Source: Candidatus Dormiibacterota bacterium
GTDB taxonomy: Bacteria > Chloroflexota > Dormibacteria > Aeolococcales > Bog-877
Assembly: GCA_013044295.1 (NCBI GenBank)
Contig: JABEUU010000086.1
Span: 1-50,944, forward strand
Direction of reading: 5' to 3'
DNA length: 50,944 nucleotides
Under the pieces are notes generated by a model, which was not told the DNA's origin, did not search any database, and saw nothing but the letters and a program-made list of their open reading frames with translations. The position numbers and the translations under genes were made by a program. This document shows positions 1 through 50,944 of the stretch, piece after piece (position 1 is the stretch's first letter; every line of letters starts with the position of its first letter).

Positions 1-93
1 GGCGGGCGAGGTCCGCTTGCACACCGGGGGTCCAATCGCGCTATCTTGTTGGGAGAGGCGGTCCGCCGTTGTCGGCCGGGCCAGCTCATCGCA

Positions 94-129
94 GGCCTCA
101 GGTGAGGGAGTCTCCCAACCTGAGAGGCC
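94..129 (+). terminator. Nested GC-rich hairpin: possible intrinsic terminator of a gene truncated by the window edge, or a structured leader
   Basis: GGCCTCAGGT (94-103) pairs with ACCTGAG-a-GGCC (118-129), with inner GGGAG/CTCCC (106-116), followed by TTCATT. The frame-1 reading frame is open from nt 1 and stops at TGA 103-105. Confidence 0.25.
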
Positions 130-232
130 TTCATTGCCAAGCCCGGAAACGGCTGGTTCATAGCAGGCGGTTTCCTTCGGAGGAAGTGGCGCTCTGACGC
201 CCCCCAACCTGACCCTCGAACACCTTCACCTG

Positions 233-2806
233 GTGGTCCCCGAGAACTCGGAGGCGATGTCGTTCCTGGAAGCCCTGAACGGGCGCGAGAACGGCGACGC
301 GCGGAGCCACTTCGCCGAGCAGATCGGCTCCTTGGATGACTTCCTGGTCATCGCCGGTCCCGGCGATAACCCAGGGATCACCCTTCGCCTACCGGGGCTC
401 GACGTCAGCTGCGTGCCGGTGCGGCGCGCCCGAGCCCCCCGAGAGCGGGTGGCCCTGGAGGTCGAGTCGGTGCGGCCGGCGCCTCCTGACCGGGAAGATG
501 TCGGCCGGGGTTCGCTGCGAGTTCGCTGCGCCCAGCCCCTGGTCTCCTCCAAGGACGGCGCGGACACCGACACCTTCCACCTGCTCACCATGGCCAAGCT
601 GGCCCGTGGTTCCAAGCCACCGGACCCGATCCTGCTGCAGACCCTGGCCCTGGTGGATGGGCTGGAGACCGCGGAGCGCCTGCGGGCGGCCACCCAGCGG
701 ACGCCGTTCGACGGGGTGGTCGAGCTCCTGCGCTGCCGCACCTGCCGTGGCCTCTGGCGCCCCGATCAGGACGAGCGGTGCCCCTCCTGCGGTCGGGAGC
801 TGGGGGAGGACGATCGCCGCCGCCCGGAGGCGGGCCGACTTGAGTTCTCGATACCCAAGGCGCACCAGATCACCATCTCGGTGGATGCGGCGGTGATGAT
901 CGAACCGGAGGACGAGCCCCACTATCTGGGCCGCGTGACCAAGGTTGATCACCGCCGCCGGATCGTGGAGGTGGCCTGCAAGGCCTACCAGACCGCCGGC
1001 AGCGAGGGCTGGATCACCCCCTCCTTCAACAAGCAGCTGTATGCCAGCAAGCGAAGCACCCTGGCGTCGATCGCCGGTGGGGACAGCCGCAGCCTGCTGC
1101 TCGCCCAGTTGCTGATCGACCCCGCTTCCGTCTACGCTCCCGAGGCCGCCCCGCGCGGAGATTGGGTGACCGCCGGGATGCGCAGCAACCCGGCTCAGGA
1201 CCGCGCGATCGGGATCATGGTGGCGATGCAGGCGGGTCAGGCGGTGCTGATCCAGGGCCCGCCCGGCACCGGCAAGACCTCGGTCATCGTGGAGGCGATC
1301 AAGCACCGCCTGCGCGAGCGGCCCGGGGAGCGCATCCTGGTCTGCTCCCACAGCAACCTGGCGGTAGACAATGCCCTGGAGCGGCTCGCCGGCACCCCCT
1401 CGATGCGAGCGGTGCGGGTGGCCAAGGCGGAGCGGGTGCACCCGGCGGTCGACGCCTTCAGGGTCGAGGATGAAGACGACTCGCGTCTGGTCGACGCCAA
1501 CGTCTTCTTCGCCACCTGCGCCACCGCCGCCACCTCATCGATCACGACCGACGAGGCCTTCGACCTGGTCATTCTGGACGAGGCCAACAAGGCCCGGATA
1601 GATGAGGCGCTTCCCTGCCTGCGTCTGGGTGCAGCGGTGGTGCTGGTCGGGGACCACAAGCAGCTACCCCCGGTGGAGGACGACGCCATCTACCAGATCG
1701 TGGACGACCGTCCCGAGCTGGAGGAGATCATCGACACCAGCCTCTTCGAGCGCTGCTGGGACGGAGGGGTACCCGACCAAGCTCGCTGTCTGCTGGTGGA
1801 GCAGCACCGGATGCACCCGGAGATCTCCCAGTACATCAGCTCGGCCTCCTACGAAAACCACCTGGAGAACGCCCCGGAGGTGCTCGACTACGACTACGTG
1901 ACGCGGCGGCCATTTCCGGTCGCCCTGCACATGGTGGACACCGCGGGCCTGCGCGGAGGTCGCGAGCGGCGGGGGGCCGGGGGCGCTCTCCGCAACGATG
2001 CCGAGGTCAAGGTCTGCGCCCAAGTGGTGCGGCTCCTGGATGAGCGGGTCGATCCCTCCCTATCGCTGGCCGTGATCGCCATGTACGCGGATCAGGTCGA
2101 CCACATCCGCCGGTCTCTCAGTCGGCGCCACTTCCGCCGCCAGGTGCGCATCGACACCGTCGACTCCTTCGAGGGACGCGAGGAGGACATGGTGGTGATC
2201 TCCCTGGTGCGGAGCAACGAACGCGGGCGAATCGGCTTCCTGCGGGTCCCCAACCGCCTCAACGTGGCCATTTCCCGCGCCCGGCGCCTGGTCGTGTGCG
2301 TCGGCGACGCCGCCACCCTCAGGGCCGGCGAAGAGACCATGTACGGCCGCCTGGTGGAGGCCGCCCAGGCCTGCGGGGGCTACCTCAAGGCGACCGAGTT
2401 GCTGGGTGGGGCGCGCGGGTCGAGGCCCCGATCCCAGCCGCGCCGCCCCGCCGAGGTCGCTGGGGAGGGCGTCCAGCCCAATCGCCGCCGCCGTCGTCGT
2501 CGCCGCCCCCATGGAGCCGTGGCCGCGCCCGGGACCGCCCCGACGGACGGCACCGCGCCCACGGACGGCGCCACCCCTCAGCCAGCCCGCAAGCGGCACC
2601 GCCGCCGCCGCCGGCCGCCCGGCTCGCCAGCACCACTTCCAGTGGATGGCGTCGCGGGCAGCGCTGCGGCCGGCTCGGCGCCGCCGCGCCCGGAGGGGCA
2701 GCCACATCGGCGAAGCCGCCATCGACGGCGTGGACCGCGCCCTCAGGCGGGACCGGGGCTGCCCTTTGAGACCGGCGTCAACAGCTCGGAAGGAGGCGCG
2801 CCATGA
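233..2806 (+). CDS. Superfamily-1 helicase (Upf1/DNA2-like, AAA_11/AAA_12 type) with an N-terminal Cys4 zinc ribbon and an Arg-rich C-terminal tail
   Basis: Walker A is GPPGTGKTS, Walker B is LVILDEANKA, and other motifs are VLVGDHKQLPP, VDSFEGREEDMVVISLVRSN and RLNVAISRARRLVV. The zinc ribbon is CRTC-x11-CPSC (about nt 734-793). The stop overlaps the hbd start (ATGA 2803-2806). The start is uncertain (GTG 233 or ATG 257). Confidence 0.85.
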   Translation: MVPENSEAMSFLEALNGRENGDARSHFAEQIGSLDDFLVIAGPGDNPGITLRLPGLDVSCVPVRRARAPRERVALEVESVRPAPPDREDVGRGSLRVRCAQPLVSSKDGADTDTFHLLTMAKLARGSKPPDPILLQTLALVDGLETAERLRAATQRTPFDGVVELLRCRTCRGLWRPDQDERCPSCGRELGEDDRRRPEAGRLEFSIPKAHQITISVDAAVMIEPEDEPHYLGRVTKVDHRRRIVEVACKAYQTAGSEGWITPSFNKQLYASKRSTLASIAGGDSRSLLLAQLLIDPASVYAPEAAPRGDWVTAGMRSNPAQDRAIGIMVAMQAGQAVLIQGPPGTGKTSVIVEAIKHRLRERPGERILVCSHSNLAVDNALERLAGTPSMRAVRVAKAERVHPAVDAFRVEDEDDSRLVDANVFFATCATAATSSITTDEAFDLVILDEANKARIDEALPCLRLGAAVVLVGDHKQLPPVEDDAIYQIVDDRPELEEIIDTSLFERCWDGGVPDQARCLLVEQHRMHPEISQYISSASYENHLENAPEVLDYDYVTRRPFPVALHMVDTAGLRGGRERRGAGGALRNDAEVKVCAQVVRLLDERVDPSLSLAVIAMYADQVDHIRRSLSRRHFRRQVRIDTVDSFEGREEDMVVISLVRSNERGRIGFLRVPNRLNVAISRARRLVVCVGDAATLRAGEETMYGRLVEAAQACGGYLKATELLGGARGSRPRSQPRRPAEVAGEGVQPNRRRRRRRRPHGAVAAPGTAPTDGTAPTDGATPQPARKRHRRRRRPPGSPAPLPVDGVAGSAAAGSAPPRPEGQPHRRSRHRRRGPRPQAGPGLPFETGVNSSEGGAP

Positions 2807-3666
2807 GTGAGTCCGGGATATCGTCGCTGTTCGTCGCGGGCGCCGGTCTGATGGGCTCTGGCATCGCTCACACGGCCGCCCAGAGTGGGGTGAGAGTAGC
2901 TCTCTACGACGCGGCGGAAGGAGCGGCCGAGCGCGCCATCGGCCGGATCGGCGATCGGCTGGCGCGGGCGGAACAATCGGGCCAGCTGGCGGCCGGTGCC
3001 GCCGCCAACACTGTGGAGAACCTCCGGGCGGTCGCCGACCCCGGGGCCGCTGCGGACACCCAGATGGTCATCGAGGCCATCTCGGAACAGCTGGAGGTCA
3101 AGCTCGCTTTCTGGTCCACCATGGACCAAATCTGCCCTGATCCGGTGCTCTTCGCCAGCAACACCTCATCGATCCCGATCACCCGCCTGGCCGCCACCAC
3201 CACCCGGCCGGAGCAGTTCATCGGGATGCACTTCTACAGCCCGGTTCCGGTCATGGAGCTGGTCGAGCTGGTCCGCGGGCTGCTCACCTCGGACGCCACC
3301 TACGCCACCGTGGAGCGCCTCTCACGGGACTTGGGCAAGAGCCCGGTCAGCTCCGCCGACACCCCGGGCTTCATCGGCAATCGCATCCTGATCCCCTTCC
3401 TGAATGAGGCCATGCAGGCGCTCCAGGAGGGGGTGGGCTCCGCGAAGGACATCGACCAGGTGGCCAAGCTCGGCTTCCGGCACCCGATGGGCCCGCTGGA
3501 GCTGGCCGACTTCATCGGTTTGGATGTCATCCTGGGCATCTGCAAGGTAATGTACGAAGGCCTGCACGACTCCCGCTACGCCCCCAACCCAATCCTCGAG
3601 CGCATGGTCGAAGCGGGCCATCTCGGCCGCAAGAGCGGGCGGGGCTTTCACAACTACAGCGGCTGA
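2803..3666 (+). CDS. hbd: 3-hydroxybutyryl-CoA / 3-hydroxyacyl-CoA dehydrogenase
   Basis: An N-terminal Rossmann motif VAGAGLMGSGIA is present. Family motifs are NTSS, HFYSPVPVMELVELV, DTPGFIGNRIL and FRHPMGPLELADFIGLDV. Confidence 0.9.
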   Translation: MSESGISSLFVAGAGLMGSGIAHTAAQSGVRVALYDAAEGAAERAIGRIGDRLARAEQSGQLAAGAAANTVENLRAVADPGAAADTQMVIEAISEQLEVKLAFWSTMDQICPDPVLFASNTSSIPITRLAATTTRPEQFIGMHFYSPVPVMELVELVRGLLTSDATYATVERLSRDLGKSPVSSADTPGFIGNRILIPFLNEAMQALQEGVGSAKDIDQVAKLGFRHPMGPLELADFIGLDVILGICKVMYEGLHDSRYAPNPILERMVEAGHLGRKSGRGFHNYSG

Positions 3667-3691
3667 TCCGGGCCTGCCGGCTCCGCCCCGG

Positions 3692-4774
3692 TCAGTCGGC
3701 CCGGAGCGCCTCCGCCAGGAACCGGATCCCGATCGGATAGCGGTATTCGATCCCACCATGACCGCCGTCGAACAGCTCCAGGTGAACCCCCTTCACCCCG
3801 ATCTCCTCCAGGCTGGCCTTGACCGCGACCGCGCCCACCTCGAGGAAGTACTCATCGGAGCGGCCCCCGTCCAGATACACGGCACGCAGGCTCTGGGCGG
3901 CCTGATGGCGACGCGCCATCAGGCGGACCGGGTCCCACTCCAACCAGCGCTCCCAAACCGCTTTCCGGATCGCCCCGGTGGCGGGGTCGAAGGGAAGCTC
4001 GGGGATTCCGTCCGCTCGCGCCGAGTAGCAGGCCGCCATCGCGTAGACGTTGACCAGCGGCCCGTCCCCGGGCTTGGAGATACCGGCCCGCGACTGGAAG
4101 TCCTCCCGAAAGCGCTCGATCGACCCCTGGTAGTGGTCGCGCAGGCTGCGCACCACCTGGGGGAACTCGGGGAGATAGCAGTACTCGAACAGGGCGTCGC
4201 CGGCGTGGCTGGCGAGGCCGGAGAAGAGGTCCGGCCGCAGCAGCGGTGTCACCATCGCCCCGTAGCCACCGCTGGACTTCCCGGCTACCCCGCGGTGCTC
4301 GCGGGCGGCCAGGGTGCGGAACTCCGCGTCCACCGCCGGAACTACTTCCTCGCACAGATAGCTGTGGTAGTTGCCGGTCCCCGGGGAGTCCAGGAACTGG
4401 CTGCCGCCAAGTCGGGTCCAGCAGTCGACGAAGACCAGGATGGTGGGCGGCACGGCCGGATCCGAGAACAGCTCGTCGTAGAGCTCCAGGGGACTCTTGC
4501 GGAAGGGACTGCGGTTCCTCCACATGTCAAGCTGGCCGGTCATGCCCTGGAGGACGTAGATCACCGGGAACCGCTCCGTCAGCGACTCTCGGTAGGCGGG
4601 AGGCAAGTAGATCCACACCGGACGCTCGGCGGGATCGCCCAGCGGGTTGGCTTTCAGCAGCTCGCTGGAGATGATCATCTCGCGGAGCTCGCCGGATCCG
4701 GGCCAGCTCCATGGCGGGCCCAGATCCCCGCCCGAACGTAGCCGGGGAACGCCAGACCCCCCTTCCTCTGCCAT
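3692..4774 (-). CDS. Putative esterase family alpha/beta hydrolase (esterase D / enterochelin-esterase-like)
   Basis: The nucleophile elbow is GKSSGGYGA and the family-like N-terminus is PVWIYLPPAY...FPVIYVLQG. ATG 4774 has an AGGAGGG SD 6 nt upstream. An alternative ATG lies at 4678. Confidence 0.7.
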   Translation of the reverse strand: MAEEGGSGVPRLRSGGDLGPPWSWPGSGELREMIISSELLKANPLGDPAERPVWIYLPPAYRESLTERFPVIYVLQGMTGQLDMWRNRSPFRKSPLELYDELFSDPAVPPTILVFVDCWTRLGGSQFLDSPGTGNYHSYLCEEVVPAVDAEFRTLAAREHRGVAGKSSGGYGAMVTPLLRPDLFSGLASHAGDALFEYCYLPEFPQVVRSLRDHYQGSIERFREDFQSRAGISKPGDGPLVNVYAMAACYSARADGIPELPFDPATGAIRKAVWERWLEWDPVRLMARRHQAAQSLRAVYLDGGRSDEYFLEVGAVAVKASLEEIGVKGVHLELFDGGHGGIEYRYPIGIRFLAEALRAD

Positions 4775-4822
4775 GTCCAGCCCTCCTGCCCCGTTCCTGC
4801 CCGATCAGGATAGCCCACCACC

Positions 4823-5461
4823 TCAGGCAGAATCGGCCGCCCCCGAGCCCAGCAACGGAACGAACCGGCAGGGGCCGAGGTCGCGGCGCTCAAAGCCGGC
4901 CTCGCCGCGCCCGAGCACCCAGAGGCGCTGCTCCTCCGGGGTGCCCAGGGGCGCCACCAGCCGACCGCCAACCCGGAGCTGCCAGAGGAGCGCCTCTGGG
5001 AGCTCGGGGGCGGCGGCGGAGATGACCACGGCGTCGAAGGGAGCCCGGTCCGGGGCCCCAGACCGGCCATCGCCGACCCGGACCTCGATCCCGGTCACCC
5101 CCGCGCCGTTGAGGTTGCGGCGGCAGATGGCGGCCAGCTCCGGCACCAGCTCCACCGCGGTCACCCGGGTGGCACCGGCGGCGCGCAGGACCGCGGCCAG
5201 GTAGCCACTGCCGGCGCCGACTTCCAGCACCGCGTCCAGCTTCACCCCGGCCAGCGCGGCCACGGTCATCCCGACGATCTGCGGCTGCGAACAGGTCTGA
5301 CCCCAACCGATTGCCAGGGCCCGGTTCTGGTCGGCGAACCGGGCCGACTCCGGAGGCAGGAACTGCTCCCGTCGCACCGACCCCAGCGCGGCGAGTACCG
5401 CCGGATCGGAGAGCCCGCTTCGGCGCAGGTCCTCCAGCAGCACCTGACCGCGGCCGCTCAT
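4823..5461 (-). CDS. pcm: Protein-L-isoaspartate O-methyltransferase
   Basis: The SAM motif VLEVGAGSGYLAAVL is present, plus TCSQPQIVG and the C-terminal FVPL. The start forms an ATGA overlap with the upstream gene stop (5458-5461). Confidence 0.9.
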   Translation of the reverse strand: MSGRGQVLLEDLRRSGLSDPAVLAALGSVRREQFLPPESARFADQNRALAIGWGQTCSQPQIVGMTVAALAGVKLDAVLEVGAGSGYLAAVLRAAGATRVTAVELVPELAAICRRNLNGAGVTGIEVRVGDGRSGAPDRAPFDAVVISAAAPELPEALLWQLRVGGRLVAPLGTPEEQRLWVLGRGEAGFERRDLGPCRFVPLLGSGAADSA

Positions 5462-6165
5462 CCGGCGCTCAGGATCTGGATGCAGTGGTTGACGTCCTCG
5501 GCGTACAGATGCCGGGGTGGCTGGGCTGGCAGCGCACCTTTGGCCACCGGAAGGTAGAACCCAAACTGGGGCGCGGGATTAACCACCGCCACCCGGACCG
5601 CCGGGTTGACGGGTGGGAAGACCGCGATCAGCCAAACGTAGGCGCCCGGGTTGACATTGGCCGAGCACACGTCCAGCCGGTTGTTGGAGAGCACCACGAT
5701 CGGCCGGATCGGCTCGTAGTAGGTTCGCTGCAGGGCAGTGGTGAGGCCGGCCGGATCCAGCTTCGCCGTCAGGGCCGACTCCAGCACGGTCTGGGTGAGC
5801 CCCACCCCGCAAGTGGACGCCCCCGGGTTGCTGGCCAGAGCCACCACCTCCAGCAGCGGGCCCAGTCCGCTCAGGCTGCGGGCGTCCCTGGCGTCCGCAG
5901 CGGGCAGCAGGGGCAGGATGTCCCGGAGTGGGACCTGGCGCACGTAGTAGAAGGAGATCTTGGTGTTGTCGACGTAGAAGCCCCCGTCGGGGCTGCAGCT
6001 GTCGGTGCCGGCCTGCAAGGGACGGGCGTTCTGGCGGGCCGGGAGACCGGACACCAGAGCCTGGACGGCCCCGGCCGCGCTGTTGCCGCTACTGGCGCAG
6101 GAGCTCAGCAGGAGCGCTGCCAGCAGCCCGCCCCCAAGCTTCGCCCAGCGCCTGTGTCTGGCCAC
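5458..6165 (-). CDS. Hypothetical lipoprotein
   Basis: The N-terminus MARHRRWAKLGGGLLAALLLSSC has a positive n-region, a hydrophobic core and a lipobox Cys. It is coupled by ATGA to pcm. No family was recognised. Confidence 0.55.
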   Translation of the reverse strand: MARHRRWAKLGGGLLAALLLSSCASSGNSAAGAVQALVSGLPARQNARPLQAGTDSCSPDGGFYVDNTKISFYYVRQVPLRDILPLLPAADARDARSLSGLGPLLEVVALASNPGASTCGVGLTQTVLESALTAKLDPAGLTTALQRTYYEPIRPIVVLSNNRLDVCSANVNPGAYVWLIAVFPPVNPAVRVAVVNPAPQFGFYLPVAKGALPAQPPRHLYAEDVNHCIQILSAG

Positions 6166-6189
6166 CTGGTCCAGCCTACCGGGCCCGGG

Positions 6190-6777
6190 TCACTGGCCCT
6201 GCTCGTCCGCCCCTTCCCCGTCGGGGATCAGTTCGGAGCGGGTGAAGAGCGAGCGGAGCTGGTATCCGGCTTGCTCGACTTTGGCTCGGCCGCCCTCCTC
6301 CCGATCCAGCAGGGTGTAGATGGCCACGATTCGGGCCCCCGTCTCAGCCACCTTCGCTGCCGCCGCCAGGAGTGAGCCGCCGGTGGTCAGGGCGTCGTCA
6401 ACCAGGGCCACCCGTTCCCCGGCCCCGGGCTCGGGTCCAGCAAAGCTGCCCCCAGCCCCGTGGTCCTTGGATTCCTTGCGCACGATGAAGGCGCCGACTC
6501 TGGCTCCCTGGTCCAGAGCGCTGCAGAGGGCTATGGCGGTCACCATGGGGTCGGCGCCCAGGGTCGGGCCCCCAACCCTGACCACGCCGTCCTCCCGGGC
6601 CCAGCCGGCCATCTCCCGCCCGATGAGCAAGGCGCCCAGGGGGTCGAGCGTGACCAGTCGGCCGTCGAAGTAGTAGCGGCTTCGCCGGCCGCTGGTGAGC
6701 AGGAAATCGCCCACCCGGAAGGCCCGGTCGAGCATCAGATCCAGCAGCGCCTTGCGGTCGCCCGCCGACAGCGTCAA
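6190..6777 (-). CDS. pyrE: Orotate phosphoribosyltransferase
   Basis: The PRPP-binding loop is RVALVDDALTTGGS, and FLLTSGRRSRYYFD is present. The TTG start overlaps the gcvPB stop (TTGA 6774-6777). Confidence 0.9.
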   Translation of the reverse strand: MTLSAGDRKALLDLMLDRAFRVGDFLLTSGRRSRYYFDGRLVTLDPLGALLIGREMAGWAREDGVVRVGGPTLGADPMVTAIALCSALDQGARVGAFIVRKESKDHGAGGSFAGPEPGAGERVALVDDALTTGGSLLAAAAKVAETGARIVAIYTLLDREEGGRAKVEQAGYQLRSLFTRSELIPDGEGADEQGQ

Positions 6778-8258
6778 CTGACGGCTTCTGCCTGGCGCCA
6801 GCGCAGTACCAGATGCCGCGCCGCCTGGACCTCATCCACCCGCCCGACCGGGGCGTTGTGAGGCGCCCGGAGGAGCGTCTCGGGCTCTTTCTTGCCCTCC
6901 TCCAGGATCGTGATCACGATCTCGGCGAGCTGGTCCAGAGCCCGCTTGGACTCAGTTTCCGTGGGCTCGAACATCATCGCCTCAGGGACCGTGATGGGGA
7001 AGTACACCGTGGGCGGGTGGACCCCATAGTCGATCATCCGCTTGGCGACGTCGAGGGCCCGCAGCTCGGCGTAGTCGGAGCCCTTGGGAGTGGCCACGAA
7101 CTCGTGGAAGCTGTCGGTCGGAACTGCGGTCGGCAGGTGCCCGCTGAGGCGGTGGCGCAGGTAGCGGGCGTTCAGGACCGCGTCCTGGGCCACCTGCCCG
7201 ATCTCGTCCCCATAGGCGCGGATGTAGGCGTAGGCCCGTACCAGCATGCCGAAGTTGCCGTAGAACGAGCGCACTTTGCCGATGCTGTGAGGTTGCTCTT
7301 GGTCGAGCTCGAACCGGTCGCCCCGGCGCGCCACCCGAGGCACCGGGAGGAACTTGGCCAGCTCGCCGGCGACCCCTACCGGCCCGGCCCCCGGGCCACC
7401 TCCTCCGTGGGGCGTCGAGAAGGTCTTGTGAAGGTTCAGATGCACCACGTCGAACCCCATGTCGCCCGGCCGCGCCATCCCCACCAGGGCGTTCAGGTTG
7501 GCGCCGTCGTAGTAGACCAGCGCCCCCGCCTCGTGGGCAAGGCGCGCCATCTCCTCAATGTTCCGCTCGAAGATCCCCAGCGTGTTGGGATTGGTCAGCA
7601 TCACCGCGGCCACCGTCGGCCCCAGCTTGGCCCGCAGGTCGTCCAGATCCACCGTGCCATCCCCCGCGCTCTTGACCGTGATCACCGAGTAGCCGCACTG
7701 GACGGCGCTGGCGGGGTTGGTGCCGTGGGCGGTGTCCGGGATGATCACCGCGGTGCGCTGGTGATCCTCTCGACTGAGGTGGTAAGCCTCGATCATGCGC
7801 AGTCCGGTCCACTCCCCATGGGCGCCGGCGGCCGGCTGGAGGGAGACTGCGGCCATGCCCGTGATCTGACAGAGGTACTGCTCGAGCTGCCACATCAACT
7901 CCAGCGCGCCCTGGATCGAGGCCACCGGCTGCCAGGGGTGCAGGTCGCTGAATCCGGCCAGGTTGGCCGCCTGCTCGTTGATGGCGGGGTTGTACTTCAT
8001 GGTGCAAGATCCCAGCGGATAGGGTCCTTGCTGGAGGTTGTGGTTACGCCGGGCCAGACGTCCGAAGTGGCGGGCCAACTCCGGCTCGTTGAGGGCGGGG
8101 ATGTGGGCCCGTCGGCGCCGCCGGAGAGCAACCGGGAGGTCGTCGTCGATCCCCGGAGCGCTCACCCCGGCGCTGGGCAGACGGGGCGCTCGGTCGGGGT
8201 CCTGCGCCAGCTCGAACAAGAGCGGTTCCTCGCCCGCCCAGCTCGGCTGCTCGATCAC
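6774..8258 (-). CDS. gcvPB: Glycine dehydrogenase (decarboxylating) subunit 2
   Basis: The PLP-lysine region is HLNLHKTFSTPHGGGGPG, and GSCTMKYNP and IPDTAHGTNPAS are present. I trimmed the 885-aa track ORF to GTG 8258, which overlaps the gcvPA stop (GTGA). Upstream of that point the ORF is out-of-frame overlap with gcvPA. Confidence 0.9.
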   Translation of the reverse strand: MIEQPSWAGEEPLLFELAQDPDRAPRLPSAGVSAPGIDDDLPVALRRRRRAHIPALNEPELARHFGRLARRNHNLQQGPYPLGSCTMKYNPAINEQAANLAGFSDLHPWQPVASIQGALELMWQLEQYLCQITGMAAVSLQPAAGAHGEWTGLRMIEAYHLSREDHQRTAVIIPDTAHGTNPASAVQCGYSVITVKSAGDGTVDLDDLRAKLGPTVAAVMLTNPNTLGIFERNIEEMARLAHEAGALVYYDGANLNALVGMARPGDMGFDVVHLNLHKTFSTPHGGGGPGAGPVGVAGELAKFLPVPRVARRGDRFELDQEQPHSIGKVRSFYGNFGMLVRAYAYIRAYGDEIGQVAQDAVLNARYLRHRLSGHLPTAVPTDSFHEFVATPKGSDYAELRALDVAKRMIDYGVHPPTVYFPITVPEAMMFEPTETESKRALDQLAEIVITILEEGKKEPETLLRAPHNAPVGRVDEVQAARHLVLRWRQAEAVS

Positions 8259-9628
8259 ACCGTCACCGCCTGCGCCGCACCCCTGGGCACCAGCTCGCCA
8301 AGCGCGGTTTGGTAGCGGGCGATGGCCGCCGGCGAGCTGGTCTCGGTGGCGCACACCAGATGGCAGTTGACCAGCTCCGGATCGACGCCGCCCAGAGGGT
8401 AGCCGCCCAGGATCCCCTGCTGCTCCAGATGCCCAAGGGTGAGCTCGGCCGGCTGGGGCCCCTCCAGCACGAACTCCCACAGAAACGGTTGCTCGGGGAA
8501 CCGGAGCCGGAAACCCGGCACTGCCTCCAGCCGGGCCGCCAGCTCGTGGGCGCGCCGGTAAGAGATGTCGGCGACCTGGCGGAGCCCGGCCTCGCCCATC
8601 TTGGCGAGATAGGTCGTCGCGGCCAGAGCCATCAGAGCGTGGTTGGTGCAGATGTTGGAGGTGGCCCGCTCGCGGCGGATGTGTTGCTCTCTGGTCTGCA
8701 GGGTCAGGCAGTAGGCCCGCCCCCCACGGGAGTCCTTGGTCATGCCGACCAACCGGCCGGGAATCCGGCGGACCAACTCCTGGCGACAGGCGAGCAGTCC
8801 GACGGTGGGACCTCCCAGCTGGGGAGGTATTCCCAGCTGTTGCCCGTCGCCGGCTGCGATGTCGGCGCCCAATGCCCCGGGAGGCTCCACCACCGCCGCC
8901 GCCACTGGATCCGCCACCACCAGGGCCAGGGCCCCAGCGCCATGAGCGAGTTCCACCAGCTGAGCGACGGGCTCGAGGAGACCCAGGAAGTTCGGCTGAG
9001 GCGTGATCACGACGGCGGCCTCGCCCTGGCTCAGGAGTTGCTCCGCGGCGACTAAATCGGCCGTCCCGGCCACGGTTGGGATCAGGACCAGGTCGGCGCC
9101 CCTCCCCGAGATGTAGGTCTTCAGCACCGCCAGGATCTCGGGGTGGAGGGAGGCCACGGCCAGGACCCGGCGCCGTCCGGTGTGCAGAGTGGCCAGGAGC
9201 GCTCCCTCGGCGGTGGCGGTGGCGGCGTCGTACATCGAGGCGTTGGCGACATCGAGGTCGTACAGCTCGGCCACCATTGACTGGAACTCGAAGATGGTCT
9301 GCAGGTATCCCTGGCTGGCCTCTGCCTGATAGGGCGTGTAGGCGGTGTAGAACTCGGGCCGGCCAATCGTGGCGCCCACCACCGCCGGGATGAATCGGGA
9401 GTAGATCCCCGCCCCCAGGAAGCAGTCCCACTGCCCGAGAGGTCGGTTGGCATCGGCCAGACGCCGCATCTCCTGGCCCAGCTCCAGCTCGCTCAGAGGC
9501 GAGGGCAGGTCCAAGACCGGGTGGAGCAGGTGCCCGGGAATCTCACGAAACAGCTGCTCCTGGGTGTCCAGGCCCAGCGCGGCCAGCATCTCGGCTCGAT
9601 CGACATCGGAATTGGGCAGGTAAGCCAT
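8255..9628 (-). CDS. gcvPA: Glycine dehydrogenase (decarboxylating) subunit 1
   Basis: The N-terminus is MAYLPNSDVDRAEMLAALG, and FLGAGIY, YTPYQAEASQG and ATSNICTN are present. Confidence 0.9.
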   Translation of the reverse strand: MAYLPNSDVDRAEMLAALGLDTQEQLFREIPGHLLHPVLDLPSPLSELELGQEMRRLADANRPLGQWDCFLGAGIYSRFIPAVVGATIGRPEFYTAYTPYQAEASQGYLQTIFEFQSMVAELYDLDVANASMYDAATATAEGALLATLHTGRRRVLAVASLHPEILAVLKTYISGRGADLVLIPTVAGTADLVAAEQLLSQGEAAVVITPQPNFLGLLEPVAQLVELAHGAGALALVVADPVAAAVVEPPGALGADIAAGDGQQLGIPPQLGGPTVGLLACRQELVRRIPGRLVGMTKDSRGGRAYCLTLQTREQHIRRERATSNICTNHALMALAATTYLAKMGEAGLRQVADISYRRAHELAARLEAVPGFRLRFPEQPFLWEFVLEGPQPAELTLGHLEQQGILGGYPLGGVDPELVNCHLVCATETSSPAAIARYQTALGELVPRGAAQAVTV

Positions 9629-9663
9629 TGGTCAGAAATTATCCCTGCGCTCCGAATCAGCTC

Positions 9664-10053
9664 TCAATGGGGGTCGGATTGCGCATAGGAATCGTACGCG
9701 GCGGCGTCCATCAGCCCGGCGGGGAGATCGCCCTCCAGCTTCAACCGGAACAGCCACCCGGTCTGGTAGGGGTCCTGGTTCACCAGCTCCGGGGTCGCCG
9801 TCAGCGCGGGGTTGACCTCGGCCACCTCGCCGCTGGCCGGAGAGTAGAGGTCGCTGGCCGCCTTGACGGACTCGATGGCCCCCAACCGGTCGCCGGCTTT
9901 GAGGTGAGCACCGACTGTGGGCAGCTCGAGGAAGATGACATCTCCAAGCTGAGACTGGGCGTGATCGCTGATGCCGACCAGAGCCTCGCCCTGGCCCTGC
10001 GGACACACCCATTCGTGAGTCCTGGTGAAACGGTAGGAATCGAGCTCGGGCAC
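9664..10053 (-). CDS. gcvH: Glycine cleavage system H protein
   Basis: The lipoyl-lysine motif is ESVKAASDLYSP, and THEWV is present. The GTG start has an AGGAGGAGG SD 8 nt upstream. Confidence 0.9.
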   Translation of the reverse strand: MPELDSYRFTRTHEWVCPQGQGEALVGISDHAQSQLGDVIFLELPTVGAHLKAGDRLGAIESVKAASDLYSPASGEVAEVNPALTATPELVNQDPYQTGWLFRLKLEGDLPAGLMDAAAYDSYAQSDPH

Positions 10054-10090
10054 CTGTTCAGCCTCCTCCTGGTGATGTGGCCGCTCCGGC

Positions 10091-11200
10091 TCAGCTGCCG
10101 GGCCTACGGTAGAACGGTAGCGGGACCACGGTGGCCTGGGCCCACTGCCCGAGCTCAGGCCTCAGCAGCACCTCCAGCTCGCCGCCCTCCACCTCCGCGC
10201 CGGGGATCACGCTGCCCATGGCGATGCCGTGCCCCAGGGTGAAGCTGAAGGACCCGCTGGTGACCACGCCCACCGGCTCCTGATTGCGATAGAGCAGCTG
10301 ATGTGGGCGGGCGATCTGGCGAGCTTCGAGGCTCAGGCCGACGAACCGCCTCGGCGGCGCGGTGGCGATCGCCTGGAGCGTGTCCCGACCGCGAAAGTCG
10401 CCCTTGCCCAGCTTCACCACCCAGCCCAGGCCGGCGGATATGGGGTCCGTGGTCTCGTCGATGTCCTGGCCGTAGAGGCGCAGGCCGGCCTCGAGCCGGA
10501 GGGTGTCCCGGGCCCCCAGGCCCGCGGGCAGCAGCCCCGAAGGCCCACCCTGCAGCTGGATCGCGTCCCAAAGCTGCCCCGCCGCCTCGGCCGGGCCGTA
10601 GAGTTCGAAGCCATCCTCCCCGGTGTAGCCGGTCCGAGAGATCCGAACCGGCACCCCCGCGACCAGGCCCGCGAGGTGGTGGTAGTAGCGGATGCCGGCC
10701 AGGTCGACCCCCTGCGCGAGGGGAGACAGAATCTCCAGCGCCAGCGGTCCCTGCACCGCCAGCAGGCAGGTGGCCGCGGAGACATCGTCCAGCTCAACTT
10801 CCGCGCCGGGCAGCTGGGCGCGCATCCAGGCCAGGTCGTGGTCATGACAGGCGGCGTTTACGACCACCATGTAGCCGTCCTCATCCTGGTAGACGAGCAG
10901 GTCATCGACGATGCCACCATCGTCACGGCACATCACCGTGTAGAGCGCCCGACCCGGCGCCAGCCTGGTGAGGTCGTTGGTGACCAGCGTCTGCAAATAG
11001 GCGAGCGCACCGGGACCGCGCACGGTCACCTCGCCCATGTGGGAGACATCGAAGAGCCCGGCCCTTTGCCGGACCGCCAAATGCTCCTCGCGGATGCTGC
11101 TGTACTGCATCGGCATCAGGTACCCGCCGAAGGGCACCATCCGGGCTCCCAATCGACGGTGGACCTGGTCGAGGGGCACCGTCTGAACGTGCTCGGTCAT
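10091..11200 (-). CDS. gcvT: Aminomethyltransferase (glycine cleavage T protein)
   Basis: Motifs are GARMVPFGGYLMPMQY, GLFDVSHMG, ISRTGYTGEDGFEL, GLGARDTLRLEAG and the C-terminal PFYRR. I trimmed to ATG 11200, which has a GGAGGAAGA SD and overlaps the upstream stop (ATGA 11197-11200). Confidence 0.9.
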   Translation of the reverse strand: MTEHVQTVPLDQVHRRLGARMVPFGGYLMPMQYSSIREEHLAVRQRAGLFDVSHMGEVTVRGPGALAYLQTLVTNDLTRLAPGRALYTVMCRDDGGIVDDLLVYQDEDGYMVVVNAACHDHDLAWMRAQLPGAEVELDDVSAATCLLAVQGPLALEILSPLAQGVDLAGIRYYHHLAGLVAGVPVRISRTGYTGEDGFELYGPAEAAGQLWDAIQLQGGPSGLLPAGLGARDTLRLEAGLRLYGQDIDETTDPISAGLGWVVKLGKGDFRGRDTLQAIATAPPRRFVGLSLEARQIARPHQLLYRNQEPVGVVTSGSFSFTLGHGIAMGSVIPGAEVEGGELEVLLRPELGQWAQATVVPLPFYRRPGS

Positions 11201-11805
11201 TCTTCCTCCATCTCCCCCAGCGACTCCATCAGCTCGGCGTCGTGCTGTGAGCTCGCCTCGGCCACCGCCCGCCGCAGCTGCTGCACCCGCTCCTCGTCCC
11301 AGCCCAGCTGCAACGCGAGCTGACGATCCGTGGGCGGCTCCCCCGACTCCAACCTCAACTCGGCCTCTGTGACGAACAGTAGTTCGGCATCTCGTGCCCA
11401 CTGCTGGTCATGCTCCCGGGCCCTTGCCTCGTCCTCGATGGTGGCGTTGATGGACGTCGCCACCGCCGCACGGACCTGGGATAGGAACTCGTCGGCGCTG
11501 AGGTCGGTGCCTGGCGCCAGCCCGTGCACCACCTTGAGCAGTGCGGTGGTGCCCTCTTGAAAGAGATCCGCTGCGGGGATGCCCGGGGAGGCGGCGGCCT
11601 CGGCCGCCTCCAGCACCAGCCAGAGGTGCCGCTGCACCAGCTGACGCCGAGGATCAGCGTCGAGCCCGGGGTCCGCCACCTCGGACAGCAACCTGGCAGT
11701 GGCCCGGTTGTCAAGAGGAGGGAACTCGGCCACCATGCGCTGCAGGTGGGTGAGTTCGTCGGGGGCCTCGTCCGGTTCGTGCAGAGGGCCCTTAGCCGTT
11801 GCCAC
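11197..11805 (-). CDS. Sigma-70-like fragment protein (region 2 / region 3-like helices, no recognisable region 4, acidic tail)
   Basis: RHLWLVLEAAEAAASPGIPAADLFQEGTTALLKVV resembles sigma region 2.1-2.2. SGEPPTDRQLALQLGWDEERVQQL resembles the region 3 HTH. GTG 11805 lies 6 nt after a TATACT box, and an alternative ATG lies at 11736. The rest of the 461-aa track ORF is antisense to zwf. Confidence 0.55.
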   Translation of the reverse strand: MATAKGPLHEPDEAPDELTHLQRMVAEFPPLDNRATARLLSEVADPGLDADPRRQLVQRHLWLVLEAAEAAASPGIPAADLFQEGTTALLKVVHGLAPGTDLSADEFLSQVRAAVATSINATIEDEARAREHDQQWARDAELLFVTEAELRLESGEPPTDRQLALQLGWDEERVQQLRRAVAEASSQHDAELMESLGEMEEE

Positions 11806-11811
11806 AAGTCG

Positions 11812-11817
11812 AGTATA
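11812..11817 (-). promoter_or_regulatory. -10-like box TATACT, 6 nt upstream of GTG 11805 (leaderless-type promoter)
   Basis: The plus-strand AGTATA at 11812-11817 reads TATACT on the minus strand. The same box-to-start spacing recurs at other genes in the window. Confidence 0.45.
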
Positions 11818-11862
11818 GGCGCGCGCCAACACGCCCCTCCCCCGCCCGGCCGCAACCTCGCT

Positions 11863-11868
11863 TAAACT
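11863..11868 (+). promoter_or_regulatory. -10-like box TAAACT, 6 nt upstream of the zwf GTG (leaderless-type promoter)
   Basis: The sequence reads TAAACT-cgctga-GTG(11875). Confidence 0.45.
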
Positions 11869-11874
11869 CGCTGA

Positions 11875-13320
11875 GTGCCGCCAGAGCCTCTTCTCAGGAT
11901 CCCCCCCAATCAGGATCTGGTCGTTTTCGGGGCGACCGGGGACCTGGCCCGGCGCAAGCTGCTGCCAGCCCTCTATGAGCTCAGCCGCCAGGGCCTGCTG
12001 CCCCGTCGGGGCGAGGTTGTCGGCACCGCCAACGACGAACTCGACGATGAGGGCTTTCGGAGGCTCGCCCATGACGCCATAGAGGAGTTCTCGCGGACCG
12101 GCCTCGACGACCGGGCGTTCTCCGACTTCGCCCAGCGGCTGCGATACATCCCGGCGGTCAACGACCCCGGGCCCACCCTCGCCAGGACCCTGCAGTTGCC
12201 CCATCGGATCGTTTACCTGGCGGTGCCTCCCTCCTCCTTCGAGCCGATCCTCCAGGAGCTGAAGGGGGCGGGCATCGCCAAGGGCTCCTCGATCATCATC
12301 GAGAAGCCCTTCGGTCACGACCTGGCCTCGGCGCAGGTGCTCAACCGGGCGCTGCAGCGGATCGTTCCCGAGGAGAGGATCTACCGGATAGACCACTACC
12401 TGGGCAAGGAGACCGTCCAAAATCTCCTGGTTTTCCGCTTCGGCAACACCTTGATCGAGAAGATATGGAACCGCGAAGTGGTGTCTCATGTCCAATTGAC
12501 AGTTGCCGAAGACATCGGAGTTGAGAGTCGAGGACACCTCTACGAGGAAACCGGGGCTATGCGCGACATCATGCAGAACCATCTCTTCCAGCTGCTTGCC
12601 CTGACCTGCATGTCTCCTCCCAGTTCTTTCGATCCGGAAGCTCTGAGGGACGAAAAGGTCAAGGTTCTGCAGTCAATCCATCCGGTCTCTCCAGCGGAGG
12701 TTGTGCGGGGACAGTACACCAGGGGCTCAGTGCGAGGCAAGACGATGCCCGGTTACCGGGAGCTGGAGGGCGTCTCCCCAGACTCCAACACCGAGACCTA
12801 CATCGCCCTTCGCCTGGCCGTCGATTCCTGGGAGTGGGCCGGGGTGCCGTTCTACCTCCGCTGCGGCAAGGCGTTGGTCACGCGCCGGACCGAGATCATG
12901 CTCTTCTGCCGCGACGTGCCGCTGCACCTCTTCGAGGGAACTGGGATCGAGGCTCTGCAGCCAAACCGGGTGACCATTCGGATTCAGCCGGACGAGGGCA
13001 TCTCCTTCTCCTTCGTGGCCAAAAAGCCAGGCCCGACCGTGGTCGAGCAGGGGGTGCGAATGGACTTCTCTTATGGCCAATCTTTCAAGACCGAGCCCGC
13101 GGAGGCCTACGAGAGGCTGCTCCACGACGCCCTGCTCGGCGACCACACCTTGTTCATCCGCCAGGACGAGACCGAGTACGCCTGGAAGGCTCTCCAGCCG
13201 GTCCTTGACGACATGCCTCGGATCAACCTGTACCCGGCCGGCAGCGAGGGGCCGGTGGAGGCCCAGGAACTGATGCTCTCCGGGGCATGGCACAGCCTGG
13301 CCCACCACGCCGACGATTAG
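11875..13320 (+). CDS. zwf: Glucose-6-phosphate 1-dehydrogenase
   Basis: Motifs are VVFGATGDLARRKL, IIEKPFGHD, RIDHYLGKE and MQNHLFQLL. Confidence 0.92.
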   Translation: MPPEPLLRIPPNQDLVVFGATGDLARRKLLPALYELSRQGLLPRRGEVVGTANDELDDEGFRRLAHDAIEEFSRTGLDDRAFSDFAQRLRYIPAVNDPGPTLARTLQLPHRIVYLAVPPSSFEPILQELKGAGIAKGSSIIIEKPFGHDLASAQVLNRALQRIVPEERIYRIDHYLGKETVQNLLVFRFGNTLIEKIWNREVVSHVQLTVAEDIGVESRGHLYEETGAMRDIMQNHLFQLLALTCMSPPSSFDPEALRDEKVKVLQSIHPVSPAEVVRGQYTRGSVRGKTMPGYRELEGVSPDSNTETYIALRLAVDSWEWAGVPFYLRCGKALVTRRTEIMLFCRDVPLHLFEGTGIEALQPNRVTIRIQPDEGISFSFVAKKPGPTVVEQGVRMDFSYGQSFKTEPAEAYERLLHDALLGDHTLFIRQDETEYAWKALQPVLDDMPRINLYPAGSEGPVEAQELMLSGAWHSLAHHADD

Positions 13321-13925
13321 CCGAGGGTCCCTCCCATCCGAGCCGGCACCTGATCGGGCACCAACTGATCGGCCTCAATCCAGCCCTCCTCGGCATCCTC
13401 GCCGGCCCCCGCCCTGACCTTCACCCATCGCCCGTGCTGCTGGAGGGCGACCAGCGGGCTGGACGGACGCACGGCGCGGCCCCGACGAGCCTCGTGGGCG
13501 GGTTCCAGATAGATCGGGTAGCCGGTGCCCGCCCAGCTCTGCACGATCGTGCAGTTGCCCGGGGGGATCGCCCGGTACCGGTAGACCGTGTGGGCGTCGA
13601 CCTGCCCCTGGCTGAGGATCCGGATCAGGTTGGTCGCCCGCATGGTGGCCCTGCGATCACCCACGGTGGTCACCGTCACCCGGGTGCCGGCATCTCCGTT
13701 GTCGCATTCGATCCTGATTCGATGGCGCGGGTACCTGACCTTGCTCCACTGCCCGAACATCCCGTTGGCAATGTCCTGGACCGCCTCGGCGGTACGATCA
13801 TCGACCACCCGAAAGCTGAACGGCGGCAGCCCCAGGACCTGTTCGGCGATGGCGAACACCTCTCGTGGCGGAGCGAAGACCACCGCCTCCCAGTGGTCGC
13901 TGCGACGCTTTCCCAAGTAGAGCAC
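13317..13925 (-). CDS. Hypothetical protein with a C-terminal SH3-like segment
   Basis: The ORF is 202 aa. TAGACT (minus strand, 13932-13937) lies 6 nt upstream of GTG 13925. The C-terminal WVKVRAGAGEDAEEGWIEADQLVP resembles a bacterial SH3. No family was recognised otherwise. Confidence 0.55.
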   Translation of the reverse strand: MLYLGKRRSDHWEAVVFAPPREVFAIAEQVLGLPPFSFRVVDDRTAEAVQDIANGMFGQWSKVRYPRHRIRIECDNGDAGTRVTVTTVGDRRATMRATNLIRILSQGQVDAHTVYRYRAIPPGNCTIVQSWAGTGYPIYLEPAHEARRGRAVRPSSPLVALQQHGRWVKVRAGAGEDAEEGWIEADQLVPDQVPARMGGTLG

Positions 13926-13965
13926 AGAGCAAGTCTACTGTTGCGGCGGGCCGGGAGCCATCCCC

Positions 13966-15027
13966 TCAGGTGAGCAGCGGCCGACGCCGCAGCATCCATG
14001 CCTCCAACCGGTGTGCGGGGGTATCGAGGGGACCCAGCATGGGAGCCACCAGCAACCCGCTGTGAGAGGCGAGACGCCCTCCCCAGCGGGTTTTGAACAG
14101 GGCGTAACCGTGAGCCGGGTTGCTGCGGTCGAAATTGCGGGGAACCCCCCACATGTCGTACTCGCTGCACCCGTGCTGAATTCCCCACTGAATCATGGTC
14201 CAGTGCAGGGCGTAGCTGGCCCGAACCTCGGGCCTAGCGGTCGAGGTGCCCCCGTACAGGTAGATCAGGCGCGGGCCGCAGGCGGTCCCGACCGCGCCCG
14301 CCAGGGGTTCACCGTCAAGAGCGGCCAGGAACACCCAGGCTCCCAGCTCCTCGACCGCCGCCTCGTAGTAGGAGAGGGGCCTGCCCTGGAACTTCTGGCG
14401 GCCAACGGTCTGGAGGTGAAGTTGGTAGAAACGGGCGACGTCCCGGGGATCGCGTCCGATCGAAACCTCCACCTTCGCCCGTGCTGAGATGTTGATGTTG
14501 CGTCTGGTGGAGGCGGGCAGGGCGGCCAGGGCGGCCCGGGCGCTGGAGGGGAGGTCGACCAGCCAAGTTCGCCGGTGCTGGATGTCGAAGTGAGCTGGCC
14601 GCAGGCGCAGGCGCTGCCGCAGGGTGGTCGCCTCCACGGCGTCGAGATCCCACTCAGGGTCCAGTCGGAGTAACGGTATCCCTCTTCGCAGGAGCTCGAT
14701 CCGAGCTCGTGATAAGAGCCGCTCGGCCGCCCTGAGATCAGATGAGCTGGCAAGCGCGGGCCCCCGGGGGGCGTAGGCCCAGCCCAGGCCCCCCGGCAGA
14801 AGCTTTCGGTAGAGGATCTGAATCGCAGCTCGCCAGCCGGCCTCGCCCTCCGCGGTCAGACGCAGCACCCGCCAGCCCGAACGCCGCCGCAGCTCTCCCC
14901 AACCCCAAGTCTGCATCAGGATCCCTCCGCAGGAGCCGGTCACGAAGGTGTCCCAGGCTTCCCTGTCTGCGGGCCCCGCCAGGCGGACCGCGACCTCAGG
15001 GGAGAGGTCGTCGGGGGCGCTGGGCAT
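13966..15027 (-). CDS. FemAB-family peptidoglycan bridge-formation aminoacyltransferase (FemX-like, no coiled-coil insert)
   Basis: Motifs are QTWGWGELRR, YLYGGTSTARPEVRASYALHWTMIQWGIQHGCSEYDMWGV and FKTRWGG. I trimmed to ATG 15027, which lies 6 nt after CATAAT. Confidence 0.8.
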   Translation of the reverse strand: MPSAPDDLSPEVAVRLAGPADREAWDTFVTGSCGGILMQTWGWGELRRRSGWRVLRLTAEGEAGWRAAIQILYRKLLPGGLGWAYAPRGPALASSSDLRAAERLLSRARIELLRRGIPLLRLDPEWDLDAVEATTLRQRLRLRPAHFDIQHRRTWLVDLPSSARAALAALPASTRRNINISARAKVEVSIGRDPRDVARFYQLHLQTVGRQKFQGRPLSYYEAAVEELGAWVFLAALDGEPLAGAVGTACGPRLIYLYGGTSTARPEVRASYALHWTMIQWGIQHGCSEYDMWGVPRNFDRSNPAHGYALFKTRWGGRLASHSGLLVAPMLGPLDTPAHRLEAWMLRRRPLLT

Positions 15028-15033
15028 GCCGCG

Positions 15034-15039
15034 ATTATG
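15034..15039 (-). promoter_or_regulatory. -10-like box CATAAT, 6 nt upstream of ATG 15027
   Basis: The plus-strand ATTATG at 15034-15039 reads CATAAT on the minus strand, followed by cgcggc and then ATG. Confidence 0.4.
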
Positions 15040-15089
15040 CCGATCCTGGACCGGCCAGCTCGGCAAAAGCAGCGTAGACTGAAGTCGCT

Positions 15090-15869
15090 ATGCGCCATGT
15101 GGCGATCGTGAGCGCGGCTCTGGGAGCCGGAGGCTTTGCCCTTGGGGCGCAGCTCCCAGTTCTGGCGGCCAGGGTGGGGCCGCAAACTGCGCCGGCCATG
15201 AGTCGTCCGCTGACGCTCCCCGCAGGGCTGGAATTCCTGGCAGATCCCACGCTGGTGTTCGGCCTGCTCCTATTGGCGCTGCTCGGGATCGGGGTGGAAC
15301 TGGTCCACCCCGGCGCGCTGGTGCCGGGCATTGTCGGCCTGCTGGCCGGGGCCGCCGCGATCGTGGGCCTGGTGGCGCTGCCCCTGGATCCAATCGGGTT
15401 GGCGCTGGTGGGGGCGGCGGTGGCGCTGTTCATCTTGGACATCTCGATTCCCAGCCATGGCGCCGTGAGTCTGCTCGGGATCATCGCGGCCATCGCCGGC
15501 GGCTGGCTCCTGTTCCGGAGTCCGGGGGTCAACCCGATCGCGCTGCTGGGACTTCCTTTGGGAATGGGCGCGCTCTGGGTGACCGCCAGCGGGCGGGCGC
15601 TCGCCGTCCGCCACCGGCCATTTCCGCAGACCCCAAACGAGCTGCTCGGCATGACGGGTGTGATCCGGGAGCGAGCGGCTCCCCTCGGCCTGGCCGAGGT
15701 CGGGGGAGAGCTCTGGCGAACTGTCGCCCGGGATGATTCGACCCTGGAGGTCGGCAGCCAGATCGAGGTGCTGGCGCAGGACGGGTTCACCTTAATCGTC
15801 AGGTTGACGGGGCCGCCGGCGCCATCTCTTTCCTCCCGACCGGCTGCGGCCGTCGGCCGGGATCGGTAA
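15090..15869 (+). CDS. NfeD-family membrane protein (membrane domain plus C-terminal OB-fold, no protease domain)
   Basis: Several hydrophobic helices are followed by GMTGVIRERAAPLGLAEVGGELWRTVARDDSTLEVGSQIEVLAQDG (NfeD OB domain). It lies immediately upstream of an SPFH gene, which is the classic pairing. TAGACT lies 9 nt before the ATG. Confidence 0.75.
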   Translation: MRHVAIVSAALGAGGFALGAQLPVLAARVGPQTAPAMSRPLTLPAGLEFLADPTLVFGLLLLALLGIGVELVHPGALVPGIVGLLAGAAAIVGLVALPLDPIGLALVGAAVALFILDISIPSHGAVSLLGIIAAIAGGWLLFRSPGVNPIALLGLPLGMGALWVTASGRALAVRHRPFPQTPNELLGMTGVIRERAAPLGLAEVGGELWRTVARDDSTLEVGSQIEVLAQDGFTLIVRLTGPPAPSLSSRPAAAVGRDR

Positions 15870-15886
15870 CCAGGAGGAATTGCTCG

Positions 15887-16756
15887 ATGAGCGGGACTCT
15901 ACTGGCGGTGGTGGTCGTGGTGGCGGTGCTGGCGCTCCTGATCTTGATTGCTTTCGCGACCGGCTTTCGGGTGATCAACGAGTACGAACGGGGAGTGGTG
16001 CTCCGCCTGGGTCGGCTGATCGATGTCAAGGGGCCCGGGCCACGGCTCATAATTCCATTCGGCTTCGACCGGATGGTGAAGGTGGATCTTCGAGTCATGG
16101 TCCATGAGGTTCCGGCCCAGGACGTGATCACCAGCGACAACGTCACCGTGCGCGTGACCGCGGTGGTCTTCTTCCGGGTGGTGGACGCCCGAGACTCCTA
16201 TGTCAAGGTGCGGGACTACATGAGCACCATCTCCAAGACCGCCCAGACCACCCTGCGGTCCATCTTGGGCCAGTCCACCCTGGATGAACTGCTCAGCCAG
16301 CGGGAGCAGGTGAACGCCAAACTGCAGGCCGTGATCGATGAGCAGACGGAGCCCTGGGGGGTCAAGGTGACCGCGGTGGAGGTCAAGGATGTCGACCTGC
16401 CCCAGTCGATGCAGCGCGCGATGGCGCTCCAGGCCGAGGCCGAGCGCGAGAAGCGGGCCAAGATCATCAGGGCCCAGGGGGAGTTCCAGGCCTCGCAGAC
16501 CCTGGCGGACGCCGCCAAAGTGATCGGCACCCAGCCCGCAACCCTGCAGCTGCGCTACCTGCAGACACTCTCTGAGATCGGAGCCGACCAGAACACCGTG
16601 GTGGTGTTTCCGGTGCCGCTCGACATGTTCGAGCCCTTCCTGCAACTCAAGCGGCAGGAGACGGCCAAGAACGGCCACAAGGTGGTGGCTGGCGACGCTC
16701 CCGCCGTGGGCACCCGGCCATCTGCCGGCGATGGAACGGGGGGCCCGGTCAGCTGA
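15887..16756 (+). CDS. SPFH/Band-7 (stomatin-like) protein
   Basis: An N-terminal TM segment is followed by FRVINEYERGVVLRLGR, DVITSDNVTVRVTAVVFFRV and an AEAEREKRAKII coiled-coil. An AGGAGG SD is present. Confidence 0.9.
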   Translation: MSGTLLAVVVVVAVLALLILIAFATGFRVINEYERGVVLRLGRLIDVKGPGPRLIIPFGFDRMVKVDLRVMVHEVPAQDVITSDNVTVRVTAVVFFRVVDARDSYVKVRDYMSTISKTAQTTLRSILGQSTLDELLSQREQVNAKLQAVIDEQTEPWGVKVTAVEVKDVDLPQSMQRAMALQAEAEREKRAKIIRAQGEFQASQTLADAAKVIGTQPATLQLRYLQTLSEIGADQNTVVVFPVPLDMFEPFLQLKRQETAKNGHKVVAGDAPAVGTRPSAGDGTGGPVS

Positions 16757-16848
16757 GCCTGGCGGACGCGGCGGACGGGAACCACTCGGGGCTCGGTTGG
16801 GCCGGGAGGTTTCTGCTGCTCGGGTCTGGTGAGTTCCAGGAGTGGGCC

Positions 16849-17520
16849 GTGGAGGCCGAGCTCGAGGTGCTCGCCGGGGCCGCAGGGGACGGGTCGGTGG
16901 TGGTGCTAGCCACCGCCAGCGCGCCCGAGGGAGAGGCCGTCTTCCAGCGCTGGAACGCCCAGGGTCTGGCCCACTACGAGCGGATGGGCCTACGGGCGGT
17001 CGCGCTACCGGTGCGGACGCGAGAGGACGCCCAGCTTGCCGCAACTGCAGATCAGGTGAGGCGGGCAAGCATGGTGTTCTTCTCCGGGGGCAACCCCGCG
17101 TACCTGCGTCAGACCCTGGTCGGGACTGCGCTGCTGACCGCGATCGGGGATCTGCTCCGCCAGGGAGGGGTGTTCGGAGGGTGTAGCGCAGGGGCCATGG
17201 TGGCCGGGGCCATCAGCCCGGGCGCGCCCCGCGGCCGCTTTCCGTCCGGCCAGGGCCTCGGCCTGCTACCAAAGGAGGTGTTCGGGGTCCACTGGGACGC
17301 ACCGCTGATGCGGCCATGGCGGCGCCTGATGGCCGCCCGAACCCCGGCTGGCTGCCGTTTCCTGGGCATCGCGGAGAAGACCGCGCTCTCGGGCAGCAGC
17401 CGGGGTTGGCGGGTTCATGGTCGCGGCCAGGTCGAGGTCCGCCACCTCGGCGCCGCCCACGCGTACCGCGGCGGAGAGGCCATTCCAGGACTCGATGAGG
17501 AGGATTCGACCGCGCCCTGA
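16849..17520 (+). CDS. Peptidase S51 / type-1 glutamine-amidotransferase-like (cyanophycinase / peptidase-E-like). The true start is probably upstream of 16849.
   Basis: Motifs are FFSGGNPAYL and GGCSAGAMV (the S51 nucleophile motif G-x-SAGA). The in-frame upstream codons read RFLLLGSGEFQEWA, which looks like the conserved N-terminal strand, but no ATG/GTG/TTG precedes it. Confidence 0.7.
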   Translation: MEAELEVLAGAAGDGSVVVLATASAPEGEAVFQRWNAQGLAHYERMGLRAVALPVRTREDAQLAATADQVRRASMVFFSGGNPAYLRQTLVGTALLTAIGDLLRQGGVFGGCSAGAMVAGAISPGAPRGRFPSGQGLGLLPKEVFGVHWDAPLMRPWRRLMAARTPAGCRFLGIAEKTALSGSSRGWRVHGRGQVEVRHLGAAHAYRGGEAIPGLDEEDSTAP

Positions 17521-17540
17521 GCGGCTCCGTCCGGCGGCTG

Positions 17541-17556
17541 TGTTTCACGTGAAACA
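17541..17556. promoter_or_regulatory. parS: parS centromere-like site
   Basis: TGTTTCACGTGAAACA is a perfect 16-bp palindrome that matches the canonical parS consensus. It lies 25 bp upstream of the parA start. Confidence 0.85.
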
Positions 17557-17568
17557 TCTGGTCACATC

Positions 17569-17574
17569 TATACT
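17569..17574 (+). promoter_or_regulatory. -10-like box TATACT, 6 nt upstream of the parA ATG (leaderless-type promoter)
   Basis: The sequence reads TATACT-tggccc-ATG(17581). The corresponding -35 position falls inside parS. Confidence 0.5.
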
Positions 17575-17580
17575 TGGCCC

Positions 17581-18363
17581 ATGCCCCGGCCACGTGTTCT
17601 CACCGTCTGCAACCAGAAGGGCGGGGTGGGGAAGACCACGACCGCGATCAATCTCGGCGCCGCCCTCGCCGAGCGCGACCTGAAGGTCCTTCTGGTCGAC
17701 TGCGACCCCCAGGCCAACGCCACCTCCGGCCTGGGAATCAGCTCCAAAAACCTGCCTGCCTCGATCTACGACGTAGTCGTCCTGGGTCAGCCGCTGGCCG
17801 AGGTGACCGTGCCCCTGAATCACATTCCCGGGATGACCCTGGTGCCATCGACCGTCGGCCTGGCGGGGGCGGAGCTGGAACTGGCCGAGCTGCCCCTGCG
17901 GGAGTCTCGCCTTCGGCTGGCCCTGGATGGCCTGGCCGACTACGACTACGTCCTCCTCGACACGCCCCCATCTCTGGGGCTGCTGACCGTGAACTGCCTG
18001 GTGGCAGCTGATTCCATGATGATCCCCCTCCAGTGTGAGTACTACGCCCTGGAGGGGCTGGCGTTGCTCACCCACACTCAAGCACTCGTTCGCCAGTCGC
18101 TGAACCCAGCCCTCCGCCTCGCCGGGATCGTGCTCACCCTCTTCGACCCCAGGACCGTGCTCAGCTCCCAGGTGGTGGCCGAAGTCCGACGCCAATTCGG
18201 CGAGCAGGCGTTCAGCACCGTGATCCCGCGTTCAGTCCGGGTCAGCGAGGCTCCCAGCCATGGCCTGCCCATCACTCAGTACGACCCGACCGGACGGGGC
18301 GCCATCGCCTACCGAGCGCTCGCCGAGGAGCTTCTGATGCGCGACAGCCTGGTGGCCGCGTGA
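17581..18363 (+). CDS. parA: Chromosome-partitioning ATPase ParA/Soj
   Basis: The deviant Walker A is NQKGGVGKTTTAINL. VLLVDCDPQANATSGLG and LLDTPPSLG are present. Confidence 0.93.
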   Translation: MPRPRVLTVCNQKGGVGKTTTAINLGAALAERDLKVLLVDCDPQANATSGLGISSKNLPASIYDVVVLGQPLAEVTVPLNHIPGMTLVPSTVGLAGAELELAELPLRESRLRLALDGLADYDYVLLDTPPSLGLLTVNCLVAADSMMIPLQCEYYALEGLALLTHTQALVRQSLNPALRLAGIVLTLFDPRTVLSSQVVAEVRRQFGEQAFSTVIPRSVRVSEAPSHGLPITQYDPTGRGAIAYRALAEELLMRDSLVAA

Positions 18364-19226
18364 GCAAGCACCGCGGGCTGGGCCGCGGGCTCGAGCAGCT
18401 CATTCCGCCGGGAGCGGCCACCCTGAGCTCGGTTCTGAGCGGGCCGTCGGTTCGCGAGATCCCGGTGGCCGCCATCGCCCCCAACCCGCTCCAGCCGCGA
18501 AGTCAGTTCGACGACGCTTCCCTGCAGGAGCTCTCGCGCTCCATCATCCAATACGGCGTTCTCCAGCCCCTGGTAGTCGAGCCGGCCCCGGACGGATACC
18601 ACCTCGTAGCCGGAGAGCGTAGACTTCGCGCTTCGCAGCTGGCCGGGCTGGCCACCGTCCCCGCGGTGATCCGGCCGGCCGGGCCGGACCGGGCCCGGCT
18701 GGAGATGGCCCTGGTGGAGAACCTGCAACGTCGCGACATCTCTCCCCTGGACGAGGCCCGCGCCTTCAACAGGCTGTGCGATGAGTTCGGCTTGACCCAA
18801 GAAGCCGTCGCCCAACAGCTCGGGCGCAGCCGATCGGCCGTGGCCAACACGATCCGCCTGCTCCAGGCCACCCCCGAGGTGCAGCTCGCCCTGGCGGAGG
18901 AGCGGGTTTCGGCCGCCCACGTGCGCGCCCTGCTTGCGATAGCGGAACCACTGCTCCAGACCAAGACCTTGGCGCACGTGGTGGCTCGCCATCTGTCCGT
19001 CCGCGACACCGAGCGGCTGGTGGCCCGGCTGGCGATGCGAGCGCCGGCCAAGCGGGCGACCGCCCCGTCCCCTGAGGTGCAGGCCCTGGAGGCCGCGCTC
19101 GCCCGCCGGCTGAGCACCCGGGTGAAGATCACCCCCAGGGCAGGCGGCCGGGGCCGGATCGTGATCGACTACTTCTCGGCCGACGAGCTGGACGGTCTCT
19201 GCGAGCTCTTCGGGGTCAACCTCTAG
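18360..19226 (+). CDS. parB: Chromosome-partitioning protein ParB/Spo0J
   Basis: Motifs are GLGRGLEQLI, PNPLQPR, the arginine patch LVAGERRLRAS and the HTH QEAVAQQLGRSRSAVANTIRLL. The GTG start overlaps the parA stop (GTGA). Confidence 0.93.
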   Translation: MSKHRGLGRGLEQLIPPGAATLSSVLSGPSVREIPVAAIAPNPLQPRSQFDDASLQELSRSIIQYGVLQPLVVEPAPDGYHLVAGERRLRASQLAGLATVPAVIRPAGPDRARLEMALVENLQRRDISPLDEARAFNRLCDEFGLTQEAVAQQLGRSRSAVANTIRLLQATPEVQLALAEERVSAAHVRALLAIAEPLLQTKTLAHVVARHLSVRDTERLVARLAMRAPAKRATAPSPEVQALEAALARRLSTRVKITPRAGGRGRIVIDYFSADELDGLCELFGVNL

Positions 19227-19252
19227 GCGGCGGGGGCCGTCTGGCCGCTCCG

Positions 19253-19258
19253 TATACT
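19253..19258 (+). promoter_or_regulatory. -10-like box TATACT, 6 nt upstream of the lepB GTG (leaderless-type promoter)
   Basis: The sequence reads TATACT-gcccgg-GTG(19265). Confidence 0.45.
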
Positions 19259-19264
19259 GCCCGG

Positions 19265-20044
19265 GTGCCGACCGAACCTCCCGCCACGCCCGTCCAGCCT
19301 TCGGCTCCGGACGAGCTCAGGGACGGTCCCTCCAGAGCGTCCGGCCGTCGCTCGCTGTGGCGGGACCTGTTCGAGGTGGTGGCGCTGGCGGCGGTGATCT
19401 ACCTGCTGATCGCCTTCGCCATCCAGCCGGTCCATGTGGAGGGCACCAGCATGTACCCCGGGCTGCACAACAACGACCTGCTCATCACCGAGAAGCTCTC
19501 CCTCTACTTCAGCGGCCCGTCGCGCGGCCAGATTGTTATCGTCAACCCCCCGATCGCCTCCCCCAACGACTTCATCAAACGGGTCATCGGCCTGCCGGGC
19601 CAATGGATCCGGATTGCGCCCGACAGCCAGGGGGTGGGGCACGTCTACATCTCCGACACCAGGCCCACCACGGCCACGGGCGGCCGTCAGCTGATCGAGC
19701 CGTACATCAATGGGGTCTGGACCCAGCAGGTGCTGTGTTGCACAGCGGCCGGGACCGCCTCGCCGGCCCTGCCCGCCACCGGCGCGTGGGCCCACATCCC
19801 CAACAACGACTATTTCGTCATGGGCGACAACCGCAACTTCTCCGAAGACTCGCGAACCTTCGGGTGGGAACCCCGGCACGGGGTTCAGGCGATCGCAATC
19901 CTGCGCTTCTGGCCCCCCACCCGGTGGGCGGTGCTACCCGCGCAAACCCCCACCTTCGCCGCCGTCGGAGGCGTGGCCGTGGCGCTGCCGGTCAGGCGTC
20001 GCCTCAGGGGTAGATCCAAGAGGTCCCGGCCCGTTCCCAGCTGA
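19265..20044 (+). CDS. lepB: Signal peptidase I
   Basis: An N-terminal TM segment is present. The catalytic Ser box is EGTSMYPGL, the Lys box is KRVIGLPG, and [11 protein letters not shown] is present. Confidence 0.85.
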
Positions 20045-20453
20045 CCAGCTCTTCGGAACTGAAGAAGAGCCCGATCTCCTCCTCGGCACGGCCGGGGCTG
20101 TCGGAACCATGGATCACGTTCTGGCCGATGTCGACCCCGAAGTCACCCCGGATCGTGCCGGGCGCCGCGCCCGCCGGATTGGTCGGGCCCATCATCGAAC
20201 GCACCAGCGCCGTGACGCTCGGCCCCTCCCAGACCATCGCCACCACCGGTGACGAGGAGATGAATTCGATCACGGCCTCGAAGAAGGGCCGCTCCCGGTG
20301 CTCCGCGTAGTGCCGCTCGGCGCGGGCCCGGTCCACCGCCAACAGCTTGAGACCGACCAGATGCAGTCCCCTTCGCTCGAATCGCCCCAGTATCTCCCCC
20401 ACCAGTCCGCGCTGGACGCCGTCCGGCTTGATGAGCACCAGAGTTCTCTCCAC
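20004..20453 (-). CDS. ndk: Nucleoside diphosphate kinase
   Basis: Motifs are [20 protein letters not shown] and NVIHGSD (active-site His). The GTG start has an AAGGAG SD 8 nt upstream. Confidence 0.93.
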
Positions 20454-20494
20454 AGCTCAGTCTCCTTGGTGATCGGTGGGACCAGGGCCCACCG

Positions 20495-21814
20495 CTAATT
20501 GCTCGCTCCGGCCTGCAAGGTCTCCAGCAACTCCTCGCGTTCGACCCGCGGTCCAACCGCCGCCGCTCGCCAACCCCCACCTGCCAGAAGCTCGTCGGCG
20601 AGAGCCTGCACCTGGCCGGCTGTGACCAAACGTACGTTCTCGACGACCTCGGCGGCGGAGAGAATCTCCTGGGTCAGGAGCTCCTGATTCCCGAGAAAGT
20701 CGCTGAGGGCGCCCGCGCTCTCCATCTGCAACAGAAGTCGCCCCTCGATCTGGGCCTTGGTTCGCCCCAGCTCCGCCGCCGAGAGCTCCTCCTGAGCCAG
20801 TCGGCGAATTTCGGCCAGGGCACCCGCCACGGCAGCCGGCGCCCTCTCCGGCTGGGTCGCGAGGTAGACGGCCAGGGCCCCGCTGTCACGGTGCCGGGAG
20901 GTGAAGGAGTGCACGTCGTAAGCGAGGGCCTGGCGCTCCCTCAGCTCCAGGAACAGCCGGCTGCTCATGCCCTCTCCCAGGGCCGTGTTCAGCACGTCGA
21001 GCGTCCAGCGGTCGGGCGCCAGGTAGGAGGAGCATCGCACCCCCACCAGCAGGTGGGTCTGCTCGGCGCGCCGGCGGCGCACCTTCACGTCCCCCGCACG
21101 CTCCAGCGGGCTCGGGCTGCCGCCGTCCAGGGCCGGGAAAGAGGCCGCGCCCCTGGGGGCGCCCAGGGCAGGCTCAAGGCGCCGCTCCAGCAGCCCCAGG
21201 GCCCGCTGCGGACTGAAGCCCCCACTGATCACCACAACCAGTCTCTCCGGCCGGTAGAAGCTGCTGTGGTACCGGCTCAACTGGGCGGCCCCGATCCGCC
21301 GCAGCGAAGGTCGGGTCCCAGCGGGGTCACGGGCCAGCGGATGGCCAGGCCAGATCAGGCCGTCGAAGTCCATCTGGACCACCTCAGCCGGTTGGTCCAG
21401 GTACATGCTGAGCTCCTCGGTGACAACCAGGCGCTCCCGCTCCATCTCCTCCCAGTCGAAGCGAGGCGCCAGGACCAGGTCGGTGAGCACGTCGATGGCG
21501 AGCTCGAGGCGCTGCCGGGGCACCTGGGCCCAGAAATTGGTGACCTCCTTGTCGGTGCTGGCGTTGAGAACGCCGCCGACTCCCTCAATGGCCTCGGACA
21601 CCGCCCGGCTGTCGGGGTAGCGCTCGGTTCCCTTGAACACGGCGTGCTCCAGAAAGTGGCTGATCCCCGCCAGCCGAAGGGGCTCCCACCGCGAGCCCAC
21701 CCCGAACAGCATGGTCACCGCCACAGAGGTCCTTCCAGGCAGCGGGGCGAGGATGACCCGAGCCCCGCTTGGGAGTGTCGACCCGTGCCACCTGGGCGTC
21801 CTCACGGCGGCCAT
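20495..21814 (-). CDS. M16-family (pitrilysin-like) zinc peptidase
   Basis: The inverted zinc motif HFLEH sits in GISHFLEHAVFKGT, and downstream EL...E is present. I trimmed the 641-aa track ORF to ATG 21814 (MAAVRTPRW...), which shares 1 nt with the upstream stop (TGATG). Confidence 0.85.
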   Translation of the reverse strand: MAAVRTPRWHGSTLPSGARVILAPLPGRTSVAVTMLFGVGSRWEPLRLAGISHFLEHAVFKGTERYPDSRAVSEAIEGVGGVLNASTDKEVTNFWAQVPRQRLELAIDVLTDLVLAPRFDWEEMERERLVVTEELSMYLDQPAEVVQMDFDGLIWPGHPLARDPAGTRPSLRRIGAAQLSRYHSSFYRPERLVVVISGGFSPQRALGLLERRLEPALGAPRGAASFPALDGGSPSPLERAGDVKVRRRRAEQTHLLVGVRCSSYLAPDRWTLDVLNTALGEGMSSRLFLELRERQALAYDVHSFTSRHRDSGALAVYLATQPERAPAAVAGALAEIRRLAQEELSAAELGRTKAQIEGRLLLQMESAGALSDFLGNQELLTQEILSAAEVVENVRLVTAGQVQALADELLAGGGWRAAAVGPRVEREELLETLQAGASN

Positions 21815-22407
21815 CAGTGACTCACCAGCTGGCGCTGCTGAATGGTTGCCAGTGAGATCGCGTACTGGATGTCCAGCGTCGCCGCGTTGCCCTCCACCTG
21901 GATCGCCGCGACCACGTTCGCCTGGCGCCAGGCGACGATGTAGGCCTCGTAACTGGTGCCCTCGAACTGCCGCACCTCCATGAAGCCGAGAGCCTGGTCC
22001 CCCACCTTGCCAGTCGAGACCGCGGTCCCGCCCGCCGCCAAGGCCTGAGCGCCGACCAGACGGAGCCCCTGGCCGGCCCCCGTCGCACTGCGATAGATCG
22101 ATGCCGAACTCTCGATCACCACCGGACCAACCGCCTGCTGGGGGCTCTGGCTGCGATTGAAGTCGGCCTCGTAGCCCTCCTCGCGGCCGGCGCTTTGCAA
22201 TTTCCGCAGCAAGCCGCCATTCTTCCCGGCCGTGCGCTGATTGCTGTAGTAGCCAGCTGAGCTGGACCCGTGTTCGACCACGAACCCGGGATATGGGATC
22301 TCGCTCAGGGTGAGGACGAGATCCTTGAGCGGCGCCTTGATCAGGTGGGCGGGGGCAGTCCCGCAGCCGCCCAGCAAGACCGCGACCGAGCAGGTGGCGG
22401 CCGCCAA
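21814..22407 (-). CDS. Hypothetical lipoprotein (start uncertain)
   Basis: The lipobox is VAVLLGGCG. The only canonical in-frame start after the jag stop is TTG 22407. CTG 22446 overlaps the jag TGA and would give a better signal peptide (MSSSSFRGGW...). The upstream part of the 324-aa track ORF overlaps jag. Confidence 0.5.
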   Translation of the reverse strand: MAAATCSVAVLLGGCGTAPAHLIKAPLKDLVLTLSEIPYPGFVVEHGSSSAGYYSNQRTAGKNGGLLRKLQSAGREEGYEADFNRSQSPQQAVGPVVIESSASIYRSATGAGQGLRLVGAQALAAGGTAVSTGKVGDQALGFMEVRQFEGTSYEAYIVAWRQANVVAAIQVEGNAATLDIQYAISLATIQQRQLVSH

Positions 22408-22442
22408 AACTGGTCCCCATCCTCCCCGAAAAGAGCTGGAGC

Positions 22443-23147
22443 TCAGCTCGAGCCCACCGTATAGCGACCGGGGGGGGCAGAACTGGCGAGGCTGATCGTC
22501 ACCCGACGAGCCTCGTCGACGTCGACGCTCTGGGTCACCACCAAAGGGTCGTCGGCCAAGGCTATATGCACGGCGCGACGCTCGTAGGGGGGCATTGGAT
22601 CGAGCGATGCCGGGCGCCCGGTGCGGACCACGTCCGCCGCCACCCGGCGCGCGATCTGGGCCACCGAACGCTCCCGGCGCTCCCGATAGTGAGCCACATC
22701 CACGATCACCCTCGGAGCTCCTGGGGTGTGCTGGCTCACCATCAGGTTGATGACCGTCTGGAGGGCGCGCAGCGACTCGCCGCGCCACCCGATCAGGACG
22801 CCAAGGTCACTGCCCTCGACCTCGAGCATGACTGGCGCAGACTCCTCTGACCCCGGCTCAGCCTGGGCCGGTCTGACGACGCTAACGGTGGCCTCGACTT
22901 CCATTCTGGCTAGCAGATCCTCCAGGTGGCGACGCGCCGCCACCGCCTCAGGAGCCACCCGGGTCACCCTGACCCGCGCGACCGCAGCGCTGACGTGCTC
23001 CCCCGGGATCACATCGCGGCCCTGGCTGAGCACCTCGAACATGGCCTCCTCGCGGGTCAGGCCGGCCTTGGCCAGAGCCAGCTCAAAGGCTTCCTCCACC
23101 GTGGCGGCGGCGGCCTCGAAAACGTCCCCGTCGAGCCCCTGGGCCAC
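22443..23147 (-). CDS. khpB: Jag/KhpB RNA-binding protein (Jag_N, KH and R3H domains)
   Basis: The KH-like segment is LGVLIGWRGESLRALQTVINLMV and the R3H segment is LDPMPPYERRAVHIAL. It holds the conserved position downstream of yidC. Confidence 0.85.
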   Translation of the reverse strand: MAQGLDGDVFEAAAATVEEAFELALAKAGLTREEAMFEVLSQGRDVIPGEHVSAAVARVRVTRVAPEAVAARRHLEDLLARMEVEATVSVVRPAQAEPGSEESAPVMLEVEGSDLGVLIGWRGESLRALQTVINLMVSQHTPGAPRVIVDVAHYRERRERSVAQIARRVAADVVRTGRPASLDPMPPYERRAVHIALADDPLVVTQSVDVDEARRVTISLASSAPPGRYTVGSS

Positions 23148-23150
23148 TCT

Positions 23151-24230
23151 CTATCGTCCCGAGGCTCGGCGCTTGGGCCGGTTGCCCCCGCCCTTGCTGG
23201 TGGCCGGCCGAATTGGATCGCGCTGCCCGGAGGTGGGCCGGTCCGGGGTCGGAGCCGGACGCTTGGGTCGGGGACCCCCGGCAGCGCCGGTGGTGCCGCC
23301 TGAGGCGTCGTCGCGATCACTCCTGCGCGCTGGCGCCACCAGCGCCCCACCCGTGGCGTCGGCGGTGAGGAGGCCGCGGGGTGAGTTCGGGGGGTGCCAA
23401 CCCGCCCTCGGGAACCAGCTCGGCACGCTGAGTCCACCCCAACCCATCATGCTGAAAACCTGAAGCACCATGACCAGGCTCTGGGTGATCCAGTAGAGGC
23501 CGATCCCCTGGGCAAAGTTGAGAGCGAAGAAGGCGATCAGGACCGGCATCAGGTAGGTGGTCTGGGCCATCACCCGATACATCTGCTTCTCGGAGTCGCT
23601 CATGTCGGGGCGGACGGGCTGCATCATCATCTTCGACTGCATGAAGGTGAACACCCCAGCCAGGATCGGAATGATCAGGAGCAGGGGATGGCCGATGACG
23701 CCCCCCTTGACCTTGAAGGCGACGTCACTGAGCTGGGAGACCCAGAGAAAGCCACCGTGGCCGTGGAGACCTTCCGAAAGCTTCTGGATCGCCCCGTAGA
23801 GGGCGTAGATGAACGGCATCTGGATCAGCAGAGGCAGGCAGCCGGAGAGCTGGCTGAGGGGATTCACCCCGTGCCGCTTGTAGAGCGCCATGGTCTCCTC
23901 GTTCAGACGCTGGCGATCCTTCTTGTACTTCTGCTGGAGCGCCTTGAGCTCAGGGGCCACCATGCGTTGCTCGGCCTGGATTCGCCACTGCGTGGCGATC
24001 TGCCAGCGAAAGAGCGGGAACAGCAGGCCGCGGATGACCAGGGTGAGGACGATGATCGCGAGCCCGAAGGCGCCGATGGTGGCCGTCGGCCCGAAACTCT
24101 CGAACACCTTGTCGAAGAACTGCAGCACCACCCCGATCGGGGTCAGCAGGATGTAGAAGAAAATCGCCAGGAAGGGATTGGTGGGCGGCGGGGCCACCGG
24201 GTTGACGAAGGTCAGCAGCTCAAACCCCAT
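23151..24230 (-). CDS. yidC: Membrane protein insertase YidC/Oxa1 family (short form) with a long basic C-terminal tail
   Basis: Motifs are [42 protein letters not shown] and [16 protein letters not shown]. The C-terminal region of about 85 aa is rich in R/K/P/G. Confidence 0.9.
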
Positions 24231-24462
24231 GCTTCAGCTCCTCGGGCAGGGGCACCGGGTCGTAGCCACCGGCATGGAATGGATGGCAGCGAGAGATCCG
24301 CCGGATCCCCATCCACCAGCCCCTCCCGAACCCGTAGAGCTGAATCGCCTCGTAGGTGTAGTGGGAGCAGCTCGGCTCGTAGCGGCACCCCCCGAGCAAG
24401 CCCAGGATGGGGCTGAGGGAGGCCTGATAGAACGCGATGAACCAGAGGGACAGCTTTTTCAT
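24220..24462 (-). CDS. yidD: Membrane protein insertion efficiency factor YidD
   Basis: Motifs are [15 protein letters not shown] and [21 protein letters not shown] trimmed to ATG 24462, which overlaps the rnpA stop (ATGA). Confidence 0.85.
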
Positions 24463-24794
24463 CCGAGCCGGACACCCGCCCTCTGCAGCGAGCGGCACAG
24501 GCTCGCCGCCAACTCCTGGTAGGAGCTGGTCGCAGCCGCCTGGGTCGGGATCATGACCAGATCGAAGGATCCCAGTTCGGAAAGGTTTTGGGCGGCCGCC
24601 GCCCGCAGCCGGCGCCGCACCAGGTTGCGGGATACCGCGCCGCCCACCCGCTTCGAAACGGTGATCCCGAAACGTGGGCGCCCCAGCAGATTGGGCCTAA
24701 CCTGAAGCCTGAGCAACGGATCACCAACCCCCCTCCGCTCGGCCCGCACGCTCTCGAATTCGGCGGACTTGCGGAGCCGGTAGCGGCTGTTCAC
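24459..24794 (-). CDS. rnpA: Ribonuclease P protein component
   Basis: Motifs are [12 protein letters not shown] and [24 protein letters not shown] (RNR motif). The GTG 24794 start overlaps the rpmH stop (GTGA). The rest of the 324-aa track ORF is non-coding read-through. Confidence 0.85.
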
Positions 24795-24937
24795 CGCACC
24801 GGAGCAGGCGTCAACCGCCAGCGGCCCTTGAGGCGCCTCCGCTTGAGCACACGGATACCGCCCGGGCTCGACATCCGGGCCCGAAACCCGTGAGTCTTCC
24901 TCCGATAGCGCTTCTTGGGTTGAAAGGTTCGCTTGAT
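24791..24937 (-). CDS. rpmH: 50S ribosomal protein L34, with an apparent non-canonical ATC start
   Basis: The minus-strand translation is (I)[47 protein letters not shown], which is the L34 signature. A GAGGAG SD lies 7 nt upstream. An in-frame TAG two codons upstream leaves no ATG/GTG/TTG. It is absent from the supplied ORF track. Confidence 0.85.
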
Positions 24938-25435
24938 GACCTATCTCCTCTGCCACCCGGCCCCGTCTCCGCGAGACTTGCCGACGCAGGGCACAATTAA
25001 CAGCCGCCCGACCGGCCATGAGGATACCAGACGCACCGGTCGCCATGAGATCCGAGCACTCTGGCTCCGAGCCGACCCGCCTATGGGCCTGGCAGCCGCT
25101 AAACCGGGGACGTCCCGGACCCGGCCGGCCCGATCGGGGGCCCGAGGCGAAAGCAGCCCGGGGCGCAGCGCACGCCTTGCCCCTCTCGACCCACTCCCGG
25201 ACGGTCGCTGGGCGAACCTTGAAGCGCGCCCACCGATCCCGAAATGTCGCCGTCCGCGGGCAAGCGGCCCGCGCCCCAAGCCCGAGCCAAGCGGGCCTGC
25301 CGCCAAGTTCGCCAGCTCTACTCCGAGCCCACCCGGGGGTGCCCACGGCCCCTCGCCGGCCGTTGCGGACCAGGCCCAGCGGTGCTACCATCCAGACGCG
25401 ACTGCGGGGGTGGACTCGGCCCGGTCCAAGCATCG

Positions 25436-25499
25436 ATTTCCACAGGGTGCATCTCTCCCTCCGGTGAGTTTTCCACTGCTGTGTACAAGGTGTGAATTG
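25436..25499. promoter_or_regulatory. Cluster of DnaA-box-like 9-mers upstream of dnaA
   Basis: ATTTCCACA (25436-25444) and TTTTCCACT (25469-25477) are forward-orientation boxes. TGTGTACAA (25480-25488) and TGTGAATTG (25491-25499) are reverse-orientation boxes. Each has 2-3 mismatches to TTATCCACA/TGTGGATAA. Confidence 0.5.
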
Positions 25500-25540
25500 C
25501 GCTTGGCTCTCTGCGTCGTCGTCGCCCTTCCGGCGCCACC

Positions 25541-26920
25541 TTGAGCTTGTCCTCGGACCAGCTCTGGACTGCGGCGCAAGAGGAGTTGCGCTTCCAGGTG
25601 AGCCGCCCGGGGTACGAGGCCTGGCTCAAGAACGCCCGCCTGCTCAGCTTTGACGAGGATCTTGCCAGGGCGGTGATATCGGTGCCCACGCCCCTGGCAC
25701 GGGACTGGGTCAGTGACCGCTATGCCGCGGTGATCCGGGAGACTCTCTCTGCACTCCTCAACCGCGACGTCGAGGTTGAGTTCGCAGTCCAGACCTCGGG
25801 CGCGGAGGGCCTCCCCTTGGCCCAGCTCACCAGTGGGGGCACTGGATGGGCTAACGAGAGCCCCTCCGAGAGCATCGCCGAGACCGTGCCCGGCCTGAAC
25901 CCGAGATACACCTTCTCGGCCTTCGTGGTGGGCAACAGCTCTCGCTTCGCCCAGGCCGCCTGCCGCGCCGTCGCCGACTCCCCTAGCCGGGCTTACAACC
26001 CGCTCTTTCTGTATGGCGGCGTGGGCTTGGGCAAGACCCACCTGATGCACGCGGTCGGCCACGCGGTCTGGCAGAGCCACCGGCAACGGGTTGCCTACGT
26101 GACCTCTGAGAGCTTCATGAACCAGATGATCACCTCCATCCAGGAAAACCGGATGGCGGAGTTCCGGACCCGGTACCGGACCGTGGACGTTCTGCTGGTG
26201 GACGACATCCAGTTCCTGGCCGGCAAGGACCGCACTCAGGAGGAGTTCTTCCATACCTTCAACGCCCTCCAGGAGGTCAACCGCCAGATCGTGATCACCA
26301 GCGACCGCCCCCCGCGCGAGATCCCGACCCTGGAGGAGCGGTTGAGAACCCGGTTCGAGGGTGGCCTGATGGCTGACATCCAACCCCCCGACTTCGAGAC
26401 CCGACTGGCGATCCTGCGCAGCAAGCTCGGTCCATCTCAGGGATGGGTGGGCGAGGATGTCCTCTCCTTCATCGCCCACAACATCAAGAAGAACATTCGT
26501 GAGCTTGAGGGCGCTCTCACCAGGGTCCTGGCCCACGCTTCCATCACTGGCAGCGGCAGCCCATCCCTGGACGAGGTTTCAGAGATGCTCCGGGACATCA
26601 TCCCCACCGCCGACTCCCGGCCCATCTCGGTGGAGGCGGTCCAGGTGCTGGTGGCGGAGTACTACGGGATAACGGTCAAGGAGATGATCAGCAAGCGCCG
26701 CGACAAGCACATCGTGTTCCCGCGCCAGGTGGCGATGTACCTCATCCGGGAGGAGATCGCTATGAGCCTGCCGGCCATCGGACTGGTCTTCGGCGGCCGC
26801 GACCACACCACAGTCCTCCACTCCTACGAGAAGATCTCGAACGACATTAAGGAGGATCCCAGGGTCGCTGAGGACATCGCCCGGCTGCGCGACCAACTGC
26901 GTCCCAACTGGACTCCTTGA
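25541..26920 (+). CDS. dnaA: Chromosomal replication initiator DnaA
   Basis: The Walker A is LFLYGGVGLGKTHL, the Walker B is LLVDDIQFL, and IVITSDRPP is present. NIRELEGAL is the sensor/box VII region. Domain IV is FGGRDHTTVLHSYEKI. The start is TTG. Confidence 0.95.
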   Translation: MSLSSDQLWTAAQEELRFQVSRPGYEAWLKNARLLSFDEDLARAVISVPTPLARDWVSDRYAAVIRETLSALLNRDVEVEFAVQTSGAEGLPLAQLTSGGTGWANESPSESIAETVPGLNPRYTFSAFVVGNSSRFAQAACRAVADSPSRAYNPLFLYGGVGLGKTHLMHAVGHAVWQSHRQRVAYVTSESFMNQMITSIQENRMAEFRTRYRTVDVLLVDDIQFLAGKDRTQEEFFHTFNALQEVNRQIVITSDRPPREIPTLEERLRTRFEGGLMADIQPPDFETRLAILRSKLGPSQGWVGEDVLSFIAHNIKKNIRELEGALTRVLAHASITGSGSPSLDEVSEMLRDIIPTADSRPISVEAVQVLVAEYYGITVKEMISKRRDKHIVFPRQVAMYLIREEIAMSLPAIGLVFGGRDHTTVLHSYEKISNDIKEDPRVAEDIARLRDQLRPNWTP

Positions 26921-27182
26921 ACACAGCTTGTCCAGTGTCCCTGGGGAACAGACCACCACAGCTGGGGGCAACCGTCTGGGTGCCGGGAGCGGTTCACAAG
27001 CTGCTGCCAACCGCGACTTTTGTACACAGGATCTCCCCGCGACTTCCGAGATCAAAGGAAGTACCTTTACACAGGCTTCACTCCCCTACTATGACTACGT
27101 TTCTAAAACCTGTTTCCTTCGTCTCGGGAGGCCTGTTCACAAGTCCCCGGGCTGAAGACATACCGCGAAGGAGGCAAAGCAG
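26921..27182. promoter_or_regulatory. oriC: Candidate oriC core (dnaA-dnaN spacer)
   Basis: Box-like 9-mers are TTGTACACA (27019-27027), CTTTACACA (27065-27073), CGGTTCACA (26990-26998) and CTGTTCACA (27133-27141). GTTCACAAG occurs exactly twice. The CTA-CTA-TGA-CTA trinucleotide run (27086-27098) is followed by the locally AT-rich GTTTCTAAAACCTGTTTCC. Gene orientation switches at rpmH/dnaA. Confidence 0.5.
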
Positions 27183-28316
27183 TTGAAGTGCACGATCTCT
27201 CCCCAACAATTGGGAGCAGGTCTGGCGGCGGTCACTCGGGCAGTTTCCAGCCGCAACACGTTGCCTATTCTCAGCAACGTCCTGGTGGAGGCCAGAGAGG
27301 GCGCTCTCGAACTCACAGCGACCAACCTCGATCTCACCATCCATCACACCATGGCGGCCGAGGTAGAGCAGCCGGGGATTGTCACGGTCCCGGCACGGAT
27401 CCTCTCCGAGTTCGTCAGCTCCCTGCCGGAGCAGCCTCTCAGCTGGAATCTGGACGCGGTGCACCAGACCGTCCGCCTTCAGAGCGGCCGCTTCGACGCC
27501 CACGTGCGCGGGATCGACGCGGCCGAATTCCCACCTCTTCCCGAGGTCGGCGCCGGCGATTCCCTGGAGCTGGATCCCCAGGTCCTGCTGCGCGGGATCG
27601 ACCAGACGGTGATCGCGGCCAGCGGAGACGAGGGACGGCCGATCTACACCGGTGTGCTGATAGAGTTCGACGGCCCGGAGGTAACCATGGTCGCCACCGA
27701 TGGGCACCGCCTCGCGGTCAGGGTAATCCGCCTCGCCGACGGCAGCCCCGAGCCTCGCGACAAGTTCGGGATCATAGTTCCCGGTCGGGCCCTGGTCGAG
27801 CTGTCCAGGCTGCTCAAGCCACTGGTTTCGGGGCCGGCCTCGGTGACTCTCTCGGTGTCCGAGTCCAGGTCCCAGGTACGCTTCCAGCTTCCTGGCTACG
27901 AACTCATCACCAGACTGATAGACGGCGTGTATCCCGGCTATGAGAAGGTGATCCCGAGCGGGGCCCAGACGACCGTGACGGTCTCGACCGAGGAGTTGCG
28001 GCGGACGACTCGAGTGGTCTCCCTGTTTGCCCGTGACGCCGCCAACGTCCTGAAGCTCCGGTGTGAACCAGGCCAGCTGGTGCTGTCGGCCAACACCAAC
28101 GAGGTGGGGGACAACGTGGCCAGCGTGGACGCCACCGTGGACGGGGACAGCCTGGGGATTGCCTTCAACGCCAAATACGTCAGCGATGTCCTGAGCCTGC
28201 TGGATTCCCCGGAAGCTGAGCTGATTTTGAACGGCCCCCTAGCTCCCGGGCTGATTCGGGCCCCCGGAGACGACAGCTACCGCTACGTGATCATGCCGGT
28301 CAGGGTGGCGCTCTAG
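27183..28316 (+). CDS. dnaN: DNA polymerase III beta sliding clamp
   Basis: Motifs are LPILSNVLVEA, LELTATNLDL, ATDGHRLA and the C-terminal YVIMPVR. The TTG start has a GAAGGAGG SD. Confidence 0.93.
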   Translation: MKCTISPQQLGAGLAAVTRAVSSRNTLPILSNVLVEAREGALELTATNLDLTIHHTMAAEVEQPGIVTVPARILSEFVSSLPEQPLSWNLDAVHQTVRLQSGRFDAHVRGIDAAEFPPLPEVGAGDSLELDPQVLLRGIDQTVIAASGDEGRPIYTGVLIEFDGPEVTMVATDGHRLAVRVIRLADGSPEPRDKFGIIVPGRALVELSRLLKPLVSGPASVTLSVSESRSQVRFQLPGYELITRLIDGVYPGYEKVIPSGAQTTVTVSTEELRRTTRVVSLFARDAANVLKLRCEPGQLVLSANTNEVGDNVASVDATVDGDSLGIAFNAKYVSDVLSLLDSPEAELILNGPLAPGLIRAPGDDSYRYVIMPVRVAL

Positions 28317-28338
28317 GCCTTACCGCCAGCTTGCTTCT

Positions 28339-29472
28339 TTGTACATATCCCAGCTGAGGCTGCTCAACTTCCGGATCTACCGGGAGGCAGAGGTAGACCT
28401 GCTGCCAGGGGTGAACCTGGTGCTGGGCGCCAATGGTGGTGGGAAGACCAGCCTGCTGGAGGCGATTGCAACGCTGGCCCTGACCAGGTCGCCTCGGTCC
28501 GCTTCGATCGCTGACTTCGCCACCTGGGAGCACTCCGAGATGGGCGTATCAGCGACCCTGAGTGCTGGGTCAGGGAAGGTCAACCTCGAGTTCAGAGCCA
28601 GCCGGCAAACGGAAGCGGGGCGCTGGGCGAGGCGGCTGCGTCGGGAGGGCCAGCCGGCCGGGTCACGGCAGATGCTGGGAACCCTGGGAGTGGTCCTCTT
28701 CTGGCCCGAGGATCTGCTGCTGATCAAGGGCGGCCCAGAGCCCAGGAGACGGATGCTGGACGTGGTGCTGAGCCAACTCTCGCCGGCCTATGCCGAGAGC
28801 GCGGTAAGGTACCGGCGGGCAGTAGATCACCGCAATGCCGTGCTCCGGGCGATCCGGGAGGGAGCCGCTAGATCCGCCGACCTGGTGCCCTGGAGCGAGG
28901 CGCTAGCCACCCATGGGACGGAGATTATGGCCGCCCGCCGCGGCTATCTGCAGCAGGCGGGAGAGGTGGCCGCCGAAGCCGCGGCGGGAATGGGCGAGCG
29001 CGGCGATGTGCAACTCGTCTACCGGCCCGGGCTGGGCGGGTTGAGGGATCAGCCGGAAGGTGACTACGCCAGGCTCCTCCATGCGGCCATGGCACCACGG
29101 CTGGCGGAGGAGATCGCCAGGGCGCAATCGCTGGTCGGGCCCCACCGCGACGACTTCGAAGTCGCCCTGGGAGGGCAGCCGGCGCGGCAGTTCGCGTCCC
29201 AGGGGCAGCAGCGCTCCCTGGTTCTGGCCCTCAAGGTTGCCGAGGTGAGACGGCACGTGCTGGACCGGGGTGAGGCCCCCGTGCTGCTGCTGGACGACGT
29301 GCTCTCGGAGCTAGATCACGTGCATCGCACCGGCCTGATCGGCCTGCTCAGCTCCGGCCTGCACGTGGAGCAGACCCTGATAACCGCCACCGAGGAGCAG
29401 GGAATCACCGCGGCGGTGGCGGTGGCCCAGGTCCTGGACGTGACCCAGGGCCAGGCCCGGGTCAGGCCCTGA
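28339..29472 (+). CDS. recF: DNA replication and repair protein RecF
   Basis: Motifs are FRIYRE, the Walker A LGANGGGKTSLLEAI, the signature FASQGQQRSLVLALKVAE and the Walker B VLLLDDVLSELD. Confidence 0.9.
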   Translation: MYISQLRLLNFRIYREAEVDLLPGVNLVLGANGGGKTSLLEAIATLALTRSPRSASIADFATWEHSEMGVSATLSAGSGKVNLEFRASRQTEAGRWARRLRREGQPAGSRQMLGTLGVVLFWPEDLLLIKGGPEPRRRMLDVVLSQLSPAYAESAVRYRRAVDHRNAVLRAIREGAARSADLVPWSEALATHGTEIMAARRGYLQQAGEVAAEAAAGMGERGDVQLVYRPGLGGLRDQPEGDYARLLHAAMAPRLAEEIARAQSLVGPHRDDFEVALGGQPARQFASQGQQRSLVLALKVAEVRRHVLDRGEAPVLLLDDVLSELDHVHRTGLIGLLSSGLHVEQTLITATEEQGITAAVAVAQVLDVTQGQARVRP

Positions 29473-29487
29473 GCGCATGCTTGCAAG

Positions 29488-29775
29488 GTGGAGAGAATCG
29501 AGGAGATCCTGCCGCGGGTGCTGCGTCGCCTAGGGGGCACCCGGCAGGTTCGGCAGGCCCGCGTGGAAGAGGCTCTGGGGCGCGCCTGCGGTGACTACCT
29601 GAGAGCCCACGTCCGGGTGGTGGCGGTGGAGGGAACCACCCTGGTGCTGGCCTGTGCCCATCCCGCTATCGCCCACCAGCTGCAGATGGACTCGGCGCGA
29701 GTGCTGGAACAGGTCAACTCCAATTTGCCAGATCCGCACCTGAAGCGCCTTCGTTTCGTGACGGAGAGTGGCTGA
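29488..29775 (+). CDS. DUF721 (DciA-like) protein
   Basis: This 95-aa protein lies directly after recF. The pattern is ...ILPRVLRRLG...AHVRVVAVEGTTLVLACAHPAIAHQLQMDSARVLEQVN, which is typical of DUF721. Confidence 0.7.
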   Translation: MERIEEILPRVLRRLGGTRQVRQARVEEALGRACGDYLRAHVRVVAVEGTTLVLACAHPAIAHQLQMDSARVLEQVNSNLPDPHLKRLRFVTESG

Positions 29776-29802
29776 CGAGGCTTGTCCCGGGTGGCGCGGG
29801 CT

Positions 29803-30957
29803 TCACAGCCGGGCCAAGATCTGGCTGGCGGCAAGCGCCGCGGCGTCCGGTCTGGCCCAGGCTGCCGCCCCTGACTGCAGCGACGCCATCAGAGGGTCAC
29901 CATCGGCGACCAGCCTTCCGAGCACCTCAAGCAGCTGGGCTGGCCCGGTGACGGCTATTCCAGCCCCGGCATCGACCAGCAGCTCAAGGTTGGACCGCTC
30001 CTGTCCCGGCAGGGCATCGCTGACCAGGATCGCCAGTCCGGCCGCCGCCGCCTCGGCCAGGGCGCTGGGTCCCGCCTTGCCCACGTAGACGTCGGCTGCC
30101 AGCAGCCAGCGGGCGGGGTCTGGGGTATAGGGAATTGCCTCCAGGGGCATCGGCTGGGCCTGGCCCCTGGCCCATCGCAGCAGGGAACGATTGCGGCCGC
30201 ACAAGACCAGCAGATGGAGTGGGAGCTGGCTCGTGAGCATGGCCCTCAGCAGCGGTCGAAGCTTGCCGGCGCCCTCGGCCCCTCCCCCAACCACCACGCA
30301 GAGCCTCTGCTCGTCTATCCCAAGCTCTAGGCGCAGGCGTCTTCTGGTGGCGGGCCCGGCCAGAGCCCCGATTCCTGGGTCGATGGGCAGGCCGACGTCC
30401 ACCACCTGAGTCGCCGGGATGCCCTGGTTGACGCACCAGCTGCTGGCAACAAAGGAAGGGCTTAGGAAGAGGGAGCTAGGTGGCGACAGCCAACCGGGGT
30501 GGACCAGCGCCAGGTCAGTGACTATGGTCAGCATCCGGGCCGGCTCGGAGAGGCTGTTGGCGGCCACCTGAGCCGCCAGCCCGAGCAGGGGATGGCAGTT
30601 GACCACGACCCGAGGCTGGCGCTCCTGGGTCAGCCTGGTCATTGCCGGAGCCAGCCCGGAGAGCAGAAAGCGTTCCAGGGTTCGGCGCGGCCAGGACTTG
30701 GCGAAGGTCCGGAACAGGGCCCCCCAAAGCGAAGGCGAGGCGCGCACCAAAGGACCGTAGCTGACGAACAGGGCGCGAGCTCCGAGGCCGGCACCGCCGG
30801 CCAGGGGGTCGTCGATGGCCACTCGAACCGAGCCGTGTGTCTGCTCGAGGATCGCCGCCCGGACCGCCTCGGCCACCCGCCGGTGGCCGCCCCCGGTGCT
30901 GGTGACCCAGAGCTGAACCTCCGCCACGCCGGAGTTCCGGGCCGGCGGATCAGACAT
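29803..30957 (-). CDS. MGDG-synthase / GT28-like glycosyltransferase (diacylglycerol glycosyltransferase-like)
   Basis: The N-terminal WVTSTGGGHRRVAEAV is a typical GGGH motif, and the C-terminal GKAGPSALAEAAAAGLAILV is present. I trimmed to ATG 30957. Upstream, the track ORF is P/R/S-rich and looks non-coding. Confidence 0.75.
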   Translation of the reverse strand: MSDPPARNSGVAEVQLWVTSTGGGHRRVAEAVRAAILEQTHGSVRVAIDDPLAGGAGLGARALFVSYGPLVRASPSLWGALFRTFAKSWPRRTLERFLLSGLAPAMTRLTQERQPRVVVNCHPLLGLAAQVAANSLSEPARMLTIVTDLALVHPGWLSPPSSLFLSPSFVASSWCVNQGIPATQVVDVGLPIDPGIGALAGPATRRRLRLELGIDEQRLCVVVGGGAEGAGKLRPLLRAMLTSQLPLHLLVLCGRNRSLLRWARGQAQPMPLEAIPYTPDPARWLLAADVYVGKAGPSALAEAAAAGLAILVSDALPGQERSNLELLVDAGAGIAVTGPAQLLEVLGRLVADGDPLMASLQSGAAAWARPDAAALAASQILARL

Positions 30958-31269
30958 CGGTTCGGGGAGCTGCTGAAGAGCGGCGCTGCCGGGAGAGTAC
31001 GGGCGAGCCCGTCTGCGAGACGCCAGCCCCGGCGAACTCAGCGCCTTCCCGGGCCGGGCCGGCTGGGCCAGGTCGGCGGTCAGTTCCGTCAAGCCCCGCA
31101 GGGGCTTCGTGGGCGAGGCTCGGCCGCCACCCCTGGGCAGCCGACGGCAGCGGTCTCCAGCGGCTGCGACGCAGCTTGCTGGGGATGCCGACCAGGGGTC
31201 GAGTGAGGAGAAGCAACAGGGTGGATGGTAGAGTGAAGTCAGCGGTCGCGGGGGGGGAGGTTCGCGACC

Positions 31270-32361
31270 TTGTGCCAAATACCAGGGTGGATCACCATCG
31301 GGGTCTCATGTACAGCGCCCCTCGGGGCCCAGGAACACTTGAACCAGGCGGGTGCCGGCCTTCGCTGCGAGGTGGTCGAGACCGCCGAGGGCCTGCGGGA
31401 CCTGCGCGACAGCTGGCGTGAACTGGAAGACTTGGGAGACCAGCTCAATCCGTTCCTGACCTGGGACTGGCAGTGGAGCTGGTGGGAGACCTTTGGGTCG
31501 GACTACGAGCCGCGCTGCCTGCTGGTGTTGGTCGGGGACACCCTGATCGGCCTGGTGCCGCTATGCGTCGCCCGGGCTGAGCCGCGCCGACTTCTCTTTG
31601 GAGGCGGCCTCAACCTGTCCGACCAGCTGGGCTACCTGCATCTGCCCGGTCGGGAGCTGGAGGTGGCCGGCGCCACTCTGGACTGGGCCGACGGGACTCC
31701 CCTCGACCTTCACTTCCTACCCCAAGATTCGGCCCCTCTGATGGCCCTCAAGGAGGCGGCGGTGGCCAGAGGCCTGACTGTGGAGGAGCATCCCGACGAG
31801 GTTAGCCCTGGGCTGTCCCTGCCCCGCGAGTTCGAGACCTACCTGACGGCCTGCCTGGGCAAGAAGGACCGTCACGAGTTGAGGCGCAAGTACCGTCGTC
31901 TCGGCGACGAGCGGCCGGACTGGCACATGATCACCCAGGATGACATCGGCCTGGAGCCGGCGCTGACCTCGTTCCTGGGCCTCCTGCAGGCCAGCGGGGA
32001 GCACAAGCGGGAATTCCTCACCCCCGCGGTCCGGGAGTTCTTCACCCGGATCTCCAGGCGCTTTCAAGAGCGGGGCTGGTTACGGATCCAACTCCTCGAG
32101 GCTCAGGGAGAGGTGCTGGCCGGGATCTACGGGTTCACCGAAGGCGCCGTGTGGCACCTCTACAACTCCGGGTACGACCCCAACCACGGATCACTCTCGC
32201 CGGGCCTGCTCTGCGTGGCGGAGGGGATCCGGGCCGCCATCGAAGAGGGCTGCACCAGGGCAGACATGCTCCGCGGCAACGAGCCGTACAAGTACCGGCT
32301 GGGGGCTGCCGACTGGCCCCTCCAGCGGCTCCTGATCACCTGGCCGGCGGCGTCCTCGTGA
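31270..32361 (+). CDS. CelD/BioF2-like GNAT acetyltransferase (Fem-fold)
   Basis: Motifs are NPFLTWDWQWSWWETFG, the GNAT core LAGIYGFTEGAVWHLYNSGYDP and GNEPYKYRLGA. The start is uncertain (TTG 31270 or TTG about 31342). Confidence 0.7.
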   Translation: MCQIPGWITIGVSCTAPLGAQEHLNQAGAGLRCEVVETAEGLRDLRDSWRELEDLGDQLNPFLTWDWQWSWWETFGSDYEPRCLLVLVGDTLIGLVPLCVARAEPRRLLFGGGLNLSDQLGYLHLPGRELEVAGATLDWADGTPLDLHFLPQDSAPLMALKEAAVARGLTVEEHPDEVSPGLSLPREFETYLTACLGKKDRHELRRKYRRLGDERPDWHMITQDDIGLEPALTSFLGLLQASGEHKREFLTPAVREFFTRISRRFQERGWLRIQLLEAQGEVLAGIYGFTEGAVWHLYNSGYDPNHGSLSPGLLCVAEGIRAAIEEGCTRADMLRGNEPYKYRLGAADWPLQRLLITWPAASS

Positions 32362-33638
32362 CCGCTCTGCTGCACCAGGGGCACGATGAAGAGGCCATCG
32401 CCTTCCTCTCCCTGCACGCCTCCCCGCTGGCCCGCCTGGGCAAGCGCGAAAACGGAGGCCTCAGCGTGTACGTCCGGGGTGTCTGCGAAGAGCTGGGGGC
32501 GCGCGGGATCCACACCGACGTGTTCGTCCGGCGCACCGACCCGGATCAGCCGGAGGAGCAGGTCATGGGTCCGCGGAGCCGCATCATCGCCGTCTCGGCG
32601 GGTCCTTCCCGACCCTTGCCGAAGTACCAGCTGCCGCTGACGAGGGCGGAGTACCTGGCCGGGGTACGCCAGTTCATCTCCCAATCCCAGCGGAACTACA
32701 CCGCCGTCCACAGCCACTACTGGCTGAGCGCCGAGGCGGGCGCGGCGCTGACCGAGGACCTGGGGCTCCCCTGGCTTCACACCGCCCACACCCTGGCCGC
32801 TGTCAAGGGAGAGCTGGGCTTCGACGGCGACGGTCCGGAGCGGCTGGTGGCAGAGCGGAGGGCGGTCGCCGCCGGAGCCAAGCTGGTCGCCAACACCAGC
32901 GCGGAGGCCAACGACCTGAGGCGCCACTACGGAGCTCTACCGGGGCAGTGCATGGTGGCCCCGCCCGGAGTGGACCTGGTTCTGTTCCAGCCCAGGGACG
33001 CGTCGCGGCTGCGAGCCCGCTTGGGGCTCGAGGGCAGGAAGGTTGTCCTCTTCGCCGGCCGCCTGGAGCCGCTCAAGGGGCCGGACACCCTTCTGGACGC
33101 CTTCGCCCTCTTGCCCGGCGTCGGGGGGCTGGCGGAGCCGGCCCAGCTCCTCTTCGTTGGGGAGCTGAGCAGCGAGGGGGCGCGGGTGGGCCAGCGGCGG
33201 GAGATGCAGGAGAGAGTGGCGAGTTTGGGCCTCTCCAACCAGGTCTCCTTTCTCGGCGCCCAGCCTCAGGAGCGGCTGGCCCTGCTGTACTGCCTGGCGG
33301 ACGTGGTGGTGATGCCCTCCCACACAGAGTCCTTCGGGCTGGTGGCCCTGGAGGCGCAGGCATGCGGCACCCCGGTGGTCGGGGCCGCGGTGGGCGGGCT
33401 GCGGGAGGTGATCGCCGACGGCCAGACCGGCTACCTGGTGAAGGGGCGGGAGCCGCAGGACTACGCGGCCGCGATAGCCAAGGTGCTGGTGGCGGCGCCG
33501 GCCGCGGCCGAGCGCATGGGCCACGCGGCCTGGCAGCGGGCCCAGAGGTTTTCCTGGGAGCGGACCGTAGACCTCCTGCTGCCTGAGTACGGGTTGGCCC
33601 CGAAGCTGGCGGTGGCCGTCGGCAGGGGGTGCCGCTGA
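32358..33638 (+). CDS. GT4 glycosyltransferase, MshA-like (D-inositol-3-phosphate glycosyltransferase family)
   Basis: Motifs are IAFLSLHASPLARLGKRENGGLSVYV, HSHYWLS, and the E-x7-E region PSHTESFGLVALEAQACGTPVVG. The GTG 32358 start overlaps the upstream stop (GTGA). Confidence 0.85.
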   Translation: MTALLHQGHDEEAIAFLSLHASPLARLGKRENGGLSVYVRGVCEELGARGIHTDVFVRRTDPDQPEEQVMGPRSRIIAVSAGPSRPLPKYQLPLTRAEYLAGVRQFISQSQRNYTAVHSHYWLSAEAGAALTEDLGLPWLHTAHTLAAVKGELGFDGDGPERLVAERRAVAAGAKLVANTSAEANDLRRHYGALPGQCMVAPPGVDLVLFQPRDASRLRARLGLEGRKVVLFAGRLEPLKGPDTLLDAFALLPGVGGLAEPAQLLFVGELSSEGARVGQRREMQERVASLGLSNQVSFLGAQPQERLALLYCLADVVVMPSHTESFGLVALEAQACGTPVVGAAVGGLREVIADGQTGYLVKGREPQDYAAAIAKVLVAAPAAAERMGHAAWQRAQRFSWERTVDLLLPEYGLAPKLAVAVGRGCR

Positions 33639-33676
33639 GCCGATCCGCAGGAGCGCGGCCCCGCCCGTGGGCGCGA

Positions 33677-34567
33677 TCAGCCGGCCCAGATCCCGAGGGC
33701 CAGCAGCACCGATCCGGCCGCCAGCACCGCGCCCATCTGCGCCAGCGCCCGGACCTGCAACCTAGGGTCCCCGCTGGCCGAGTTGCGCAGCGGCCCATCC
33801 AGGGTTGGTACCACCAGCCAGGGTAGAAACACGGTGAAGTGCTCGATCCCGGGGATGGCGATGAAGAGGGGGACCGCCAGGGCCAGCGCGACCAACCCCA
33901 GCAGCAGTCGGCTGGACCTCTGGGCGCCCAGGATCACGGCCAGGGTGCGCTTGCCGACTGCGGCGTCCGTGGGGATGTCGCGGATGTTGTTGATCAGGAG
34001 CAGGGCGGCGGCCAGGGCACCGGGCAGAATCGAGGCCAGCACCGCCAGGGGGCCGACCCTGCCGACCTCCACGTACACGGTTCCGCAGGTGGCCACCAGC
34101 CCGAAGAATACGAACACCGCCAGCTCCCCGTAGCCTCGGTAGCCGTAGGGTCGAGGCCCGCCGGTGTACAGCCAGGCGGCCAGGAGGCAGACTGCTCCGA
34201 CTCCCAGCAGCCACCACGAGGTGACCGCGCAGAGCCAGACCCCAATCAGGGCGGCCACGAGGAAGGACGCCAGCGCGGCGCCCAGCACCAGCCCGGGTGG
34301 GATCACACCGGAAGCCGCGGCTCGGGGAGGTCCGAGCCGGCTGGCCGTGTCGGCGCCGCGATGGAAGTCGGAGTAGTCGTTGGCGTAGTTGACCCCGAAT
34401 TGAAGGGCCACCGCCACCCCGAGCGCGGCCAGGCTCCGGCTCCAGCTGACGCCGCCAAGGTGCGCGGCCACCCCCAGGCCCACCACCACCGGCGAGATGG
34501 AGGCCGCCAGGGTGGCGGGGCGCGAGGCATGCCACCAGAGCCGACCCACGGTGACGGGCACGGTCAT
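33677..34567 (-). CDS. menA: UbiA-family prenyltransferase, 1,4-dihydroxy-2-naphthoate polyprenyltransferase-like
   Basis: The Asp-rich motifs are NDYSDFHRGAD and NNIRDIPTD. Multiple TM helices are present. I trimmed to ATG 34567. Confidence 0.8.
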   Translation of the reverse strand: MTVPVTVGRLWWHASRPATLAASISPVVVGLGVAAHLGGVSWSRSLAALGVAVALQFGVNYANDYSDFHRGADTASRLGPPRAAASGVIPPGLVLGAALASFLVAALIGVWLCAVTSWWLLGVGAVCLLAAWLYTGGPRPYGYRGYGELAVFVFFGLVATCGTVYVEVGRVGPLAVLASILPGALAAALLLINNIRDIPTDAAVGKRTLAVILGAQRSSRLLLGLVALALAVPLFIAIPGIEHFTVFLPWLVVPTLDGPLRNSASGDPRLQVRALAQMGAVLAAGSVLLALGIWAG

Positions 34568-34699
34568 GGGTTGGCCCCAGTCTTGGGAAGCCCCGGGAGG
34601 GAGGGAGTCCCCCCCAACGCTCCCCCTCCCCGGCCAGACACCTTCTCTGCCACCAGGGACTGGCTGCTGGCCCACTCGGGCGCGGCGCCGGCGGCGGCC

Positions 34700-36376
34700 T
34701 CAGCCACCGACGAAGCTTGGGGGCCCGGCCTGGAGCCCGTCGATCGAGTCAAACGCGGTCAGCGCCACCGCCCCACTGCCGTCCTCGTTGGCCAGGAACA
34801 GCTGGACGTAGCCACCCTGGCTTCGGGTGTAGGCCAGCTGGCGCCCGGAGACGTTCACCGCCGCGGCCAACGGGTACTCGCCCCGGGTTGGGCCAACAAT
34901 CACAGACTGGGTCCCGGTGGTGATCGCCAGGGAGGCCAGGCCGGCTGACGCGGTGCGCACCAGGATGGTGCCGGCACTGAGGAAGGCCAGCGGCTGCCCC
35001 GAGTTGCGGAGAAGCTGGCTCAACGGGTTGGTGGAGTTGGCGGGTTGGTAGAGCCACACCGCCGGCGAGGGGCCGGTGCCGACTGAGAAGCCGAGGCTGT
35101 TGCCAGACGGCGACCAGACCGGGTTGCCCTCGGCGGCGGTCGATGAGCTCGAGGTCGCCAGGTAGGTGACCGCTCTGAGGGTCGGGCTGAGCAGGGCGAT
35201 ACGCGGATTGGACCCAGCCGGGATCGCCACTGCGGCGAGGACCTCACTGTCCGGTCTCCACGCCAGTGGGCCCTGCAGGCTGGCCAGGGCGCTCAGTGTC
35301 ACAGAGGCATCGGTGGCCACGGTGAAGACCCGCAGTGCTCCGCCCGACAGGAAGGCCAGCTGCTGGCTGTCGGGACTCCACTGAGCCCCGGTGCTGGCGG
35401 TGCTGCCCAGCACCAGACTGACCTTGCCAGTGCCCAGATCGGTCACCTGGATGGCGTTTTTCCCGGCCAGCTCGGTGGCCAGGAACTTCCCGTTGGGAGA
35501 GCCCAGCGCGAAGCTGAACTGCTGGCCCGCGGGAGCCGTGGCCAGCACGCGCAGGGTGGGCGGGTCCCCGGGCACCTGAGGTGGGGAGGCCGCCAGCACC
35601 TGGGTGTAGGAGTTGGCGGTCGGACCCGCCAGGAAATCGATCGCGGTGGAACTGCCCAGCCGGCCGACCGTGAACTTGGTCACCACGCGCGCCTGCAGGT
35701 GGTTGCCGTCGATGTCCAGGGCGGCCCTGGTGACCGTCAGGGTGTAGGTGGTGCTGGGCTGCAGCGGGTGCACCGGCTCGACCAAAAAGCGCCCGGCCAC
35801 GGTGGGGTTGGGCTGAATCGTGTACCCACCTGCAGGTGCCGGGGAGAGGGAGATCGCTCCGGACAGAGATTCGGGATTCATCGCCCGGTCAAAGTTCACC
35901 GCGATCGCCTGATCAGGACCCAGAGTGCCTCCTGAGGTGGGGAACGTCGAACTCAGCGAGGGTCCGCCCTCGGTCGAGAATGCCCAGGAATGGGACAACG
36001 GGTTCACGGCCCCGGCTGCCGACTCAATGTTGCCGGCCAGTTCCACCGTATAGGTGGTGACGGTGGCCAGGGGATGGCGGGGATGAAGCAGTCGCATCAC
36101 CCGCCCTCCGTCGGCCCATTGGAAGCTGCAACCGGTGCGCCCGCCCCGAGCCGCCACCGCAATCGCGCACCCCGGCGGGGGGCTGCCCTTGCGGCTGCGG
36201 ATCTTGAGGGCGCGCTCTACCGATGAGGCTCTCATCGGTACGCTGAAGGTGATCACGATGGGGACGTCGGTATGGACTGCGCCCTGGCTGGGAACGGGTG
36301 AGACCGCGGTTATCTGGGGGGGCTGCAACGGCCCGCAGCCGGCGAGCACGCCCAGCAGGCTACCGGCCAGGGCCAC
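34700..36376 (-). CDS. Secreted/lipoprotein with N-terminal Ig-like (SbsA-type) domains and a TolB-like beta-propeller
   Basis: The lipobox is LGVLAGCG. Two PxxGAxxVxxxxxIxxxFSxPM-type Ig-like segments are present. The WSPDSQQLAF / WRPDSEVLA / WSPSGNSLGF repeats are PD40-like. Confidence 0.7.
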   Translation of the reverse strand: MALAGSLLGVLAGCGPLQPPQITAVSPVPSQGAVHTDVPIVITFSVPMRASSVERALKIRSRKGSPPPGCAIAVAARGGRTGCSFQWADGGRVMRLLHPRHPLATVTTYTVELAGNIESAAGAVNPLSHSWAFSTEGGPSLSSTFPTSGGTLGPDQAIAVNFDRAMNPESLSGAISLSPAPAGGYTIQPNPTVAGRFLVEPVHPLQPSTTYTLTVTRAALDIDGNHLQARVVTKFTVGRLGSSTAIDFLAGPTANSYTQVLAASPPQVPGDPPTLRVLATAPAGQQFSFALGSPNGKFLATELAGKNAIQVTDLGTGKVSLVLGSTASTGAQWSPDSQQLAFLSGGALRVFTVATDASVTLSALASLQGPLAWRPDSEVLAAVAIPAGSNPRIALLSPTLRAVTYLATSSSSTAAEGNPVWSPSGNSLGFSVGTGPSPAVWLYQPANSTNPLSQLLRNSGQPLAFLSAGTILVRTASAGLASLAITTGTQSVIVGPTRGEYPLAAAVNVSGRQLAYTRSQGGYVQLFLANEDGSGAVALTAFDSIDGLQAGPPSFVGG

Positions 36377-36435
36377 CGCCGCCAGGGGCCGACACCCATG
36401 GGGGCACCACCGTGCCCCAGCTCGACGAACGACGG

Positions 36436-37758
36436 TCAGCCGATCTCCGCGAGGTCGATTGCAGTCAGCGCCTGGGGCGGGGCTGAGACAACGTCGATCC
36501 GCGACTCCCGTTCGGTGCAGAATGCGGACGCCACCTGCGCTCCCTCGGTCAGCTCCGGGGCGGAGCTGGAGTAACTGCCTCTGACGGTGCCCTCGGTGAG
36601 CAGGGCGACCGCGACCTGATCTCCTTGGCTGACCAGGATCCCGCCTCCGATGTGCTGGTCCTCGATGTACTCAAGGAGAGCGTCGAAGTCGACGATCCGG
36701 GCTGGCAGGTTCACGAAGGCGGTGCTGGCGACGAGGAGCGAGGCGACCGACACCACCAGCTCGGCCGGCAGCTCGACTGCGTCGATCAGTCCCTGCCCAA
36801 GGCTGACCGTCCGGACCACCTCCTGGATCGCGGTCTTGCCCCGACGATAGTTGCCGTCCGCGCGCTGCTGGGCCTGGACGATGTCGCCCTCGCGGAACAG
36901 AATGTGGGCCCGGCTGCGGTTGTCGCCCTCGCCGGTCACGCTCACGTAGCCCGAAAAGCCATCCTGGCTGAGGGTCTTGAGCAGCATTGGAAAGTTCAGG
37001 AACGATGCCTTCAAACCCGAGTGCAGGCTGGGACCTCCGGGCAGTGGCACCAGCACCGACAGCTGGGTGCGCGTCGCCCCCGCCACGGGCTTAGGGGGTG
37101 GCCCGGACGGCCCCGGTCTCACCGGCTGGCGGAGCGTGCTGGCTCCAGCTGGGCGGGTGGGCTGAGTCGGTGCCGAACTCGGAATCGAGGCGGCTCGGGT
37201 GACCGGGGACGCGGCTGGTGCCGCAGGGCGCGGCCTGAACTCGGCGGTCGGCGGGAACGGCGGCTGGGCTGCGGGCACCGGGGCCTGGTACGGCGGGATA
37301 TCGCTCATCTCCTCCTCCGGTTCGCTCATGGGACTGGCGGCTATCGAGTCCAGCCAGTCACTGCCGCTCGCCGCCGAGCTGCTGGGGGCGATCGGACCGG
37401 GATAGGCCATCGAACTGGCAGGCTCATTGCCGATCCGGACCGGCTCCGCTGTCGCGGCCGGCTGGCTCTCCCACCGGGACACCAGGTCCTCGGTGGAGCT
37501 GTTGATGGTTTCCTCTGGAGGAAGCTTCGCGCGCGGGTTGAAGTTGTACTGGCCGGATGTCCAGCCCAGCACGGTCAACACCGCCGGCTCACCTTCAACG
37601 CCGTCGCCGACGGCATGGAACAGGTGCCCGAATAGGAAGTGAAGCGAGCATTGCCGGTCCCCACTCTCGACCGCGAGCGTGCCGGTGGCCCGCTCCTGCT
37701 GCATGGTCTGGAGCAGTTCTGCGACTGTCGTTGGCCCGAGGCTACCCTGGTTCTGCAC
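36436..37758 (-). CDS. DUF4388-domain protein (two related modules joined by a Pro-rich linker)
   Basis: The N-terminal segment TGTLAVESGDRQCSLHFLFGHLFHAVGDGVEGEPAVLTVLGW is DUF4388-like. A P/A/S-rich linker of about 130 aa follows. The second module is FSGYVSVTGEGDNRSRAHILFREGDIVQA. Confidence 0.6.
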   Translation of the reverse strand: MQNQGSLGPTTVAELLQTMQQERATGTLAVESGDRQCSLHFLFGHLFHAVGDGVEGEPAVLTVLGWTSGQYNFNPRAKLPPEETINSSTEDLVSRWESQPAATAEPVRIGNEPASSMAYPGPIAPSSSAASGSDWLDSIAASPMSEPEEEMSDIPPYQAPVPAAQPPFPPTAEFRPRPAAPAASPVTRAASIPSSAPTQPTRPAGASTLRQPVRPGPSGPPPKPVAGATRTQLSVLVPLPGGPSLHSGLKASFLNFPMLLKTLSQDGFSGYVSVTGEGDNRSRAHILFREGDIVQAQQRADGNYRRGKTAIQEVVRTVSLGQGLIDAVELPAELVVSVASLLVASTAFVNLPARIVDFDALLEYIEDQHIGGGILVSQGDQVAVALLTEGTVRGSYSSSAPELTEGAQVASAFCTERESRIDVVSAPPQALTAIDLAEIG

Positions 37759-38088
37759 TGTGCGGACTCACTCCTGCCGGTCCCGGCTTGCGCCCGGCCG
37801 TCCCTCCCCGATTGGTCGGCGCGATACTACCATAGGGTCGCGGGCTGTCGAATGTGATCTGATCTTAAACCGGTGCCCACGCCTCTGGTCAGATGTTCGC
37901 ACATGCTTGGCTCCCCCGCCAGTGTCCATCTCCAGCCCGAGGCTCACCCCCGCCGGTCTCAAACTCTCCCAGGGCCCATCTGGCGGCCGTTCTCGACTCT
38001 GCGCCCTTGCCAGCCCAGAGCGGTTCGGAGCCGGCCCCGTGTTCCGCTTCCCTCAGGTATGCCCGTGGCGCCGACGGCGTCTGCCAGA

Positions 38089-39105
38089 ATGGCCGGGCAG
38101 ATGGTGGCAGAACTGGAATTGAGTACGGGGCGGCCCTGGGATGAGCAGCTTCAGCGCTGGCCGAGCGCCAACCTTCTGCAGTCCTACGGCTGGGGAGAGG
38201 TCCAGGCCCAGGCTGGATGGGAGACCCATCGGCTGACGGTGGCCACGGCCGCCGGGCCGCTCCCGGTCACCGCTTTGGTGGGCGCGACGGGCATTCCCGG
38301 AACAACTCGGATCTATGTGCCCCGAGGCCCGGTCTGCGGCCCCGGCGACGCTCCCGCCTTCGCCGCGGCCGCCGCTGCGCTGGTGGCCCTGGGCCGTCGC
38401 TGCCGCGCGCTCACGCTGGAGGTGGAGGTTCCGTGGTCGGCCGCTGAGGTCGCGGCCGACCACGAGTTCTGGAGCTGGCAGCCGGTGCCGGCGCGCCAAC
38501 CGCTGGCGACCGTGGTGGTCGACCTGGCCCCGCCGGCGGAGCAGATCCTGGGGTCCTTTCACGCCAAGACTCGATACAATGTGAAGCTCGCGGAGCGCCG
38601 CGGCGTGGTGGTGCGGCCGGGCTCCCTGACGGACCTGATCAGCTGCGTCCGGGCCACCGAGACGCGGCAGGGCATCCATCTCCCGTCGGAGCGGCACCTG
38701 CGAACCGTGAGCGAGGTGCTGGGGCCCGCGATCCGGGTACTGGTCGCCGAGGTGGCGGGCGAGGTGGCCGCGGCAGTGATGCTGGCGCGCTGGGAGGAAG
38801 ATGTGATCTACCTCTACGGAGGGGCTACCGGCGGCCACCGGCAGGACATGCCCAACCATCTGCTGCACTGGCGCGCGATGATGCAGGCGCGCGAGGAGGG
38901 TTGCACACACTATGACCTTTGGGGAATCCCCGAGACCGACAGCCCAGACCACCCGTGGCGGGGGCTGGCCCAGTTCAAGCTCGGGTTCGGCGGCCGGCGG
39001 ATTGTTTACGCGGGCTGTCGCCGCCGCGATCTGCGCCCAGCGGGTGGCCGGCTGGTGGGTGTGATGGACCGAGTGCGGCGCCGGGCGCGGCGGCTGTCCG
39101 GGTGA
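38089..39105 (+). CDS. FemAB-family aminoacyltransferase (second paralogue)
   Basis: Motifs are LLQSYGWGEVQ, FHAKTRYNVKLAERRG, YLYGGATGGHRQDMPNHLLHWRAMMQAREEGCTHYDLWGIP and FKLGFGG. The start is ATG 38089 or 38101. Upstream, the track ORF looks non-coding. Confidence 0.8.
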   Translation: MAGQMVAELELSTGRPWDEQLQRWPSANLLQSYGWGEVQAQAGWETHRLTVATAAGPLPVTALVGATGIPGTTRIYVPRGPVCGPGDAPAFAAAAAALVALGRRCRALTLEVEVPWSAAEVAADHEFWSWQPVPARQPLATVVVDLAPPAEQILGSFHAKTRYNVKLAERRGVVVRPGSLTDLISCVRATETRQGIHLPSERHLRTVSEVLGPAIRVLVAEVAGEVAAAVMLARWEEDVIYLYGGATGGHRQDMPNHLLHWRAMMQAREEGCTHYDLWGIPETDSPDHPWRGLAQFKLGFGGRRIVYAGCRRRDLRPAGGRLVGVMDRVRRRARRLSG

Positions 39106-39743
39106 GGAGGGATGGATCCGCCCGAGATCAGGAGGAAGATATCCCCTACTTTCCCACCTACGAAGAGATCGCCTCCGAGCTGCTCGAGGGGCTCGAGGTG
39201 GCTGGGCTGCTGGTCCAGGACGTCGGCCACGAATTGGAGCCGAGCACCGGGGAGCGCACATTTCAGTGCGTGGTGAGGCTGCCCTCCAGCGACCCGCCCC
39301 ATCGCTACCTGGGCACCATGCACTTTCACTGGGACGCACTGCTCACCTACGTGGGCACCTACGGCCCGGGCAGCGAGTGTGACCTCTACCACGATGACGA
39401 CGAACCCTGCTCCCATGGCGGCGCCCAGCCCCACCCCGGGGTGGAGCTGGTGGCGGAGTACGACCTCGGAGATGGGGGTTACGAGCTTCGCGAGCTGGGG
39501 GAGGTTCAAGCCTGGATCGACACCGTCGAGACCCTGCTGGCTCGGGCGCTGCCCGCCCAGGACGGCCGGGTGGTGCATCTGGGGCTCGCCATCCGCGACG
39601 GCAATATCTGGGTCGACCGCTTCGTGGCGGAGCAGGCCTGGTATCTGGACCTGAGCGAGTCTCCGGACCTGACCCTGATCTGCCGCGCCGTCGAAGCCAC
39701 TCTCAAAGTAACTCCATCCCTGGCCGATCGGCTACCTCTCTGA
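39102..39743 (+). CDS. Hypothetical acidic protein (orphan)
   Basis: GTG 39102 overlaps the FemAB stop (GTGA). No family was recognised. The 3' end overlaps folK convergently by 41 nt. Confidence 0.45.
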   Translation: MRRDGSARDQEEDIPYFPTYEEIASELLEGLEVAGLLVQDVGHELEPSTGERTFQCVVRLPSSDPPHRYLGTMHFHWDALLTYVGTYGPGSECDLYHDDDEPCSHGGAQPHPGVELVAEYDLGDGGYELRELGEVQAWIDTVETLLARALPAQDGRVVHLGLAIRDGNIWVDRFVAEQAWYLDLSESPDLTLICRAVEATLKVTPSLADRLPL

Positions 39744-40212
39744 CCGGGACCGGTCGAGCCCAGGCCCTCCGCAGCCGAGCCGAGGCCAGCTCGCCGATCG
39801 TGGCGTGCCAGCCGGGAGGGGTCCAGTGCGGGACCAGGGCCGCCGCGCCGGCCAGCAGGAAAGGCCGGTCCAAAAGGGCCCGATGGGGGATCGAAAGTTC
39901 GGGGCTCGAGATTGCCACGCCCGCCACCAGGATCACGTCCACGTCCAGCCGCCGGGGGCCCTTGTCCACCGAACGCACCCTGCCGGCCCTGATCTCCGCC
40001 AGCTGGGCGACCCGGAGCCACCCCCACCCATCCCAGCGCCCCTGGACCAGCAGCATCTGATTCAGGAAGTCGGGCTGAGGGGGGCCCCCGACCGGGAGGG
40101 TGTTCCAGCGGGGAGTGCTGGCCAGCTCCACGGCACCCAGTTCATGGAGGGTCTCCCGGGCATGGTCGAGCCACCTGCCCCTGGGGTCCAGGTTGCTGCC
40201 CAGGGCCAGCAC
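39703..40212 (-). CDS. folK: 2-amino-4-hydroxy-6-hydroxymethyldihydropteridine diphosphokinase
   Basis: Motifs are LALGSNL, PQPDFLNQMLLV, RRLDVDVILV and LSIPHRALLDRPFLL. Confidence 0.85.
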   Translation of the reverse strand: MLALGSNLDPRGRWLDHARETLHELGAVELASTPRWNTLPVGGPPQPDFLNQMLLVQGRWDGWGWLRVAQLAEIRAGRVRSVDKGPRRLDVDVILVAGVAISSPELSIPHRALLDRPFLLAGAAALVPHWTPPGWHATIGELASARLRRAWARPVPVREVADRPGMELL

Positions 40213-40255
40213 AGCCTGGGTGGGCGCGCCGCCTGCGGAGGGCTTCAGAGCCGCC

Positions 40256-41347
40256 TCAGCCGGACCGGTGACGGGCCAGCCGGTCGGTCACCCGGGCCAC
40301 GTCGCGCATCGCGGCCACATCGTGGACCCTGACCACGTCGGCGCCCCGTGCGGCCGCCCAGGCGACGGTGGCGGCGGTTCCCATGAGACGGCCTCCGACC
40401 GGCCGATTGTCCAGCATCCAACCGACCATGGACTTGCGGGACGTGCCCACCAAGAGGGGCCGCCCCAGCAGCCTGAACTCATCCAGATGGGTCAGCAACT
40501 CCAGGCTCTGCTGGGGTGTCTTGCCGAACCCCAAACCGGGGTCCACCAGGACCCGGTCCCCCGAAATGCCGGCTTCGACCGCCAGCCGCTGGGACTCTCG
40601 GAGCCCGGCCAGGACCTCGCCTCGAAGGTCCTGGTAGGTGACCCCCTGCTGATTGTGCATGCAGACCACGGCGGCATCAGCAGCCGCGACCACCGCGGCC
40701 ATCTCCGGATCGCCGCGCAAGCCCCAGATGTCGTTGACCGCGACCGCCCCCGCGCCCAGGGCCGCCCGGGCCACCCCCGCCTTGGCGGTGTCGACAAAGA
40801 GCGGCACTTCGAACTCGGCCGCCAACATCTCCAGGACTGGGACCACCCGGCGGAGTTCCTCGGCGATGGGGACCTCCTGGTGGCCAGGTCGGGTGCTCTC
40901 GCCACCGACGTCGATGGCGTCGACTCCTTCGGCCACCAGCTCCCGGGCGCGACCCCGGGCGGCCTCCAACGAGGCGCCGACCCCGTCACCGCTGAAGGAG
41001 TCGGGAGTCACGTTCAGGACACCGAGCAGGTAGGTGCGGCGGCCGAACTCCCAGCGGGCGCCGCCCAAGCGCAGCGGCGGTGGCGGGCGACGCAAGGCCC
41101 GGGCCGCGTTCGCGAGCGCGCGCCCAGACGAGCCCAGGCGAAGGCCCAGGGCAGCCAGCTCGGCCAGCGTCCCGGTGACGACCGGATCCCCAGTCGCATC
41201 CTCCAGGCTGACCCCGGGCGGGAGCGCACCTGGCCAGACGGTGGGGTCGACGGGTCCTGGCAGAAGCAGCCGGGCCCAGGGGCCGCTGGGCCCTGGGCCC
41301 TGGGCCAGCAGACGGACCTCGGACGGCTCAGCCGGGGGCACGGACAT
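40256..41347 (-). CDS. folP: Dihydropteroate synthase with an N-terminal extension of about 85-110 aa
   Basis: Motifs are LGVLNVTPDSFSGDG, DVGGESTRPG, VNDIWGLRGD, DPGLGFGKT and VGTSRKS. The first in-frame ATG is at 41347, and homology starts about 110 aa later. Confidence 0.85.
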   Translation of the reverse strand: MSVPPAEPSEVRLLAQGPGPSGPWARLLLPGPVDPTVWPGALPPGVSLEDATGDPVVTGTLAELAALGLRLGSSGRALANAARALRRPPPPLRLGGARWEFGRRTYLLGVLNVTPDSFSGDGVGASLEAARGRARELVAEGVDAIDVGGESTRPGHQEVPIAEELRRVVPVLEMLAAEFEVPLFVDTAKAGVARAALGAGAVAVNDIWGLRGDPEMAAVVAAADAAVVCMHNQQGVTYQDLRGEVLAGLRESQRLAVEAGISGDRVLVDPGLGFGKTPQQSLELLTHLDEFRLLGRPLLVGTSRKSMVGWMLDNRPVGGRLMGTAATVAWAAARGADVVRVHDVAAMRDVARVTDRLARHRSG

Positions 41348-41404
41348 CGTGTCAGTGTGGCGCACCAACAGCAGCCGTGTGCCTGAGCATAGAATCATCC
41401 CCGC

Positions 41405-43447
41405 ATGGCTGAAGGAGAGCTGAGGCCCATGTTGAATGTAGCCATTCTGGGCCACAGCCACGATGGCAAGACGACCCTGGCGGAGGCGCTGCTGTTCGCA
41501 GCCGGCGCCATTCCGCGCTTGGGCAACACGGACCAGGGCACGGCCACCTTGGACTACGAACCCGAGGAGCAGCACCGCCACATCTCAATCCAGGTCGGCG
41601 TGGCCACCCTCCCCTGGGAGGGCCGCCGGATCACCCTGCTGGACACACCTGGGTTCCAGGACTTCGAGGGCGAGGTGTTGGGTGCGCTGGCGGTCGCGGA
41701 TGCCGCGGTGGTCACCGCCAGCGCCGCCGCCGGCCAGGTCTCCGTGGGGACGGAGGCCGCATGGAGTCACCTGACGAGGCGCCACCTGCCTCGCTTGCTG
41801 GTGATGACCAAGCTGGACAAGGAGCACGCCGACTTCGGGGCGACCCTGTCCGCCCTGCAGGGGCGCCTGAGCCCGCGGGTGGTGGCGCTCGAGGTGCCGA
41901 TAGGCCAGGAGCACGACTTCGTCGGTGCGGTGGACCTGCTCAGCGGCCGTGCCCTGCATTTTGATGACCGTGGCGGGCACCAGGAACAGGCGCTGCCAGC
42001 TGAGCTGGAAGCTGAGGTCGCCGGCCGCCGCCAGGAGTTGGTAGAGGCCATCTGCGAGTCGGACGACGCTCTCCTGGAGCAGTACCTGGATGGCCAGGAG
42101 CCCTCTCCTGAGGCCCTGCTCGAGGCCCTGCGGCGGGCCACCCTGGAGGCCCGGATCGCTCCTCTGCTGGTGGCCGCTCCGGCCAGGGCCCTGGGGGCGA
42201 GGCGGATCCTGGAGGTGCTCGCCTCCTGCCTCTGCAGGGATGAGGAGCCACCGTCAGCGGGGCCGCCCCAGCTGTTGGTCTTCAAGACCGTGGCCGACCC
42301 TTTTGGCAAGGTCTCCTATTTCCGGGTGATGGAGGGCAGCCTGCGCGCCGACGCCCATCTGGCCAATCCCCGGGACGGCCAGGAGGAGCGGATCGCCAGG
42401 CCGCTGCGTCCCAAGGGCAAGACGCTGGAGCCGGTGGACGAGCTGCGGGCGGGAGAGATTGGTGCCGCCACCAAGCTGGTCCACACCGGGACCGGGGACA
42501 CCTTGGGCTCCAAGGGGTGCGCTCAACTGCCCACCATCCAGTTTCCGCCCACCTCCTACACCATGGCGATCCGGCCCAGGAGCAAGGGGGACGAGGACAA
42601 GATTCACCAGGGTCTGCTGCACCTGGTGGAAGAGGACCCGACGCTGCGTCTGGAACAGGACCCGGATACCAAGGAGACGCTCCTGCACGGCTTGGGAGAT
42701 GTCCACTTGGACGTGGCCCTGGAGCGGCTCCGTCGCAAGTACCAGGTGGAGGCGGTCCTGGCCACGCCGCAGGTGCCCTACCGGGAGTCGATTCGGGGCA
42801 GCGCCCGACAGCAGCACCGCTACAAGAAGCAGTCCGGGGGGGCGGGTCTCTATGGGGACTGCACCCTGGAGATTGAGCCGGTTCCTCGCGGGGAGGGCTT
42901 CGTGTTCGAGGATCGGATCGTGGGAGGGGCCATCCCCCAACCATTCCGGCTGTCGGTCGAGAAGGGGGTCCGGCAGGCTCTGGAGCAGGGGGTGCTGGCC
43001 GGTTTTCCGGTGGCCGACGTCAAGGTCCGCTTGGTGGACGGCTCCACCCATCCGGTGGATGGCAAGGACATCGCCTTTCAACTGGCTGGTGCCATGGCTC
43101 TGCGCGAGGCGGTGGAGCAAGCCGGCCCCTACCTGCTGGAGCCGGTCATGGATGTGGAGGTGGTGGTCCCGCAGGACCACATGGGGGATGTGATCGGCCA
43201 TCTCAACGCCCGCCGGGCGCGGATCGGGGGGATGGCGCCAGCCGAGGACGGGCTGGAGACGGTGGCCGCCCAGGTGCCCCTCGCTGAGATGTATCGCTTT
43301 CCCATTGAACTCCGGGCAACCACCCAGGGCAAGGGGCGATATTCGATGACCTTCAGCCACTATGAGGAGGTCCCCGCCCCGGTGGCCCAGCCGATCGTCG
43401 AGGCCCATCGGGCCGCCATGCACTCGAAGGAGATGGCGGCGTCCTGA
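41405..43447 (+). CDS. Elongation factor G paralogue (EF-G2-like translational GTPase)
   Basis: G1 is GHSHDGKTT (not the canonical AHIDAGKTT), G3 is DTPGFQDF and G4 is TKLD. The domain IV/V motifs YRESI, HRYKKQSGGAGLYGD and LLEPVM are present. TAGAAT lies 9 nt before the ATG. Confidence 0.9.
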   Translation: MAEGELRPMLNVAILGHSHDGKTTLAEALLFAAGAIPRLGNTDQGTATLDYEPEEQHRHISIQVGVATLPWEGRRITLLDTPGFQDFEGEVLGALAVADAAVVTASAAAGQVSVGTEAAWSHLTRRHLPRLLVMTKLDKEHADFGATLSALQGRLSPRVVALEVPIGQEHDFVGAVDLLSGRALHFDDRGGHQEQALPAELEAEVAGRRQELVEAICESDDALLEQYLDGQEPSPEALLEALRRATLEARIAPLLVAAPARALGARRILEVLASCLCRDEEPPSAGPPQLLVFKTVADPFGKVSYFRVMEGSLRADAHLANPRDGQEERIARPLRPKGKTLEPVDELRAGEIGAATKLVHTGTGDTLGSKGCAQLPTIQFPPTSYTMAIRPRSKGDEDKIHQGLLHLVEEDPTLRLEQDPDTKETLLHGLGDVHLDVALERLRRKYQVEAVLATPQVPYRESIRGSARQQHRYKKQSGGAGLYGDCTLEIEPVPRGEGFVFEDRIVGGAIPQPFRLSVEKGVRQALEQGVLAGFPVADVKVRLVDGSTHPVDGKDIAFQLAGAMALREAVEQAGPYLLEPVMDVEVVVPQDHMGDVIGHLNARRARIGGMAPAEDGLETVAAQVPLAEMYRFPIELRATTQGKGRYSMTFSHYEEVPAPVAQPIVEAHRAAMHSKEMAAS

Positions 43448-43595
43448 GCCAGAGCGGCCCAGGGGAGGGCGCGGGGCCGGCCATCCTGGTATAACCTCCC
43501 GGGCCGCAGCGGGCGTGCTGTCCAGAGCGCAGTCGCCGGCATCCTGCCTGGTTCGCCTCAATCGGGGCCAGGGCCGCGGTGCCACAGGAGATGAG

Positions 43596-44480
43596 ATGCC
43601 AGTCCGGCAGAGCGTGATTGACACCGCGGATGGGCGGCAACTGGAGGTCTTCGAAGCCGGGTCCGCGGTCGGCCCGGCGATCATGGTCCATCACGGGACG
43701 CCCGGCTCCGGCCTGCTCGCTCCGGCGTGGGTCGAGTACGCGGGCCAGCTCGGGTTGAGGCTGGTGGGATTCAGCCGCCCGGGCTACTCCCGGTCGAGCC
43801 GGCGGGCGGGCAGGAGCGTGGCGCAGGTGGTGGACGACGTCGTGGTCGTGGCGGACGCCCTGGGGCTGGACAAGTTGGCGACCTGGGGCATCTCGGGCGG
43901 CGATCCGCACGCCCTGGCCCGCGCGGCGCTCCTGCCAGAGCGGGTCGTGGCCGCCTCCTGCATCTCCGGGGTAGCGCCCTACCTGGCGGAGGGCCTCGAC
44001 TGGACTGAGGGCATGGGCGAGGCCAACGTCGAGGAGTTCGGGCTCGCGACCGGCGGCAACGACGGCCGCCTCATGGCTGCGCTGGAGGCTGCGGCGGAGG
44101 GGATGCGAGCCGCCTCGCCCGAGCAGATGGTGGGCGAAATCAGCTCGATCCTGTCACCTGAGGATGAGGCCACCATGAGAGGCGACTTCGGCCTTGTGGT
44201 CGCGGATCAAACGCGCCAAGGATTGGCGGAGGGCCCCTTCGGAATGTTCGACGATGACCTCGCCTTCGTCAGCCCCTGGGGCTTCGACCCCGCCTCGATC
44301 CGGGTCCCCACCCAGGTCTGGCAGGGCGGCGAGGATTTGATGGTGCCCGCTGCCCATGGCGCTTGGCTGGCTGCCCGGATCCCAGGGGCCGAGGCCCACC
44401 TGGATCCAACTCTGGGTCATCTGACCGTCGTCGCCACCAGGATTTCCGAGGTCCACCGCTGGCTGCTCGGTCACTTCTAA
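43596..44480 (+). CDS. Alpha/beta-fold hydrolase
   Basis: The oxyanion region is IMVHHGTPGS and the nucleophile elbow is GISGGD. ATG 43596 has an AGGAG SD. Upstream, the track ORF overlaps the end of the EF-G2 gene. Confidence 0.8.
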   Translation: MPVRQSVIDTADGRQLEVFEAGSAVGPAIMVHHGTPGSGLLAPAWVEYAGQLGLRLVGFSRPGYSRSSRRAGRSVAQVVDDVVVVADALGLDKLATWGISGGDPHALARAALLPERVVAASCISGVAPYLAEGLDWTEGMGEANVEEFGLATGGNDGRLMAALEAAAEGMRAASPEQMVGEISSILSPEDEATMRGDFGLVVADQTRQGLAEGPFGMFDDDLAFVSPWGFDPASIRVPTQVWQGGEDLMVPAAHGAWLAARIPGAEAHLDPTLGHLTVVATRISEVHRWLLGHF

Positions 44481-44506
44481 GCACCTGGCCATAAGTCTTG
44501 TCCAAA
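44477..44506. repeat. Left inverted repeat
   Basis: CTAAGCACCTGGCCATAAGTCTTGTCCAAA matches the reverse complement of 46674-46703 (CTAAGCATGTGGCGAATAGTTTTGTCCAAA) at 24 of 30 positions. It contains the hydrolase stop TAA (44478-44480). Confidence 0.7.
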
Positions 44507-45934
44507 GACAAGACGCTGGTCAGGTCCGGCATGCGCCAGCGATGGGCCGGCGTGGTCCCGGCGGGCGAGTTGCCTGGGGGGCTCATCCGGAGTGGTCGGC
44601 AGCGCAGACCCGGCACTTCGCCGAGCAGCCCGGCGCCGTCTGGCGCTGGCCTGCTCCCTCCCGTCGCGACGGCGGAGAGGACGGGGCGGCGGAGCAGCGC
44701 TTGACTCGGACAGGGCTGCTTGCAGCCCTTCGATGCGCGCCAGGGCTCGCCTGGCGGCTTGGTAGTCCACCCGGGCCGTGCCCGGGGAGTGAGGGTCGGA
44801 GAGGGTCACGAAGGCGGCCAGGGCCGCAGCCACCAGATCCCGGTCTCCGATCAGACCACAGCTGGGGCAGCGATGGGTGCGCTCGGCCAGCGCCTTGGGC
44901 ACTCTTTCCCCGCACAGGCAGTTCTGGGACAGGGCGGTGGTGCGCGTGGAGGCCCGCACCAGTCCGGTGCCGGAGCGAGTGGTGACCGCCCCGGCCTCGT
45001 CCGCTATCGCACTCACCAACCGGCCGGGGGTGAAGGCGAGCAGGCTGCGGCCCCAGCGGCGTGCCCACAGGCGCAGGTCGCAGTCCTCCACCACCAAACT
45101 GGCGCCGTGGACCCAGACCAGCTCCTGGGCACAGCTGCGAGCCCGGTCGTCCCTGGCCCTGGTGCGAGCCGCCCCGGCTGCCGCCACCTCTGCCCGCAGC
45201 CGCCGGTAGCCGCCGGAGAGGACGTCCAGGTGGTAAGCCTGACGGGGCACTCCGGCGGAGTTGGCCAGCCGGGAACCCCGCGGCAGGTTGACGGTGACCG
45301 CTCGCTGTCCTGCTTCGACTCGCATCTTGGCGCGGCGCTGCTGCGCTCGGGAGAGCTGGTACTGAGTGGGATTGCGGCAGCGCCGGGAGCGCTCCATCGC
45401 CCTGGCCCTCCGCCGGCCTCGCAGCTGCTCCGCCGCCAGGCTGGCCCGCTCCTTCGGCCCGGCGGTGATGCTGCAGGCACGCACCTCGGTCAGCTCCCTG
45501 TCCACCGACACCACCGCCACCCTGGAGACGTTGACATCGATCCCCGCCCTGCGATCGGGGCCTGCCGCCGCCAGCCGCCGCCGGGCACTGGACGGGGAGG
45601 TGTAGGGAGCCTTCAGCACCAGCAGATGGGCCTCATACCTCCAGCCTCCAGGGACTCCGGGAGCCCGCAAGCGAACCAGGTTGACCTTGTGCCAGAGTCT
45701 GGGCTCCGCCAGGCGGTGGGCGGTGTGAGCCCAGCTCCCGGCTCCCTGGGGCAGGCGCACCGGCAGCACCAGGTCCCCATCACAGGAGGCAGGGCCGCCG
45801 CCGAACACCACTGCCAAGGCGCCCTGGTGGTCCCACCAACTCTCTGACTCTGGGGGCGCTGGCGCCACCAGATGGCGGGGCTGCCTGAGCACCGACTGGC
45901 CCAGAGGACACCAGAGCGCCTCGGCCACGGTCAC
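44477..45934 (-). CDS. tnpB: TnpB-like RuvC / zinc-ribbon nuclease, C-terminal part (WED-C plus RuvC)
   Basis: RuvC-I is RRAGIDVNVSRVAVVS and RuvC-II is SLVVEDCDL. The zinc ribbon is CLCG...HRCPSCG. RuvC-III is IGDRDLVAAALAA. The last 90 aa or so are R/P/A-rich low complexity. Confidence 0.75.
   Translation of the reverse strand: MTVAEALWCPLGQSVLRQPRHLVAPAPPESESWWDHQGALAVVFGGGPASCDGDLVLPVRLPQGAGSWAHTAHRLAEPRLWHKVNLVRLRAPGVPGGWRYEAHLLVLKAPYTSPSSARRRLAAAGPDRRAGIDVNVSRVAVVSVDRELTEVRACSITAGPKERASLAAEQLRGRRRARAMERSRRCRNPTQYQLSRAQQRRAKMRVEAGQRAVTVNLPRGSRLANSAGVPRQAYHLDVLSGGYRRLRAEVAAAGAARTRARDDRARSCAQELVWVHGASLVVEDCDLRLWARRWGRSLLAFTPGRLVSAIADEAGAVTTRSGTGLVRASTRTTALSQNCLCGERVPKALAERTHRCPSCGLIGDRDLVAAALAAFVTLSDPHSPGTARVDYQAARRALARIEGLQAALSESSAAPPPRPLRRRDGREQASARRRRAARRSAGSALPTTPDEPPRQLARRDHAGPSLAHAGPDQRLVFGQDLWPGA
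44495..44514. repeat. Perfect 8-bp stem / 4-nt loop hairpin inside and adjacent to the left IR
   Basis: The hairpin is GTCTTGTC-caaa-GACAAGAC. Confidence 0.6.
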
Positions 45935-46512
45935 CCCTGGGGAAGGCTTTGGGCTCTATAGCGATCCAGATGCCCCTGCAGCGTGCCCACCAGCCTGAAC
46001 GTCTCCCACTTGTGCTGGGTGGTATGAGAGCGGGCCCGTCCGGGAATGGTCCGAACGTCCCACCAACTCCCGGGACGGACAGCCCCCGCGCGGCGGCCGC
46101 TGGCGTCCGGGAACAGGTGACGGGAGGCCGCCTGCCATACCTGGTCGGCGGTGTGCATGGCCAAGGCCTTGGTGAGGTGGTGGCCGAGGTGGCGCGAGCG
46201 CTCCATGTGGGAGTAGGCCGCCTGCTCCAGGCCGGCGCGGGAAAGCCCCAGCCGCTCTCGCACCTGAGCTCCGCCCTTGACCTCCCGCTCGTGGCTGGCG
46301 GCCCAGTAGGCCCGGCAGCGCCGGCCCGCCTGCCGCTGCAGCGTGTGCCGCAGGGAGAACACCGCCTCGTACAGCTCCTCCAGCCGGTGGCGCCGGTGGG
46401 GATCCGACAGATCCAGGGACAGGCGGATCACTGCCACCGGCTCATCGGGCAAGCGCTGCCAAGGAGATCTTAGATTCGGCCCTCGGCGGCGGGGAGGGGT
46501 TGAGTCAGACAT
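45931..46512 (-). CDS. TnpB-like N-terminal part (WED-N plus REC-like helices)
   Basis: VAVIRLSLDLSDPHRRHRLEELYEAVFSLRHTLQRQ resembles the TnpB N-terminal strand plus helix, followed by helical REC-like sequence. The stop overlaps the GTG of the next ORF (GTGA 45931-45934). I chose ATG 46512, although the track ORF extends to 46635. Confidence 0.55.
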   Translation of the reverse strand: MSDSTPPRRRGPNLRSPWQRLPDEPVAVIRLSLDLSDPHRRHRLEELYEAVFSLRHTLQRQAGRRCRAYWAASHEREVKGGAQVRERLGLSRAGLEQAAYSHMERSRHLGHHLTKALAMHTADQVWQAASRHLFPDASGRRAGAVRPGSWWDVRTIPGRARSHTTQHKWETFRLVGTLQGHLDRYRAQSLPQG

Positions 46513-46673
46513 CGGAGCGCAGGATACTCCAATATGGGAACAACTGTGTGCCAACCCTCCCCCTTCGCTTCGCGCCTGCTGGCGGTGCACCCTCCCCCGG
46601 ATGATGCAGGTGGCTCTCCCGAGACGTCGAGGCACACCCAGTCATTCCCCATCGTGGCCTGGTCTCCCCAGAG

Positions 46674-46703
46674 TTTGGACAAAACTATTCGCCACATGCT
46701 TAG
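46674..46703. repeat. Right inverted repeat
   Basis: TTTGGACAAAACTATTCGCCACATGCTTAG is the partner of 44477-44506. Confidence 0.7.
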
Positions 46704-46747
46704 TCGACTGGGACGACCGGCCCTCCGATCCCGGTGCCGGCTCCCCG

Positions 46748-47347
46748 TCAGGGAGCCTCCCGCAGGCGGAGGATGAGGCGGGTCGCGACCGCCAGCGGCC
46801 CCAGGATCAGGACCGCCAAGCCCGCGATCACCAGCCACTCTGGGGCCACGAAGCCAGTCGATCGGCAGATCGTCGCTCCGCCGGCGGTGCCGGATGTGCA
46901 GCTGGTCGAACTGATGGTCCCCCAGACCAGCCCGAGGATGAAGAGGCCGCCCAGGCCACCGGGCCACACCAGAGCCCCCAGGAGCTTGTCGCTGAGCCGC
47001 CAGCGCCGGGAGACCGCCAGCAGGATCACCCCGACCAGCCAGCCCCCGATCGGGACCAGAAAGCCGCCGACGTAGAGAAACACCAGGGCCAGGACCTCGA
47101 GCCAGGGGACGGAGGGCCGGTCTGCAGGAACGACTTCAGCAGCGGCGGCGATGAGCTCGGGCGGTCCCAGGTCGTCCAGAGCCCGGCGCACCTCGAGCTC
47201 ATCGGCCCCGTCAGGGAGCGCCTCGGCGAGATGGGCGTCGATCTGCTCCAGCAGCGGCTCGCGCTGCGCCGGCGGCAGGGCCTGGGCGGCCTCCCTCAGC
47301 CGGCGCCGAAAGTCTGCCACCAGCCGGCCAGGGTCGCTCGCGGTCAC
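46748..47347 (-). CDS. HAAS/DUF1700-like membrane protein (PadR-associated)
   Basis: The N-terminal cytoplasmic helices are LVADFRRRLREAAQALPPAQREPLLEQIDAHLAEAL, followed by 3-4 TM helices. The GTG 47347 start overlaps the PadR stop (GTGA). Confidence 0.7.
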   Translation of the reverse strand: MTASDPGRLVADFRRRLREAAQALPPAQREPLLEQIDAHLAEALPDGADELEVRRALDDLGPPELIAAAAEVVPADRPSVPWLEVLALVFLYVGGFLVPIGGWLVGVILLAVSRRWRLSDKLLGALVWPGGLGGLFILGLVWGTISSTSCTSGTAGGATICRSTGFVAPEWLVIAGLAVLILGPLAVATRLILRLREAP

Positions 47348-47694
47348 CTCAGCTCCCCGGCGGGGAATAGGACCAGTTCCACCATCTCCCGAAAGGTCCG
47401 CCACTCCGACCGGAAGCGCGCCAGGGCGAGGGAGCCCTCGGCCGTGAGCTGGTAGTACTTCCGGGCCCGGTCCCCGGTCCCCGGCCGCCAGCTGGTGGAG
47501 ACTAGGCGGCTCTCCTTGAGGCGGTTCAGCAGCGGGTACACGGTCCCTTGGCTGGTGACCAGGCCGCCCATCGCGCTCATGGTCCGGACCAGGTCGAAGC
47601 CGTAGCGGTCCTCGACCTCCAGCAGAGCGAGCACACAGTACTCCACAACTCCGCGCCGCAGCTCCGTCATCGCAGAGCTGGGTGGCAACGGCAT
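47344..47694 (-). CDS. PadR-family transcriptional regulator
   Basis: The winged-HTH segment is LRRGVVEYCVLALLEVEDRYGFDLVRTM...SQGTVYPLLNRLKESRLV...RKYYQLTAEG. Confidence 0.85.
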   Translation of the reverse strand: MPLPPSSAMTELRRGVVEYCVLALLEVEDRYGFDLVRTMSAMGGLVTSQGTVYPLLNRLKESRLVSTSWRPGTGDRARKYYQLTAEGSLALARFRSEWRTFREMVELVLFPAGELR

Positions 47695-47888
47695 TCAGCC
47701 AGCAATATACCTTGTCTGACACAGCATTGTCTGGCCAGGGGCCCAACCCCCGTCGGGGGGTCGACGCGAGGGCGGTCGGGTCCTCAGCCAGGGAGCACAA
47801 TTGGTGGCCGTGGGGTATAATTGCGCATACAACCACTTTTACGAGAAGGACCAGGTGGTCCGCTCGGGGTTGCCCAAGGAGTAGTGCC

Positions 47889-48869
47889 ATGCCCGCCATC
47901 ACCGCCGCCAACCCACTCGCCCTCCCGCGCATTCCGGCGCCGGCGACCGCCGATGCCCCGGACCGCGCGGTGATCTCGATCACCACCGCGCCGTCGGGGC
48001 TGGAGGGCGAGGGCTTCCCGGTGCGACGGGCGTTCGCCGGAGTCGGCCAGAGCCTTCTGGACCCCTTCGTACACATGGACCAGATGGGCGAGGTCGAGTA
48101 CCAGCCCGGCGAGCCCAAGGGGACGCCATGGCACCCCCATCGGGGCTTCGAGACCGTCACCTACATGATCGACGGAACCTTCCAGCATCAGGATTCCAAC
48201 GGCGGTGGTGGGGTGATCACCAACGGGGACACCCAGTGGATGACCGCCGGCGCCGGAATCCTCCACATCGAAAAGCCCCCCGAGGCCCTGGTCGCCAGCG
48301 GCGGGCTCTTCCACGGGATCCAGCTCTGGGTCAACCTTCCTGCCAGCCAGAAGTGGAGTCCGCCCCGCTACCAGGACATCCGCGGCGGCCAGGTGGCTTT
48401 GCTGTCCTCGACCGATGGGGGCGTCCTGGTTCGGGTCATCGCCGGCGAGGTGGGCGGTCACCAGGGGCCAGGGGTGACGCACACCCCGATCGTGATGCTG
48501 CACGCCAGCCTCACCCCGGGCTCCCTGCTGCGGCTGCCGTGGCGCTCCGACTTCAATGCCCTCGCCTACGTGCTGGCGGGCAGCGGAGTGGCCGGGGGCA
48601 GTGCCCCGCTCACGACCGGTCAGCTCGCGGTGTTCGGCGCCGGGGGCGCCATCTCTCTCGCCGCCGACTCCCAGCAGGAGAGCCGATCCCCTGTGATGGA
48701 GGTTCTGATCCTGGGTGGGCTGCCGATTCGGGAGCCGGTCGCTTGGTACGGGCCGTTTGTGATGAACACCGAGGAGGAGTTGCGGCAGGCGTTCACCGAT
48801 TACCGCGCGGGCCGACTGGGGACCGTCCCCGCCGCCCACCTGGACCTCGGCACCAGACCGGCCGACTGA
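47889..48869 (+). CDS. Pirin-family cupin protein
   Basis: Motifs are HPHRGFETVTYMIDGTFQHQDSNGG, QWMTAGAGILHIE, GIQLWVNLP and GPFVMNTEEE. An AAGGAG SD lies before ATG 47889. Confidence 0.9.
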   Translation: MPAITAANPLALPRIPAPATADAPDRAVISITTAPSGLEGEGFPVRRAFAGVGQSLLDPFVHMDQMGEVEYQPGEPKGTPWHPHRGFETVTYMIDGTFQHQDSNGGGGVITNGDTQWMTAGAGILHIEKPPEALVASGGLFHGIQLWVNLPASQKWSPPRYQDIRGGQVALLSSTDGGVLVRVIAGEVGGHQGPGVTHTPIVMLHASLTPGSLLRLPWRSDFNALAYVLAGSGVAGGSAPLTTGQLAVFGAGGAISLAADSQQESRSPVMEVLILGGLPIREPVAWYGPFVMNTEEELRQAFTDYRAGRLGTVPAAHLDLGTRPAD

Positions 48870-48882
48870 AGACCGCCGGGAC

Positions 48883-49158
48883 TCACCCCCCCGACACCGC
48901 CGGGACGATGTGAAGCTTCGCCCCGGGCGGCACCGGGGTGTCCATGCCGGCCAGATCGAAGATGTCGTCGCTGTCCAGGTAGATGCGCACGTGCTGCCGG
49001 AGCCGGCCCCGCTCGTCGCGGAGCCGCCTCTCCAGCAGCGGCAACTGCCCGGCCAGGAGGTCGAGCGCCTGCCCCACCGTGGCGGCCTCGGTAGGGATCT
49101 CGCGAAGGCCCCCTGCGGCCGGGCGCAGCACGGCTGGCAGAACCAGGGTCGCGGTCAC
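48883..49158 (-). CDS. MoaD/ThiS-family beta-grasp protein with a C-terminal Gly-Gly
   Basis: This 91-aa protein ends ...HIVPAVSGG. The GTG 49158 start overlaps the stop of the upstream BNR gene (GTGA). Confidence 0.75.
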   Translation of the reverse strand: MTATLVLPAVLRPAAGGLREIPTEAATVGQALDLLAGQLPLLERRLRDERGRLRQHVRIYLDSDDIFDLAGMDTPVPPGAKLHIVPAVSGG

Positions 49159-50255
49159 GCCACGACCGCGGCCCTGACCGACAGCACATCTGGCAGGTGG
49201 TCAAGTAGCAGCTGCCAGGAGTCGCCCTCGTCGAAGCTGCCGTACACCTCCCCATTGCGGGTTCCAAAGTAGATCCCGGCCGGCTCCCCGCCATCTGTGC
49301 AGAGACCATCCCGAAGCACCGCGGAGTGGTAGTTGGTCTGCGGAAGCCCGTTGGCGAGCGGCTCCCAGCTCTCTCCCAAGTCGCGGCTGCGGTAGATCCG
49401 GCAGTGCTTCCCTGGGGGCATCCGCTCTGAGTCGGCCTGGAGCGGGAAGAGGTAGACGGTGTCCGGCAGGTGCGGATGGACCAGCACCGGAAATCCGAAG
49501 GTGGAGGGAAGGCCCGACTCCACCGCGGTCCAGCTGTCGCCGTAGTTCTCAGAGCGGTACACGCCGAAGTGGTTCTGGGCAAACAGCCGCTCCGGCCGCG
49601 AGGGGTGGCAGCTCACCTTGTGCACGCACTGCCCGAACACCGGAAAGCGCTGGTCCTCCGGCATCCAGTAGCTCTGAATGCCGGAGTTGGCCGCCTCCCA
49701 GTTGGCGCCGCCGTCCGTGGTGCGGTAGACCCCGCCGGCAGAGAGCGCCACCAACAGTCGCTTCGGGTCGGTGGGATGGGGCACGACCGTGTGCAGGCAG
49801 GCGCCCCCGTTGCCGGGCTGCCACTCGGGACGGTGGGGGTGGTTGTAGAGCCCCTCCACCAGGTCAAAGGTGACACCACCGTCCTCGGAGCGGAAGAGGG
49901 CATGAGGCTCGACCCCCGCGTAGACCACCCCTGGCTGGTTGGGCGGTCCGGGTTGGATCTGCCAGACTCGGGCGAGTGAGGCCCCGGTGGCCTCCGGGAA
50001 TGCGACCGGCGCCTGGTCGGGCTCCTGCCAGCTGGCTCCCAGGTCGTCCGAATGGAACAGCGAGGGGCCCCAGTGCTCGCTGGTGGCTCCGGCGAAGAGG
50101 CGTGGCGTCGCTCCCCGCTGGTCGATCCCGACCCCGTAGACAGAGCTCATCACCAGTTGCAGCGGGTTCATCTGCCAACTGCTCCGGGCGCCCCCGGATC
50201 TCGCCACCACCACTCCCTTGCGGGTTCCGATCAGAAGAACTGCGTCTGACATCAC
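49155..50255 (-). CDS. BNR/Asp-box repeat beta-propeller protein (sialidase / Ycf48-like fold)
   Basis: Six Asp-box-like repeats are present: SDDLGASW, SEDGGVTF, TTDGGANW, SENYGDSW, SRDLGESW and SFDEGDSW. No signal peptide is evident. Confidence 0.8.
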   Translation of the reverse strand: MMSDAVLLIGTRKGVVVARSGGARSSWQMNPLQLVMSSVYGVGIDQRGATPRLFAGATSEHWGPSLFHSDDLGASWQEPDQAPVAFPEATGASLARVWQIQPGPPNQPGVVYAGVEPHALFRSEDGGVTFDLVEGLYNHPHRPEWQPGNGGACLHTVVPHPTDPKRLLVALSAGGVYRTTDGGANWEAANSGIQSYWMPEDQRFPVFGQCVHKVSCHPSRPERLFAQNHFGVYRSENYGDSWTAVESGLPSTFGFPVLVHPHLPDTVYLFPLQADSERMPPGKHCRIYRSRDLGESWEPLANGLPQTNYHSAVLRDGLCTDGGEPAGIYFGTRNGEVYGSFDEGDSWQLLLDHLPDVLSVRAAVVA

Positions 50256-50277
50256 GTGGCACCTCTACATGCACCGA

Positions 50278-50294
50278 TATTCCTGTTAGGAATA
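50278..50294. promoter_or_regulatory. Inverted repeat, candidate PadR operator in the divergent BNR/PadR spacer
   Basis: TATTCCT-gtt-AGGAATA has 7-bp perfect arms and lies immediately upstream of GTG 50296. Confidence 0.4.
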
Positions 50295-50295
50295 G

Positions 50296-50874
50296 GTGGA
50301 TATCAATACCATGCTTCCCATGCCAGGTCAAGCCCCCCCGTCAGTGACCGGATACGCCCTGCTCGGGCTGCTCTCCCTGCGCGGTGAGATGAGCGGGTAC
50401 GGTTTGAAGCAGCTGGCCGACCGCACCCTGCGGTTCTTCTGGGTGGCACCCGCCATGAGCCACGTCTACTCCGAGCTAGAACGGTTGCGGACGGCGGGAC
50501 TGGTGGCCCAGACGGTGGCCAACCGCGGGGGCCGGAGGCTCCGGAGGTACAGTCTCTCGGAGAGGGGTGAGCGCGTCCTGAAAGCCTGGCTCAGCGCCGG
50601 TCAGGTGGAGTTCCCCGTACTCAAGCACGAGGTTGTCCTGAGGCTGTTCCTGGGGCATCTGACCGGCCCAGATCGCCCCCTGCAAGTGCTCGATGCGTAC
50701 CGCCTCCAGCTGAACGGCCGGATCGAGGAGCTGAGGGCCATCCGGGGCCGGCTGGGGACGGATCCCCACTTCCAATACCCGGCCATGGTGGCTGAGTGGG
50801 GTATTCGGCTCTACCAAGAGGAGCTGGCCTCGGTTGAGCAAGTTGGAAGCGCGCTGGTCGAGGCGGACCCGTGA
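50296..50874 (+). CDS. PadR-family transcriptional regulator (long form with a C-terminal dimerisation domain)
   Basis: Motifs are GYALLGLLSLRGEMSGYGLKQL, SHVYSELERLRTAGLV and RRYSLSERG. A C-terminal helical domain of about 90 aa follows. Confidence 0.85.
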   Translation: MDINTMLPMPGQAPPSVTGYALLGLLSLRGEMSGYGLKQLADRTLRFFWVAPAMSHVYSELERLRTAGLVAQTVANRGGRRLRRYSLSERGERVLKAWLSAGQVEFPVLKHEVVLRLFLGHLTGPDRPLQVLDAYRLQLNGRIEELRAIRGRLGTDPHFQYPAMVAEWGIRLYQEELASVEQVGSALVEADP

Positions 50875-50944
50875 GCTGAGCCGACCCGCCGGCCCGGGGA
50901 ACACGCGTCGTGGCGGAGTCCGCCGCCGCCGTTGGGGTCCGCCA

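Follow-up and report, generated by a model that had tools for sequence, protein, structure and literature searches.

A TnpB-like nuclease gene bounded by IS630-type inverted repeats in a Dormibacterota contig

We analysed a stretch of 50,944 nucleotides from contig JABEUU010000086.1 of a Candidatus Dormiibacterota bacterium (the 50.9-kb window hereafter). Within it, an alpha/beta hydrolase gene abuts a unit of about 2.2 kb that is bounded by inverted repeats and contains a TnpB-like gene as its sole gene. The features of the locus are as follows.

43596-44480, + strand: alpha/beta hydrolase gene, 294 aa, Pfam Abhydrolase_1
44477-45934, - strand: downstream part of the TnpB-like gene, a 485-aa ORF (end of WED/REC, RuvC-I, RuvC-II, zinc ribbon, RuvC-III, disordered tail)
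45931-46513, - strand: upstream part of the TnpB-like gene, N-terminal WED/REC region
45939-45942: frameshift site, GGGG in the window versus GGGGG in the intact same-site copy L089
45536-45538 (D), 45086-45088 (E) and 44837-44839 (D), - strand: catalytic codons
44477-44680, - strand: structured region over the 3' coding tail, candidate guide-RNA (omega/reRNA) scaffold
44579-44590 and 44547-44558, - strand: arms of the core hairpin
44480-46700: element proper, 2221 bp
44480-44506: terminal inverted repeat at the 3' end of the nuclease gene (right end of the element), also encoding ...FGQDLWPGA and the stop
46674-46700: terminal inverted repeat at the 5' end of the nuclease gene (left end of the element)
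44478-44479: left TA of the 2-bp target-site duplication, from the occupied site compared with empty site L091
46701-46702: right TA of the duplication, from the same comparison

The hydrolase gene stops with TAA at 44478-44480. At the empty site in L091 the gene ends ...GGTCACTTCTAG, with a TAG stop that lies within the CTAG target. The first-pass annotation, made from the sequence alone, had noted that the repeat overlaps the hydrolase stop codon and had proposed that the insertion remodelled the 3' end of that gene. The overlap is real, but the only change is from TAG to TAA, and the protein is unchanged. Hydrolase homologues, close and distant, were 294 aa in all cases, and together with the empty site this uniform length excludes remodelling. 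The identical hydrolase protein was found on three other contigs, and the element was present at this site in every contig with an identical or 97% identical hydrolase.

The likely start of the TnpB-like gene is the ATG at 46513-46511, in a frame open to 46635, and at the other end the reading frame runs on through the terminal repeat. Two ORFs are present as originally described; the intact alleles and the homologues showed that they are not separate genes. The TGA at 45931-45933 arises from a 1-nt deletion in a G run, which the copy L088 shares. At the same site, L089 carries one extra G and an uninterrupted reading frame, and L094 carries one long ORF of 627 aa. Homologues are single ORFs of 650-720 aa that span both parts, and their alignment is seamless over the junction. 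The pair represents a single gene of about 680 aa that a recent 1-nt deletion has disrupted, and the window copy, being frameshifted, probably makes no full-length nuclease. Programmed frameshifting at the GTGA overlap was rejected because a simple 1-nt indel accounts for the difference from the intact alleles.

The earlier reading of the ORFs as a TnpB/Cas12-type nuclease with a D-E-D triad and a CxC...CxxC zinc ribbon, for which profile and structure searches had been proposed, held up in those searches and in the invariant columns of the alignments. Pfam Cas12f1-like_TNB matched with 28.6 bits (gathering score 26.3). NCBIfam guided_TnpB (NF040570) matched with an E-value of 2.8e-9 and 36.7 bits, below its curated cut-off of 100, and IS607_TnpB and IS200_TnpB matched weakly. 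A PDB profile search returned exclusively TnpB, TranC and Cas12m, with similarity to solved TnpBs limited to the stretch from RuvC-II to RuvC-III. In the HMMER alignment with a TnpB-like PDB chain, VEDcd pairs with VEDLN and dRDlvsA with DRDENAA. The split RuvC domain has D...E...D in canonical order; D326, E476 and D559 of the joined window protein (D560 in P0004 numbering) were invariant both among 10 and among 66 homologues. The zinc ribbon lies between RuvC-II and RuvC-III, and its cysteines (C533, C535, C550 and C553 in P0004) were also invariant in the 66 homologues.

The AF2 model (pLDDT 80.7, pTM 0.72) shows an N-terminal part made of a strand and then a long helical bundle, and a C-terminal tail (residues 606-679 of P0004) that is predicted to be disordered. 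In a Foldseek search of the PDB at E<=1e-3, all 23 matches were Cas12m, Cas12f, TnpB, Fanzor2, Cas12o, Cas-phi or Cas12h (best E-value 7e-10), with alignments of 509-777 columns and target-normalised TM scores of 0.33-0.60 in all except one. Judged by these models and profiles, the protein is a member of a divergent branch of the TnpB/Cas12 superfamily with a WED-REC-RuvC fold. That fold with its zinc ribbon and the D-E-D order are shared with canonical TnpB (ISDra2, ISFba1), Cas12f and Cas12m, although identity to their solved structures is 9-16%. Canonical TnpB has about 400 aa, whereas the window protein has about 680 aa; its helical N-terminal half is longer, and it ends in a disordered tail of about 75 aa.

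At the 3' end of the gene, identity at third codon positions climbs from about 0.65 to 0.84-0.89 over the last ~90 codons, so that synonymous variation is suppressed. A covariance model of this region (R1) matched the 3' ends of more than 50 distant relatives on the gene strand. Compensatory changes were found in 47 of the 57 pairs, with 324 cells compared with 101.5±7.3 in shuffled and 34-58 in slid controls. The core stem was recovered in an independent MAFFT/RNAalifold run on 30 sequences; its pairs swap between GC/AU and CG/AU/GC, and 1 of 270 cells was unpaired. Compensatory changes preserve a stem-loop in the last ~200 nt, read on the gene strand, and no Rfam family matched 44200-47000 at E<=1. 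The position of this predicted RNA, overlapping the gene's 3' end on the coding strand, resembles that in canonical TnpB and is consistent with a candidate guide-RNA scaffold. The conserved stem could act otherwise, for example in transposase binding or mRNA stability. Promoter and terminator scans of 44300-46900 were empty, and there were no CRISPR arrays or other tandem repeats near the locus.

The top-ranked pair in an inverted-repeat search had arms at 44477-44506 and 46674-46703 (30 nt, 80% complementary, 24/30), the same pair that had first drawn attention to the unit. Taken alone, 24/30 is marginal: when the 3.6-kb region was shuffled 40 times under a Markov model, one shuffle also reached this score. 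GC content is 40-47% in the arms and 71% in the surrounding region, and the core of the arms, TTTGGACAARAC, occurs twice in the window, both times in the arms, against 0.09 expected. By blastn, L007 aligned over query positions 401-2627, which is the unit exactly, and stopped at the outer bases of the repeats; its 5' end is identical at 27/30 positions to the window 5' repeat counted to G46703. L007, L006 and L001 lie in contexts unrelated to the window, and homology breaks off at the repeat tips. The syntenic relative L091 provides the orthologous empty site, ...CACTTCTAGT..., where CACTT-CTAG-T corresponds to CACTT-C-TA-[element]-TA-G-T in the window. This empty site indicates insertion into CTAG with duplication of TA; the first base of the target is C44477 and the last is G46703. 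Because the ends read CTAAG...CTTAG, a PIF/Harbinger-type duplication of 3 bp (TWA) was also considered; it was rejected because the two triplets are inverted rather than direct copies and the sequence at the empty site is CTAG.

Since homology stops at the repeats, the empty site lacks the unit and the same repeat bounds IS630-family and MITE-like elements, the repeat is the element boundary. The inverted repeat of the first-pass annotation thus coincides precisely with the termini of a mobile unit, and the further copies, empty site and target-site duplication that it had suggested looking for were all found. The inverted repeats are conserved across the TnpB-like element family. Several genomes are multi-copy, with 88-93% identity across a common stretch of about 2.1 kb, and Dactylosporangium CA-233914 has at least six copies. 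A plasmid search did not find near-identical copies of the element.

A metagenome scan with the repeat pattern gave 17 loci. Eight of these code for a transposase of 346 aa that contains DDE_3 and HTH_29 domains; NCBI names its close homologues IS630 family transposase. The 1165-bp element L100 has such an ORF, and its repeat likewise encodes the transposase C-terminus, ...GFGQDFWPDA and the stop. The window 3' repeat (from C44477) matched the right end of L100 at 26/30 positions, the L111 end at 25/30 and the left end of L100 at 20/30, and the window 5' repeat (to G46703) matched the right end of L100 at 24/30. The 1.16-kb IS630-family insertion sequences with matching ends also target the TA in CTAG, and TA duplication in CTAG is an IS630-family signature. 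Two MITE-like elements of about 520 bp share these ends.

The window element therefore resembles IS630 insertion sequences (Tc1/mariner superfamily) and their MITEs in its repeats (20-26/30), in its CTAG/TA target, in a repeat that encodes the C-terminus of the resident ORF and in the existence of transposase-less derivatives with the same ends. It differs from the insertion sequences in that it lacks a DDE_3 transposase, carries 2 kb of TnpB-like cargo and measures 2.2 kb as against ~1.16 kb. No TnpB-like gene was present at any of the 17 loci from the metagenome scan, and no copy was found that combines the IS630 transposase with the TnpB-like nuclease. The reported absence of TnpA from the unit was correct: neither Y1, serine TnpA nor any other transposase lies inside it, and the 50.9-kb window contains no IS630-family transposase gene. 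Because there is no DDE_3 transposase in the unit or the window, the element is non-autonomous.

The ~680-aa TnpB-like lineage extends from Dormibacterota to Streptomyces at 46-53% identity. Among 80 actinomycete relatives, 30 have an IS5-like ORF (HTH_Tnp_4 with DDE_Tnp_1/4) directly upstream and divergent. Wherever the 5' repeat could be placed, this ORF sits between the inverted repeats, and a whole-flank search put the 5' ends of the actinomycete elements 0.7-1 kb upstream of the TnpB-like ORF, with the DDE gene inside. None of the 80 relatives has an adjoining Y1 or serine recombinase gene; the DDE transposase was the sole recurrent neighbour. Two other candidates for a cis partner were considered: an IS4 gene immediately upstream of the copy L002, and an IS630-family insertion sequence that adjoins three of the Dactylosporangium copies. 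Both were rejected, as they are located beyond the repeats and carry different ends of their own. The same protein family thus occurs with an IS5-like transposase in actinomycetes, and the nuclease gene is therefore a passenger able to ride different DDE scaffolds. More tentatively, one ~680-aa lineage may have switched between unrelated DDE scaffolds (IS5-like in cis; IS630-type ends here), with its frame fused through the repeat and its candidate guide-RNA scaffold wholly within the coding sequence of the disordered tail.

Taken together, 44480-46700 is probably a non-autonomous insertion sequence with IS630-type repeats of ~27-30 bp that inserted at CTAG/TA and whose sole gene encodes a ~680-aa TnpB/Cas12 RuvC nuclease. 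The best fit among the three explanations offered initially is a non-autonomous element mobilised in trans, and movement in trans is the best reading because the window has no transposase. An IS630-family DDE transposase supplied in trans would recognise the shared ends and cut and paste the element. The intact protein would bind an RNA generated from the 3' part of the transcript that encodes it, and, as for canonical TnpB, this RNA may extend into the flanking DNA to supply the guide. The complex could then cut the emptied donor site, and repair would restore the element.

It is unlikely that the locus is domesticated or decaying, that is, an immobile RNA-guided regulator or nuclease recruited by the host, or a dead relic. 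The frameshift in the window copy and the fixation of the insertion beside identical or 97% identical hydrolases would suit this explanation, but the triad is intact, the ends are well preserved, intact alleles occupy the same site and the family is multi-copy in variable contexts; a dead relic may fit the window copy alone, with the element type still mobile. The broken gene of the window copy also speaks against domestication. We give even less credence to an autonomous element whose TnpB-like protein is itself the transposase, its RuvC domain recognising the repeats and performing the TA-duplicating insertion. The gene is alone in the unit, solo elements are multi-copy in several genomes such as Dactylosporangium, and a partner transposase was not seen in the window. 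However, the same ends bound 1.16-kb insertion sequences and ~520-bp MITE-like elements without the TnpB-like gene, the TA duplication in CTAG bears the IS630-family signature, 30 of 80 relatives have a DDE transposase inside the repeats, and the structural neighbours are all RNA-guided nucleases, with no transposases among them. Highly improbable is a classical IS200/IS605 or IS607 solo tnpB (IS1341-like) moved by a Y1 or serine TnpA that is encoded at another place in the genome, with an incidental inverted repeat: most TnpB genes are solo and depend on TnpA in trans, the two NCBIfam families match weakly and a hairpin lies close to the 3' end, but those families have neither terminal inverted repeats nor target duplication (PMC13565253), whereas here the repeats are conserved family-wide, the empty site reveals a TA duplication, the one recurrent neighbour among the relatives is a DDE transposase, and none of them has a Y1 or serine recombinase beside the gene.

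The non-autonomous IS630-type element was also compared with known DDE-borne nucleases. Altae-Tran et al. (2023, PNAS 120:e2308224120; PMC10691335) describe TnpB branches DDE-1 to DDE-6 with inverted terminal repeats, tnpB 3' ends <=250 bp from the transposon end, and solo TnpB copies with matching ends that are presumed to have moved in trans, IS630-linked TnpBs included. According to the summary in PMC13565253, the DDE partners of those TnpBs are of IS630 and IS5-subgroup (ISL2/IS1031) types. The present family is alike in its family-wide inverted repeats, in the closeness of the gene's 3' end to the transposon end, in the IS5-like DDE transposase that 30 of the 80 relatives encode in cis and in its solo window copy. 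The IS630-linked branch, as described there, encodes its transposase in cis together with a distinct HTH protein and extends to giant viruses (PMC10691335). Unlike that branch, the IS630-type ends of the window hold the nuclease gene only, the ORF reads through the repeat, and the nearest protein relatives accompany an IS5-like transposase, not IS630. The initial suggestion of an undescribed vehicle with terminal inverted repeats was not sustained, as the ends and CTAG/TA target are of IS630-family type and DDE-borne TnpBs already appear in PMC10691335; this kind of transposon has been known since 2023, and the window element is a new example, not a new class. In eukaryotes, Fanzor1 occurs in transposons with terminal inverted repeats, including Mariner/Tc1 types (Bao & Jurka 2013, PMC3627910), where a TnpB-family nuclease is likewise the passenger of DDE elements that move by cut-and-paste, have inverted repeats and make short duplications. 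The window element differs in being prokaryotic, and Fanzor2 was a mid-rank structural match (rank 19). Carriage by DDE-type rather than Y1 or serine transposons also sets the window protein family apart from canonical TnpB.

Canonical TnpB is thought to earn its keep after a Y1 or serine transposase has left a scarless donor site, which the nuclease cuts again. Why DDE cut-and-paste elements retain a TnpB nuclease is still debated (PMC13565253). The present locus is a fully delimited example, with an empty site, a TA duplication and ends common to ordinary IS630-family insertion sequences; its intact and frameshifted alleles at one site and its covariation-supported RNA-like structure provide defined parts for testing whether DDE-borne TnpBs are guided by RNA and what their targets are. 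If the protein is an active RNA-guided nuclease with a motif tied to CTAG/TA, it would represent an uncharacterised route to RNA-guided homing in cut-and-paste transposons, and also a new, larger TnpB scaffold. PGAP labels family members 'zinc ribbon domain-containing protein', and a large actinobacterial TnpB-like family is thereby hidden by standard annotation.

The unit in the window is a real, well-delimited, non-autonomous transposon, and its TnpB-like gene has recently been broken in this copy. A repeat search returned 44477-44506 / 46674-46703 as the top inverted pair of the region, matching at 24 of 30 positions as the first-pass annotation had described. This match alone is marginal: among 40 Markov shuffles of the 3.6-kb region, one did as well. 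GC content is 40-47% in the arms against 71% in the surrounding DNA, and the arm core TTTGGACAARAC has no further occurrence in the window (0.09 expected). The repeat-bounded interval holds two called ORFs:

45931-46635, minus strand, upstream part of the nuclease ORF
44477-45934, minus strand, downstream part of the nuclease ORF

The 3' repeat of the window encodes the C-terminus of this ORF (...VFGQDLWPGA*). Almost all family elements terminate in ...CTTAG, where TAG is the stop codon or comes after it, and start with CTAAG or a variant; the inverted repeats differ by subfamily.

Related copies were found in unrelated settings (an alcohol dehydrogenase at locus L001, IS4 and a group II intron at L002-L006, a YaaH-type gene at L007). 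Nucleotide homology to the window ended at the repeat tips, and L007 matched query positions 401-2627, the exact unit. We scanned one genome per species, which returned 273 relatives, 80 of which were kept. Several genomes were multi-copy, with at least six copies in the complete genome of Dactylosporangium sp. CA-233914, and copies in the same genome shared an aligned stretch of about 2.1-2.5 kb ending at the element 3' terminus. The syntenic contig L091 (GCA_035531535.1) carries a 90% identical hydrolase without the element. Its empty site reads ...GGTCACTTCTAG joined directly to TGCACGGCGACGACCGG, and the occupied site in the window reads ...GGTCACTT-C-TA-[AGCACC...CATGCT]-TA-G-TCGACTGGGACGACCGG. 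By this comparison, the insertion target was CTAG, the duplication is TA and the element proper is 44480-46700 (2221 bp). The extra copies, empty site and target duplication that the first-pass annotation had proposed to look for were thus found. Its suggestion that the insertion may have remodelled the 3' end of the flanking alpha/beta hydrolase was not borne out: only the stop codon changed, from TAG in the empty site to TAA in the window, and all hydrolase homologues are 294 aa, indicating that the 3' end is unremodelled.

The 8-mer TCGACTAG/CTAGTCGA holds both the window insertion (44470-44480 with 46701-46712) and the L007 insertion (1407-1417, 3627-3637), in opposite orientation relative to it; the L091 empty site reads CTAGTGCA. 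The shared 8-mer could point to an extended target preference or be a coincidence (about 1 in 64). In addition, L091 4886-6012 resembles window 46704-47690 (HAAS and PadR genes) with 83.6% identity over 1293 nt; the ORFs called there are all short (55-96 aa), which suggests gene decay or frameshifts.

We scanned metagenomes with the degenerate repeat CTAAGCAnnTGGCnAnnAGTnnTGTCC and obtained 17 loci, with neither a TnpB-like protein nor an IS5-like transposase encoded in any of them. Eight encode, whole or in part, a protein of 346 aa that has DDE_3 and HTH_29 domains; the name 'IS630 family transposase' is given to its close homologues in Saccharothrix, Lentzea, Actinoplanes and Dactylosporangium, among others. 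The right repeat of one metagenomic IS630-family insertion sequence (L100, 1165 bp) matches the window 3' repeat at 26 of 30 positions, compared with 24 of 30 between the window's own two arms, and codes for the C-terminal end of the transposase (...GFGQDFWPDA*). The same 33-bp ends enclose unrelated inner sequences in two MITE-like elements, each about 520 bp long. They lie at L112 851-1363 (513 bp) and L113 84-617 (534 bp), and their perfect 33-bp inverted ends, CTAAGCAGGTGGCCAGAAGTTCTGTCCGTAAC, are of the window repeat type. TA duplication within CTAG is classic IS630 behaviour. Since the ends and target are of IS630 type and no IS630-family transposase gene was found in the 50.9-kb window, we infer that the element is mobilised in trans, one of the readings originally offered. 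In three separate TnpB-like copies from Dactylosporangium (L024 2765-3914; L039 and L052, about 2767-3916), a 1150-bp IS630-family insertion sequence (DDE_3) with different ends of its own sits exactly at the 5'-junction TA; both orientations occur. The CTAG that forms again at the element junction looks like a hot spot for insertions of IS630 type.

The two ORFs had been described as jointly TnpB-like; the joint homology held, and the two proved to be one frameshifted gene. Over 1000 homologues were retrieved with the joined ORFs. Of these, the best 120 were nearly all single proteins of 600-750 aa, most spanning 85-100% of both ORF parts. The alignment continues without a break through the junction (window ...LPQG/VTVAEAL, homologue ...LPAGATVAEAL). 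A protein identical to the window hydrolase occurs on three other contigs, all with the element at the same site. The ORF is split as in the window in L088; L089 (99.2% identical) has GGGGG versus GGGG at window 45939-45942 and reads through, and L094 has one ORF of 627 aa. The window copy is therefore a recent 1-nt deletion allele of a single nuclease gene. Close to the end of its contig, at the equivalent of window 46235-46375, L089 is also missing some 140 nt of N-terminal coding sequence; the loss may be genuine or an artefact of assembly at a contig end.

The protein passed the Pfam Cas12f1-like_TNB gathering score (28.6 bits, threshold 26.3); NCBIfam guided_TnpB gave E 2.8e-9, yet its 36.7 bits fell below the cut-off of 100. 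A 66-homologue profile matched only TnpB, TranC and Cas12m chains in the PDB (best E 4.6e-6), within RuvC-II, the zinc ribbon and RuvC-III. We modelled protein P0004 with AlphaFold2 (mean pLDDT 80.7, pTM 0.72; residues 606-679 disordered), and all 23 Foldseek matches at E<=1e-3 were Cas12m2, Cas12f, ISFba1/ISDra2 TnpB, Fanzor2, Cas12o, Cas-phi or Cas12h (best E 7e-10; alignments of 509-777 columns). The profile and structure searches therefore agree with the TnpB/Cas12-type assignment made from sequence, and the D-E-D triad and four zinc-ribbon cysteines reported there are invariant across the 66 sequences. The length beyond typical TnpB lies in an extended helical N-terminal half and in the disordered tail.

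The part encoding this tail also shows RNA-like conservation. In five Dormibacterota-clade elements, third-codon-position identity at conserved residues reaches 0.84-0.89 over the final ~90 codons, up from about 0.65, and in a six-sequence RNAalifold run 14 pairs showed compensatory changes, versus 6.7±1.7 after shuffling. The covariance model R1, built on the last 204 nt, hit over 50 distant relatives at their 3' ends, on the gene strand, with compensatory changes in 47 of 57 pairs and 324 compensatory cells (101.5±7.3 shuffled, 34-58 in slid controls). Because this alignment was fitted to its own model, we repeated the test on 30 sequences with independent MAFFT/RNAalifold. The core stem was retained, with GC/AU swaps (25:4, 24:6) and CG/AU/GC swaps (17:7:6), and its nine pairs were unpaired in 1 of 270 cells. 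Some swaps leave the encoded residues of both arms unchanged (CCG GAT...GCC GGA versus CCA GAT...GCT GGA), and wobble pairs point to the sense strand. Nothing in Rfam matched; the structure has the form expected of a TnpB omega/reRNA scaffold, making it a candidate.

At 30 of the 80 genome loci, a divergent ORF lies immediately upstream of the nuclease gene. No second copy was found in the ±4-kb flanks, and it sits inside the inverted repeats wherever the 5' repeat could be located. It carries HTH_Tnp_4 and DDE_Tnp_1/DDE_Tnp_4 domains, with a weak match to NCBIfam transpos_IS5_4, and elements with this IS5-like transposase are about 3.1 kb. The same gene pair occurs on a Mycobacterium intracellulare plasmid (NZ_CP012886.2 420864-423675), annotated as 'transposase family protein' and 'zinc ribbon domain-containing protein'; the latter is the PGAP label of the large protein, so name-based TnpB surveys miss the family. 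This plasmid pair adjoins an IS607-type TnpB. Given the cis IS5-like ORF in relatives and the IS630-type ends in the window, one nuclease family apparently uses both IS5-like and IS630-like scaffolds.

The proposal of an undescribed TnpB vehicle with terminal inverted repeats fell away, as the ends are of IS630 type and such elements are already published. Altae-Tran et al. 2023 (PMC10691335) tied six TnpB branches to DDE transposases, with inverted terminal repeats in all six and IS630 linked to one, and reported solo TnpBs with matching ends, presumed moved in trans. Kojima 2026 (PMC13565253) summarised the DDE partners as ISL2, IS630 and IS1031. Because DDE-linked and solo TnpBs with inverted ends are described in PMC10691335, the element kind is already known. 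Added here are the empty site with its TA duplication, ends common to ordinary IS630-family elements and MITEs, a reading frame running through the terminal repeat, one protein family apparently on two different DDE scaffolds, and a 3' structure backed by covariation.

Finally, a group II intron interrupts the TnpB-like element in L002-L006 and L008 (e.g. L006 2270-4188), at 24 nt from the element's 3' terminus. The intron's 440-aa ORF (RVT_1 and GIIM) is on the opposite strand, and the intron cuts the nuclease ORF short and parts the terminal repeat from the remaining element.
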